Positions 1-64,000 of a stretch of 64,000 bases of DNA are shown one piece after another. The stretch spans positions 117,490,001 to 117,554,000 of the forward strand of contig NC_043002.1 of the NCBI RefSeq assembly GCF_006345805.1, written 5' to 3'. The stretch comes from Octopus sinensis. Taxonomy: Eukaryota. How positions within the stretch are numbered: the first letter of the stretch is position 1; every line of letters begins with the position of its first letter. Position numbers and translations under genes: made by a program. Under the pieces are notes generated by a model, which saw only the letters and a list, made by a program, of their open reading frames with translations, had not been told where the DNA came from and ran no database searches.

Positions 1-180
1 ACATACATATTTATGTTTGAAATGAATCTATGCACGCAGTTGTGTGCCTCTATAAAACACATATATGAAGAGTTGTGATGCACACACGCACGCCTAAAAA
101 CATAACTATTGAGGAAACTTGTTCGCGCAGAGCATAAGAAGACGGATATCGCTGAATATATGAACGCACTGAATATATAA

Positions 181-261
<81 letters not shown>

Positions 262-720
262 GTAAATTATATATATAATTTATATATATTTACAAACCCT
301 GGGAACTGACTTAACTGACTTAACTAAAGTCTTTTCACTTTGTTTGCGAGCGGCTTGGATTCCATTAAAAAGAACTTAAATATTATATATATATCTTAAA
401 GAAACACGCATACACACACGCACACACACACACGAACGCGCATGCACACTACCACCACCATACGCACATATACACCAGGTCAGCTTTGATCCAGCAGGCC
501 CTTTGATCAAAGTCATTTCAGCCGAAACTATTTCACTCATTTGAGAGTTATGCATGCATGGGCATACTGAGTGTTACGATGGTGTTACGGATATAGGGGC
601 TCAATTCTGATCGATGTATACTGTGGCTTGCTGTTAATAAGTAAACACTATAGGGCCCAATATATTGATTTGTCCTGGGGCCTGTAATTTTGCTAAGTTG
701 GCTCTGATGCAGGGGCTATA

Positions 721-905
721 AGGTTGCGAGCTAGCAGAGTCGTTAGCACGTTGGACATTTTTTTCGGTTCTTCACGTTCTGAGTTAAAATCTCGCCGAGG
801 TTGACCTTGTCTTTTATCTTTTTTTCGAAGTCGATAAAATAAAGTACCAGTCAAGTACTGGGGTCGATGTAATCGACTTATCCCCTCCTCTTAAAATTGG
901 TCTTG
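721..905 (+). mobile_element. tRNA-derived SINE, family A (Meta-domain-like), degenerate
   Basis: Head GCGAGCTAGCAGAGTCGTTAGCACG, B-box-like GAGTTAAAATC, body GTCGATAAAATAAAGTACCAG...GGGGTCGATGTAATCGAC, shared with many other copies in the window. Confidence 0.75.
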
Positions 906-1570
906 AGCGCTGCTGCGTTGTGATCTCGGTAACTCTTATACCATGGAAACCGAGTATCGAGTCTTATGAGACCTCGGACTCAAAAAAAAAAAAAAAAAAT
1001 GTAGGAGCCATATTATTTGATATGGCTTTTTCCTTATTTAAGACGATATACTGTGGATTGAGGGAGGTGTAGCTAATTTTTTCCTAACAGATCGAATTCG
1101 TGGTGCCGGTGATAAACATACATGTTTCTAGTATAACTTGTGATCTACATTAGTTCAAATGTTATAGTTTGTGATCTACACCGACTTTTTGATCAACATT
1201 TGATCTACATCAATGATTCCTCCTCCTCCTCCTCCTCCTCCTCCTACTACTACTACTACTACTACTACTATTCGGTATTTAATAGTTTCTACTGCATCGC
1301 CTGCCACTCTTTCCGTATTGCTGAGGTGTGTGCAAGCATTGTGTGAGGTCATGTTTGTTTTTTCTTTTGGAGGAGCACAGACTTTTCCCAGTATTGTATT
1401 GCTTCAATTTGTTTTGTTATGAGGGTTTGGTTGCAGTCTTTTGTTGTATTAGTGTTTGTATTGTGTGTAGTGTGTGTAATGCGAATTGTGTTCTACTGTT
1501 GGGTATCCAAATCTGTATTGGGTATCCGACCTGCAGAGCACATATTGTGGTGGAGTTGTTGTTATTGTTG

Positions 1571-1631
<61 letters not shown>

Positions 1632-1784
1632 GTGCCAAAACATACATCTAATGCAAAAACTTTTCAGGGGCTCTTAAAATGCTATTGTGGATTCTTAATT
1701 TGCTATTTTCTTACATAAGATCTCTCCAAAACACTGCTTTACCTGGTTTTCGTCGCGCCCACGGACGACCGAACACGATGTGCA

Positions 1785-1785
1785 C

Positions 1786-1816
<31 letters not shown>

Positions 1817-2792
1817 TGTATGTTTGTATGTATGTTTGTATGTACGTATGTATGTATGTATGTATGTGTGTATGTATGTGTGTATGTATGTATGTATGTA
1901 TGCTTGTATGTACGTATGTATGTATGTGTGTATGTATGTGTGTATTTATGTATGTATGCATGTTTGTGTGTATGTATGTAGTATGTATTATGTATGTATG
2001 TGTATGTATTATGTATGTATGTATGTATGTATGTATGTGTATGTATGTATGTATGTATGTATGTATGTGTGTATGTATGTGTGATGTATGTATGTATGTA
2101 TGTACGTATGTATGTATGTATGTATGTATGTATGTATGTATGTATGTATGTATGTATGTATGTATGTACGTATGTATGTATGTATGTATGTGTGTATGTA
2201 TGTATGTATGTATGTATGTATGTATGTATGTTTGTATGTTTGTATGTATGTATGTATGTATGTATGTATGTTTGTATGTATGTATGTATGTACGCATGTA
2301 TGTATTTATGTATGTATGTATGTGTGTATTTATGTATGTATGTATGTATGTACATAGTATGTATGTATGTATGTATGTATGTATGTTTGTATGTATGTAT
2401 GTATGTATGTATGTATGTATGTATGTATGTGTGTATTTATGTATGTATGCATGTTTGTGTGTATGTATGTATGTATGTATGTTTGTATGTATGTATGTAT
2501 GTACGCATGTATGTATGTATGTATGTATGTGTGTATTTATGTATGTATGCATGTTTGTATGTATGTATGTATGTATGTATGTACGTATGTATGTATGTAT
2601 GTATGTTTGTATGTATGTATGTATGTACGCATGTATGTATTTATGTATGTATGTATGTATGCATGCATGTATGTATGTATGTATGTATGTATGTATGCAT
2701 GCATGTATGTATGTATGTGTGTATTTATGTATGTATATATGTATGCATGTATGTATGTATGTATGCATGTTTGTATGTGTGTGTGTGTGTGT
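1785..2792. repeat. ~1 kb (TATG)n compound microsatellite
   Basis: Directly visible; source of the MYVC/HTYI ORFs. Confidence 0.98.
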
Positions 2793-2799
2793 TTTAAGA

Positions 2800-4075
2800 A
2801 GATGAGTAGATGTGTAGATGTTTTATGTATGTATTCTCATGCATATAGTTGCATGTCTAGGCATGCTCATACATATTTAAAGGATAACATTCTGGAAAGT
2901 TTTACAGATTTTTACAGTTCCAGTGATTAGTTGGATCTGTAGCCTTCGAAATAGCCTTCTTCCTTCTGGTTTTGAGAAGCTTAATTAATTAACTAAGCTG
3001 GAAATACATGTTGCAATCACCGGGTCGAAAGAGTACTGGAGTCGAAAGAGTCCTGGAGTCGAAAGAGTCCTGGAGTCGAAAGAGTACTGGAGTCGAAAGA
3101 GTACTGGAGTCGAAAGAGTACTGGAGTCGAAAGAGTACTGGAGTCGAAAGAGTCCTGGAGTCGAAAGAGTACTGGAGTCGAAAGAGTACTGGAGTCGAAA
3201 GAGTACTGGAGTCGAAAGAGTCCTGGAGTCGGAGAAATCGAAGACTTTGTGGGACCTTTCCTATTCAAACAGACAATAAGTTAGAAAAATCCCTGAAATG
3301 TTTCACAGAATTTCACTGTCGCCTGATCGAGTGTATCTGGAGAATGCAAATCAGTTTGCACTGTCCTTTTTTTCTTCTTTCCCTTTCTTTTGATAACCTT
3401 AACGTTTCTAGATTTCTATGAAAATCTATTTTTATGTTACCCAATGCATAAAAGGATCAAAGTAACAAACGAAAATCTATAGCCTGGATAAAGGGAATGT
3501 AGGTTTCTCATTAGCATCCTATTCCTCAGGTTTTGATATGATATTCACATCCGCTGGACGACTGATCTCTACAATAATGCATTTCTTTTGCTCCATGTTC
3601 CATACAACTGTATTTGGCCTGTTGTACTTACAGCGAGTCACTGCTTTTATTGGAATGCGCCATCATTATACCTTATTCTTAAAGATGAGAATACCTCCTG
3701 GTTCTGGTGTGCCTTTGGTATGGCAGTCAGAACAATCCTTCCTGTGTATTGTAGTGTATTGTAGACTGTCTTAGAGATAATATCATGTCTCACGGGAAGG
3801 TAATATTTTGAAGACATCTTTAGGCAGCTACTAATAAAATGAGTGATATCTTCCATACTGGCATGGTACGATCGACACTTTCTTAAGAGGTTTAGAGGCA
3901 TCCTTATTTGCTTTGCTGACTGAGTAATAAGTATCTATCTCCTGTCCCTAGACAGCAAAGGCATAACTTTCTAGGTGAGATGTGATGTACTTATCAAAAT
4001 TCGAGGAGAGGCTACTATTACTGTCAATGATGCAGGCATTCTCCAGTTTGAGAGGTAGGTACCGATGCATAAAAT
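2800..4075 (-). mobile_element. R4/Dong-type RLE non-LTR retrotransposon, decayed 3' part
   Basis: Minus-strand translation gives SHLESYAFAV*GQEI, decayed CCHC knuckle KCRSYHASMEDITHFISSC...RHD, RLE-like YNRPNTVVWNMEQKKCIIVEISRPADVNI and C-terminus LQIQLITGTVKICKTF; 3' end abuts (CA)n/(TACA)n. Confidence 0.75.
3024..3230 (+). repeat. 17-bp minisatellite, ~12 copies (GTCGAAAGAGT[A/C]CTGGA)
   Basis: Head-to-tail units with two variants and no spacers. Confidence 0.95.
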
Positions 4076-4174
4076 AAGTACTAGATTCGATTCGTTCGAC
4101 AAAAAATTCTTCAACGTGGTGCCCCAGCATGGCCGCAGTCTAATGACTGAAAGAAGAAAGAGATAAAAACTGGA

Positions 4175-5030
4175 TAAAGAAATCCACAGAAATAAAGCAA
4201 ACGCTAATCGATAACAGGTATTCTAATTAACTGATAGACTAAGCCATAGATCAATACAACTACAATACTACACAACATATACATCAGACACTACATTCAT
4301 TACAAATATACAGAGCACACATAATGTGTAGCTTATACATCAAATACTAACGACAGAATACAGGAAAGCATTATCGAGGACCTCATAAAACAGAACACAA
4401 CAAGTTCTACACTAAGCCATAAACTAACCCTCATAATATACTACAAAAATGAAAGAACACTGAAAGTACAGACCTTTTTATCAATAACGCACCACAGGCA
4501 TGTAAACCTGCAAACAAGCTGCTAATAAGCAATATGATTAATAAATTCGATTGCAAATATGTAAGTTGTAAGCTTCACTCTTCCGTTGACTCACCAGGCA
4601 CTTACAAACGAGGAGCAATAATAATTCGCTCATCAACCAACCAACCAGCCATCCAACCACAATCGAAACAAAACTAGATGGGAAAACGTTTGTGAACAAC
4701 ACATCTACAGTCTACAAAATTGCCTACAAAAAATGAATTAATAATGGAAGCAGCTTTGCTGTGAAAAAGGACAATGCAAAAAGAAAAAATAATAATTAGG
4801 ACACAAACAATACACAAACAATATAAAAGTAAGCATCTGACGACGTATAAATCTGAAGGTAAAAATTTTAATTCCTGTAGTAATGTTTACACCAATCAGC
4901 TTGGTTCTGCGTAATATAAAACTGTAACAATCTATGCCGATGTCACTTCATTCTGAAGATGTGACTAAGAACGTCTATAAGCGATGATGATGAAGTTTGA
5001 AATTTTACTGTTTCAAACAAAGGAACTTCA
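4175..5030 (+). mobile_element. Heavily decayed Penelope-like remnant
   Basis: A-rich decayed frame with KFDCKYVSC and LTRHLQT-GAI-like GIY-YIG region traces; CTGAAGA near 4953 upstream of (TA)n. Confidence 0.45.
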
Positions 5031-5084
5031 TGTGGATATATGAATGCGTGTGCATATGTGTGCGTGTATGTGCGTGAGTGATGC

Positions 5085-5179
<95 letters not shown>

Positions 5180-5180
5180 A

Positions 5181-5260
5181 CTCTGATGAGATTTTGCCTA
5201 ATATAATGATTTAATAATTGCTATTTTACTCTTTAGGCTTAATTGAAACAGCTATAAGAG
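5181..5260 (+). ncRNA. Degenerate type-I hammerhead motif in a TA-flanked insert
   Basis: ct-CTGATGA, long stem II (gccta/taggc), GAAAC-AGCT-ATA-agag; stem I truncated and G of the triplet mutated. Confidence 0.45.
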
Positions 5261-5899
5261 AATATGTTGGATTTTTGCAGATAATAAATTTTTATTAAAT
5301 ACTATATCTCCATTTTATTAATTTTCTTTTATATATATATATACATACTCACGTGAGAGGCAGAACGAACGAAAGAGAGTAGCACTCAGCACATTAACAC
5401 ATTTGGTTTGAATAGATGAGATAGATTCAGTCTGTCACACTCCAACTCCATATAACTCCTCACTTCGTGTGGGAGAATGTATTATGGTTACCAGTTTAAT
5501 CAGAAGTGACCTGAGGTAACACAGCAACAGCAAAAACATCAACAACGAATAGAAGACTATGCGTTGACCAATATGCTTTAAAAAAACAGCTAAGTTCCTT
5601 CAAAAATCATACTTTGTCTTCTTCAAAGAAAAAGAGAGGGAAAATCACACCAATGTAGTCCTGGATATACGAAAAGACGACACGGTTACGGCTGGAACGT
5701 CATTTGCTCAATCGGGACTGATCTAGAGCTAACAATACACAAACAAGCAAAAACAAAGACAATAATTAATTAACTGTAAGGCAGGTAAAATGCTTAGCAA
5801 CATTTCGTGTGTCTTTACGTCCCAAGTTCAAATTCTGTCGCGGTCGATAAAATAAGCACTAGATGGACGTTGGAGATCGATGTCATCGACTTAACCAAC

Positions 5900-6125
5900 T
5901 TGAATTTGAGAATATTAAAGACGAGCTATGCAAAGAACCAATGTCGAAGCCATTTGATCCTAGATTAATTACCGAGCTGACGACAGATGCATCAATGAAT
6001 AGCGTTGCAGCAATGTGCCAAGAAAATTAACACCTGCTGAAACTAATTGGTCAAGTATAGAATGCGAAGCATTTGCCATCGTATGGGCCATTAACCGTCT
6101 CAAACAATTTCTGTTAGGTAAAACA
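5900..6125 (+). mobile_element. Ty3/Gypsy RNase H fragment
   Basis: KPFDPRLITELTTDAS and RKLTPAETNWSSIECEAFAIVWAINRLKQFLLGK. Confidence 0.8.
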
Positions 6126-6404
6126 AACTCATACTGTCTCAGTTGGTCGTTGGTCTAAGAAGCAGCAAGAAACAAAAGAAAGCTCTTCGAGCTAATTAAA
6201 ATAAATGGGGACACTCAATTGATTCAATCGCTACCGGATCATGATTGATGTTGTTAGCCCTACATTCAACCAGATCAGGTAAACTATATTGACTTTGGCG
6301 ACAAAACAAAAAGCAATATTGATTTTTAACATTCATTCAGACCAGACATTAAAGATGAGAATGTTTGGCTGATTACCTCTACCCTAGTAGTATGGTTAGT
6401 AATT

Positions 6405-7030
6405 TATTTTGTCGACCCCTGGAAGAATGAGAAAGAAAGTCAACCTCGAAGATATTCTTTTCTATTCTAGGCACAAGGCCTGAATTTTTTGGGGAGAGGT
6501 CCAGTCAATAAGATCGACCCCAGTACGCAACTGGTACTTAATTTATCGATTCCGAAAGGATGAAAGGCAAAGTCGACTTCGGTGGAATTTGAACTCAGAA
6601 CACAAAGACAGACGAAATACCGCTAAGCATTTCGCCTGAAGTGCTAACGTTTCTGACAGTTCACTGCTTTAAACCTCAATGATATTGGATACTCCTATAA
6701 GTTCAAGGTACTTATTTTATCGACCCCGAAAGGGTGAAAGGCAAAGTCGACTGCGGTGGAATTTGAACTCAGATCATAAAGACAGAAGAAAGGCTGCTAA
6801 GCATTTTGGTCGACGCACTAATGATTCTGCTAGCTCGCCACTTCTAATAATATTGGTTCCAAATTTTGGCACAAGGTTTGCGATTTCGAGGGAGGGATAA
6901 ATCGATTTCCTTGAACCCAGTTACTCAACTGGTACTTATTTTATCGACCCCGAAAGGATGAAAGACAAAACTGACTGAGGCGGAATTTGAACTCAGGATG
7001 TAAAGACGGACGAAATACTGCTAAGCATTC
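6405..7030 (-). mobile_element. Cluster of ~4 family-A SINEs in the same orientation
   Basis: Repeated TATCGACCCCGAAAGGATGAAAGGCAAAGTCGAC...GAATTTGAACTCAG. Confidence 0.9.
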
Positions 7031-7439
7031 ACTTCACTTCAGGAGATATTGGCACTAAGAACTAAAAGAACTTCATTAAACATTAAACACTGCAAGGCAT
7101 ATTTGATTCATTCTTCCACTATCCCTGTCACACATTGCTCACTGACCTTAAAGAACCACTAAGTGGTTGCTCTATCTGCTAAAAATATCAACCACATCTT
7201 CTTCAAATCACACCGGCAGGAATGACTTTGATAATAGGCTTGCTTGATCAAGATTGACTTATGTTCAAACAACACTAAAAGATAGCTTTGTACGCAGTTT
7301 GCTATATTTTTTTGTTTAAAGGCTCGTCAGCGAAGTGTAACTTCAAGCGAAACTCACCAATATACCGTATGATCCAAATCCGTTGCCGTCCGCATTATGG
7401 CTGATTATTTTAGAGATAACTAGAGAAAAAAAAATCTCC

Positions 7440-8090
7440 ATCCCCACCACCACTACAATAACCAACACCACCACTGCCATCACCACCATCACCACCATCA
7501 ACACCACCACCACCACCACCACCACCACCACCACCACCACCATCACTACCAACATCATCACCATTATCCCCACCATCATCACCACCACAGCACAACTACT
7601 ACCACCACCTATGTAACGGCCACCCCACCACTACAATCACTACCTCCACTGCCACCACCACCACCACCACCACTTCTACCGCGGCCACCACTACAACCAC
7701 TACCTCCACTGCTACCCCTACCATCACTACCGCCACTACCATCAACAACACACTGCCACCACCACTACAACCACCAATACCACCATCACCAACAACAACA
7801 CCTCCATTAACACTACTATTACTATTAATGCAACCATCCACGCTACCACTACCACCGCTACCTCTACAATCGGCATCGTCATCACCACTACTAATATAAA
7901 TATCAAGACTATCCCCACCTCTACCTCCATCTACACCACACTTACCATCGTCCTCACCACCACTCCCACCGTCACCTCCACCACCCTCACCACCACCACT
8001 CTCACCGCCACCACCCTCACCACTACCGCTACCACCTCCACCACCCTCCCCATCACCATTCTCACCATCCTCACCAACACCCTCAGCTGT
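7440..8090. repeat. Degenerate (ACC)n/(ACT)n trinucleotide low-complexity tract
   Basis: Directly visible. Confidence 0.9.
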
Positions 8091-8503
8091 CAAACAATCT
8101 TTATCAATCTATCAAGTGAAAATTGTTTTCCAAAGCAGCCACAGGTGGCCTTAATCTGTTTTAGAGCAGGTGTCAGTATAAAGTTAGGATTCGAACCTGT
8201 GTGTCATTTGATAGCCTACTTCGAATCACACACACACACACACACACAAAACACACCCAAACACACACACACACACACACATAGACATACACACTTAGAT
8301 ATTTATACACACCACACACTCACACACTCATAAATATGTGTGTATGTTTGTGTTTGTGTGTCTGTAATGGCTGTCACCAGTAGTTACATGATTTAACCGT
8401 TACATATACGCGTGCATACACACACACACGCACGCACACACGCACGCACGCACCCACACACACACATATATATAAACAAAATCGAACACACAAGGTGCTT
8501 CTA

Positions 8504-8567
<64 letters not shown>

Positions 8568-9220
8568 GAGGAGGGTGAGAGAGAGGAAAGAGAGGAGGGT
8601 GAGAGAGAGGAAAGAGAGGAGAGTGATATATATACATATATATATATATATATAGAATCATCATTACGAACATGTGAGAGTGTGTGTGTATGTGTTTGTC
8701 TATCTTTCTTCCTCTACACACGCACAGACAGACACATACATGCACACACACACATATGTACACACACATATGTACACACACACACACACGTGTGTGTGTA
8801 TACATATGTGTGTGTGCATGTGTGTGTCTGTCTGTGTGTAGAGGGAGAAAGATAGACAAACACATACACACACACACATGCACGCACACACACATACGCA
8901 CACATACACACACACACATACACACACACACACACTGCACAAAAACACGGCCTGTTGAAGTTGAGAGATGCTGAGAAGCGAACGGTGGAGGCGGATAAGG
9001 GGTTGGCGGTGGAGGCGGAGATGCTTTTGTAAACAAAAGAAAGCAAACAAACCGACAAAGAAATTAGGGTTGATGACGATAATGATGTTTCTACAGCCCT
9101 TCCCACCTCTATCGACCCATCCCTTTCACTTCTATTGCACTTCTTCATTTCCCAGGTACTTCGCTTGCTTTTGCTTTTAGTTTTAAACATAAACATTGCA
9201 GCTTCAATAATTAATCAGTG

Positions 9221-9251
<31 letters not shown>

Positions 9252-9524
9252 GTCGTCGCCGCCGACGCCTCCATTGTTGTCATTATCACCATCATCATCA
9301 TTGCCATCATCACCATCATCATCACCGATTTCATCGTCACCATCATTATTATCACCACCAACATTACCATCGTCGTCGCGAGATTAAGAAGTTCGCTTCG
9401 CGAATTCGTGGTTTCGGGTACGATCCTATTGCATAGTACCCTGGGCAAATGTCTTCTACCGTGATTTATAGTCGATCGAAGGTTTGTCAGTAAAATTTGG
9501 TAGAGGGGAAATAATGATTTTATT

Positions 9525-9960
9525 TTATTAACTCTGCCTTAGCGAAGGCGGAGATATTGTTTCAGTAGTGTTTGTTTGTTAATTTGTTTGTTTGTCCGTA
9601 GACAAGATATCTCAAGCGTTGCTGGATGGATTCGGATGAAACTTACAGGGATGTTTGGCCGTGTTACTGGCACGAACTGATTAGATTAATATGTTATTTA
9701 ATTTCTGAACGGTTTGGCTGTCGTTTGTTTATGTAGTTTGATTTCTTTATCCAACATTTTCTACCAAGATAGAGACGCGAGTAAAATTGATAATAGAGAA
9801 ATGAAAATAAAGCTTTTGAAACGGCAACGCCGTCGTAACTTACGTGGAAACCATGAGCGTGCTTTCAAGGGAGATAATCAGAGAAAGACTTGAAAGTCAA
9901 CGTAAGATCGTAATACTTCATGTAAAGTAAAGTAAATATAACAAATAATCCAGAATCCAG
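9525..9960 (+). mobile_element. Helentron/DINE-1-like non-autonomous element, partial, internally inverted
   Basis: 5' hairpin CTCTGCCTTAGCGAAGGCGGAG, (GTTT)n, GGATGGATTCGGATGAAACT; ~9690-9958 is reversed relative to the 42131 copy. Confidence 0.65.
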
Positions 9961-10335
9961 AAATACCATTTTTGACCAACCATCCCGCTTTTCTCATTCA
10001 GACCACAACTATGTCCTCGATTTTTAAGACAATATGTTGCAGTTTGAGAGAGATGTTTTTTGTCTATACTTTCTAGAAGTTTGCTCGATTATGTAGAGAT
10101 TCCCTCAAGGAAAGTTTTTAATTCTGTTTTATGTGAAGTCTTTTCTGCGACCATCTTAACCGACTGACTTGATCAGATAGAACCCAGTACTTATATATTT
10201 TTAAAGCCTGATAACACTTCCTATCGGTCAGTTTTTCGCCTAACTGTTAGAAGGACTTAAAACCAACACCAGTGAGAGACAAATACTAACACAAAAGTGC
10301 GCGCGCAACCACGCACGCACGCACACACACACACA

Positions 10336-10366
<31 letters not shown>

Positions 10367-10719
10367 CTCACGCACACACTCACACACACACTCACACACA
10401 CACACTGACACAGATATATACTTTTATGCTTTTACAGGCAGTGACGTGAAAACTGTAACTTCTAGAAAACGGCTTCCAAACAATTATTTCTAAGCAATTT
10501 TTGTTATAAACTTAGATAAACTTAGATGTGTTTCGACCAATGATTGGTCCAGGCCATGTCTAACTTAATTGTTAAGCAATTATTTCTAATCAATTATTTC
10601 TCATTGATTATTTCTAATCAATTATTTCTGACAAATTGATTCAAAGTTAACACTTGTAAGCAATCACTTCACTCTGAATATGGAATCTCTACGTGGACAC
10701 TTTACCTGCTAGAAATGGT

Positions 10720-11123
10720 TACTCTTTTGCTCTTTTACTCTTTTACTTGTTTCAGTCATTTAACTGTGACCATGCTGGAGCACTGCCTTTAGTCGAGCAA
10801 ATCAACCCAGGACTTATTCTTTGTAAGCCTAGTACTTAATTTATAGGTCTCTTTTGCCGAACCGCTAAGTTACGGCGACGTAAACACACCAGCATCGGTT
10901 GTCAAGTGAAGTTGGGGGGGAGGACAAACACAGACACACAAACATATACACATACATACATACATATATATATAGATGGGCTTCTTTCGGTTTCCGTCTA
11001 CCAAATCCACTCACATGGCTTTGTTCGGCCCGAGGCTATAGTAGAAAACACTTGTCCAAGGTGCCACCCGGAACCATGTGGTTGTTAAGCAAGCTGCTTA
11101 CCACACAGCTACTCCTGCGCCTG
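10720..11123 (-). mobile_element. tRNA-derived SINE, family B (CORE-like, internal microsatellite, LINE-type tail)
   Basis: Reverse complement of GGCGCAGGAGTAGCTGTGTGGTAAG...TTGGTAGACGGAAAC...CCAGCATGG...(GTAAAAGA)n; matches 54572-55030. Confidence 0.9.
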
Positions 11124-12334
11124 TAAAAGTATAACCAAGTTTATGGCATCTAAATTTTAACAACAAAATCTTATATGGCCCTCCAAGGGTCATATGGACC
11201 CCAGTTGAGAACTACTGCTTTAAATAGTGAGACCCAAAAACTTCACGTTCTCTTTCAAGCAAAAATTTCCAAGCAATTGCTTGCATGCAATGTCTTGTAA
11301 GCAATCACATTGCAAGCAGTTTCTTGCAAATGGTCGCTTGTAAGTCATCATAAAACTGGCAATCACTTGCAAGCGGTCAGTAACTGAATGCCTGTTTCAA
11401 ATTGCCCACTGTTAAGTAAAAGAGTAAAAGAGAGTAAAGATCAATATACAAAATATTTCAATTTTTTTATGCAATTCCTAATAATTATTCCTTTATGAAA
11501 ATATAGGAGTTTATTTAAACATCAAATGGCTACGGGGGTCCAGTTGAGTAAAATAAGAATGAAAAGGGTTCGTAAGTAAAAAATAATGGTCGAAAACCAC
11601 TGATTTACAGTGATTTGTCAAACTTTTCCACACGCGTGTTTACATGTCGATTATTAGGAAGCTTTAGCACTGGGATACATACTCTGCAAGCCTGTCCGAG
11701 TGGGGACATTATAAGTCCTTTGGTTGGAATGATCATTTAAGAATGGTATCTCTAATCCTTTCAGTTATTATCAGACTGATGGAGTTAATGCAAAAGATGT
11801 TCAGGGCGAACTCTTAAAGGTGAAATAAAGTCCTTACGAAAACCGTCGCTAAGGATGGGTTTTGTTATGACTGTACGTATAAAAGGAAACAATTGAAAGA
11901 AATGTTTAATGCAGAGATTGTAAAATAATATAGAATAATAAGCGCCAAGGGGAAAGAAGGAGGTGCATTATGTGGGTTTGAAGGAATGCTTCATGATTTA
12001 CTATTTACGATGAACAAAATCATTGTCTGTAGTGAAGTGGAAGTCTGGCCTTTGGGACACAACGTAGGGAATTTTGAGTTAAAATTCAAAATTGAATAAC
12101 ATGTGATCAGCAATCGAACGATTGCGATTCTGGTTATGGTCTTGTATATTCAACGTGGGAAATAATTAGATATAATGAAGAAGCATGTTATTACATACAC
12201 GTGGTTCTCTCTCACCAAATCTTATGAAATTATCCCATGCCATCTCCCAAAAATCTGCTCAGTACTTCACTATTTTCGATTCAAATTTCAACCCTTCTAA
12301 AATAATCATAGCTATTTCAATATTTGCAATGTCA

Positions 12335-12945
12335 AAGGCGGTGCACTGGCAGAAATGTTAGCACGCCAGGCGAAATGCTTAGCGATATTTCATCTGCCGC
12401 TACGTTCTGAGTTCAAATTCTGCCGAGGTCGACTTTGCCTTTCATCCTTTCGGGGTCGATTAAATAAGTACCTGTTACGCACTGGGGTCGATATAATCGA
12501 CTTAATCCGTTTGTCTGTCCTTGTTTGTCCTCTCTCTGTTTAGCCCCTTGTGGGTAGTAAAGAAATAGGTATTTCGTTTGCCACTTCGTTCTGAGTTGAA
12601 ATTCGGCCGAGGTCGACTTTGCCTTTCATCCTTTCGGGGTCGATTAAATAAGTACGCACTGGGGTCGATATAATCGACTGCCCCCCCCCCCTCCTAAAAA
12701 ATTTCGAGTAAGAAAAGAATATTTGCAATGTCAAAGGTGGCGAGCTGGCAGAAAGGTTAGCACGCCGGACAAAATGCTTAGTGGCATTTAGTCCATCTTT
12801 ACGTTTTGAGTTCAAATTCCGCCGAAGTCGACCTTAGAGTCGATAAAATAACTTCCTGTTGATCACTGGGGGAAAGGGTCGAGGTAATTGGCTTAGCCTC
12901 TCCCAATATTGCTGGCCTTGGAACCAAAATTTGGAACCAATATTT
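12335..12945 (+). mobile_element. Array of three family-A SINE units
   Basis: GGCGGTGCACTGGCAGAA...GAGTTCAAATTC...GCCTTTCATCCTTTCGGGGTCGAT; 20-bp direct repeat at 12319 and 12718. Confidence 0.9.
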
Positions 12946-13415
12946 GCTATATCTACTAAGTCAGCTAAAAGACCGTCTTTACCTGACCACCACATTTTTT
13001 TTAAACAGTGAAACTGTCGATCTGTAGATAAAGTTTCTGCATAGGAAACTTTATTCACTTTTCTTCTATGTCATTATACACGTATCAAGTTCGTTTCTTG
13101 TTCAATCTATTACAACTTATCATTTCTTGAACGAATATATACATGCAGTTAGCTGTTATTGCTTTTGTTAATTAAGCAATGTTAATTAAACCGATCTATG
13201 ATCAAAGGCATTCCACTTGTGAGCGTCCATGTTTTTTTATGCTTATGACTTCATTGGCCATTGTTTTCTTCCTTTAAGACGGTAGCATGTGATTCGAGGG
13301 AAATCGTTGTTGTTGTTTAGTTTCATATCAATCTTGGTCAAGCAGATCTAGGATTGAAGTAATTCCAACTATTAACATCTATCTTCTTGGATCTTTCCCC
13401 TTTGAACGGCAGATC

Positions 13416-13882
13416 GAGAAATTAATTTTTTGTAACTAAACACTTTCAAACTTCGGACAATGGTAGAATGTGTCCTATAAAACATCTTTTACTCTTAACA
13501 TTCTTGAGAAAAGTTTCTATTTACGATGTCACTTCGTGCTAAAGTTGTATTTCGGTAATTTCAACCAATCAATGACGTATATTCAGCTAACCCTAAAACC
13601 CTAAAGCTAAAACCAGTACAAACGCACGAACGAAGTCATAAATAACAGCGACAAATGAAATATATACCGCCGATAGTTGTTGTTGACAAACAACGGTAGT
13701 AATTTTATTCAGCTGAATACACGTCATTGATTGGTTGAAATTACCGAAATACGACAACTTTAACTCGAAATAACTTCGTAAATAGAAACTTTTCTCAAAA
13801 ACGCTAACAGTAAAAGATCTTTTATATGACACATTCTACTAGTGTCCGAAGTTTGAAAGTGTTTAGTTACAATTTTTCTCTT
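13416..13882. mobile_element. MITE with ~160-bp imperfect terminal inverted repeats
   Basis: TGTAACTAAACACTTTCAAACTTCGGAC...TTCAGCT (13432-13588) mirrored by AGCTGAA...GTCCGAAGTTTGAAAGTGTTTAGTTACA (13710-13871). Confidence 0.85.
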
Positions 13883-14035
13883 TCTTTACGAGTAACGTAT
13901 TTAGAACTACATCATCCAATGATTTTCTTTCTATTTCGTAAGATATCAGGGCGTGATATGAAGACTATTTGTCTGCCACGCACACACGCAAACACACACA
14001 CACACACGCAAACACACACACACACACACGCACGC

Positions 14036-14067
<32 letters not shown>

Positions 14068-14714
14068 TACCACATATCACATACACGCACATACGTACAC
14101 AGTCACACATTATGTGTTATGATATATAGTTTATTTTATTTGCAAAAAGGACAAGAAATCGTCACTAAACCTTACCGGCTTTGCAACATATAACCATCAT
14201 ATGACATCATAAATACTGAAGCGAGACAACCAGCTACTCTGTTAGAAATAGAAGACCACGTGGATCGCCTAGCTATGCGACTGCTACATACATTTTCTAT
14301 TAAGGACCACAAGCTAAATAGTCTTCGCAATCTCAAACGTAGGCTAATAAGCCCTTCCCACCAAAAGAGAAATCGATAACACCTCGCATTGATTTACGCA
14401 TTAGACTGCAACAATTTTCGTTACTTCATCCAGTTCGGTCAATGCTTCATTCACCGCAAACATCTGGACAATGAGATACTTGCAACGAAACTCTGTGTAA
14501 TGGCTATCTATATAAACAACCATGTACCTATGTGTACGCGCGCGTTTTCGTGTGCGTGTGTGCGCGTGCCTGCGCGCACTTGGATGGGTGTGCGCGTGTG
14601 CAGGCGAGCGTACACGTCTCTATATTGACATGTATATACTCATTATGTGTGTTTTTGTTTATGAAATGGGTGTGCATGTATATGCGTTAATTTATATATG
14701 TATGTACGTATATG

Positions 14715-14905
14715 TATAGGCGTGGGTGTGAGGTAAGAAGCTTGCTTCCCAACCCCATAGTTCCGGGTTCAGTCCCACTATAGCGTCAAGCCGACCAAAA
14801 CCTTTTTGAGTAGATTTGGTAAATGGAAACTGAAATAAGCTCGTTGTATATGATGGAATAAGCACCAGATTTTTAAAAAATGGACTGGGATCGATTCGTT
14901 CAATT
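14715..14905 (+). mobile_element. Family-B SINE, internally deleted
   Basis: GGTAAGAAGCTTGCTT...GGTTCAGTCCCAC...TTGGTAAATGGAAACTGAA. Confidence 0.75.
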
Positions 14906-15099
14906 AAAAATTTATAATAGGAGGCAAGTTTTACGATATTGGGTGAATATTGCCTTCTCCCATTAAATATTGTTCTACGTGTAGTTCAGGCTCCGGTAGG
15001 CGAGGAAAGAAATCTTTAAGTACAAATGCACTTTACAACCGGTTTATTTACAAGTTTCACAGAATAGGTGAAGTGTGTTGCTCTCAGCATACCATCTCA

Positions 15100-15690
15100 A
15101 GTTGTGTGCGTTTCGTTGTATCCCCGTTAACGCGTTGTATCTCCATTGCCTCTGGAGACAGGACTTACTGTCCCTCTCTCTCTCATTCTTCATTCTTTCT
15201 AGAACCCAAGGCTACTACTGTCTTTCTGACCCGGCTTCCTTCAAGTGTGGACGACTTTCCCTGTCTCTCTCCCCGTCCTCAAAGCGTTCAAAATATTTTT
15301 TCATTTTGTTCTGGCTTAACAGCCCTCAATGTTCGTGTTACTGTTATTCTCCTTGTCCTGTCTTTTACTGTTTATATTTTGTACTGTCTTTACTGTCCTG
15401 TTTTTGTTACCATTTTTACCCCTCCGCAAAAAAATCTCAAATTTTATTTAATTTGCTTTTGCGGGAAGGACTGTTTCAAGGAAGTCGTGTCTCGCCTTTA
15501 CCTCCGAAACGCGGAGTAGACGAAACAGAGGCGGCTGAAGAACGGGAATGTTCCTTGTGTTGTTTATATTGTACTCTATTTTTTCGTTGTTTAAAAAGAA
15601 TGTCCATTTCCTTGGTTTTGTGTTTGTTTTCATTTCTCATTGTGTTCGACGTTTTTTTGGTGTGCTGTACCCATATATGCATGTATATAT
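15100..15690 (+). mobile_element. Probable PLE 3' terminal repeat (pLTR) fragment
   Basis: Aligns along its length with 42990-43620; ends in TA-rich microsatellite. Confidence 0.55.
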
Positions 15691-16056
15691 ACATATAGAT
15701 GTAGGTAAGTACATATATGTATGTATATATGCATATGTTTTATTTATTATTTTGTTATTATATATCTATATACACACACACACATGTGTGTGTGCGTGTG
15801 TGTATGTGTATAAAAACACAAATGGATTGCGGTTCAATACAGTTGTGTTATTTTTTGATGAACAGAAGTGTTACATCATGCAAAAAAAAGAAAACGGTTT
15901 CATCAAGTGAATACAGGTAATAATTAACAATTAGGATTTCTAAAAAAAAAACAGAGCATGGTGTCAAGTGACTCGACCAACTTGATTTCTATGGCTTAGT
16001 ACTACGTCTGATTGCTTACATTATTTTTTAATATATATATATATATTGTCTCGAAT

Positions 16057-16096
<40 letters not shown>

Positions 16097-16202
16097 ATAT
16101 ATATATTTATATATATACATATATATAAACATATATATATTTATATATATATACACATATATATATATATAAACATATATATATTATATATATACATATA
16201 TA

Positions 16203-16242
<40 letters not shown>

Positions 16243-17080
16243 ATATATATATTTATATATATATGTATGTATGTATGTATATGGCGCGTGCCGTAAGTAA
16301 ATACTTAATGTACACAGGTACAAAAATCCTTATCAATGTATGACAACGTAAAAATCCTTTGACAAAAATATTTATTTACACACACGCACACACCGTTGTT
16401 TCTGTTTAAGTTTGTGTGTGTGTGAGCACGTGCGTGTGTGTGTGAGCACGTGCGTGTGTGTGTGCATTTATGTATGTATGTATGTATGTATGTATGTATG
16501 TATGTATGTATGTATGTATGTATGGATGGATGGATGGATGGATGGATGGATGGATGGATGGATGTGTATGAAAATAAATAAATGACAAGGGAACAGAAAT
16601 TGCGTAATAAATTAGCATGTATTTAAATGCTTTTCAAAATAAACATGCAAGTTATTTCAGATGCACAAGCATTCGGCTCAGAACTCGCTATATCTTATGG
16701 CAGAAACAGCGGTTGATGATGTAATTTCTGTTCTCTTGTCATTTAATTTCATATTACGTTCTGTACACAAATACACACATACTTACATACATACATACAC
16801 ACACACATACATACATACATACATACATGCATGCATGCATCATGCATGCATGCATGCATACATACACACATACATACATACATACATACATGCATGCATG
16901 CATGCATACATACACACACACACATACATACATACATGCATGCATGCATGCATGCATGCATACATACACACACACACACACACCACACACCATACATACA
17001 TACATACATACATACATACACATACATACACACATACATACATACATACACACATACATACATACATACATACATACATA

Positions 17081-17415
17081 CGGGTAAAGACCCCCTTCGG
17101 TCACGAATGGCCATGGGATTACACTTAGAAAGTTCCCCTTCCCAGTTACAAGTCCGGCCAAAGTTGTTTATGGAAGACCAGCAGTCACCCGTGCATACCA
17201 AGCCTCCTCTCTCCACGCCACTGATGTCATCCAAGGCAAAGACCAATACAGCTTGGCACCAGTGACATCACAACTCATTTCTACATCTGAGTGAACTGGA
17301 GCAACGTGAAATAAAGTGTCTTGCTCAAGAACACAACACACACCCCAGTCCGGGAATCGACCTCACTACCTCATGATCGTGAGCCTGACACTCGAACCAC
17401 TGAGCAATGCGCCTT
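17081..17415 (-). mobile_element. tRNA-derived SINE, family C
   Basis: Reverse complement: GGCGCATTGCTCAGTGG...GGTCGATTCCC...GTGTTCTTGAGCAAGACACTTTATTTCACGTTGCTCCAG; flanked by (TACA)n. Confidence 0.8.
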
Positions 17416-17762
17416 CACACACATACATGCGTACGTACATGCGTATATACACACGTAGGTGGGTGTTAATTTTACGCTTATGTGCACATGGGTGCATATT
17501 TATCTAGGTATGCATCCATTTTTTGTATTATAAAAAGCTACACATCAATTTCCCAATGAGCGTCTGCATTCATTGTCAACGACTTGTAACTTTCAATTTT
17601 TTATTATATAACAGTCATATCTACTCTACAATTTTGTATTAAGTTCTGTAATAGATAATATTTAACCATTGTGTAGGAAACAACCATATATGTTAAACGC
17701 CCACACCAATTACGATATGAATCTATCTGTATGTTTATTTAGCTCTCTCTATCTTTATCCCC

Positions 17763-17824
<62 letters not shown>

Positions 17825-18180
17825 TGTTATTATCTGTGTATCTCTGTTACTAACACACATAAACACATACATAAGCAGCGCGCATGCTCTCACACACACT
17901 CACACATATACTGAATGATATGTGGCGGGTTGTTTAATAGTGGGTTACAGTTTTCTGTCAGTGTGAGCTATAGTCGTTAATCTTCACTAATCACTGTGTA
18001 AACATATAACTAAATAATTAAGTACGCATCTGGCTTTACTTCTTGTCCACTGACCAACGGACGTTGGGGTGAGTCTAAAAGATAGTGAGAGAAGTGAGAG
18101 AGAAAGAATGAGAATGAAGTAAGGGTTGACAGAGAGATAGTGATAGAGACAGTGTACACAAACAGCTAGATAGACAGAGG

Positions 18181-18219
<39 letters not shown>

Positions 18220-18280
18220 AATGCAGAAAAGAAATGTTTGACAGAGGAGAGATTAAACGTGAAAGGGGAAAAGGCGAGGG

Positions 18281-18332
<52 letters not shown>

Positions 18333-19745
18333 CTGACGGATTGAGAAGAGGAAAATGAGAGAGAAAGAGACAGACTGAGAAGAGAAAATGACAGAGAGAG
18401 AAAATGAGTAAGGGAGATTGATGGATGTTTTGCTTTTCCTGTCTGATCCTGTGAATTAATTACAGACGTAGGTAATTTTCAGTTAATTGGTTTCCAAAGT
18501 TGTGAAGTGTACACAAACAGCTTTTAACCTCTTGCTGCTAAGCTGGGCCAAGTGTAGTTATTCAATGTTAGGTTGGTCAGCGTAAGATCTGGTTTCCAGG
18601 CAAAAGCAAGCGGAGAGAGGAATTTCTGATACGTTATCTGATACTGTGAGAGAAACGTTGAGCAAATCAACTTCCCAGGAACTTCTAAGTGGAAACCAGC
18701 AGTTTGGTTTATGAGACAAAGGTAAATAATCGCTAATTTCATTATTCTTGTGAAGGTGATTCAGAGGAAAGCCGAGCAAGAAGTAGAGGTTCTTGGCGAA
18801 TTATAACGAAGAATCTGATTTCGATTCTTGGCAGAAGCAGTAAATAAATAGTAGATTTGTGTAATCGATAAAGCGTTGAGAAAATTGTGCTGTGGCATCT
18901 AGTTACGACTATTTATGTTTTAAGTTCAAACTCCGGGATTAATAAAAATAAAGTACATGACCTATAAAGTATGGCGGTCGGTGCAATAGTCCTATAATGC
19001 TTTCCCAATTCAGATTACTGAGAAAAGCATGAAGTTCACAACCCTGTTATCGTTGCTATTGATGTCACGAGTGGTGGTAGTGTTATTGTTGTTGCTTTTG
19101 TTGGTGTTGTTGTTGCTATCGCTTTTGTTATTAGTGATGTTTTGCTGTTTTTGCTGTTATGGTAATCGTTGTTATTGCTGTTGCTAATGCTGCTGTTGTT
19201 GTTTGTTGTTATTGTTGTTGTTGTTATTGTTGTTGTTGTTGTTGCTGCTGCTGCTGCTGCGGCTGCTGGTGATGTTGCTGATGCTACTGCTATTAATGTT
19301 CTTGCTGTTGCTACTGTTGTTCTTGTTACAGTTATTGTTGATACTACTCTAATTATTTAGTTGCAGGTCAACCTTAATTGGTCAAACCTATGGTCATAGA
19401 CAGTCTAACCATGACCACAACCATTCGCTTCTTTCAAGGTCATCGAGGACAACACTATCCAGTGTGCCTTGCCTTATTTAAGAGATGGGCTGTGACTTCA
19501 GACATATATTGTTGCTATTTCTAACAGGTAGAGCAACTGCGTGTGTAAAGGCTCGCAAATCGGCTCATTATTTGAGGAATAGTAAGAGTAGAGAGAGAAC
19601 GAGAGAGAGAGGAGAGAGAGAGAGAGAGAGGCAAAGGAAGAAGCTAGAAAGAAAGAAAAGTGAAGAATGAAAGATTAGGGAAATAAATGACTAAATATTT
19701 AATCAATTTATTCGGTACTTATTCTGTTCACTTCCTTTATGCCAT

Positions 19746-20225
19746 CTCTAGTAACATGTCACAGAACGAGCCTCTAGTCACATGTCACACAACCAGCCTC
19801 TAGTTACATGTCAAACAACGATCCCCTGGTTACATGTCACACAACGAAGCTCTAGTTATATGTCGCACAAAATCTAGTTATACGTCAGATAATACAAGAG
19901 ACTCTAGTTATACATCACACAAAAAGACCCTCTAGCCACTCGTATCAACGAAGCTATAGCTACATCCTCTAGAACGCCTCTTCTGGTTATTTATCACGGA
20001 ATGCTTCTAGCTGTTTTTCACATTACAAACCACTTACATGTTACATAAAACCCCATCTAGTAACACACATCTCTTTGCATGTCACAGAATAAGCCTCTAG
20101 TTTGATGTCACATAATGAACTTTTAGGCATATGTCCCATTACAAGCTTCTAGTTACATGTCACACATATAACACCTTATTCTAGGTTTCTTATCACACAA
20201 GAGACTCTAGTTATATGTCACGCAA
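19746..20225 (+). repeat. Degenerate ~26-bp minisatellite (CTCTAGTTACATGTCACACAACGAGC-like)
   Basis: Recurring CTAGTTACATGTCAC at ~26-nt spacing, decaying centrally. Confidence 0.85.
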
Positions 20226-20889
20226 AACCTCAACTATGATCAAAGTTGTGATCAAAGTTCTTCCAGTTGTGACCATTCCATATTTTAGGAGTATTTAGGA
20301 TATATTTATCGAATATATCCTTTTCTTATTTAAGATGAAGAAGTGTTATTTGAGCGAGAGTTGGTTGTTATTTCTAACAAGTGGATTTACCCTCCCCCCT
20401 TACACACACACACACAGAAGCTTTCCCATTAAAAGAGGTGAAATGCAGTTGATATGATGGGAGGGTTCGGCCGGATCATCGGTCCGAGACTTAAAGAATC
20501 ACCAAGAAACCTTGTGACTATCTGCTGGGCTCAGCCCTAAAAAGAACAATACCTCACGATTTCTTGTATTCCGAGGGGTTGTCATCTCAGCTGTTGCGTT
20601 TCACATTATTAAATTTTTCAACGGGTTACTACATACTTCCCATCTACCAAATTTTGCTCTTAAGGCATTGATTAACGCGAAGGTATAGTTGAGGACCCAT
20701 GCACAAAGTGCCGCGCACAGTGGGATCAAACCATTAACTACGAAGCTAACGAAGTTGCGAAGCGAACTTCTTAGTACACAGACATGCCAGCATCCATAAC
20801 AGGGCTCCATGCCGGAGATAGAAACCGTGTTGCATCAAGCATGCCACATTGCTCTTTCATCTTCTGAATTCAATAGAAAGCTATTGATG

Positions 20890-21170
20890 CTTTGGTGAAA
20901 GCACGTGATCGTAAGGTCGTGAGTTCGATTCCCAGCAGCGCGTTGTGTCCTTGAGCAAGACTCTTTATTTCACGTTGCTCCAATCCACTCAACTGGCAAA
21001 AATGAGATGTAATTCAAAGGGTCGACCATGTCACACTATGTGTTACCTTGAATCTACCTGAGAACTACATTAAGGGTACACGTGTCTGTGGAGTGCTCGG
21101 CTACTTGCGCGTTAATCTCACGATCGGATCAACTGGATCGCTCGTCGTTGTAACCGACGGAGTGCCAGTA
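20890..21170 (+). mobile_element. tRNA-derived SINE related to family C
   Basis: GAGTTCGATTCCC B box then GTGTCCTTGAGCAAGACTCTTTATTTCACGTTGCTCC; tail differs from the 17081 copy. Confidence 0.75.
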
Positions 21171-21289
21171 TTGACGTCTTGATTTTTAGTGTCTCGTAAA
21201 AGCTCTGTCAATAAAAAGGAAAAGATTTATTGCCCACCCGATTAACACTGTTTTATATATTGAGCTAAACACTGGATGTTAGCAAGGAA

Positions 21290-22040
21290 ATGAGAAATGA
21301 GAGAGAGAGAGAGAGAGAGAGAGATGAAGGAAGGAGGAAAGGGCTTAGAAAAGGAACAAAGGACAGTGACAGAGAGACAGAAGAGGTGAGAAATGGAAGT
21401 GAAAAAGAAATTGAGAGCTAGAGAAAAAATAAAGGAGAGAATTTGCAAGACTGCACGGAAACAGAACCGTGTAGAGAGGAGGAGAGAAAATGTAAAGAGA
21501 AGAGTATATAGGGACAGAGAAAGGGGAAAAAGAATAAGAGACTGCGAGATAGAGAGGAGAGACAGAGAGAGAATGAGAGACGCAGTGAGAGTGGGTAAAT
21601 ATGTGGAGGGAATGGAGAGAGAGTGGTAGAGAGAGAACACAAGGAAAATAATGTTGTGGAGTGGGAATGGTAAGGCGAAAAGGTAAGAGACGAAGAAAGA
21701 GAGGTAAAGAATAGTAAAGAAGCAGAAGCAGTGGGAGAGAGGATAAGGAAGAGAGCAAGAAATTGAGAGAGTAAGGGGAGTGATGTGGTGCTGCGGAAGA
21801 TGTTGGCATAGAAAAGGTAAGAAAGAAAGACAGGGGAAGAGAAGCGGTAAAGATGGAGGTCAGAGAAGGGGGTGAGATGAACAGAGAGATGGAGAGAGAA
21901 AGACTGATGAAGAAGAAGAAGAAGAAGAAGAAGAAGAAGAAGAAGAAGAAGAAGAAGAAGAAAAGAAGAAGAAGAAGCAGAGAGAGTGAGAGAGAGAAAC
22001 CGAAAGAAAAAGAATGGGGAGAATGAGAGATCTCGGTGAG
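21290..22040. repeat. Polypurine GA-rich tract including (GAA)n at ~21909-21975
   Basis: Directly visible. Confidence 0.9.
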
Positions 22041-22128
22041 TAATGTCATGCGTACGTGACTTGTGCAAAGTAAGTAATTATAAGCATTATCACTGAGAGA
22101 GTGAGTGTGTTTGTTTGTTTGTTTGTTT

Positions 22129-22166
<38 letters not shown>

Positions 22167-22605
22167 GTGTGTGCGTGTGTGTGTGTGTGTGCTATACGGA
22201 TAAATCGTAGTCATAAAGTTCGAGAAAGGCTAAAAGATAGATAGATAGATAGGTATGTAGATAGACAGATAGATAGTTAGTTAGATAGATAGATAGATAA
22301 CTTTTTATTGTAGCCACACAGGGCTAAACACAGAATAAAAATGGATGAAATACAATGTAGAATTTTTTCTTTTCGAGGTGGGATGGGTGGGGCACAAAAA
22401 AAACAAAAAAAAAACACGTTTGATCAATAGGGATCTGTGGGTTGTGTGGTGTATAAAAAAGCAATATATATATATATATATATATATAAGGTTCACAGTT
22501 TAGGTGTAGCCTTGGAAAGAAAAACCTACAAAAAAGACCAAGGTCACCTCAGACAGTTCGAAAATGAACACTTGAGTAAGTCGCCTTACTTCTTGTCTCT
22601 TTTGG

Positions 22606-25600
22606 TTACAGATTTATGCTTAAAATGGTGTCGTCTTTCATACTGACCATTTTTGCCACTTTTACCCACTTTTTATTAAAACATTCGTTCGACAAAGCCT
22701 TCCTCTCTATTCTCATCCTCCTTTTCAAGTGGTGCTTGAAAAAGTTGACGAGAGACTGACCAGAGAGGAAGGTGTTTGTTTGCAGTCCTTTCAAACGCGT
22801 CCACCACACACATTCTTTCGCCATAGCCATCAGCGTAACGAAAACCGTTTTCCCTTCCCGTTTAAAGGAAGGTGGTGGAACAGTATTCACGATAGACTCG
22901 GCCGATAGGCGGGCCCGACCCACACGTGACAACAGCTGTTCGACGAAGGTCCACAGCTCTGAAATATCTGGACACTGCACGTGTCCGTGCAGAACGGTTT
23001 CGTCGCTCTGACCGCATCTCGGGCAGGTCGGTCCGGTGATGGTTTTCGAACCGTGCCTGTAGCTCTTCTCTCGAACAGGTAGTGCGTCTCGATAGCACTG
23101 TCAAGCCAGGGATTTCTGGAAGTCATCTATAGGCCCCGGCCCGAACGTCGTCCTGAACAGGCGGGTTAGGAATTTCTCGTCGACGCCCAGGTTTGCCCCG
23201 AGTTTGTCGTCGGACCTCCCCTCCACTAGTCCTCTATAGAACGCTTTAGTCGTTTGTAAATTGCACAAGTTTGACCCCGGTCGGCAGAGCTGCTGTAGAG
23301 CTTGGCGACACTCTCGGTGCCAATTGCCCAGTTTCGGTCTCTTCTTGATCCACGTTTGCAGTTCGGTCAGTGAGACGAGCTGCGGGAAGGCGCGCCTCAC
23401 AAACGGCGCCCACACCTGTTCACCGTCGTCGATGAAGTTCCAGAGATGCCGCAGTCTCAGAGCATGCCTGCGCATCATCAACCACGGCATGCCCAGTCCT
23501 CCATTCAACGGATGTTGACAGCAAATGGACTTCCTCACCATCGGAACGCCACCCTTCCACAGGAAGCGGAAGAGTATGCGCTCCAGTTTGGTGATGGTGG
23601 CGTCGGGACAAGGCACGGCGGCCAGGCGGCAATCGATGACGGATGCGATGTATGCGTTCGCCACCTCCGCTCGACCTTTTAGAGAGAGCTTTCTCTCGGC
23701 CCATGTTTGGCTGAGAGCGACCACTCTACTCGTGATCCCGTCCCAGTTCTTATCCATTTGGAGGTCCGGACTGAACCAGACCCCGAGCAATTTAACCGGT
23801 CCGTCCGTCCAGCGTCCCACTACTGAGCCGCAGTCGGACGGCATGGGCTTGCTTCTTCAGGTGCCGAGTAGCAAACCCACTGACTTTTCCGGGTTAATCT
23901 TCGCTCCCGTCACCGTTTCGTATTTTCTTAGTGTCTCGCCAATCATCTTGATGTGTTTGTCGCTCGACACTATGACGGTGACATCGTCCGCATATGCCGA
24001 CACGCTCGTCCCGCAACCCAGTTCCCGTGGGATGCCCCTCAGTGTCGCCAGCTTCTGCAGTAGCGGCTCGAGAGTCAATACATACAGAAGCGCCGACAGG
24101 GGACACCCCTGACGGACCGAACGCGTGATGTCAAACGGTTTCGACAGGTGACCGTTCACCCATATCACCGATCGGATGCCGCTATACAAGGCAGCGATCC
24201 AACCGCGGAAGACGGGACCGAAGTCAGCCGCCAAGTACCGATGGTCGACCCTATCGAAGGCTTTAGACTGATCCAAATTGTTCAGCGCCCCACCCATGCC
24301 AGGATCCTTAACTACCCTGTCCACAATGTAGCGCATCAGATGGAGGTTGTCATGTATGGTTCTGCTCGGCACGGCGCATGTTTGAGCCCTGTCGACCAGT
24401 TTACCAATGACAAGCGCCAACCTCTCGGCTATTACTTTGGCCAAAATTTTCAAATCTGCGTTGAGCAGAGTGATGGGCCTGAAATTATCTATAAAATTCC
24501 CCTTGTTTGGGTCTTTCTTCAGCAACGTCACTGCACCTCGGCTCACGAAACCGGGAATTCTCCCGTTTTGTTGCCAGTTGCAGTAGACTGATGCCAAGAG
24601 GTCGCCAAACAAGTCTGTCATTTGACAATACAGCTCGTAGGGTAAACCATCCAATCCAGGCGACTTATCCCTCGCGCAGCCCGCCATCGCATCCCGCACG
24701 TCAGCGGCTGTGATGGGACTTTCACAACACTTCGCTTCTCTTGCCGAGAGCCGCGGCAGGTCGGTCAGGTAGGCACTGAAATCCATCCCGCGTTCCGACC
24801 CACCACTCGCACCAAACAGTCGAGCAAAGTGCTGTTGAAAGGCCTCACACATCCTTTCGGGTTCAAGTAAACTGCATCCCTGTTGATCTATTAGAGACCG
24901 AATGGTGGCTCTGTTGTCACGCTGCGCCTCCGCTACCCGGGCCTCTCGCGCAGCTTCGATCCCTTCGTTCCTTAAGGCACGCATTTTAGCTCTGACGACG
25001 CAACCTTCGTGCTTGGCGTTGAGGTGTTGGTTGAGGGCCATCCTCGCAGCCAGCACGTTGGTTGCGCCGCCAGTGGTAAGTGCCTCTTCTAGTTTCTTAA
25101 CCAGGTTTCCCTCTACTCTATTTCGATCTATCGCTAATTCTTTGCTAAACCTAATTGATTCCGATTTTATTGCCATTTTCAGGGCGTACCACCAGCGGTT
25201 GTTAACGACGGCTCCCGTCAGCGCCCTCTTAATTAACTCGCTAATCCGGTTCCTGTAAACCTGTCGCGCTAAGAGCGACGTGTTCAGTTTCCAGTAACCG
25301 GGACCCTGCCTATGTGTTTTATCTAAGTCGAGCGTACACGTCACAAATTTGTGATCTGTGTAGCTGACTATTTTAAATTGTGGACATCCTACACTATCCC
25401 TATCCGCTGTCCTGCATAGAATTCTATCTAGATAGGATCTCGACGATCCGACGCGGTTTGTCCAAGTCCACGTTGGCACGTTCGGATGGTCGAGTCGGAA
25501 CCTGTCAGACAAATGGAAACGTCTGAGTAGGTCTTTGAGGCACTTACACCCCCTTCTATTCCTATCCATTCCCACATAATCTAGATGCGTGTCCAAGGTA

Positions 25601-26031
25601 GCGTTCCAATCCCCTACTAACAGTAAAGGTCTAGACGTCCCCAGGAAAACCTCTAGACGTCTGAAGAAATCTGCCCGACCCATTAAGGACGGTGCATAAA
25701 CTGCCATCAGACGGAATGCACAACCATTTCTGCCATCCACGTCCAAGACAACCAGCCTACCCTCCGGGTCTAGGAATATTGCTCTTACTTTTACATTTAG
25801 ACTCTTTCGAAAAAGCACCGCGGTACCTCCATCACCCATGTTCGGCAGACAGGGAGAAAAATAAATGTCAAATTGATTGCCAAACATGGACGCGAGGGCC
25901 CGCGGCTTGCTGAGTCTGGTTTCACTGATAGCTACTATATTCACGTTCAGTGACTTGATGTCGTTTAGAAGGTAACCTTGCTTCCAAGCCGACGCCAAGC
26001 CACGCGCATTCACACAACCTAATTTAAGCAT
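22606..26031 (-). pseudogene. Tx1 ORF2: APE endonuclease, reverse transcriptase, C-terminal CCHC; one frame with two internal TGA
   Basis: NARG, ISETR, GDWN, SYLDRI, TDH; SPGLDGLP, FRPITLLNADLKILAK, LDQSKAFDRVDH, QGCPLS, YADD; CPRC..ETVLH..C. Track ORFs 23857-26031, 23101-23844 and 22606-22980 share one frame. Confidence 0.95.
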
Positions 26032-26098
26032 AATTGACGTTTACGAAAATTGTGTTTCACACACAAACATTGGAAGAGACAAGAGGCAAGAGGGAAGG

Positions 26099-27853
26099 TC
26101 ACTTACTCATTTCGAAAGTTTCATTTTTTTCTTCTTCTTTTGTAGCGTCTTTGATGAGGTGTTTGTATAGTTTTTTGGAGAGGTATCGTTGAAACTCGCC
26201 TACCGCATTTGGAAATATTGTTTTCAGTGTATGGTGTTGTGTTTGTGTTATGTGTACAATTTTTATGTGCTTCGGTGGTGTGGTGCGCGGATGATTGTTT
26301 GTCTTAAAGTCATCTTCACAGATGTCCGTGTTGGATGCAATGTAATCCATTAATTTTTTATTTTCTGTGTCTATTGTGTGTGTGGTTTTGCGGGTTCATT
26401 GATTTTTTTATTGTCTAGGGGGATGCTGTCCGGAGTTAAATATCTCCCTGCTTTACTTCCTTGTTTGGTGGGCTTTTTTGATCTTTTCCTTTTACCCCCT
26501 GTGGCTATTTGCCATTCCGTCGAACTTTCGTCGTCCGACGTATCAGAAGAGGGTAAAGGCAAAGCATTTGTGTTAATATGTATGCTTGTAGAAATTGTTG
26601 ATGTTTTGTGCGGTATTTGTGTTGTTATGGTGTTAGGTGTAGAATTTATCTTCTCGTCACTGTTTTCTGTCTTTTTAATTGTCGTCCTGGGTGTTGGTGT
26701 GGTTCTATATTTTGATTCAGCATGATGAATTGGTTGCGTGGTCAACGGTGATTTTGTTGGTACTGTTTCTTTTCTTGGTGATGTTGTTGGGGTTTGTTTG
26801 CTGGTTTGTTGTTTTTCTTCTTGGCATTGTTCCATAATTCAGTGTGTTGGTGTTGGTGTTGGCAACAAGGGTTTTTTTATTTGTTTTCTGATTTGTTCTT
26901 TCTTGTTTTTTCTGTGCTAGAGCGCACTTGGCAATTAAATGCTCTGGGCTACCACAGTTGTAGCATCTAGGCTTTTTGCCTTCTGCCACAACATATAGGC
27001 TTTGCCCATTTTCTAGGTGGATCCTATCGGGTAGGTTCTCGATAGAGGCCCCCTCAATCTGGATGGTCACTACTATTGTTTTTCCACCCCAATTGTCGTT
27101 TAGGTACACGGCGGTTTCTAAAATATTGATCTTTTTCAAATGGTAACAGATTTCCCCTGTTATCCATTTGTTCGGGATCTCGGGGGGTACATTCTTAATA
27201 GTAATTCTACTCACTCTCTGGCCTTTGAAATAAAGTACCATTTTGATATTATCATTTTCCAAAGACTCGGTAGAGTGAGCTTTTGCCACTTCCTGGTTAG
27301 GGAAGCGGACCACTACTGTGTTAAACTGGGGGCCCCAGTTTATATATTCTTTTTTTTTCATTATGTTTTTTAAACATTTTTCTATATCTGTTTTTATAAT
27401 CTGTTCATTTTGTTTTTTGTTTTTTCTTATAATTTTATATATAATTGTCTTATATTCTATTTGTTCCTTTATGTGTTGAGGTGTATGCAGCACTAAATCT
27501 TGCCCACGGGTTGTAAAGAGAGCTCTCGTTTCTATTAGCTCTTCATTTGTAAATGTTAATATTTCTTTCTTCTGACGCTGAGTGTCAGCGAAATTTACTG
27601 GTGTTGTTGATTTTTTTATATTAACATCTTCACTATTAGATAGTTCATATTTATTGTTGTTCTTGTTGTTGTTTTTCTTAATAGTATTCGCGTGAGTTTC
27701 ATTTTTATCATTTATGTTGGTCGTGGTGGTAGTGGTGGTGGTGGTGGAGATGGTGGTGGTAGCAGTAGTAGTCTCGTTGTTGTTGTTGTTAGTGGTGGTG
27801 GTGGTGGTGGTGACAGGGCTGTTACCGCAAGTGGTTGCAGCGTTCACTATCAC
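26099..27853 (-). pseudogene. Tx1 ORF1 (gag-like), frameshifted
   Basis: CX2CX4HX4C knuckle CYNCGSPEHLIAKC; continues in 26371-26835 and 26099-26350 in other frames; ends just upstream of ORF2; poly-Thr/Asn N-terminus. Confidence 0.85.
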
Positions 27854-28170
27854 GTCATTCAGGTTTGCACTTTGCGTGCATACGTTCTTTTTTCTCCGAG
27901 CGTTTCCAGACTGGGAAAATGCTGGTCCATAAAAGAACGCGACCAGCGTTCTACAATAAAATTTCTCGACATTTTTTAATCTCGAGAAGAAAATTACACA
28001 AATTAAATAGGGTTGAAACTGCCCCTAGGGGCGAATTCCTCCCTTGGAAAAGCACTCAAACGAAAGTTGGGTGCCTTACACACCTTATTTACAAACATGT
28101 ACACAAAATATGGGCTATAAATAGTCAAAATAAACGATTACCTTCGGAGCCGAAGTGACAGCACGTCCGT

Positions 28171-28201
28171 AGATAGATAGATAGATAGATAGATAGTTAG
28201 T

Positions 28202-28287
<86 letters not shown>
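28171..28287. repeat. (GATA)n between the two Tx1 copies
   Basis: Directly visible, with TTAGTTAG variant at 28197-28204. Confidence 0.98.
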
Positions 28288-28288
<1 letters not shown>

Positions 28289-29950
28289 GTTTCTTTATTG
28301 GCCACACAGGGCTGCACACAGATGGGACAAGTTACAAGGTAGAGCTTTTCTTTTGGGGGGATGAAAAAAAAACAAAAAACAAAGGAAACAAAAAAAAATC
28401 CTTGCTACATTCACCCATCTTTTTTTAAAACATTCGCTAGACAAAACTTGCCTCTCTACTCTCACTTTCCTTTTCAAGTGGTACTTGAAGAAGTTGATGA
28501 GAGATTGACCAGAGAGGAAAGTGTTTGTCTCCAATCCTTTCAGACGCGTCCACCAGATACATTCTTTCGCCATAGCCACAAGGATGATGAAAATAGCTCT
28601 TCCTTCCCGTTTGAAGGAAGGAGGCGTGACAATATTGACGATAGACTCAGCTGATAAACCGACTCGTCCCACACGTGACAGCAGTTGTTCGACATAAGCC
28701 CACAGGTCGGAAATTGTTGGACACTGCACGAGTGCGTGCAGAACGGTTTCGTCGCTCTGACCGCATCTCGGGCAGGTCGGCCCTGTGTTTCTCGAGCCGT
28801 GTCTGTAGAGCTTATCCCGAATGGGTAGCGCTTCTCGGTAGCACTGCCAGGCCAGGGATCTCTGGAAGTTGTCCATGGGTCCTGGCCCGAAAGTCGTCCC
28901 GAACAGGCGGGTCAGGTATTCCTCGTCGACGTCCAGGTTCGCCCCGAGCTCGTCGTCGTACCTCCCCTCCACTAATCCCCTATAGAATGCTTTGGTTGTG
29001 ATGAAGTCACTCAAGGTCGACCCGGGACGGCAGAGTTGCTTGAGAGCAACGCGACACTCGCGGTGCCATTCGCCCTTCCTCTGCCTCTTTTTGATCCACG
29101 ACTGCAGTTCGGTCATGGAGACGAGTTGCGGGAAAGTGTGCCTCACAAACGGCGACCACACCTGTTCACCGTTGTCTACGTAGAGCCGGAGATGTCACAG
29201 TCTCAGCGCATGTCTGCGCATCATCAACCACGACATGCCCAGTTCTTCTTTTAACAGGTGTTGACAGCAAATGGATCGCCTGACCATCGGGACGCATCCT
29301 TTCCACAAGAAGCGAAAGAGAATGCGTTCTAGTTTGGTGATGGTAGGGTCGGGACAAGGCACGACCGTCAGGCGGTAGTAGATGACGGACGCGATGTACG
29401 TGTTCGCCACCTCCGCCCGACCTTTTAGGGACAGTTTCCTCTCGGCCCATTGCCGGGCGAGAGTGACCACCCTGCTCGTTATCTCGTTCCAGTTCTTCTC
29501 CACTCGGAGGTCCGGACCAAACCAGACCCCGAGCAACTCAACCGGGTCGTCGGTCCAGCGTCCCACGACGGAGGCGCTGGTGGACGGCATGGGCTTGCTT
29601 CTCCAGGTGCCTAGTCGCAAGCCCACTGACTTTTCCCGGTTGATTTTCACTTCCGTCACCGCTTCGTAGTTTTTCAGTGTCTCGCCGACCTGCTCGATGT
29701 GCTCATGGCTAGACACTATTACGTTGACGTCGTCCGCGTATGCTGACACGCTCGTCCCGCATCCCAGTTCTCGCGGGATGCCCCTCAAAGTTGCCAGCTT
29801 CCGCAATAATGGCTCGAGAGTCAATACGTATAGAAGCGACGAGAGGGGGCATCCCTGACGGACCGAACGTGCGATGTCGAAGGGTCTCGATAGATGTCCA
29901 TTTACGCGAATTACCGACGGGTGCCTCTGTACAAAGCGGCTATCCAGCCC
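28288..29950 (-). mobile_element. Second Tx1-clade copy, 5'-truncated, diverged subfamily
   Basis: RQGCPLS, YADD, LSLKGRAEVAN, CPRC..ETVLH; 3' end GCCCTGTGTGGCCAATAAAGAAACT-(TATC)n; many substitutions versus copy 1. Confidence 0.92.
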
Positions 29951-30126
29951 AAAACCATATAAAATAAATATACATACAAACCCACATACATACACATGCG
30001 AATAACCATATATATACATATACGTATGCCCATGCATATACATACAGACACACACACACACACATACATATAAATACACAAGCACATATATATACACATA
30101 TACATACACATACATATACACACATC

Positions 30127-30199
<73 letters not shown>

Positions 30200-30266
30200 T
30201 CGGGGTTACCACAGTAAATAAAGTACTCAATACATAGCAGAGTAAATTAATTTATTTTATAGAAGG

Positions 30267-30317
30267 AGCTTCTACAGGACTAGAACTGTTTCATTCAAAA
30301 GAAATCATCAGGAAGCT
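30267..30317 (-). ncRNA. Type-I hammerhead ribozyme motif
   Basis: Exact reverse complement of 30314-30364. Confidence 0.8.
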
Positions 30318-30364
30318 TCCTGATGATTTCTTTTGAATGAAACAGTTCTAGTCCTGTAGAAGCT
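30314..30364 (+). ncRNA. Type-I hammerhead ribozyme motif
   Basis: AGCTTC-CTGATGA-T(TTC-TTTT-GAA)T-GAAA-CAG-TTCTAGTC-CTG-TA-GAAGCT: stem I 6 bp, intact core, GUA triplet. Confidence 0.8.
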
Positions 30365-30629
30365 CCTTCTATAAAATATATAATATATATATATAATATA
30401 TATAATATATATATATATATTATATATACACATACATACAAATACACATACACATACACGCAAACACACGCACATATATATATATATATATACACATATA
30501 TATACCTACATATACACACACACACATATATATTTTTTTTCTCCTCATCTTCCTCCCTTATTTTATTTTTATTTTTATTTCCTTTTCTCTATTTGTCTCT
30601 CCCCCCTACTCCAAGCACATAGAGACACG

Positions 30630-30661
<32 letters not shown>

Positions 30662-31703
30662 CCCACACACACACACAAAAAAAAACACACGTACACACAG
30701 AGACGCGCACACACACATCTCCATAGTACAGTCATACAAAGTAGATGAATTTCTTAGCTGACCGTCTTCAAAATCATAAGGGTTTAATTTATGACCTGCC
30801 TACACACCGACACACATTCAGTGACGCTAGAATAGAGAAACGCCAAAAGTTCCTAGAACTCCCCTTGGGATTCCAGTCGGCCAAAGGGGATCCTTCTACC
30901 ACTCCCCACTCCCTTCCTTTCTATCTCGTTACCCACGGATACAAAGGCACACACTCACACACTCACACACACACTCACACGCACACTCATACACATACAC
31001 ATACACACATGTTCTCTCACTCATTTCCTCCTCATCCACTTATACATATGCATATATCTTTCTCTACATGCACATATATATACATATATATACATACACA
31101 AATACACACATGCGTACATACATAAATGTACCCACGTTCACATAAACATATGCATAATTATGCATATATAAACACACATGTATAAACGTACTTCTGTACA
31201 CATAAGCACACATAAACATCTGCCCGCTTATATAAACGCATATGCACATATAAAACCATATGTGCATATAAACATACATACGCATATATACGCATCCATA
31301 CGCATATAAATACATATATGCACACATGCATGCATACCTGTATACATAAATGCATACATGCATATACATACATACACACATATATACATACATGCACATA
31401 CATATGCATACATAAACATATGCACATATAAATACACATAGGCATATCTACACACGTACACTCACACACACTCACACACTGACACACACACACACCTATA
31501 TATACATATAAATGTCTACAAGTCCATACATTTACACACATACACATATATATATATATACATATACATATATATATATATATGTAGGTCCCGGGTTGAT
31601 TCGGGGTTAACCACAGTAAATAAGGTACTCAATACATAGCAGAGTAAAATTAATTTATTATATAGGAGCTTCTACAGGACTAGAACTGTTTCATTCAAGA
31701 GAA

Positions 31704-31754
31704 AGCTTCCTGAAGATTTCTCTTGAATGAAACAGTTCTAGTCCTGTAGAAGTT
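31704..31754 (+). ncRNA. Type-I hammerhead ribozyme motif (same family)
   Basis: AGCTTC-CTGAAGA...GAAA-CAG...CTG-TA-GAAGTT, within a TA-flanked fold-back insert ~31585-31765. Confidence 0.72.
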
Positions 31755-31773
31755 CCTTCTATATAATAAATAA

Positions 31774-31847
<74 letters not shown>

Positions 31848-32404
31848 CATTATAATATACATACATACATACATACATATATACACATACATACATACAT
31901 ATACAACATACATACATACATACATACATACATACATACACAAGTATACAAGCATATACTATACATATATATACATAAATACACATACGCATACATATAA
32001 ATACATACAAGCCTACGTATGTATACACATACACATATACATACATACATACATAAACCTATACATGTATATACTCATACTTATACATGCACATACACAT
32101 ATATATATATATATTTACATATACATAAATACACACATGCGTACATATATATACATATACACCTATACATACATACATACATACATACACATAGATACAC
32201 GCACATAAGCACAAACATATAAATATTTATATACACATAAATTTATACATATGCATACACATACACATACATATATGCTCGTGTACACACACACATGCAT
32301 TAATACATACACCCACATATACAAACATATGCGCGTATACACACATGCATATACACGCATACATATACACACACATATATATACACACATACATATATAC
32401 ATAC

Positions 32405-32457
<53 letters not shown>

Positions 32458-32700
32458 CATATATATATACACACAAACCTGCACACATATACACATACAC
32501 ACGTATACACGCCCACACATACACACGTACATACACTAATGCACACACACACATACAGATACATATATGCACTCGTATACATACATGTGCACATATACAT
32601 ATGCCCACTTCCATATATATGTATATCGTCTTAGGAGAGAAGGTAATTGGGGGTGATGAAGGAACGGTGGGGGTGGGGGGCTTTTGTGGGTGGGGTGACG

Positions 32701-33057
32701 TCAATCGGGTTGCCGGGTGGGTCTGTAATGTTTGTAGTTTGCATAAATTTTGTGCATACAGTTTGGGGAGTGTTCCGAGATCTTGTTGAGGAGAGGGCCT
32801 TTGGCGAACAAGATCTCCAGGCTTTCAGAAATGCAAAGGTCGTAGCAAGTATGGCCTCCAGTGTAAAAACGCGCCCTCTTTAGTAGTCTCCACTTGATCT
32901 TGAAGGGGATGGAGTTCCTTTTTAGGTGCCAGATATGGGCGGTGAGAATAGTCTGGTTAGATTTGTCAGGTCGCCGGAACGAATGTGTGTGGGCGTACCA
33001 GCGAGTCTTAAAACTATTTGACGTCATTCCGATGTACGATTTTCTAGGAACTGTTGG
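32701..33057 (-). pseudogene. PLE GIY-YIG endonuclease, C-terminal portion
   Basis: KSYIGMTSNSFKTRWYAHTHSFR...LTAHIWHLK...IKWRLL...LCISESLEIL...LLNKISE...CMH. Confidence 0.85.
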
Positions 33058-33455
33058 CGTTTCTCTATTCTAGCGTCACTGAATGTGTGTCGGTGTGTAG
33101 GCAGGTCATAAATTAAACCCTTATGATTTTGAAGACGGTCAGCTAAGAACTTCGTCTACTTTGTATGACTGTACTATGGAGGTATGTGTGTGCGCGTCTC
33201 TGTGTGTACGTGTGTATTTTTTTGTGTGTGTGGGGGGATGTGTGCGTGTGTGTGTGCGCGCACGTGTCTCTATGTGCTTGGAGTAGGGGGGAGAGACAAA
33301 TAGAGAAAAGGAAATAAAAATAAAAATAAAATAAGGGAGGAAGATGAGGAGAAAATATATATATGTGTGTGTATATGTGGGTATATATATGTATATATAT
33401 ATATATGTGCGTGTGTTTGCGTGTTTGCATGTATGTGTATTTGTATGTATGTATA

Positions 33456-33546
<91 letters not shown>

Positions 33547-33966
33547 GTGTGTATATGTATGTGTATGTATATGTGTATATATATATGTGCTTGTGTATTT
33601 ATATGTATGTGTGTGTGTGTGTCTGTATGTATATGCATGGGCATACGTATATGTATATATATGGATATTCGCAAGTGTATGTATGTGGGTTTGTATGTAT
33701 ATTTATTTTATATGGTTTTTCATTTATCTACTTCTTCCCTCAACTTAATAACAACAACAACAAAATGACTAAAAGCAATAGTCTTCTAATTTACCTAAAA
33801 CTCTATTCAATTATTCTATTTATTCATTTATTTACTTTATCACTGATTCTTTTGACAACTCCCTTAAGAACGATAGTTTGCGATCTGCTTACCCAAAAAA
33901 CGTCCCCCACCACCACCCCATTAAATCTGCCTAAAGGTATAAATACCAGACCTTATTTTGACAGCC

Positions 33967-34017
33967 AGCTTCCTGATGATTTCATTTGAATGAAACAGTA
34001 CTAGTCCTGTAGAAGCT
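33967..34017 (+). ncRNA. Type-I hammerhead ribozyme motif at the end of the inverted pLTR
   Basis: AGCTTC-CTGATGA...GAAA-CAG-TACTAGTC-CTG-TA-GAAGCT; loop III contains palindrome ACTAGT. Confidence 0.8.
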
Positions 34018-34021
34018 CCTT

Positions 34022-34078
<57 letters not shown>

Positions 34079-34418
34079 CCTATATATATATATAGTTATA
34101 CATACATACATTCATACATACATACAAAGCAGCGTGGAAAATGTTTATAAGCCATCACACAAAAAAAAAACACGAAAATATTTTGACACAAATTAAATTT
34201 AAATGCTGAAGTGAATCTAACGGATGTTTGTGTGTTCTTAAATGGCTTATAAACATCTTCCACGCGGCAATTATATATAATGTTATAATTATATATAAGG
34301 TTATAATGGATACAGATCGTGTATCAATAGCTATCTTAAGGCGGTGGCCTCATGGAGCTGACCAGCGGCAGCGATTATTCTTATATCTATAAGAATCCCA
34401 TATTAATATGGCGATAAC

Positions 34419-34472
<54 letters not shown>

Positions 34473-34475
<3 letters not shown>

Positions 34476-35143
34476 CGTGGTTTCAGCTCAGAGCTGCGGC
34501 CATGCTGGAATACTGCCGTTTTGCTACACGGTAATTGAGAGCCTCCTCTAATATGTGGCATTTGGTGAATAAGGGAGTTTGATGTCGCTACCTACATTTG
34601 CACCTCTTGCCATGAGGTAGGTGCATCTGGGACTCTCGACAGGAAGAGGTCCAGTTTTGATTTGAAAACACCTACATCCACTTTGTGTAGTTTCCTCAGG
34701 CTCTTTGGGAGAATATTAAAAAGCTGTGGACCCCTGAAACCCAGGCTGTTGCAGTAACTGTTCCTGAAGCGCGATGGCATTGCTGGGATCTTCGGCACTG
34801 TGAAGTGTCGATGCGTTGCCAAAATTTGGCACAATTCCTTCCAGGATCTTCCAAATGTATATTACTGCATACCTCTCCCGCCTTCGCTCCAGGGAGTAGA
34901 GTCTTGGCTGTTTCAGCCTTTCCCAGTAGCCGAACTGTTGCAATGAGACGATCTTCTTTTTGAAGCTTCGCTGGATTGCTTCAAAGTCCGCTGTTAATTT
35001 TACACTGTTGGGTGACCATAGCTGGGAGCAGTAATCCAGGCGGCTGAGGACGAATACCTTCCAGAGGACCATTATTGTTTCTTTCTCCCTGGTTCTGAAC
35101 GTTCTCAGGATCCATCCAGCTAGTCGTCTGCACTTTGTCGCCA
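34473..35143 (-). mobile_element. CR1-like LINE 3' fragment
   Basis: WILRTFRTR, LDYCSQLWSP, LYSLERRRERY, GPQLFNILP; tail CCAGCATGGCCGCAGCTCTGAGCTGAAAC; TA repeats at both ends. Confidence 0.85.
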
Positions 35144-36046
35144 TATATAAACGTAATAGATGCATTCCTGTTATATATTACACAGACTTGAAACGTACGT
35201 ATTAAATGATTTCAAGATATTTGGTTCGACTTCATTCCTACAGCTACACACACACACACACACACGTATACACATATGTACACACAAACACGCACACACA
35301 AGCACAGACATACAAACGCACGCACATATATGTATACACACACGCACATACACACGCACGCACACACATATATGTATATATATATATGTGCATGTGCTCT
35401 TTGCTTCATTCACTGGTTTCAGCCATTGGATTACCACGTACTGGAACGCAGCCTTCAAGTTTTGTTACTGTTGTTGTTATTGTTGTTTCGGTTGATTACA
35501 TACTTATTCTATTGACCAAGCATAACAGATGTTCACCATTACCTCTTTCCGCTTTGTCTTACCTCTTTCTCTCTCTCTCTCAACCTCTATGTCTTTCTCT
35601 GTTTGTTTGTCTATCTGCCTCTCTGTCTCTCTGTCTCCCTCTCTCTCTGTCTCTCTCTCTTTCTCTGTCTGTCTCTCTCTCTCTCCATGCTCACCTTACC
35701 AACGTACATCAAACACCTTTATCAGTGTTACATCGAAGACTAATTGTATATCGGCTGATGTGAAATTAACTCCTGAACACTACTGCCGCTACCTTCGCCA
35801 CCCTACCACCACCACCACCACCACCACCACCACCATAACCACAACAACCACAACAACAACAATAACAGCGACAGCCACGACAACCACGACTCCCCACAAG
35901 CACTGCCAGCATCTCCTCACACCATCACCAAATGACTCCTTAGCATCACTAGTAACAACAGCAAACAAGGCGGAACACTCACACACGAAGAAGTAAGAAA
36001 ACAAAAGGAAAAGACAACCGACTACACCACCACCACCACCACCACC

Positions 36047-36080
<34 letters not shown>

Positions 36081-36506
36081 TCATCGCCGTCGTCGTCGTC
36101 GTCGTAGCCACTACCATCACCGCCGCCACCGCCGACCGCTGTTGCCACCAACACCTCCGTCATCTCCACTACTACCACCCCCATCATCACTATCACGACC
36201 ACTGCAGCCGCTGCCACCACAGCTTCAGTCATCATCATCATCATCATCAACGTCGTCGTCCTCGACCTCGTTGTCGTCGTCGTCGTCATCACGAATGTTA
36301 ATTTCCCTACCCCACCCAGATATAAAACATCACCCCTTTTCTTTCCTCACTCAGACTCCCACTCTTTCATCTCCCACCCCCATCCTTGCATATTTCGCTT
36401 ACTTACCCGAATGCGGTAAACGAACGAGATGCACGCATGCACAAACACAATCACGCGCACAATTCTCACATACGCGTATATAGACTCGCACACAAACACA
36501 CACACA

Positions 36507-36551
<45 letters not shown>

Positions 36552-37169
36552 GTACATGTTACAAGAACACATATACATTCCTATATAGACAATCACACAT
36601 CCGGAAACAATATATAAAATCTCACTGACACACACACATCCAAATACACAACCACATAAAATCACTCACGAAACCACTCACGTACATCCAGGCGCAATCA
36701 CATATCCACATAGTCAAAAGTACACACACACACACATACACGTACATAGCAACCCTTCCTACATCAGCATACACATATACAGACAGTCATGCATTCATCA
36801 ACAGAAATACATATAACACTCACACTCCAACCAAACAAATGTATAATAGGAGGATACAATTGAAAACAGCGCACGGAATTATTTACTGTGTCTCAGATGT
36901 CTTGCGGACAGGATGAGGTACGATGTTCCCCAATTATTTTTGGCACAGAGATGGTACTGGAGATTTACGTATCCTTCAGGAACTGGCTTCTATGTAAGTA
37001 ACAAACTGGCCTGTTACTGTCTCTTTGAAATGTTTAGCCACATTTATTCAGTTTTTCGAACGAAAACAACTTGCGCATTTTGTTTGTAGTTTCAAACTAA
37101 AATATCAGCTATTATAAAATACACTCAAAAGGTAGAACTGAATGGAAATAGTTACCCTGCGTTTAAATA

Positions 37170-37671
37170 CTGTAAATCCTCGAGTATAGTCCGCTGGGGA
37201 TTTTTAGGGGGCTGTACCTCTGAAAAACCTAAACCTTGTGTATAATACGCACCCCTTCTCTAACTTGAGTCAAGGAGGTCTATATAACGTCCTTGGTTTG
37301 TAAAAATGTATATTGTAACGTCCTTTATTATTATTGTATATATAACAATGCAAACATGTAGCTTTTTTGTGCATTTTGTTTGCAGAAAATAAAGAAATAA
37401 CAGTAATAACAGTAATAACGTTTAATAAATGTTGCTTACTGTAAGTTATGAAAGCTCCTTTTATGACTTCATTGCTTTCAGGCTTAGCTTAAGGTATTTT
37501 CATGTCCGGCATCACAAAATGCATCTGAATAAACATAGCCAGACAGCAAATAGAGACTCGGACATTGCTTAGAAAATATTTTTCATTTTTAACCTCGTAT
37601 ATAGTATGCACTAGGGAGTTTGACTTTTAAATTTTTGGGGGAAAATGCGGATTATACTCGAAGATTTACGG
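37170..37671. mobile_element. Tc1/mariner-pogo-type non-autonomous DNA transposon
   Basis: TIRs CTGTAAATCCTCGAGTATAGTCCGC / GCGGATTATACTCGAAGATTTACGG; TA on both sides. Confidence 0.88.
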
Positions 37672-37737
37672 TAGTTTTGTTAATCCTTTACTATTTCTGT
37701 GACGTTTTTCTTTCTTCCTAATTTCTTGTATTAGTAG

Positions 37738-38390
37738 TAAGGCGAAAAAAAGGCGAGCTGGCAAGCAGAAACAAAATGCTTAGCGGCATTTCGTCCGTCT
37801 TTACGTTCTAGGCTCAAATTCCGCCCGGCTTGACTTTGTCCTTGATCTTTTCGTGGTCTATAAAATAAATATGTCAATTATTGATGTAATCAACTACCCG
37901 CCTCCTCTGAAATTGCTGGCTGTGTGCCAAAATTTGAAATTACTATTAGTAAGGCATTGCGCCTATAGTAGAAAGGATTATTAGAAAGGCAAAAGCGTCG
38001 AGCACACCAGACAAAATGCTTAGAACATTTCGCCTGTATTTACGTTCTGAGTTCAAATTCCGCAGAGGTCGACTTTGCTTTTCATCATTACAGGATCTAT
38101 AAAATATATACCAGTTGAATACTGGGGGTTGATGTGATCGAATAGCTCCCTTCCCAGAAATTGCTGGCCTTCTGCCAAAATTTGGAATTATTATTAGTAA
38201 GACGGCAAATTGGTAGAATCAAGCGCATCGACTCTTTAGTGCTGAGCTCAAATCCCACAGAAATCAGCTTTGCTTTTCATCCTTTAAGGATCGATAAAAT
38301 AAGAACCGGTTTAGCGCTGGGATCGATGTAATCGATTTACCCCCGCCCCTCAACATTGCCGGTCTTGTGCCATAAATTAGAAAAAATTTA
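37738..38390 (+). mobile_element. Tandem cluster of ~3 family-A SINEs
   Basis: Repeated TTTACGTTCT...TCAAATTCC...TTTCATC units separated by ATTATTAGTAAG-like linkers. Confidence 0.85.
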
Positions 38391-40069
38391 GAGGCTGTGA
38401 GCTGGTAAATCTATTTCACTGTGGAATTTCGGCGTTAGTCGAAATTCAAGAACTCCTTGCGACCTTTTGCAGAAACCTAGGATTCCGACGAAAGCCAGTT
38501 AGAAAGGATTTTGTTTACTTTTGTGTCACCTGTTGAACCTCTTTAATTAATTTAACCAGTCACAGCGAGTTTTAACATTTTTTGTTTTGCATTTTAACGT
38601 TTTTTAAATATCTTTTCTGTCTGCTTTCTAAAATCGTATGAATTTAGCTCCGTTGTGGAATTTAGTATTAATCGTCTTAAATTTTAACCACTTTCCGCAA
38701 GTTTTAACCCATTGTTTTTTCTTCTAATTTTCCTTCTGATATTCTATCAGATTATCCTTACCATGAAAATCGACGTTAATCAAGTATGATACTCCTGCTA
38801 AATCCTCCATCACCTGTTTTATCTCTTTAGCCACACGTACCCAGTTCTAACTAGTTTGTCCTTTTTTGCTGTTCCTTCTTCACTTTTTTAATATTCCACC
38901 AAAATGGAAACTGTGTCAGAGACCAGGTCGCAGACAATGCGACGAAAATTTTGACACCAAATAATAAATGATTCAGCGAAATTAACAGTTTCTGTGTTTT
39001 TTGAAAGTCTAAAGTGAATTTTCAGTTCTGTGGTTGCTACCTTATTGTCGTCAACATAAAATTCAACGTAGAATTCGCTGTTAGTCAAATGAAATATTTC
39101 CTTAAACTCTTACTACTTATTTACACTCTTCAGCCAAATTTTACTCTTACCACTTCTTCCTAGCTTTCCTAATTTTTGAATGGCTAAATGTGTATCTTCC
39201 ACGCTGTAATTGTTTTAGTTTCAACACACGACCCCAAATCAAATTATTGCCTGGCAAGCACATCTCCGAACTTCATTCTGCCAAATTATTGTCACATTGT
39301 CACTATGGAATTACGTGTTAGTTGAATAAGACAATCTTAATAAATCTCATGTTTTTTTCCTCACTTAACATCTCTTTCTAATAATCGTTTTCTTTTTAAT
39401 ATCCTTCCAAAATGCTATACAATTCGAGTGTTAGTCGCTAATTGTGATAATTCTTATATTTAGTTTCTTTAACCAGTTGGGTTTCATTTACTGTTCCTTT
39501 CTCACTTTTTCTAACGTTTTGCCAATTCAACGTCAGACTAGTAAGACTTGTCACTTGGACTAGTCGTCAGTTCCAGCTAATTTGAAGCAAGTTTTAATTA
39601 GTTTTGTTTCCTACTTAACAGAAATATTCTTACAAATTATCGTCTTCAGAAAATTCGACCTTAATCGAATACGATATACCTGTGAGTAGTAAGTTATTCT
39701 CCTTTACTCTCAGATAGTGTAGACATATGACCAATGGTGGTCCCGCCGCGACCATTTCGACATTTTAGAAAATATCTAGGATTATATTATGCCATTTATC
39801 CATTCCTTCTGAAAAAAAAAACTGTAGGGTATAATTTGAGAGAGACTTGACTGCTAATTCTAGCAGATTGACGGAACTTATGGATTGAATGATGTATAAA
39901 CCAAACAATCGTATAGAATTACTTAATCAGAGCGAGGGTGGCAATTCAATGGTGAAGTGGTGCGTTGCGGTGAGGAGAAAGGACTAGTCCGAGGTTGCCT
40001 GCTGAAGTATCTACTTCACACTCACTCGATGAGCAGAATTTTAAGCTAAGAAAACATTCCCTAAATGAT

Positions 40070-40260
40070 GTTGTTGCTGTTGTTGCTGTCGATCCCTCGG
40101 GCAGACTTGCTTGGAAATCCTTCTTTTGTTTTTTCCATGTGCAGAGCTCCTAGTTTAACCAAGATTATCCAAGGCGTCTTTTTCTAAGACGATATGGAGA
40201 TTCTGCTGCTATTTCTAGCAGGTAGTGCTACTGCATAGAGGCTCCCTCGTTGACTCAATT
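40070..40260 (+). repeat. Old dispersed repeat (representative copy)
   Basis: Motif ...GATTT.GCTGCTATTTCTAGCAGG...AGAGGCTCCCTCG; related pieces near 1030, 10040, 13190-13380, 19355-19560, 20230-20395, 39730-39890, 56500-56585. Confidence 0.6.
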
Positions 40261-40579
40261 CTTTAAAAGTTAACGGAGCTGTTGTCTTCTTCCAATCAGA
40301 CTTACGCCATCAGCCTCAAAGAATAATCTCTAATTCGAGCCTACTCTAAGCTACTAAGAATGCGTTTCACAACTTGAAGATCCACCCACCACACGCGATA
40401 GACTGGCGGTTGCACGGGCGCGAAAGCTACGTTGTTATCCTCATTCCGCAAACGGTGGCTTTAAACGGGTGGAGAGCTGAACCATCCTAAGGTACAGAGG
40501 ATTCGCAATCTAGACATGGTTCTGAAAGTTTACCACACCATAGTGGGTTACACCATGGTTCCGCTGCTTTGTGGCAGAA

Positions 40580-40778
40580 GTAGGAAGAAATAGTGAGAGA
40601 AAGTTATGGTGAAAGAGTACAGCGGGGTTCACCCCCCACCCCCACCCCCGGCCGGTGCCTCGTGGAGCTTAGGTGGTTTTGCTCAATAAACACTCACAAT
40701 GCCCGGTCTGGGAATCGAATCGGCGTTCTTACGACCGCGAGTCCGCTGCCCTAACCACTGGGCTATTGCGCCTCCACA
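40580..40778 (-). mobile_element. tRNA-derived SINE, family D
   Basis: Reverse complement: GGAGGCGCAATAGCCCAGTGGTTAGGGCAGCGGACTCGCG...GATTCGATTCCC then non-tRNA body. Confidence 0.75.
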
Positions 40779-41199
40779 CATAGCTGTTGTTGCTGCTGCC
40801 GTATACAATGCAGTGTTTACTCAAGTCTCCAGGTGCCTGATTACGTCCACATAGACTGAGACATTTCACTGTTAGATGTCTTAAAAACAGCACCAGAAAT
40901 TGCTTACAAACTGCTGGCACAAACTGAGAAGCACAGTTTCTCAACCATTTTGATTTTGTGATACATTTCGGAACATAAAAAAAAACTGACAGGCATACTT
41001 CGTATGGAAGTTTATAAAAAAGTATAAAACTATTGTTCACCTTGTGATACTAACCGTACTCGTGTATAACAAAATTTTATGAATGTTATTAATACAGTTA
41101 ATAACATTTTATCAACTCTGACCTTCGCGAGTTTCGTTAAATTTAATGAGTTTTCATTCCAACTCCCACATATCGGAATTCTACTTTCTGCATCTACTA

Positions 41200-41955
41200 A
41201 AATATTGGTTTCAAATGTTGGCACAAGGCCAGCAGTTTCGGGGGAGTGGGTAAGTCGATTACATCGACCCCAGTGCTCACTCAACAGGTACTTATTTTAT
41301 TGACCCCGAAAGGACGAAAAGCAAAGTTGTCCTCGGCGGTATTTGAACTCAGAACGTCAAGATGGACGAAATGATGCAAAGCATTTTACTCGGCGTGTTA
41401 GCGATTTATTTTCTACTCTAGGCACAAGGCCCGAAATTTTGGGGGAGGGGGTCAGTCGATTAGATTGACCCCAGTACGCAACTGGTATCGACCCCTAAAA
41501 GATGAAAGGCAAAGTCGAACCTCGGCGGAATTTGAACTCAGAACGTAGCGGCAGACGAAATACTTATTTCTTTACTAACCACAAGGGGCTAAATACAGAG
41601 AGGACAAACAAGGACAGACACACGGATTAAGTCGATTGAATCGACCCCAGTGCGTAACTGGTACTTATTTAATCGACTCCGAAAGGATGAAAGGCAAAGT
41701 CGACCTCGGCGGAATTTGAACTCAGAACATAACATTCTTACCCCAGTGCGTAACTGGTACTTATTTAATCGACTCCGAAAGGATGAAAGGCAAAGTCGAC
41801 CTCGGCGGAATTTGAACTCAGAACATAACATTCTTACCCCAGTGCGTAACTGGTACTTATTTAATCGACTCCGAAAGGATGAAAGGCAAAGTCGACCTCG
41901 GCGGAATTTGAACTCAGAACATAACGGCAGACGAAATACCGCTAAGCATGTCGCT
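41200..41955 (-). mobile_element. Family-A SINE cluster including a perfect 96-bp-period triplication
   Basis: Units starting at ~41645, 41740, 41836 are identical. Confidence 0.92.
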
Positions 41956-42130
41956 TTAGGTATCTACTAAAATATCTCGCCTAAGCTTACGTTTCCAGAA
42001 GTAATGTATGAGTTTGTTTCAGCATTTGATTAATGTGAGTTAAATGTAAATTTGGCCTACCATTGTTCGCTCAATTAGAGAAAGAAAAATAACAAAAAAA
42101 ACGGAAACGTATCCCGGCGACTTAGCTTCT

Positions 42131-42980
42131 TTATTACTTCCACCTTAGCGAAGGCGGAAGTATTGTTTTTAGTCATGTTTGTTTGTTTGTCCGTGGACAA
42201 AGATATCTCAAGAACCGCTGGATGGATTCAGATGAAACTTTCAGGGCTTTTTAGCCGCGTTACAGGCACGAACTGATTAAATTTTGGTGCAGGACAAGGA
42301 TTCTGGGTTATTTGTTATATTTACTTTACTTTTCATGAAGTATTACGATCTTACGTTGACTTTCAAGTCTTTCTCTGATTATCTCCCTTGAAAGCACGCG
42401 GATGGTTTCCACATAATTTATGGCGGCGTTGCTGTTTCCAAAGTTTTATTTTCGTTTCTCTATTATCAATTTTACTCGCGTCTCTATCTTATAAGAAACT
42501 GATGGTTTATGAAATCAAACTACATAAACCGTTCAGAAATTAAGTAACACTAACATATTCAGTGGCAATAATATATTTGATTTATCCTCGACAGTTTTTA
42601 GTTTTATCAATTTTGAATGTATCGCTCCTGTTTAAAACCTCTTACCTACTTGACAATTGCTTTTCTAGTTCTGCCTTGAAGGAAGCTTTTCTTCTTGGAC
42701 TCATGTTTTTGGGCGCAACGATGTTGTTAAATCTCCGTTAACAGCACTGTATGCAGGTCCTTTCCCACTGCAGACGACACACACACACCGCATTTCAAAC
42801 ACGGCCCGCACCCCCACCTTCACATTCCATGACTACCATTGAGATCGATCAGGTATCGGACAAAGATTCTGGGTTTTTTTCGGTTTTTTAACTTAATTTT
42901 TGTGAACGGTTGAGTTCATTTTTAGTATTCTCGTTTGTGAGAGCAGTTGAGTTTATTTCAGATATGCTCATTTTGAAGTA
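42131..42980 (+). mobile_element. Helentron/DINE-1-like element with internal Gypsy pol fragment
   Basis: TTATTACTTCCACCTTAGCGAAGGCGGAAG hairpin, (GTTT)n, internal repeat GGACAAGGATTCTGG; colinear with 56967-57952. Confidence 0.7.
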
Positions 42981-42989
42981 AGTTTTATC

Positions 42990-43620
42990 TTGATAATTCC
43001 GATGTGCACTCTACAACCTATCTCTTTTCGATCTCTCTCTCTTGTTCTTCCTTTCTGTTTTTCTTTCCCACCCTTTCTCTAATTCTTTTCTCCCTGTCAC
43101 CGTTCTCTCTCTCTCTCTCTATCTCTCATCCTTCCTCTTTGACTCTGTCGTTGCTCACACGTGACTAACGGCTATCTGTCTTTCTTTATTCCATTTCCTT
43201 CCTAAAGACAAGACGTGCTTTTGCGTGTCTCTTCTCAAAGCTCATTTTTCCAGCGTTCACCACTTCACCTCGTTATGGCTTAACAGCCCTCACCGTTTGC
43301 TTCTACTGTTTTGTTCTTAGTGTCCTGTTTATGTTACCACATTAACCCTCCGCAAAAAATCCCAAATTTTATTTAATTTGCTTTGCAGGAAGGACTGTTT
43401 TAACGAAGTCGAGTCTTGTCCCTACCTTCGAAACGCGGAGTAAATAAAACAGGAAACGACTGATGAAGGGAATGTTCTTTATGTTGCCTGTCTACTTTCT
43501 CTATTTGTTTCTTTCGTTGTACGAAAAAAGTTCGTATTCCATGCTTTTGCTTTTTATGTCCTCGTTTCTCAGTTTGTTAACGTTTTCTTTTATGTTCTGT
43601 ACCCATATATGCATGCATAT
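42990..43620 (+). mobile_element. Probable PLE 3' end (pLTR)
   Basis: Begins with a CTLQP-like remnant resembling GIY-YIG C-termini, then CT-rich tract; homologous to 15100-15690; ends in TA-rich repeat. Confidence 0.55.
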
Positions 43621-43734
43621 ATACATATATATGTAGGCATGCACATGTATGTGTATTATATGCATATATATGTATATATATATATGTATATTATTATATG
43701 ATCGAACGCCTCGCATCCATTTCCAAGTAGGTTT

Positions 43735-43805
<71 letters not shown>

Positions 43806-44031
43806 ATTGAAGAAATGGAGTTGAACGAAGATTGAACAGAAATCCTTTTATATATATAAATATTAGGGAATAAATCCAAATTTACAGGGAAAAAATCAGA
43901 TTTAGGATTAAATCCAATTTTATAGTAAAATATTATATAATATTAATTCGAGACAAAACCACTATTTTGCAAAACAAACAAGGAAAGACTTAATCAATAC
44001 ATAAAAATTTTTAATATAAAGAAATAAACCA

Positions 44032-44074
44032 CCACTACAATCGTTTCATGTCTTCAATGACATTCGTCAGGTGG
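44032..44074 (-). ncRNA. Minimal type-I hammerhead ribozyme motif
   Basis: Reverse complement of 44162-44204. Confidence 0.82.
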
Positions 44075-44161
44075 ATTTTCGATCTCCTAATCTGTTTTAA
44101 TTATGAAGTTCTGTAAATTAAATTTACTTCATAAATTAAAACAGATTAGGAGATCGAAAAT

Positions 44162-44204
44162 CCACCTGACGAATGTCATTGAAGACATGAAACGATTGTA
44201 GTGG
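44162..44204 (+). ncRNA. Minimal type-I hammerhead ribozyme motif
   Basis: CCAC-CTGACGA-ATGTC-attgaa-GACAT-GAAA-C-gatt-G-TA-GTGG. Confidence 0.82.
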
Positions 44205-44289
44205 CGGTTTATTTCTTTATATTAAAAATTTTTATGTATTGATTAAGTCTTTCCTTGTTTGTTTTGCAAAATAGTGGTTTTGTCTCGAA

Positions 44290-44323
<34 letters not shown>

Positions 44324-44483
44324 TCACATTGTGCAAATAAGATAACGCTTGTTATGTTGTAGAGAATAAATATATTGTGAATGCTTTATTAATAGATGGA
44401 TGTTGGAGTGTATTGTCAAGAAAACACTTTATTCACTTGAATAACTTATCACAAGCACCAGTGGTGGATTAATTTATCAATAG

Positions 44484-44533
44484 AATATTATGATTAGTTT
44501 TATCAAAGGACTTATTATAAACAATTTATAAAT

Positions 44534-44601
<68 letters not shown>

Positions 44602-44923
44602 ATATATATATTCTTTTATATGTTTCAGCCTTGAGGCTGTGGCCATACTGGGTTACCACCATTAGTACACACACACACACATATATATATTCATTCATTC
44701 TTTTACACGTTTCAGTCATTTTGACTGCAGACGTCCTGGAGCACCGCCTTAAAGGGTTTAAGTCGAAGAAATCAACCCCAAGACTTATTCTTTGTAAGCC
44801 TAGTATTTATTATATCGCTCTTTTTGCTGAACAGCTAAGTTACGGAGATCTAAGTGCACCAACATCCGTTGTCAAGCGTTGGTGGGGGGAGAAATACAGA
44901 CACAAATACGCACACACACAAAT

Positions 44924-44966
<43 letters not shown>

Positions 44967-44968
44967 CC

Positions 44969-45035
<67 letters not shown>

Positions 45036-45370
45036 TTGTGTGGTGTGTGTGTGTGTGTATTTGTGTGTGTGCGTATTTGTGTCTGTATTTCTCCCCCCAC
45101 CAACGCTTGACAACGGATGTTGGTGCACTTAGATCTCCGTAACTTAGCTGTTCAGCAAAAAGAGCGATATAATAAATACTAGGCTTACAAAGAATAAGTC
45201 TTGGGGTTGATTTCTTCGACTTAAACCCTTTAAGGCGGTGCTCCAGCACGTCTGCAGTCAAAATGACTGAAACGTGTAAAAGAATGAATGAATATATATA
45301 TGTGTGTGTGTGTGTGTACTAATGGTGGTAACCCAGTATGGCCACAGCCTCAAGGCTGAAACATATAAAA

Positions 45371-45425
<55 letters not shown>

Positions 45426-45475
45426 ATTTATAAATTGTTTATAATAAGTCCTTTGATAAAACTAATCATAATATT
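44484..45475. repeat. ~1 kb near-perfect palindrome centred on (TA)n
   Basis: AATATTATGATTAGTTTTATC... mirrored by ...GATAAAACTAATCATAATATT; contains family-B SINE tails in both orientations. Confidence 0.9.
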
Positions 45476-45603
45476 AGTAATTTATTTTACTAAGCCCTAA
45501 TTATATAATATAATATTTTGAATTCGCCTTAAATGGTCCTTTTACATACTGAACACTACTTGGTGAAATTGATTAATAACTAATTAATTTTACCCTCAAT
45601 TGT

Positions 45604-45635
<32 letters not shown>

Positions 45636-45639
<4 letters not shown>

Positions 45640-46160
45640 ACAATTGAGGTAAAATTAATTAGTTATTAATCAATTTCACCAAGTAGTGTTCAGTATGTAA
45701 AAGGACCATTTAAGGCGAATTCAAAATATTATATTATATAATTAGGGCTTAGTAAAATAAATTACTTTGCCACATACTGAACTATCTAGAAATAGCAGCC
45801 AAAAAAGATTTTGTTAGTACTGGCAGTCTGAGCGGTTCATCTGAGGTGATACGTCGCCGAAGGGTATGTTCTTCCTTTTAGTGCTTCCAAATCCAAATTA
45901 AGAAATGTTGAGCTGACGAAAGAAATGCTGAGTTTATTTGGCTAATCTAGAAACGTTAACGTTCTCAAATAATCTTTGTACTTGTGATATTTTTCTGTTT
46001 TTACCTCCATACCTTCGTGAGTTATTTATAAGTAAACATTATCTGAGATAAATTTTCTTAAAGTGGTGGAAATGGCTAAAAAAATTTTTTGGCTGCTATT
46101 TCTAGAAAGTTCAGTATGTGGCAAAGTAATTTATTTTACTAAGCCCTAATTATATATAAT
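45636..46160. mobile_element. TA-flanked asymmetric fold-back element, copy 1
   Basis: Inverted arms 45740-45806 / 46084-46151 plus unpaired tail 45636-45740; tail also mirrored at 45476-45607. Confidence 0.7.
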
Positions 46161-46193
46161 ATATATATATCTATATATATATATATATATATA

Positions 46194-46645
<452 letters not shown>

Positions 46646-46691
46646 TAGATATATCTGTAAATGAAATATGCGACAATTATTCGGTAGCCAT

Positions 46692-46752
46692 GATAAAACT
46701 CCGAGTTTCGGATGCCGAGGTGGAAATCCACGCCGCCATCTCTTCAGTTATC
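46692..46752 (-). ncRNA. Type-I hammerhead ribozyme motif with long stem II
   Basis: GATAA-CTGAAGA-GATG..GTGG-attt-CCAC..CATCC-GAAA-CTCGGAG-TT-TTATC. Confidence 0.68.
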
Positions 46753-46859
46753 CGTCCATCGGATAACTAAATGAGCTATTCAAAAGTATTTTCACTCCGC
46801 CCCTAGGATACTTGCGAGTCAGAAATCCAACTGACTTTTTTTTTACCACTGTAGATATA

Positions 46860-49852
46860 AAAATAGAGGCAGTGATGATCGATTACATCAATATAAAGTA
46901 AGACGATGTAATAAGGGCTATAGATGAAATGAACTCAAACTCAGCTACTGGCCCTGATGGATTCCCAGCAATCTTTCTAAAAGCATGTAAGCGAGTCCTA
47001 GCAAGAAACACTGCAGTCCCTCTTTCAGAGCTTCTCCAGCAACTGGCAAACTTCCAAGAGAACTGAAGTAGGGTAAAATATGCCCTATTCATAAAGGAGG
47101 TAACAGAGCGGAGGCCAAGAACTACAGACCTATCTCTCTGACTTGCACATCAGCAAGGTAATGGAACGAATAGTCAGAAGAAAACTAATTGCCTTCCTTG
47201 AAGAAAATGACTTGATACCTGACACCCAACGTGGTATCCAACCAGGAAGAAGCTGCCTAACTCAGCTCTTACAACACTATGACTGGATGCTGAAACATCT
47301 GCTCAATCACTCAAATGTAGAAGTGATATATCTCGACTTTGGAAAATTGGGAGAATGGCTTCATGACTTTCTGGAGGATAGAAGTCAGGTGGTAGTAGCC
47401 AATGGGACCACCTCCAATAAAACGCAAATACCGAGCGGTGTTCCGTAAGGCTCAATTTTGGGAACACTACTGTTCGTAATGGCCCTCTCAGCCATGCCCT
47501 CAGCCACACAGAGAGCCACGATCACAAGTTATGCAGATGATACAAAAACGTCTCACAGGTAATACATAACCCTGAAGACACTATGTACTTGCAATGTGAG
47601 CTGGATGAAATATACAAGTGGGCTGAAAAGAATAGCATGCTGAAAAGTTTCAAGCCTTGTGCTATCAGCATGCAAAACTAAATGCAATACCCATTAAATA
47701 CACTGGACCTGGAGGGATTGCAATCCTAGAGGCACAGTCAGTTCGAGATTTACATGAGTAATGATGCATCCTTCCATGTGCATGTTGCTAAATTGGCAAT
47801 GAAATGCAGGCGGCTGACAAGATGGATTCTTAGAACTTTTAGAACAAGAGATCAGGAAACCATGATGGTCCTCTGGAGGACACTTGTCCTAAGCCACTTT
47901 GGCTATTGTTCTCAGCTATGGTCACCAACCAGTGTCAAATTAATCTCAGAACTTGAGGCAATCCAACTAAGCTACACGAAGAAGATAGCCTCTATGAAGC
48001 ATATACGCTACTAGGAAAAGCTCAGGAGATTAAGACTCTATTCCTTAGAGCGTAGGCGAGAAAGATATGCCATAATATACATCTGGAAGATCCTGGAAGG
48101 ATTTGTCCCAAACTTTGGCATCGAGAGTTACATAAATACTATTGGGTTGTCCGAAAGTTCGTGCCGATTTTTAAAGGAAAGAAAAAGGTCAATAAATACT
48201 TGCCATTACATTTTTAATCAACCAAATGTGAACCATTTTGATGCACAATGCGACTCCATTTTTCCTTTAACTTGAAAATACCCTCTTCCCAGAATTGAGG
48301 TGGTTTCATGGCAAAGAATTCATCAAGGTATCTTTTTATGTCATCCAAGGAATTGAAATTTTTACCATTAAGACTATTCTGCAGAGACCTGAATAAGTGG
48401 AAATCCGAAGGAACAATATCTGGTGAATATGGAGGGTGGGGTAACACATCCCAGCCGAGCTGCAGCAATTTTTGTCTGGTTCCTAAAGAAACGTGCGGTC
48501 TTGCATTATCATGTTGGAAAACAACCCCCTCCTGTTGGCCAATTCTGGGCGCTTCTCTTGAATTGCTGCTTTTAACTTGTCCAGTTTTGTGCAGTATTTC
48601 TCAGAATTAATTGTCTGGTTACTTGGGAGAAGCTCATAGTACAGAATTCCTTTCCACTCCCACTAGACACAAAGCAAGACTTTTTTTAGGGCGAAGACCC
48701 GCTTTTGGGATGGCTTTCTCTGAACATTTCGGTAGATAATCCATTTCTCATCACCTGTCATAATTTGCTTTAAAAAAGGCGCGTTTTCATTCCGTTTATA
48801 AAGCGAAACACAGATGGAAATGTGATCCAAAAGGTTCTTCTTACTCAACTCATGTTCCGAGCTGGAGATTGTAGCCTTATTGATAAAAAGAGATCAGGCA
48901 GACCATCCACAACATATGATGACCAAATCAAGTCATTAATTGAGAATAACCCACATTTCACAACCCGGGAATTAGCAGAAAGCACCAACCTATCAAAATC
49001 CGTCATTCATGAGCACCTTGTAAAGCTTGGGTACACAAACCGCTACGATGTTTGGTGCTTTCTGCCAATTCCCGGGTTGTGCAATGTGGGTTATTCTCAG
49101 TTAATGACTTGATTTGGTCATCATATGTTGTGGATGGTCTGCCTGATCTCTTTTTATCAATAAGGCTACAATCTCCAGCTCGGAACCTTGCAAACCACTT
49201 ACGTACAGTTCTTTCGGATAAAGAAACATCACCGTAAACTGCGCATGTTTCTTTGGTTGCTTGTGAGGCATTTTTCCCTTTACGGAAAAAGAAAAGTATC
49301 AAGTGCCGAAAATGAACTTTCTTATCTTCCATTTTAAAGGGTTACAGGTTATAGGAACATAAACCTTCTTCCACGAAAAGATAGCTTAAACCGTGCTCTA
49401 AATGGAAGTGTAGTCAAATCCTATTTCATGGACTCAACTATGTTCTAAAATAAGTCGGAAGGTAAGCTACAATAAATCGGCACGAACTTTCCGGACAACC
49501 CAATAGATCTGGGCGTCACTGCATAGTGCCAAGGACACCAAATTTGCCATCAAGATATTGGACAAGATACTACAACAGCCTGGTCTTCGGGGACCACAGC
49601 TCTTCAATATCCTCCCGAAGGACCTGAGAGACCTGCATGGGGTGGATGTAGGTGTCTTCAAAATAAAGCTGGACCTCTTACTGTCAAGTGTCCCAAATGA
49701 GCCAACTTCGTGGCTGGAGGGGCAGATGAGGGCAGCTGTACCCTCATGTACCAGATGCCAATTCCTAAAAAGCATTCGTGAAGTAAAATTATGTAGCAAC
49801 ACCAAATGGCGGTGCCCCAGCATGGCCACAGCTCATGAGCTGAAATTAGATA
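46860..49852 (+). mobile_element. CR1-like LINE RT region, decayed, interrupted by mariner
   Basis: SATGPDGFP, NYRPISLT, YLDFGK, SGVP*GS, SYADD, YCSQLWSP, GPQLFNILP; 3' tail GGCGGTGCCCCAGCATGGCC. Confidence 0.88.
48142..49503 (-). mobile_element. Mariner transposon (mellifera-like), defective
   Basis: TIRs TTGGGTTGTCCG(G)AAAGTTCGTGCCGATTT; TA duplication at 48140-41 and 49504-05; MEDKKVHFRH, RSGRP, TGDEKW, HPPYSPDIVPSDFHLF. Confidence 0.95.
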
Positions 49853-49857
49853 AATAT

Positions 49858-50036
49858 ATTTTGAAGACACCTACATCCACCCCATGCAGGTCTCTCAGGT
49901 CCTTCGGGAGGATATTGAAGAGCTGTGGTCCCCGAAGACCAGGCTGTTGTAATATCTTGTCCAATATCTTGATGGCAAATTTGGTGTCCTTGGCACTATG
50001 CAGTGACGCCCAGATCAATTGGGTTGTCCGGAAATT
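49858..50036 (-). repeat. Inverted duplication of ~49487-49663 (mariner TIR end plus LINE)
   Basis: Reverse-complement match with ~2 visible differences, ending at (TA)n. Confidence 0.88.
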
Positions 50037-50463
50037 AATATTATATATATATATATATATATAATTCCAAGAGAGTTAGAGGCTGTGAATCCAACCAACT
50101 AAGGGATAATATCTATCCAATATACAGCTGGTAGAATACCCAATTACTAATACACAAAGTGTTTTTTCATTGCATGGCAATTACATTACCGAGTGTAATA
50201 AATGGGTGAGGGTAAAAAGTTATTTTACCCTTAATTTATATAGCAAAAGAAAATGGAAGGGTCAAGAGTTGGTATTCATCAACTAATAGACATTATATTA
50301 TGTCTATTTGTAATATTATATACTGTTTTTTTAAAAAATAAACTTGTAATAAATTATCTTTCATATGCAGTATATTAAAACAATATCCCCTAAGTAATAT
50401 CACTTTAACTGAAAATTCATATATATATCTGAATTCATCTACATTTTGTTTCTCTGTAAATTT

Positions 50464-50502
<39 letters not shown>

Positions 50503-50504
<2 letters not shown>

Positions 50505-52489
50505 CGGGAAGCTTTATGAAAATAGACAAAAGACGAAGGCAGGTTTACGGAAATAAACAAAAGACGAAGGCAGGTGGAATACAAACAAACAATTGTATTA
50601 GTATGGCGCTCAGGAAATATAAATAAAACAAGTCTTTAACGTTTCGAGCCTACGCTCTTCAACAGAAAGATACACAGAGAAGAAACACAGAAAGAAGGAG
50701 AGAAAAAAATGCGTGCAGAAGCTAGCGAATCAACATGGCGATCTGATTTCGGCCAGAAGTCAAAGATCAAACGTGAGATGCAAGAGCGAAATTAGGGGAG
50801 ATAATAGGGTTAAATGACCTCGCTCCAACATAAGAGTGTGTGTGTGTGTGTGTGTGTGAGAAGAGTGTGTGTGTGTGTATGAGAGAGTATTAGTGCATAT
50901 GAGAGGTCTGGACGTGTGTATGTATATATGATGTGATGTGTAAAGTCGTATGGTGTAGTGTAGAGAGAGGAGATGAGGGAAGAGGGGGGAGGTAAGGGGG
51001 GAGGGGTGGGGGGGGGGGGAGAAAGAAAGGGGAGAAGAGGGGAGAAGGAAAGGGGAGAAGAGGAGGGGAAGGGGGAGAAGGAAGGAGAGGAGAAGAGGAG
51101 GGGAGAGAAGGGGAGAAGGAAGGAGAGGAGGGGAGAGGAGGAGGGAGGATAGAGGGAGAGGGGGAGAGAGAGAGAAGGGGAGTGAGGGAGCAGAGAGAAA
51201 GAAGGAAGGGAAGAGGGAAGAAGGAGGGAGGGAGAAAGAGGGAAGAAGGGAAGAGGAGTAGGGGTGAAAGGATGAAGGACTGAAGAGAAGTAGGGGTCGG
51301 GGGGAGGTTAGATGAGGAGGAGGGAGAGGGGGCTTAGATGAGGAGGGGGAGAGTTGAGACCAAATGGCGTATAAGAGCGAAGAGAGAAGATTAAATCCTG
51401 TTCACGGCGCAAACGGGAATCCGGATGGCCTCTGTGTAAGGACAAACCGAACACAGACAGGTGTTGCAAGGAGTGACCGGTGGAGCGGAAATGGCGTGAG
51501 ACCGGTGTGTCGTTCGCAAGGCGGATGTCCCGGAGGTGTTCCGCGAACCGGTCAGCCAAGCGGCGTCCCGTTTGTCCGATGTACAGGGAATGGCAGAAAG
51601 AGCAAGAGACGCAATAGATAATATTGCTGGAGGTGCAGGTGAAGGAGTTGATGATGCGATAGGGTCGATGATGGGTGCCAGTGAGGAGGGTGGTGTTGGA
51701 GAGGTAAGGGCAAGCGCGGCAACGTGGGCGGGAGCAAGGGAACAAGCCAGGTTGGGAGGTAGGGTCAGGGAAGAAGCTATGGACCAAAAGGTCTCGAAGG
51801 TTATGGGCTCGTTTGAAAGAGGGGAGGGGTCGGTTAGGGAAGAGGTGTGAAGTGGACGGGTCGGACTGGAGATGACGGAAAGCTCGAAGAATGGTGCGTT
51901 GGGTCGTGGGGTGGTAAGTGAGGGGAAAAGGGAGGCGGGAGACTACAGGGCGGGTTCGGGGAGAGAGAGCAGATACACGGTCCACGGAACGTGCTCTTGC
52001 AAGGGCGGTGTGGATAGTGGTGAGGGGGTATCCACGTAGGATGAAGTGGTGAGCCATACGTTGAGACTGAGTCTCAAAGTCATGGTCGTCACTACAGAGC
52101 CTACGTAGACGGAGGAATTGGGAATAGGGAATGGAAAGCTTGGTGTGTTCTGTTTGGGAGGAAGGGAAGTTGAGGTATGAGTGTGAGTCTGTGTTTGTAG
52201 TGAATGGAGGTGGTAAGAGTGGAGTGAAGAATGCTAACCGAAATGTCGAGGAAGGAGACAGAGGTGTTGGAGATAGTGGAAGTGAAGTGGAGGGCTGGAT
52301 GGAAAGATTGAACGAAAGAGAGGACGGAATCTAGATGTTCACGGGAGAGTGAGGTGGCACCGATAATGTCGTCAATGTAACGACCATATAGTTCAGGAGT
52401 GGGACCAGTGAAATTAGAGAATATTTGGGCCTCAACATAGCCAACGAACAGGTTCGCATAGTTGGGGCCCATTCACGTTCCCATGGCCA
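50503..52489 (-). mobile_element. 5'-truncated Penelope-like element (Neptune-like), in (TA)n
   Basis: RT AMGT*MGPNYANLFVG, YGRYIDDI, FLDI; linker CSRPRCRACP; GIY-YIG NIIYCVSC..CHSLYIGQTGRRLADRFAEH, PFGLN; TA repeats on both sides. Confidence 0.92.
50633..50670 (-). ncRNA. Minimal hammerhead variant in the PLE 3' pLTR
   Basis: TCTTT-CTGTTGA-A-GAGC-gtag-GCTC-GAAACGTT-AAAGA; core A6 replaced by T; palindromic AACGTT. Confidence 0.65.
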
Positions 52490-52659
52490 TATATATATAT
52501 AATTTCAGCAAAACAATTTAGATTCAAAAGAATATGGTACTTAACTTAGATGCACCAGAATTTTTTTATGGTATTAACCATAAAATGATGTGAGGTGATT
52601 ATAACCAAAAAATAAGCAACCGATCCATTCTTGTTGCTTATTTTTTGGTTATATATATA

Positions 52660-53040
52660 TATATACATAAAATGCAAAATGGGACAAGAACGCAAAACAC
52701 CCGGACAACTAGGTGATACAAAAAGGGATAACAAAACATCCAGATAGACGATACAAAGAAAACAAGGACGGGTCATTCGAAGTTTTCTATCTTCAGTCAA
52801 GAAACAGATTATCCTCGCAATTTCGACTGATTATTCTTGAGATTACTCCAATCTGGCTAGCTCCAAGGAAAAACTAAGCTTCCTTGGAAGAATGCATCGA
52901 ATGCATACAAAAACAAGGAAGGAAAAAACAGACAATGTTACACAAATATAAATACAATAAAAAATATATAATATAAATAATAACAGGACATAACAACAGG
53001 TGTCTTTTGACTAAGGACGAGTTGAATTTAGCTGGCGCGT
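52660..53040 (-). mobile_element. Probable pLTR fragment distantly related to the 15100/42990 family
   Basis: Similar order on the minus strand: hairpin, GAAATTGCG, GACTGAAGA, T/G-rich tail, ...TGTCCCAT then TA repeat. Confidence 0.4.
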
Positions 53041-54571
53041 ATATATAATATTGCTAGCAGTATTTCAAATATCTTCCAAAATATTTAGGATGTCTAAAAA
53101 ATAGTAGAGGAGCTGCCTTTATGGAGTTTGTACCATATAATAAGAAACCTTGGTTATGGGAATTTAAGAGTTTGTGGGCCCCTAAAACGTTGGATACATT
53201 TTCGGCTCCAAAACTATAGTCATTGTTCGTTTGCATATTTGGTAAACCTGATGTGTTGCGATTTGAGAAACGCATTACGAAATCTTATGGATGTTGTACG
53301 AACTACATACTAACTGTACCATATTTCAGTCACAATAAAGACTCTTGATAAAGTAATTGTAGCAGCACCCGATAAGCTATTCGTTCGTTTTTATCGTGTT
53401 TTTATGTAACGCTTAAGTCTTTTTCTATCTTTGAATACCATTGGAGTTGCGGGTTACCAAACAAATATGAAATTCCTTTTATCGATGCATTCTGTGCTAT
53501 GGTAAGGGATTACTTATTTGCCTTCTGTCTAGCCTATAATTGCGATGTATTTCCAGTAATTGTATAGTACACAAATATAAGTGTTGAACACAGAAGATTA
53601 TATTATATAAATGAATATATTGATATTCTTACCATAATTGCCATGTTTTAAGAATTTCTACCAATCGATCGATCTAACTATATATCCATATATTTACTTA
53701 TTCATCTGTTTAGCTTCCTATCAATCAATGAACCAATCAATTATCCTATCTACCTGTATGTATGTATGTATGTATGTATGTATGTATGTATGTATGTATG
53801 TATGTATGTATGTATGTATGTATGTATGTATGTATAAATGTGTACGTTTGTACGTGTATATGTATGCATACATGTATGCATATATTTATGCGCAAATGGA
53901 TTGATTGGTGGAAGGGCGACTAGATGGAAGAGTGAATACAGACAGATGTATTATATTCGCATATTCAATTACTCTCACTACATTTTAGCATAGTTTCCAT
54001 CTTTCTGCAGGGATAGTTGCATAGCGCATAGTCAGATCAAACATGTTTTACAACCGAATGCATTTCTCGATGACGTTCACTCAACCATATATGTCGAATA
54101 CTATTTTCAAATTGGTTGACTGAACAATAAAAAAAAAATTATATATAATGTAGATAGCAGGACATTGGATTGAACCTGAGATCTGAATTAGGTCCTAAGC
54201 CTGTTTTCTTTCATTGTTTTTGCTTTGTTTCCTGTTGTTTCGATTTATTTTTCATATACGCAGAAGTTCTCCATGGCGTTTTAGTTCCGAGATGAAATAT
54301 ATGAGGAAACTAGTATTGTTAGAAGTCAGGCGAGTGAGGTACAGTAACGATGAAAAGAAAAAAAATATGATAAGACAAGAAGGGTTTGGACGAGGTGGTA
54401 CATAATTTGATATTCAAAGGACCAGGAACCGGCGATGTAGGAGCGGTAGAAGAAAGAGGAGAGAAAGAGAGAGAGAGAAGGGGGAGAGAAAGATGTTACG
54501 ACGATTTTTGCGTATTGGTGGAGACTAAATTATCGTTCCGATAATCATTTTTGAGTGTGACCTAAATAGTG

Positions 54572-54783
54572 TCAGGAGTGGCTGTGTGGTAAGTAGCTTG
54601 CTAACCAACCACATGGTTCGGGTTCAGTCCACTGCGTGGCATCTTGGGCAAGTGTCTTCTGCTAAGCCCGGGCCGACCAATGCCTTGTGAGTGGATTTGG
54701 TAGACGGAAACTGAAAGAAGCCTGTCGTATATATATATATATATATATAATATATATATATATATTATATATATATATATATG

Positions 54784-54814
<31 letters not shown>

Positions 54815-55030
54815 TTGTGTGTCTGTGTTTGTCCCCCTAGCATTGCTTAACAACCGATGCTGGTGTGTTTACGTCCCCGTCACTTAGCGGTTCGGCAAAA
54901 GAGACCGATAGAATAAGTACTGGGCTTACAAAAAGAATAAGTCCCGGGGTCGAGTTGCTCGATTAAAGGTGGTGCTCCAGCATGGCCGCAGTCAAATGAC
55001 TGAAACAAGTAAAAGAGTAAAAGAGTAAGA
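54572..55030 (+). mobile_element. Family-B SINE, full length
   Basis: AGGAGTGGCTGTGTGGTAAG A box, GGTTCAGTCC B box, CTTGGGCAAGTG core, internal (TA)n(TG)n, tail (GTAAAAGA)n. Confidence 0.92.
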
Positions 55031-55037
55031 GAGTGTA

Positions 55038-55077
<40 letters not shown>

Positions 55078-55884
55078 TGTGCGTGTGTGTGTGTGTGAGA
55101 GAGAGAGAGCATATGTGCATATGTAAGCGTGCAAAGAATTTGCGACGTCTTCAGGCATACTTCAGAGAGAGATACTTATAAATTACCTCTCGTAATCGTA
55201 AAAAATTACGCAACACGGGTATCTCTGCAAAAAGCAACATTCATATCAAAAAAGTTCACCCGTCCAACAGCTGCAGAAAGCTTCCTGTTTTAGTCCTGTG
55301 TTTGTCTTTGCTAAGAAAGAATTGAACTGATAACATAAAAGACAATAAACGCTAAAAGATAACAGTCAACTTTTATATATATATATAGATATATATATAT
55401 ATATATATATATCACACACACACGCACACAAACACACACACACATATGTATATACCTTCTTTGTAGTTCAACTTATTGTCACAAATGTTTATCTTGCATA
55501 TAGTTTAGCCGACAGTTGAAATGCTTTTAGACAAAGATGCCAATTGGCAGTTATATAAACTTTAATTGGAATTCTTCAGCCAGTGATGAAATTAGAATGT
55601 TAATTTTCAAAGCTTGCATTGTAACAGTTCAGAGACTTAGACAATATCAGAAACAGTAGCGGAAGAGAAAAACGCTGACCATCTTTCTCTCGTATAATTT
55701 GCATTTGCATTTTGCATTTCCCATGAAGACAGCTAATATTATGAAGGCAAACTTTCTCAGCCGATAGCATTTTATGTTGAAAAAGATTCGTTTTTAATTA
55801 ACAGTTTTCCAGAAAACCAAAAATGCTATTAGGGGAGACGCGTAAAACGCATACATTTCCATGTTAATGAGGCTCTAGTTAGAT

Positions 55885-56100
55885 GTAAGCGAGCTTGCAG
55901 AATTGTTAGCCTGTGGAACAAAATACTTAGTGACATTTTTTTCTGTCTATTTACACTCAAGGTTCAAATACTTCTCAGATCAACGTTTCCTTTTATCCTT
56001 TCGGTGTCGATAAAATAAGAACCAGTCAAATATTAGGGTTGATTTAGTTGGCTAATTCCCTCCTCTTAAAACTGCTGACCTTGTGCCAATATTTGAAACA
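55885..56100 (+). mobile_element. Family-A SINE, old copy
   Basis: GCGAGCTTGCAGAATTGTTAGC...TTTATCCTTTCGGTGTCGATAAAATAAG. Confidence 0.75.
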
Positions 56101-56866
56101 CCATTTGACTTAATGAATCTTCTGACTTTGCTACGGCTGGGAGACCTATGGTGGAAGGGGATTGACCATTGTGGAGCGGACAGCATGTTTTACACTACTC
56201 GTGATGGAAGCAGCAGACATTGACGAAGAGGATGAGATGTGCGTGCGCGTGTGCGTGTGCAGTGTGCAGTGTGCGTGTGCGTGTGCGTGCGCGCGTGTAG
56301 CGGTTTCGCCTGTCTGAGTATGTGAACTGTATTATATAATATGAGACTCACGTGTGCATTGTACAAAAACAGCGACTGTTCGGTGTGAAAATGCTTTTCT
56401 CATCTTGAAAAGGAAATTTAGGCTTTTGGCCATAGTTTCGATCAGTTTTGTAATAGATGTGATGTGCGTTCGCTATGAAATGATATCAGAAATACTTTAA
56501 GGCAGTACAATAAGGTTTGAAAGATTCTGCTGTTATTTCTAGCAGGTCAAGTGAACTCCTAGAGACACCTTCGTAGGCTCACAAACAATAAGTCGAGAGA
56601 ATTGATATACTTGGGAATCTAATCAATACCAGCTGCCATAGAAAGAAAGGCAAAAGAGAAACCTCAAAAGTAGGATAACTTAAGTAGGATAACTTAAGTC
56701 TTTTTCTCTATCTTCGATGTTCTCAAGTGAGCAGGAAGTTACGCATGTATGTCGCATAAAAGCTGCAATAATGGGGGACATTACGCATAGAAAATGTTTG
56801 AAGGTAACCAATATGACGGTCGTTTTGAAACTTTCTCCAGCATTTTTAAGTGAAGGAGAGTATTTG

Positions 56867-56966
56867 NNNNNNNNNNNNNNNNNNNNNNNNNNNNNNNNNN
56901 NNNNNNNNNNNNNNNNNNNNNNNNNNNNNNNNNNNNNNNNNNNNNNNNNNNNNNNNNNNNNNNNNN
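56867..56966. other. Assembly gap (100 N)
   Basis: Run of N. Confidence 1.
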
Positions 56967-57952
56967 CTCTCAACGATTAGTCGGAGATGGTTTTTAAAAT
57001 GAGAATATCTAAATTAAACTCGACTGCTCTCACAAACGAGAATGCTAAAAATGAACCCGACCACTCTCAAAAATTAAGTTAAAAAACCGAAAAAATAATC
57101 CAGAATCCTTGTCTGGTACCTGATCGAAGCCAATGGTAGTTACGGAATGTAAAGGTGGGTGGGTGAGCCATGTTTGAAATGCGGTGTGTGTGTGTGTGTC
57201 GTCTGCAGTGGGAACAGGGACAGTTTTCTCTATAAATGCCTTTTTTACTCTATCCACTGATATAGTGTCTTTACGACCATTAAGGTCTATAGTGAATAAT
57301 TTATCTGTGCGTGAAAGAAAACGGAAAGGACCTGCATACAGTGCTGTTAACGGAGAGTTAACAACATTGTTGCGCACTAAAACTTGAGTCCAAAAAGTAA
57401 AGCTTCCTTCAAGGCAGAGCTAGAAATGCAAGGCAGAGCTAGAAATGCAATTGTCAAGTAGGTAAGAGGTTTTAAAGAGGAGCGATATATTCAGAATTGG
57501 GAAAAATAAAAATTGTCAAGGATAAATTAAATTTATTATTGTTACTGGATATGTTATTTAATTTCTGAACAGTTTTGGCTGCTGTTTGTTTCATAATCCA
57601 TCAGTTTCTACTAAGATTGAGACGCGAGTAAAATTGATAATAGAGAAACGAAAATAAAACTTTGGAAACAGCAACGAAACCATGTTCAAGGGAGATAATC
57701 AGAGAAAGACTTGAAAGTCCGTAAGATCGTAATACTCCCTGTAAAGTAAATATAACAAATAACTCAGAATCCTTGTCCGGTACCAGATCGATCCCAAAAT
57801 TAATCAGTTCATGCTAGTCACGAGGCCAAACATCTCCGAAAGTTTCATCCGAATCCAATCGGCGGTTCTTGAGATAACTTGTCCACGGACAACAAAGAAA
57901 CAAAACACAACTGAAAGCAATAGCTCCGCCTTCACTAAGGCAGAGGTAATAA
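56967..57952 (-). mobile_element. Helentron/DINE-1-like element with Gypsy integrase C-terminal fragment (~57200-57395)
   Basis: Terminal hairpin CTCCGCCTTCACTAAGGCAGAG; VRNNVVNSPLTALYAGPFRFLSRTDKLFTIDLNGRKDTISVDRVKKAF. Confidence 0.72.
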
Positions 57953-57989
57953 GCTTCAAATAATATTAACATCATCTGTGGCATTTTCC

Positions 57990-59430
57990 AAGTTAACTCA
58001 ATTTCACCTCAAATTTTTTGCATATCTCTAATACCCCTGACAAGTAAACTTAGAGCAGGGTATGGATATAAAACTGACAATAAGAAAATAAGCCATCTAT
58101 TTTATATGAATGGCATAAAACTATATAGCAAAGACAATAATGAGCTTGAAGGCCTATTGCGTATTATGAAAGCATTCAGTAACGACACCTTCCGGAAAGG
58201 GAAGTTGAAGGCCACAAATTCAGTTATTAATAGAACTTGAGCTAGAACAAACTTAGAAATATCTAGGAATAAAGGAAGGCTCTGGCATGCAAGCACGAAA
58301 GAGAAGTTCAGGAGGAATGTTACAGGAGAGTTTGAGCAGTCCTGAAATCTGAGCTAAATGCATGTAACAAAGTATTAGTCATAAATTCTTTAGCAGTTCA
58401 ATTTATTACTTATAGCTACAATGTATTGAACTGGAATATCCATGAAAGAAAATTGACAGAAAAATACTCAAACTGATGGGTTGTAATAAGATGCACCACC
58501 GAAAGCAGACGTGTATCGTCTTTACCTTCCCAGACCCCAATGAGGTCGAGATGTGATCCAATTTGAAATCTCTTACATAACAACCACAATTGGACTGGCC
58601 AAATATCTTGAAATAACTAACGATTGAATACTGAAGTTCGTTGAAAATCACGAGAGGTGTAAGAAGCTTCATTTTGTCATAAAGGGGAGTTAGAAATTTG
58701 CTACAGATCTCATGTGTGATATCCATGCGGAACAACCTAAGAAAAACGCGGCGTGGTAACTGTTGTTGCAAAGAATGAAAGACAAAGAAAAATGCGCACG
58801 AGTAATTAGCCGATTGATTAGTGGGAGGAGAAATCTCTGCATGACAAATATCAAACAATTGTGTCCTGTATCATACAAGCGGATGTTACCAGAAGCAAAA
58901 CCACCAGTGGCTTCGGAGCTCAGGGCTAAAGCTAGGGGGCAAAGATTTCATCTTAGCTGCTCACTACCCGGCGAATGTGATGAAAAGTGGAGTAGATCCA
59001 AAATGCCGATTTTGCAAAGACGTGACTGAAATAGTGGGCCACCTAATCTCTGGGTGTAAAGTTTTATCACCTACAGAGTATAAATCAGGACATGACAGAG
59101 TTGGCTAATATCTACACTGGTTGATATGTCGGTATTATGAAATCAAAACTGCCGACAAGTGGTAAAATCACCACCCTGAAGCTGTGACTGAGGGAGAAAA
59201 TGTAACGATTCTGTGGGACTTTCCAGGACATACAGACCGAACCATCAAAGCTAATAAACTGGATATTGTGTGAAAGACAAAACAGTAAAGTTTGTTTACT
59301 GAGCGACATGAATATTCCTTGTGATCATATCTCAGCAAAAGAATTTGACTAGCTCAGATGTGGCCTCTCAAGGCGGTTACAACACCAGTGATTGTAGGAG
59401 CACTAGGAATGATTAGAAAAGGAACTGCTG
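57990..59430 (+). mobile_element. R4/Dong-type RLE LINE, decayed
   Basis: GYGYKTDNKKISHLFYMNGIKLY (YMDD-like), MHHRKQ, RHDRVG*YLHWLIC, VTILWDF..TDRTIKANKLDIV, TTPVIVGALG. Confidence 0.85.
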
Positions 59431-59494
59431 TGAGAACGATTACTACCCATGTATTTTGATTTCCTAATTTTAATTTTTTTTATTTATTATCAAT

Positions 59495-59565
59495 AGGCGC
59501 AGGAGTGGCTGCGTGGTAGGTAGCTTGCTTACCAACCACATGGTTCCGGGTTCAGTCCCACTGCG
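59495..59565 (+). mobile_element. Family-B SINE head only
   Basis: AGGCGCAGGAGTGGCTGCGTGG...GGTTCAGTCCCACTGCG. Confidence 0.8.
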
Positions 59566-60107
59566 GGGGTGGCGGGGGCGGCGGTGGTGGTGGTGTTGGT
59601 GCTGGTGCTGGTGCTGTTGGTAATGGTGATGATGATGATGATGATGATAACGACGACGACGAAGATGCTAGATACACACACGGATGCCCGCATTTACCTT
59701 CACACACGCATAAATCTCAGTGCACAAAATTCCAAGTCCTAAAGCTACTGCTGGTGTACATGTATATGTGTGCATGTATACACACTACAGTTATAATTAA
59801 CTACTTGCTTGAGACTTACGTTTCATGTCATAATAAATCTTTATACGATTAAACTCCAACGCAGCCGTATCCGGCAATCCGCATCCAGCAATCCAAAGCC
59901 CAAAGGAGTAGGGCTCCCGTCAGGGGCCTGAAAAACTTTAAGTGGCATGGAACCGAATCAAACTGTTTTAAACAATATATATATATATATTATTTCATTG
60001 TTGTATACGTTTCAGCCTTAAGGCTGTGGCAATGCTGTCCATACACACACACACAGCAAACATATACATAACTCTATATAGATTAAGAGCCTTGATAGTT
60101 ATCAATA

Positions 60108-60180
<73 letters not shown>

Positions 60181-60181
<1 letters not shown>

Positions 60182-61777
60182 GATCAATAAATGGTGGGGT
60201 TGTGTTGACCGCACGTGGAAAAATGATAAGCAAGGAAAAATTTTTTTTTAAAAATGCAGAATGCTCAAATGAAAGAAAATTTTAATAAAATGAGAAATTG
60301 ATAAAATATATAAATATATATTTATTCAACCGGTTTTCGTCATTGTATGACTTGTCAAGAATATTTATGTTTAAAAAGTTTTTTAAAAATTAGAAAGGGG
60401 AAAAAGAGAAAATTGCATTGTTTTTTGCAAAAGAATAATAATAAGAATGTACAAAAATAAAAAATAAGTACTCCGATACATTGTGAGTTCGTTGTGTATC
60501 TTGAGTTTAATGATTGTTCACGAAAAAATTACCTTGAGGTATTAGGATCCAATGGATTAAGAGCATGTGTTGTTTGGTTTAATTCAGGAAGTAGTAGTAA
60601 TTGTGGTTCTTCAGTTCCTGTGTTGTGAGTAAGGGAGACAACTCTTTGAGTTCTTCAATAAAGGCTGTTGGTAAACCCAATTATAAAATTATCATTTTAG
60701 CTTCATTTGCGTTATCTTTTTTATATAATTGTTTGTTAACTTAACTTTCAGATTTTAACACTTTATATTTATATTATTTTCTAATTATATAAATCTGCAT
60801 AGACAATTGCATTTCAGATTGTCATATCATTTATAATAAAAATGATAGTAATAACAACAATAGTAAAAATGATATTTAAAGAATACAAGTTTTAGCTTGA
60901 AGTGATGAATGCATGGTATCTTTATATATTTGTGTTAGTCCATCCATGAAGAGTGAGGTAGAAAAAGGAAGTTTGATCAACGAGGAGTTTGCATATTAAG
61001 TTGTGTTTGGAATTTTTCAATAAAGAGATTTCCTTGTTAATTCTCTCCTGTGTGGTGATCCGTCTTTACATTGGTAGAAGGGGAATATATAGAATTTGGG
61101 GTTTAAGTCTTTAGCACATGAGTCTAAGTGGTCACTCAGTGGAATTGTCGGTATTCCGGAAGATTTATTTGTTCTTTATGCACCGTTACTCGTTTACGTA
61201 ACGGGAGACTCGTTTGTCCAACATAATTATGTTGGCAACCAGCGCATGTGAGAACGTAGATAAGGTTCTCGGAGGAACAGGAGAAGTTAGTCTTGATTTT
61301 AAACTCGTACCTTGTTGAAGGTAAATTCAGAGCCTTCAAGTAGAAAGGGGCAGGTACCACAGTTTGAGCGTGCAATTTTTTTACTGTTGGGGGTGGATGT
61401 AGTGTGTGAAGTTTGGCATTTGTCAAGAGTTTTTTTAAAGATTTGTGTTGCCTTTTACATTTGAGGATTTTGTGTGTATTTATAATGTTTCATTTTTGGG
61501 TCTGTTGACAGTAGACTGAGGTTTGTATGATTGTGGTGTATGCTTCGATATTTTTGGGGTTGTGGGTGGAAATGTATGGAAGTATTTTGAGGTTGTGTGT
61601 GGTGTTAGGTTGGGTGGTTTTCAGTGTAGTGTTATCTAGTTCTTTGGCGCGTTTTATTCCATACTCCATAAGGGTGGAGAGATATTGATGTTGTAATAGT
61701 GTTTTTTTGAGGTCTTGAAGGCGTATTTCTCGTGTTTTTGGATCCGAGACAATGGTGCATACCCTTTTAGCTAAATT
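60181..61777 (-). mobile_element. Inverted 3' arm of a PLE (RT C-terminus, GIY-YIG, 3'UTR)
   Basis: CSSENLIYVLTCAGCQHNYVGQT..LRKRVTVH; 61557-61777 is the reverse complement of 63781-64000; ends in (TA)n. Confidence 0.9.
60323..60363 (-). ncRNA. Decayed hammerhead motif
   Basis: TATTC-TTGACAA-GTCAT-aca-ATGAC-GAAA-ACCGG-TT-GAATA; stems intact, core mutated from CTGACGA. Confidence 0.6.
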
Positions 61778-61994
61778 GGGTTCGTTGGGTGGGTATTATA
61801 TGTATCGGTGTGGGTAGGATGCCTTGTTTGTTATTAGTGTGAGGGAGGGGAGCATTGAGGGGGGGGATAATTCCTAGTGTATGGGAGGTTCTTGAAGGTT
61901 CTTGTCGGTGGGGGAGGGGTGTTAGAGTGACTGGAAAACCAGGTTTTGTGGTGGGTCTTGTTGAGATGTTTAGGGGGTGGGGGGGGAAAGTTTT

Positions 61995-62712
61995 TTATAT
62001 GGTTGGGGGAGGTTGTGCCCTGTTAGGAGGGGGTTTGGAGAGTATGTGTATTGAGGTGCGGTTTGGAATGGGTTTATGGGGTACAGTGGAAGTCTGTGTT
62101 GTGGGTACTTTTATGAATGGGTTTTGGGATTTATGGTTTAATATGAATTGTGTTTCATAGTTGAGGAAGAAATCTTTGTTGTTTTCCCAGCATTTAAGGG
62201 AGGTTCGTTCTTCCTTTTCACATTCATCTTTCCATAGTTTAATAACAAGTTCGAGGGGCTGTTCGTTGGTGTGTGAGGTTAGTTCTAGAAGTATCTCATC
62301 GTCTATTTTTGTGTATTTTTGTTCGTGGTTTTCTGCTCTGAGTTTTAGAAGTTCCACTTCAGTTTTCATTTTTTCCAATGTTAGTTTTTCTCTTAGGGAG
62401 CGTTGTTTTTCAGGTTCGTCTGGGATATGTTTGATTTGGAATTTTCGGGGTAGTATGATAGGGGAGGAGTTTAACCATTTGTCGTAAATTTCAGCTTTGT
62501 TTTGGTTTTTGAGCATGTTCCAGAAGAGAAGTTTTCTGTTGTGTAGTTTCTTAGTCCAAGTAGTGATGATCTGGTTTTTAATGCGTTGTACTGGGGTTGA
62601 AATGTGTTCCTTCTGTGTGTTGAGTGGTGTCTGAGGTCTCTTTGGCGTTGAATTGGTAAGTAGAGTTTTCAGTGTAGTGTTGATTTCATTTAGGTTTACA
62701 TCAATCTTATCC
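61995..62712 (-). CDS. Uncharacterised charged, probably helical ORF fragment inside the PLE, 5'-truncated
   Basis: ~240 open codons of non-repetitive sequence (WTKKLHNRKLLFWNMLKN...LPRKF...LWKDECEKEE); A/C-rich sense strand like the PLE ORFs. Confidence 0.6.
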
Positions 62713-64000
62713 GAAAGTAAAGGGAGTGCTGTGGTCCTTATGGACACGGAAGTTTATAAACACCTAGTGTTTTCCATGCTTAACAATAACATTTTCTATG
62801 AGGTTATTAACAAATACAAACAGCAAAAAACAATCAGAAACCTCACCACACTCATACGCCAACACGGTCAGGGACTCACAGAAAAAGAAAGGGATTATAT
62901 CACCATTTTCAAATGCAAGCCCAGCCTCTTTTATGGCCTTCCTAAAATCCATAAAAACAAATACATCACCGAAGCCTGCAAACTCTCCACTGACATCCAC
63001 ATCAACATCAAAGCACCGGAGGACCTAAAACTAAGGCCCATCGTGGCTGGTACCTCCTGTGAAACACACCGCCTGAGTAACTTCCTAGACATCCTTTTGA
63101 AACCTTTCCTTACCCACATCAAAGTTTCATTAGGGATGATCTGGACATGCTCAAACACCTCCCGAAAACAATTAACGAGGAGGCACTCCTGGTATCCTTT
63201 GATGTCATCAACCTCTACACCAACATCCCACATGAGTATGGTATAGAGGCAATTGACTTCTGGCTAGAAAAACACCCAGAGACATTCCCTGACCGCATCA
63301 ACAGTCTTTTATTACAGAATCTCTCAAGTTCATTCTGACAAAAAATTTTCTCTTCGACGACACACACTACCGTCAAAAATGTGGTATTGCGATGGGTACC
63401 AAGGCTGCATCAGTCCTTGCGAACCTCATAATGGGTTACTTCGAACTGTCACTCTATGAAATATCAAGCCAGAAATTTGGACATGTTTTCCACACCTACC
63501 TAATGGAAAACTGGAAAAGGTATTTAGATGATTGTTTCATCATATGGAAAGAACCTTATGAAAAAACTCTGGAATTCAAAACCATACTAAACAACATACA
63601 TCCCAACATCCAATTCACTATGGAATTAAGCAAACATCATCTCCCATTCCTTGATCTCCTAATTATAAAAACACCTAAGAACCAAATCATAACAGACATC
63701 TACCACAAACCTACAGACTCACAACAATACCTCCTCTTTAGTTCATGCCACCCAAAACACACCAAGACAAATATCCCTTTCAATTTAGCTAAAAGGGTAT
63801 GCACCATTGTCTCGGATCCAAAAACACGAGAAATACGCCTTCAAGACCTCAAAAAAACACTATTACAACGTCAATATCCCTCCACCCTTATAGAGTATGG
63901 AATAAAACGCGCCAAAGAACTAGATAACACTACACTGAAAACCACCCAACCTAACACCACACACAACCTCAAAATACTTCCATACACTTCCACCCACAAC
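62708..64000 (+). pseudogene. PLE reverse transcriptase, frameshifted, runs off the window
   Basis: SKGSAVVLMD, FYGLPKIHK, LRPIVAG, SFDVINLYTNIP, GIAMGTK, RYLDDCF, FLDL, YHKPTD. Confidence 0.93.

What the first reader, a model, noticed from the sequence alone, without database searches (positions are those of the whole stretch)
22235..29950. Tx1-clade LINE family apparently specific for (GATA)n, with a variant-marked target duplication
Seen: two diverged Tx1 copies lie in tandem, and all three intact junctions are in (GATA)n. Both 3' ends read AATAAA-short linker-(TATC)n, with no poly(A). The interruption TTAGTTAG occurs in both flanks of the full-length copy (22277-22284 and 28197-28204). 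Known: some Tx1 families are sequence-specific, e.g. Kibi/Koshi for TC/TTC repeats and Keno for U2 snRNA. Inference: the shared variant marks a target-site duplication of up to ~50 bp in a pre-existing GATA tract, implying an APE with tetranucleotide-repeat specificity. I cannot tell whether this family is already catalogued.
Basis: partly seen in the sequence, partly recalled or inferred. Interest (0 to 1): 0.75.

Follow-up and report, generated by a model that had tools for sequence, protein, structure and literature searches.

The report
LINE family that targets GATA repeats
Two copies of a jumping-gene family sit head to tail in a GATA simple repeat, and most sampled copies elsewhere in this genome have that repeat at both ends, likely because the element's own cutting enzyme recognises it; repeat-seeking elements of this kind are known, but I did not find this repeat described as their target.

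Summary
Confirmed. The window holds a full-length, broken L1/Tx1-type LINE (22300-28169, family A) and a clipped relative (28288-29950, family C) in (TATC)n/(GATA)n.

The repeat is the target, not just a tail:
- 83 of 85 heads and 52 of 64 5'-truncated junctions abut TATC; background is 5 of 3740.
- The similarly common (TATG)n flanks 1 of 64.
- 7 copies lack TATC on both sides.

Four related families share the target, with thousands of copies.

The TTAGTTAG variant is rare (67 genome-wide) and likely marks a target duplication. The exact block is 33 bp, not 50, and is atypical: in 61 of 70 informative copies an early variant is not duplicated.

New here: full-length heads carry inherited variants up to about 10 nt into the upstream TATC, so the RNA likely starts inside the repeat. 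Family A is rarely truncated (28 of 30 exceed 1.5 kb), unlike family C.

Endonuclease specificity is inferred, not shown. It works like Kibi/Koshi; membership is untested. The scan noted a similar GATA-targeting LINE before in other genomes.

The parts
22235..22299 (-). (TATC)n tract at the 3' flank of copy 1, with variants TAAC TAAC, TGTC, TACA, TACC
22267..22299 (-). 33-bp block identical to 28187-28219; likely target-site duplication, contains TTAGTTAG (22277-22284)
22300..28169 (-). Copy 1: full-length L1/Tx1-type LINE, family A, 5870 bp, inactivated; ends AATAAA (22304-22309) + AAGT, no poly(A)
22606..26031 (-). ORF2: APE endonuclease (about 25330-26031), RT (Pfam match 23878-24507), C-terminal zf-RVT; two premature stops (about 23857 and 23101) and a short in-frame deletion
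26099..27972 (-). ORF1 with one CCHC zinc knuckle (26924-26968); frameshifted here, open as a 631-codon stop-to-stop frame in L118
28170..28179 (-). Likely TATC-like leader that belongs to the element's own 5' end (inferred from inherited variants in other copies)
28170..28287 (-). Middle (TATC)n tract: 3' flank of copy 2 and 5' flank of copy 1; contains TTAGTTAG (28197-28204) within the block 28187-28219
28288..29950 (-). Copy 2: 3' part of a family C element (part of RT, zf-RVT), with about 400 nt of 3' UTR deleted near 28398; ends AATAAA (28294-28299) + GAAACT
29951..30858 (.). Segment duplicated in inverted orientation at 33042-33719; its edge coincides with the clipped 5' end of copy 2

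Best explanation
This is a group of L1/Tx1-type LINE retrotransposons whose copies sit in (GATA)n/(TATC)n microsatellites, and they likely get there because their APE endonuclease nicks the GATA strand of an existing tract and reverse transcription starts from that nick.

Shown: the domain layout; TATC at both ends of most sampled copies, whatever the truncation point; a fixed 3' junction phase (TAT in 65 of 69); no poly(A); frequent head-to-tail stacking; four families with a conserved endonuclease hairpin motif.

Inferred: (1) the nick is on the GATA strand; (2) a short UAU(C) at the RNA 3' end pairs with the primer; (3) the second nick falls a variable distance away, usually giving a short duplication but sometimes 11-65 bp, and 33 bp here; (4) the RNA begins at least about 10 nt inside the upstream repeat, so the cDNA end can pair with the target to join the 5' end; (5) each insertion leaves a tract on both sides, so later copies stack in tandem.
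For: Heads: 30 of 30 and 83 of 85 distinct heads have TATC upstream. Truncated family C copies were sampled by an exact 3' pattern in genome order: 52 of 64 5' junctions have at least 3 TATC units; background 5 of 3740; TATG 1 of 64, CATA, TA and CA 0 of 64, although (TATG)6 starts are as common as (TATC)6 starts (34,656 vs 27,443). The two sides agree: 45 both, 7 neither, 12 one side, p=0.002, so the element brings no obligatory long tail. Duplications with non-TATC letters: L162 13 bp into unique DNA, L141 18 bp in (ATT)n, L146 11 bp, L189 32 bp, L145 about 65 bp. Markers matched in 7 of 41 true pairs vs 2.2% of mismatched pairs for truncated copies. The upstream variant TGTCTA goes with one head haplotype in 12 of 13 vs 1 of 72. 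The hairpin motif W[TS]NR[VIS]GSSR is kept in families A-D and differs in the sister group. In Tx1L, TRAS1 and R1 the endonuclease itself is specific (PMC1919474, passages).
Against: No biochemical test and no empty allele. 12 of 64 truncated 5' junctions are not in TATC. For full-length copies, marker sharing is not above control (2 of 29 vs 4.8%; 0 of 58 by a stricter test), so a long duplication is not the rule. Two arrays carry the TAACTAAC motif twice with no element between (L205, L206), and L189 has a third copy of its marker, so variant blocks also repeat without insertion. The leader does not explain family A's full-length bias, because a family C-like copy (L042) has the same kind of head and family C is mostly truncated.
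Confidence: 0.72

Rival explanations
1. Targeting is real but is set mainly by RNA-DNA pairing: a loosely specific endonuclease nicks many sites, and only those where the RNA's TATC ends can pair are completed.
For: The 3' junction starts TAT even in off-target sites (65 of 69). Truncated 5' junctions often show TCT or TCTA microhomology (by eye). Heads carry TATC-like leaders. Tail-target pairing is proposed for RTE and reported to help I, R1Bm and R2Ol (PMC6007223 section 18).
Against: Several copies have only 3-8 nt of TATC-like sequence at the 3' end (24 of 81 family C ends have under 8 pure nt), so the tail may be too short to select 4-nt repeats alone. (TATG)n, which also offers TAT, is almost unused. 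Endonuclease swaps set the target in TRAS1/SART1 (passage).
Confidence: 0.2
2. The element makes the repeats itself: TATC is a slipped 3' tail plus a TATC leader, and there is no target preference.
For: Full-length heads do carry some inherited TATC-like bases. Family D ends alone precede 2583 of the 27,443 counted tract starts.
Against: Truncated copies have no leader, yet 52 of 64 abut TATC. 7 copies have TATC on neither side. L162 duplicates a tract end plus unique DNA. Many tracts have no element end beside them (window 46516-46645; L205, L207-L211, L213).
Confidence: 0.05
3. For the TTAGTTAG pair only: the original tract already held two variant blocks, or the match is chance, and copy 1 landed between them with a short or no duplication.
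For: 2 arrays carry the motif twice without an element. Most copies have short duplications. The 17 nt next to the head differ from the 3' flank at 4 sites.
Against: The motif is in at most about 0.25% of tracts (67 vs at least 27,443) and in 0 of 119 other 5' flanks. The match starts exactly at the 3' junction, as a duplication should.
Confidence: 0.2

Closest known systems
Kibi (TC)n and Koshi (TTC)n of teleosts (Tx1 clade; PMC4494074 and PMC3812793 passages)
   Same: APE-type LINE inserted specifically in a pyrimidine-rich microsatellite
   Different: Target unit is TATC/GATA; host is probably an octopus (inference); relationship to Kibi/Koshi not tested because no reference sequences were available
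Crocodilian Tx1 families on (TTCC)n or (TTTC)n, e.g. Tx1-1_Crp, Tx1-2_AMi (PMC4494074 passage)
   Same: Tx1 elements with tetranucleotide targets, so a 4-nt target is not new for the clade
   Different: Different unit; I saw no account of a target-like 5' leader or of long marked duplications in the passages read
Keno (U2 snRNA-specific Tx1)
   Same: Two U2-flanked metagenome elements (L280, L281), which I read as Keno-like, fall in a neighbouring clade of the RT tree (FastTree support 0.917)
   Different: Target is a microsatellite; no Rfam match above a gathering score in 21500-31000; the Keno label is my inference from the U2 flank
Waldo (ACAY) and Mino (AC) of the R1 clade; Dong (TAA) (PMC3812793 passage)
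   Same: Microsatellite-specific LINEs, one with a 4-nt unit
   Different: Other clades and other repeat units

Membership tests
L1-group / Tx1-clade LINE | Two ORFs; ORF2 = APE + RT + C-terminal zinc domain | tested here: met
   Pfam; best PDB matches are exonuclease III-type and L1 endonucleases
L1-group / Tx1-clade LINE | ORF1 with a CCHC zinc knuckle (feature recalled, not from a call) | tested here: met
   zf-CCHC E=8e-4, just under the curated cut-off
Tx1 clade | RT groups with Tx1 references rather than L1 proper | tested here: inconclusive
   groups with U2-flanked loci (0.917) and near a protein named 'Transposon TX1 uncharacterized 149 kDa protein' (P0022; node 0.934); midpoint root, no curated Tx1 or L1 references in the tree
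Target-specific Tx1 (Kojima criterion) | More than 20% of flanks are one sequence type (PMC4494074 methods passage) | tested here: met
   81% of truncated 5' junctions, 98% of heads
Kibi/Koshi lineage | Target (TC)n, (TTC)n, (TTCC)n or (TTTC)n | tested here: not met
   Target is (TATC)n; (TC)n at 1 of 64 junctions
Kibi/Koshi lineage | RT monophyly with Kibi/Koshi | not testable with these tools
   No named Kibi or Koshi sequence was returned; the 2004 paper is not held
Keno | Insertion in U2 snRNA genes | tested here: not met
   flanks
Target-specific Tx1 | The endonuclease itself cleaves the target selectively | not testable with these tools
   Needs biochemistry

The most novel reading that the evidence does not exclude
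An independently evolved GATA-specific Tx1 lineage whose RNA begins and ends in target-like TATC, so that both junctions are made by pairing with the tract. In family A this would give almost only full-length 6-kb insertions, and the group as a whole would reshape a large share of the genome's GATA tracts by splitting and duplicating them.
Probability: 0.25. Interest if true: 0.65.

Novelty: new member of a known kind. Interest (0 to 1): 0.42.

Why it matters
It adds (GATA)n to the short list of microsatellite targets of APE-type LINEs. A 2013 review calls the mechanism of such targeting 'not well understood' (PMC3812793 passage). This group is a good test system: thousands of copies, four families with one target, intact APE domains, and a nearly untouched control repeat (TATG)n one base away. 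The contrast between mostly long family A and mostly truncated family C bears on what controls 5' truncation, which matters for retrotransposon-based gene insertion. GATA microsatellite markers in this genome will often be flanked by these elements.

Tried and rejected
- A BLAST-type search with copy 2's 3' end returned nothing, probably because very common words are skipped; an exact pattern was used instead.
- TAACTAAC as a family tail or head feature: rejected, 0 of 119 other 5' flanks.
- A pair of TAACTAAC motifs as a general mark of insertion: rejected for the two close pairs fetched, which lie in one array with no element between.
- L167's apparent long duplication is a minisatellite and L165's is a local tandem copy; neither is counted as a target duplication.
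- Distant relatives in metagenomes: my repeat scan listed no TATC/GATA run in 53 of 53 loci. Their best segments are mostly 22-49% identical and short contigs break at repeats, so this says little. The flanks of the 39-44% sister group (P0003-P0017) could not be seen.
- Expression: no RNA holder on record was listed; no evidence either way.
- Empty-allele test by laying contigs: not obtained, so the question stays open.
- Rfam: nothing above a gathering score in the region.
- Structure prediction not run; it would not separate the rivals.
- Rows dropped: L184 (wrong coordinates); L137, L161, L173, L178, L201 (5' junction not reached or internal); L039 (false 3' end); L056 (near-identical flanks to L055).
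Full report
Observation. The sequence shows two minus-strand LINE copies separated and flanked by (GATA)n. Copy 1 spans 22300-28169. It has ORF1 with a zinc knuckle and ORF2 with APE, RT and zf-RVT. ORF1 is frameshifted and ORF2 has two premature stops. Copy 2 spans 28288-29950, is 82% identical to copy 1 and lacks about 400 nt of its 3' UTR. Its 5' end coincides with the edge of a local inverted duplication (29951-30858 vs 33719-33042), so it was probably clipped later. Both 3' ends read AATAAA, a 4- or 6-nt linker, then TATC. TTAGTTAG is at the stated coordinates. The genome is 2.72 Gb with about 30 large contigs. That it is an octopus is my inference from size, repeat content and the scan's notes on similar elements; no call names it.

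Families. Fetched copies fall into four related families with 80-89% identical ORF2 regions and a shared head.
- A (copy 1): 193 exact 3'-end matches.
- B: no count made.
- C (copy 2): 1828 exact 3'-end matches.
- D: 2583 ends followed directly by six TATC units.
One exact head pattern has 165 matches. All are lower bounds. None of 179 distinct 3' ends in my loci (52 A, 12 B, 81 C, 34 D) is followed by poly(A), and 163 start with TATC.

Target or tail? Heads are preceded by TATC in 30 of 30 and 83 of 85. Heads alone are ambiguous, because the repeat could be part of the element. The deciding set is 5'-truncated copies. I took 70 of the first 100 listed of 1828 family C ends, all on contig C1 and chosen without regard to length. 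One was lost to a coordinate slip and five had no usable junction. Of the remaining 64, 52 have at least three TATC units at the 5' junction, and 40 of 52 do when copies within 200 nt of another copy's end are left out. Background in the rest of the window is 5 of 3740. (TATG)n is as common in the genome but flanks 1 of 64. The two sides agree (45 both, 7 neither, 5 only 3', 7 only 5'; p=0.002). The seven copies with neither show that the element brings at most a few bases of tail; 65 of 69 3' flanks start with TAT. Junctions were placed by alignment and are uncertain by some bases in the T-rich UTR, so a -45 to +15 window was used.

The duplication. The motif TATCTATCTAACTAACTATCTATC occurs 67 times in the genome, two of them here, against at least 27,443 tract starts. 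The exact shared block is 33 bp, begins at the 3' junction and ends 17 nt before the head; its marker is in 0 of 119 other 5' flanks. I put the duplication reading at about 0.8. Against it, two arrays hold the motif twice with no element between. Other copies give duplications with informative letters: 13 bp into unique DNA (L162), 18 bp (L141), 11 bp (L146), 32 bp (L189, whose tract has a third copy of the marker) and about 65 bp (L145). L162 was seen by eye and not caught by the marker tests. Truncated copies share markers more often than mismatched pairs (7 of 41 vs 2.2%); full-length copies do not (2 of 29 vs 4.8%). In 61 of these 70 copies an early 3' variant is not found upstream, so duplications are usually short, or are blurred by later slippage.

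A target-like leader. The ten bases upstream of the apparent start vary with the head haplotype. TGTCTA goes with one haplotype in 12 of 13 heads and with 1 of 72 others; TGTTTA-T(T/C)GA goes with another in 4 of 4. The loci have different outer flanks, so these bases travel with the element. The RNA therefore likely starts inside the TATC tract, and its cDNA end could pair with the target (inference). This would also account for part of the 17 unmatched bases in the window.

Length contrast. Of the first 30 family A ends in genome order, 28 extend beyond 1.5 kb (two with internal deletions). Of 36 copies chosen by similarity, 32 reach the head. Of 69 family C copies, 57 are under 1.5 kb (one of these, L173, continues beyond a deletion). 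The cause is unexplained.

Placement. The nearest proteins are one 71% match and an unnamed group at 39-44%. In a FastTree RT tree of 92 sequences, the four families form one clade, sister to that group, near two U2-flanked loci that I read as Keno-like. No curated Tx1, Kibi, Koshi or L1 reference was in the tree, so clade membership rests on domain layout and these neighbours. The endonuclease hairpin motif is conserved across A-D and differs in the sister group; published work links this hairpin to specificity in TRAS1 and R1.

Literature. Eight full-text searches listed no paper whose title or abstract start, or the passages I read, describes a GATA/TATC-specific LINE. What I saw of each paper:
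- PMC4494074: passages; figure 3 and supplements could not be seen and may list further targets.
- PMC3812793: passages.
- PMC4640811: passages.
- PMC1919474: passages.
- PMC3124438: passages, nothing relevant.
- PMC6007223: abstract and section 18.
- PMC13282606: first third of the text and a supplement search; 80 L1-Tx1 families are listed, with no TATC or GATA hit in the supplement.
- Kojima and Fujiwara 2004 and Christensen 2000: not held, known only through citing passages.
Repbase and Dfam could not be searched, so the families may be catalogued there. Two earlier notes of this scan describe a similar element on other DNA; they are not independent support.

Verdict. This is a real, well-supported microsatellite-specific LINE group with a target I did not find in print. 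It works like Kibi/Koshi and is not shown to belong to them. It is a new member of a known kind; interest 0.42.

Noticed in passing
L215-L244 vs L135-L204: Family A is rarely 5'-truncated (28 of 30 exceed 1.5 kb), while family C with a similar head is mostly short (57 of 69 under 1.5 kb). Unexplained.
   Followed up: partly
L055, L061 vs L100, L051: Family B shares the first 450 nt with the other families but has an ORF1 body that does not align at DNA level, which suggests head exchange or strong conservation.
   Followed up: partly
L282:9202-9356: A Tx1-like element in a metagenome contig is followed about 2.3 kb downstream by a U1 snRNA gene at the contig end; a possible U1-associated family.
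   Followed up: no
L280:4675-4885 and L281:5815-5977: Two Tx1-like elements are flanked by U2 snRNA, as expected of Keno.
   Followed up: partly
window 29951-30858 and 33042-33719: A local inverted duplication, 91-95% identical, has an edge that clips copy 2; a 143-bp near-perfect hairpin lies at 30243-30387.
   Followed up: partly
window 41644-41925: A tandem array of a 96-bp unit, 2.9 copies, 100% identical.
   Followed up: no
window 32701-33069 and 34716-35177: Open frames that look like fragments of other retroelements (GIY-YIG-like and RT C-terminal-like; judged by eye).
   Followed up: no
L180, L188, L093/L094: Stacks of 3-5 truncated copies in one TATC tract; some neighbours have the same truncation point, which points to local tandem duplication as well as repeated insertion.
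   Followed up: no
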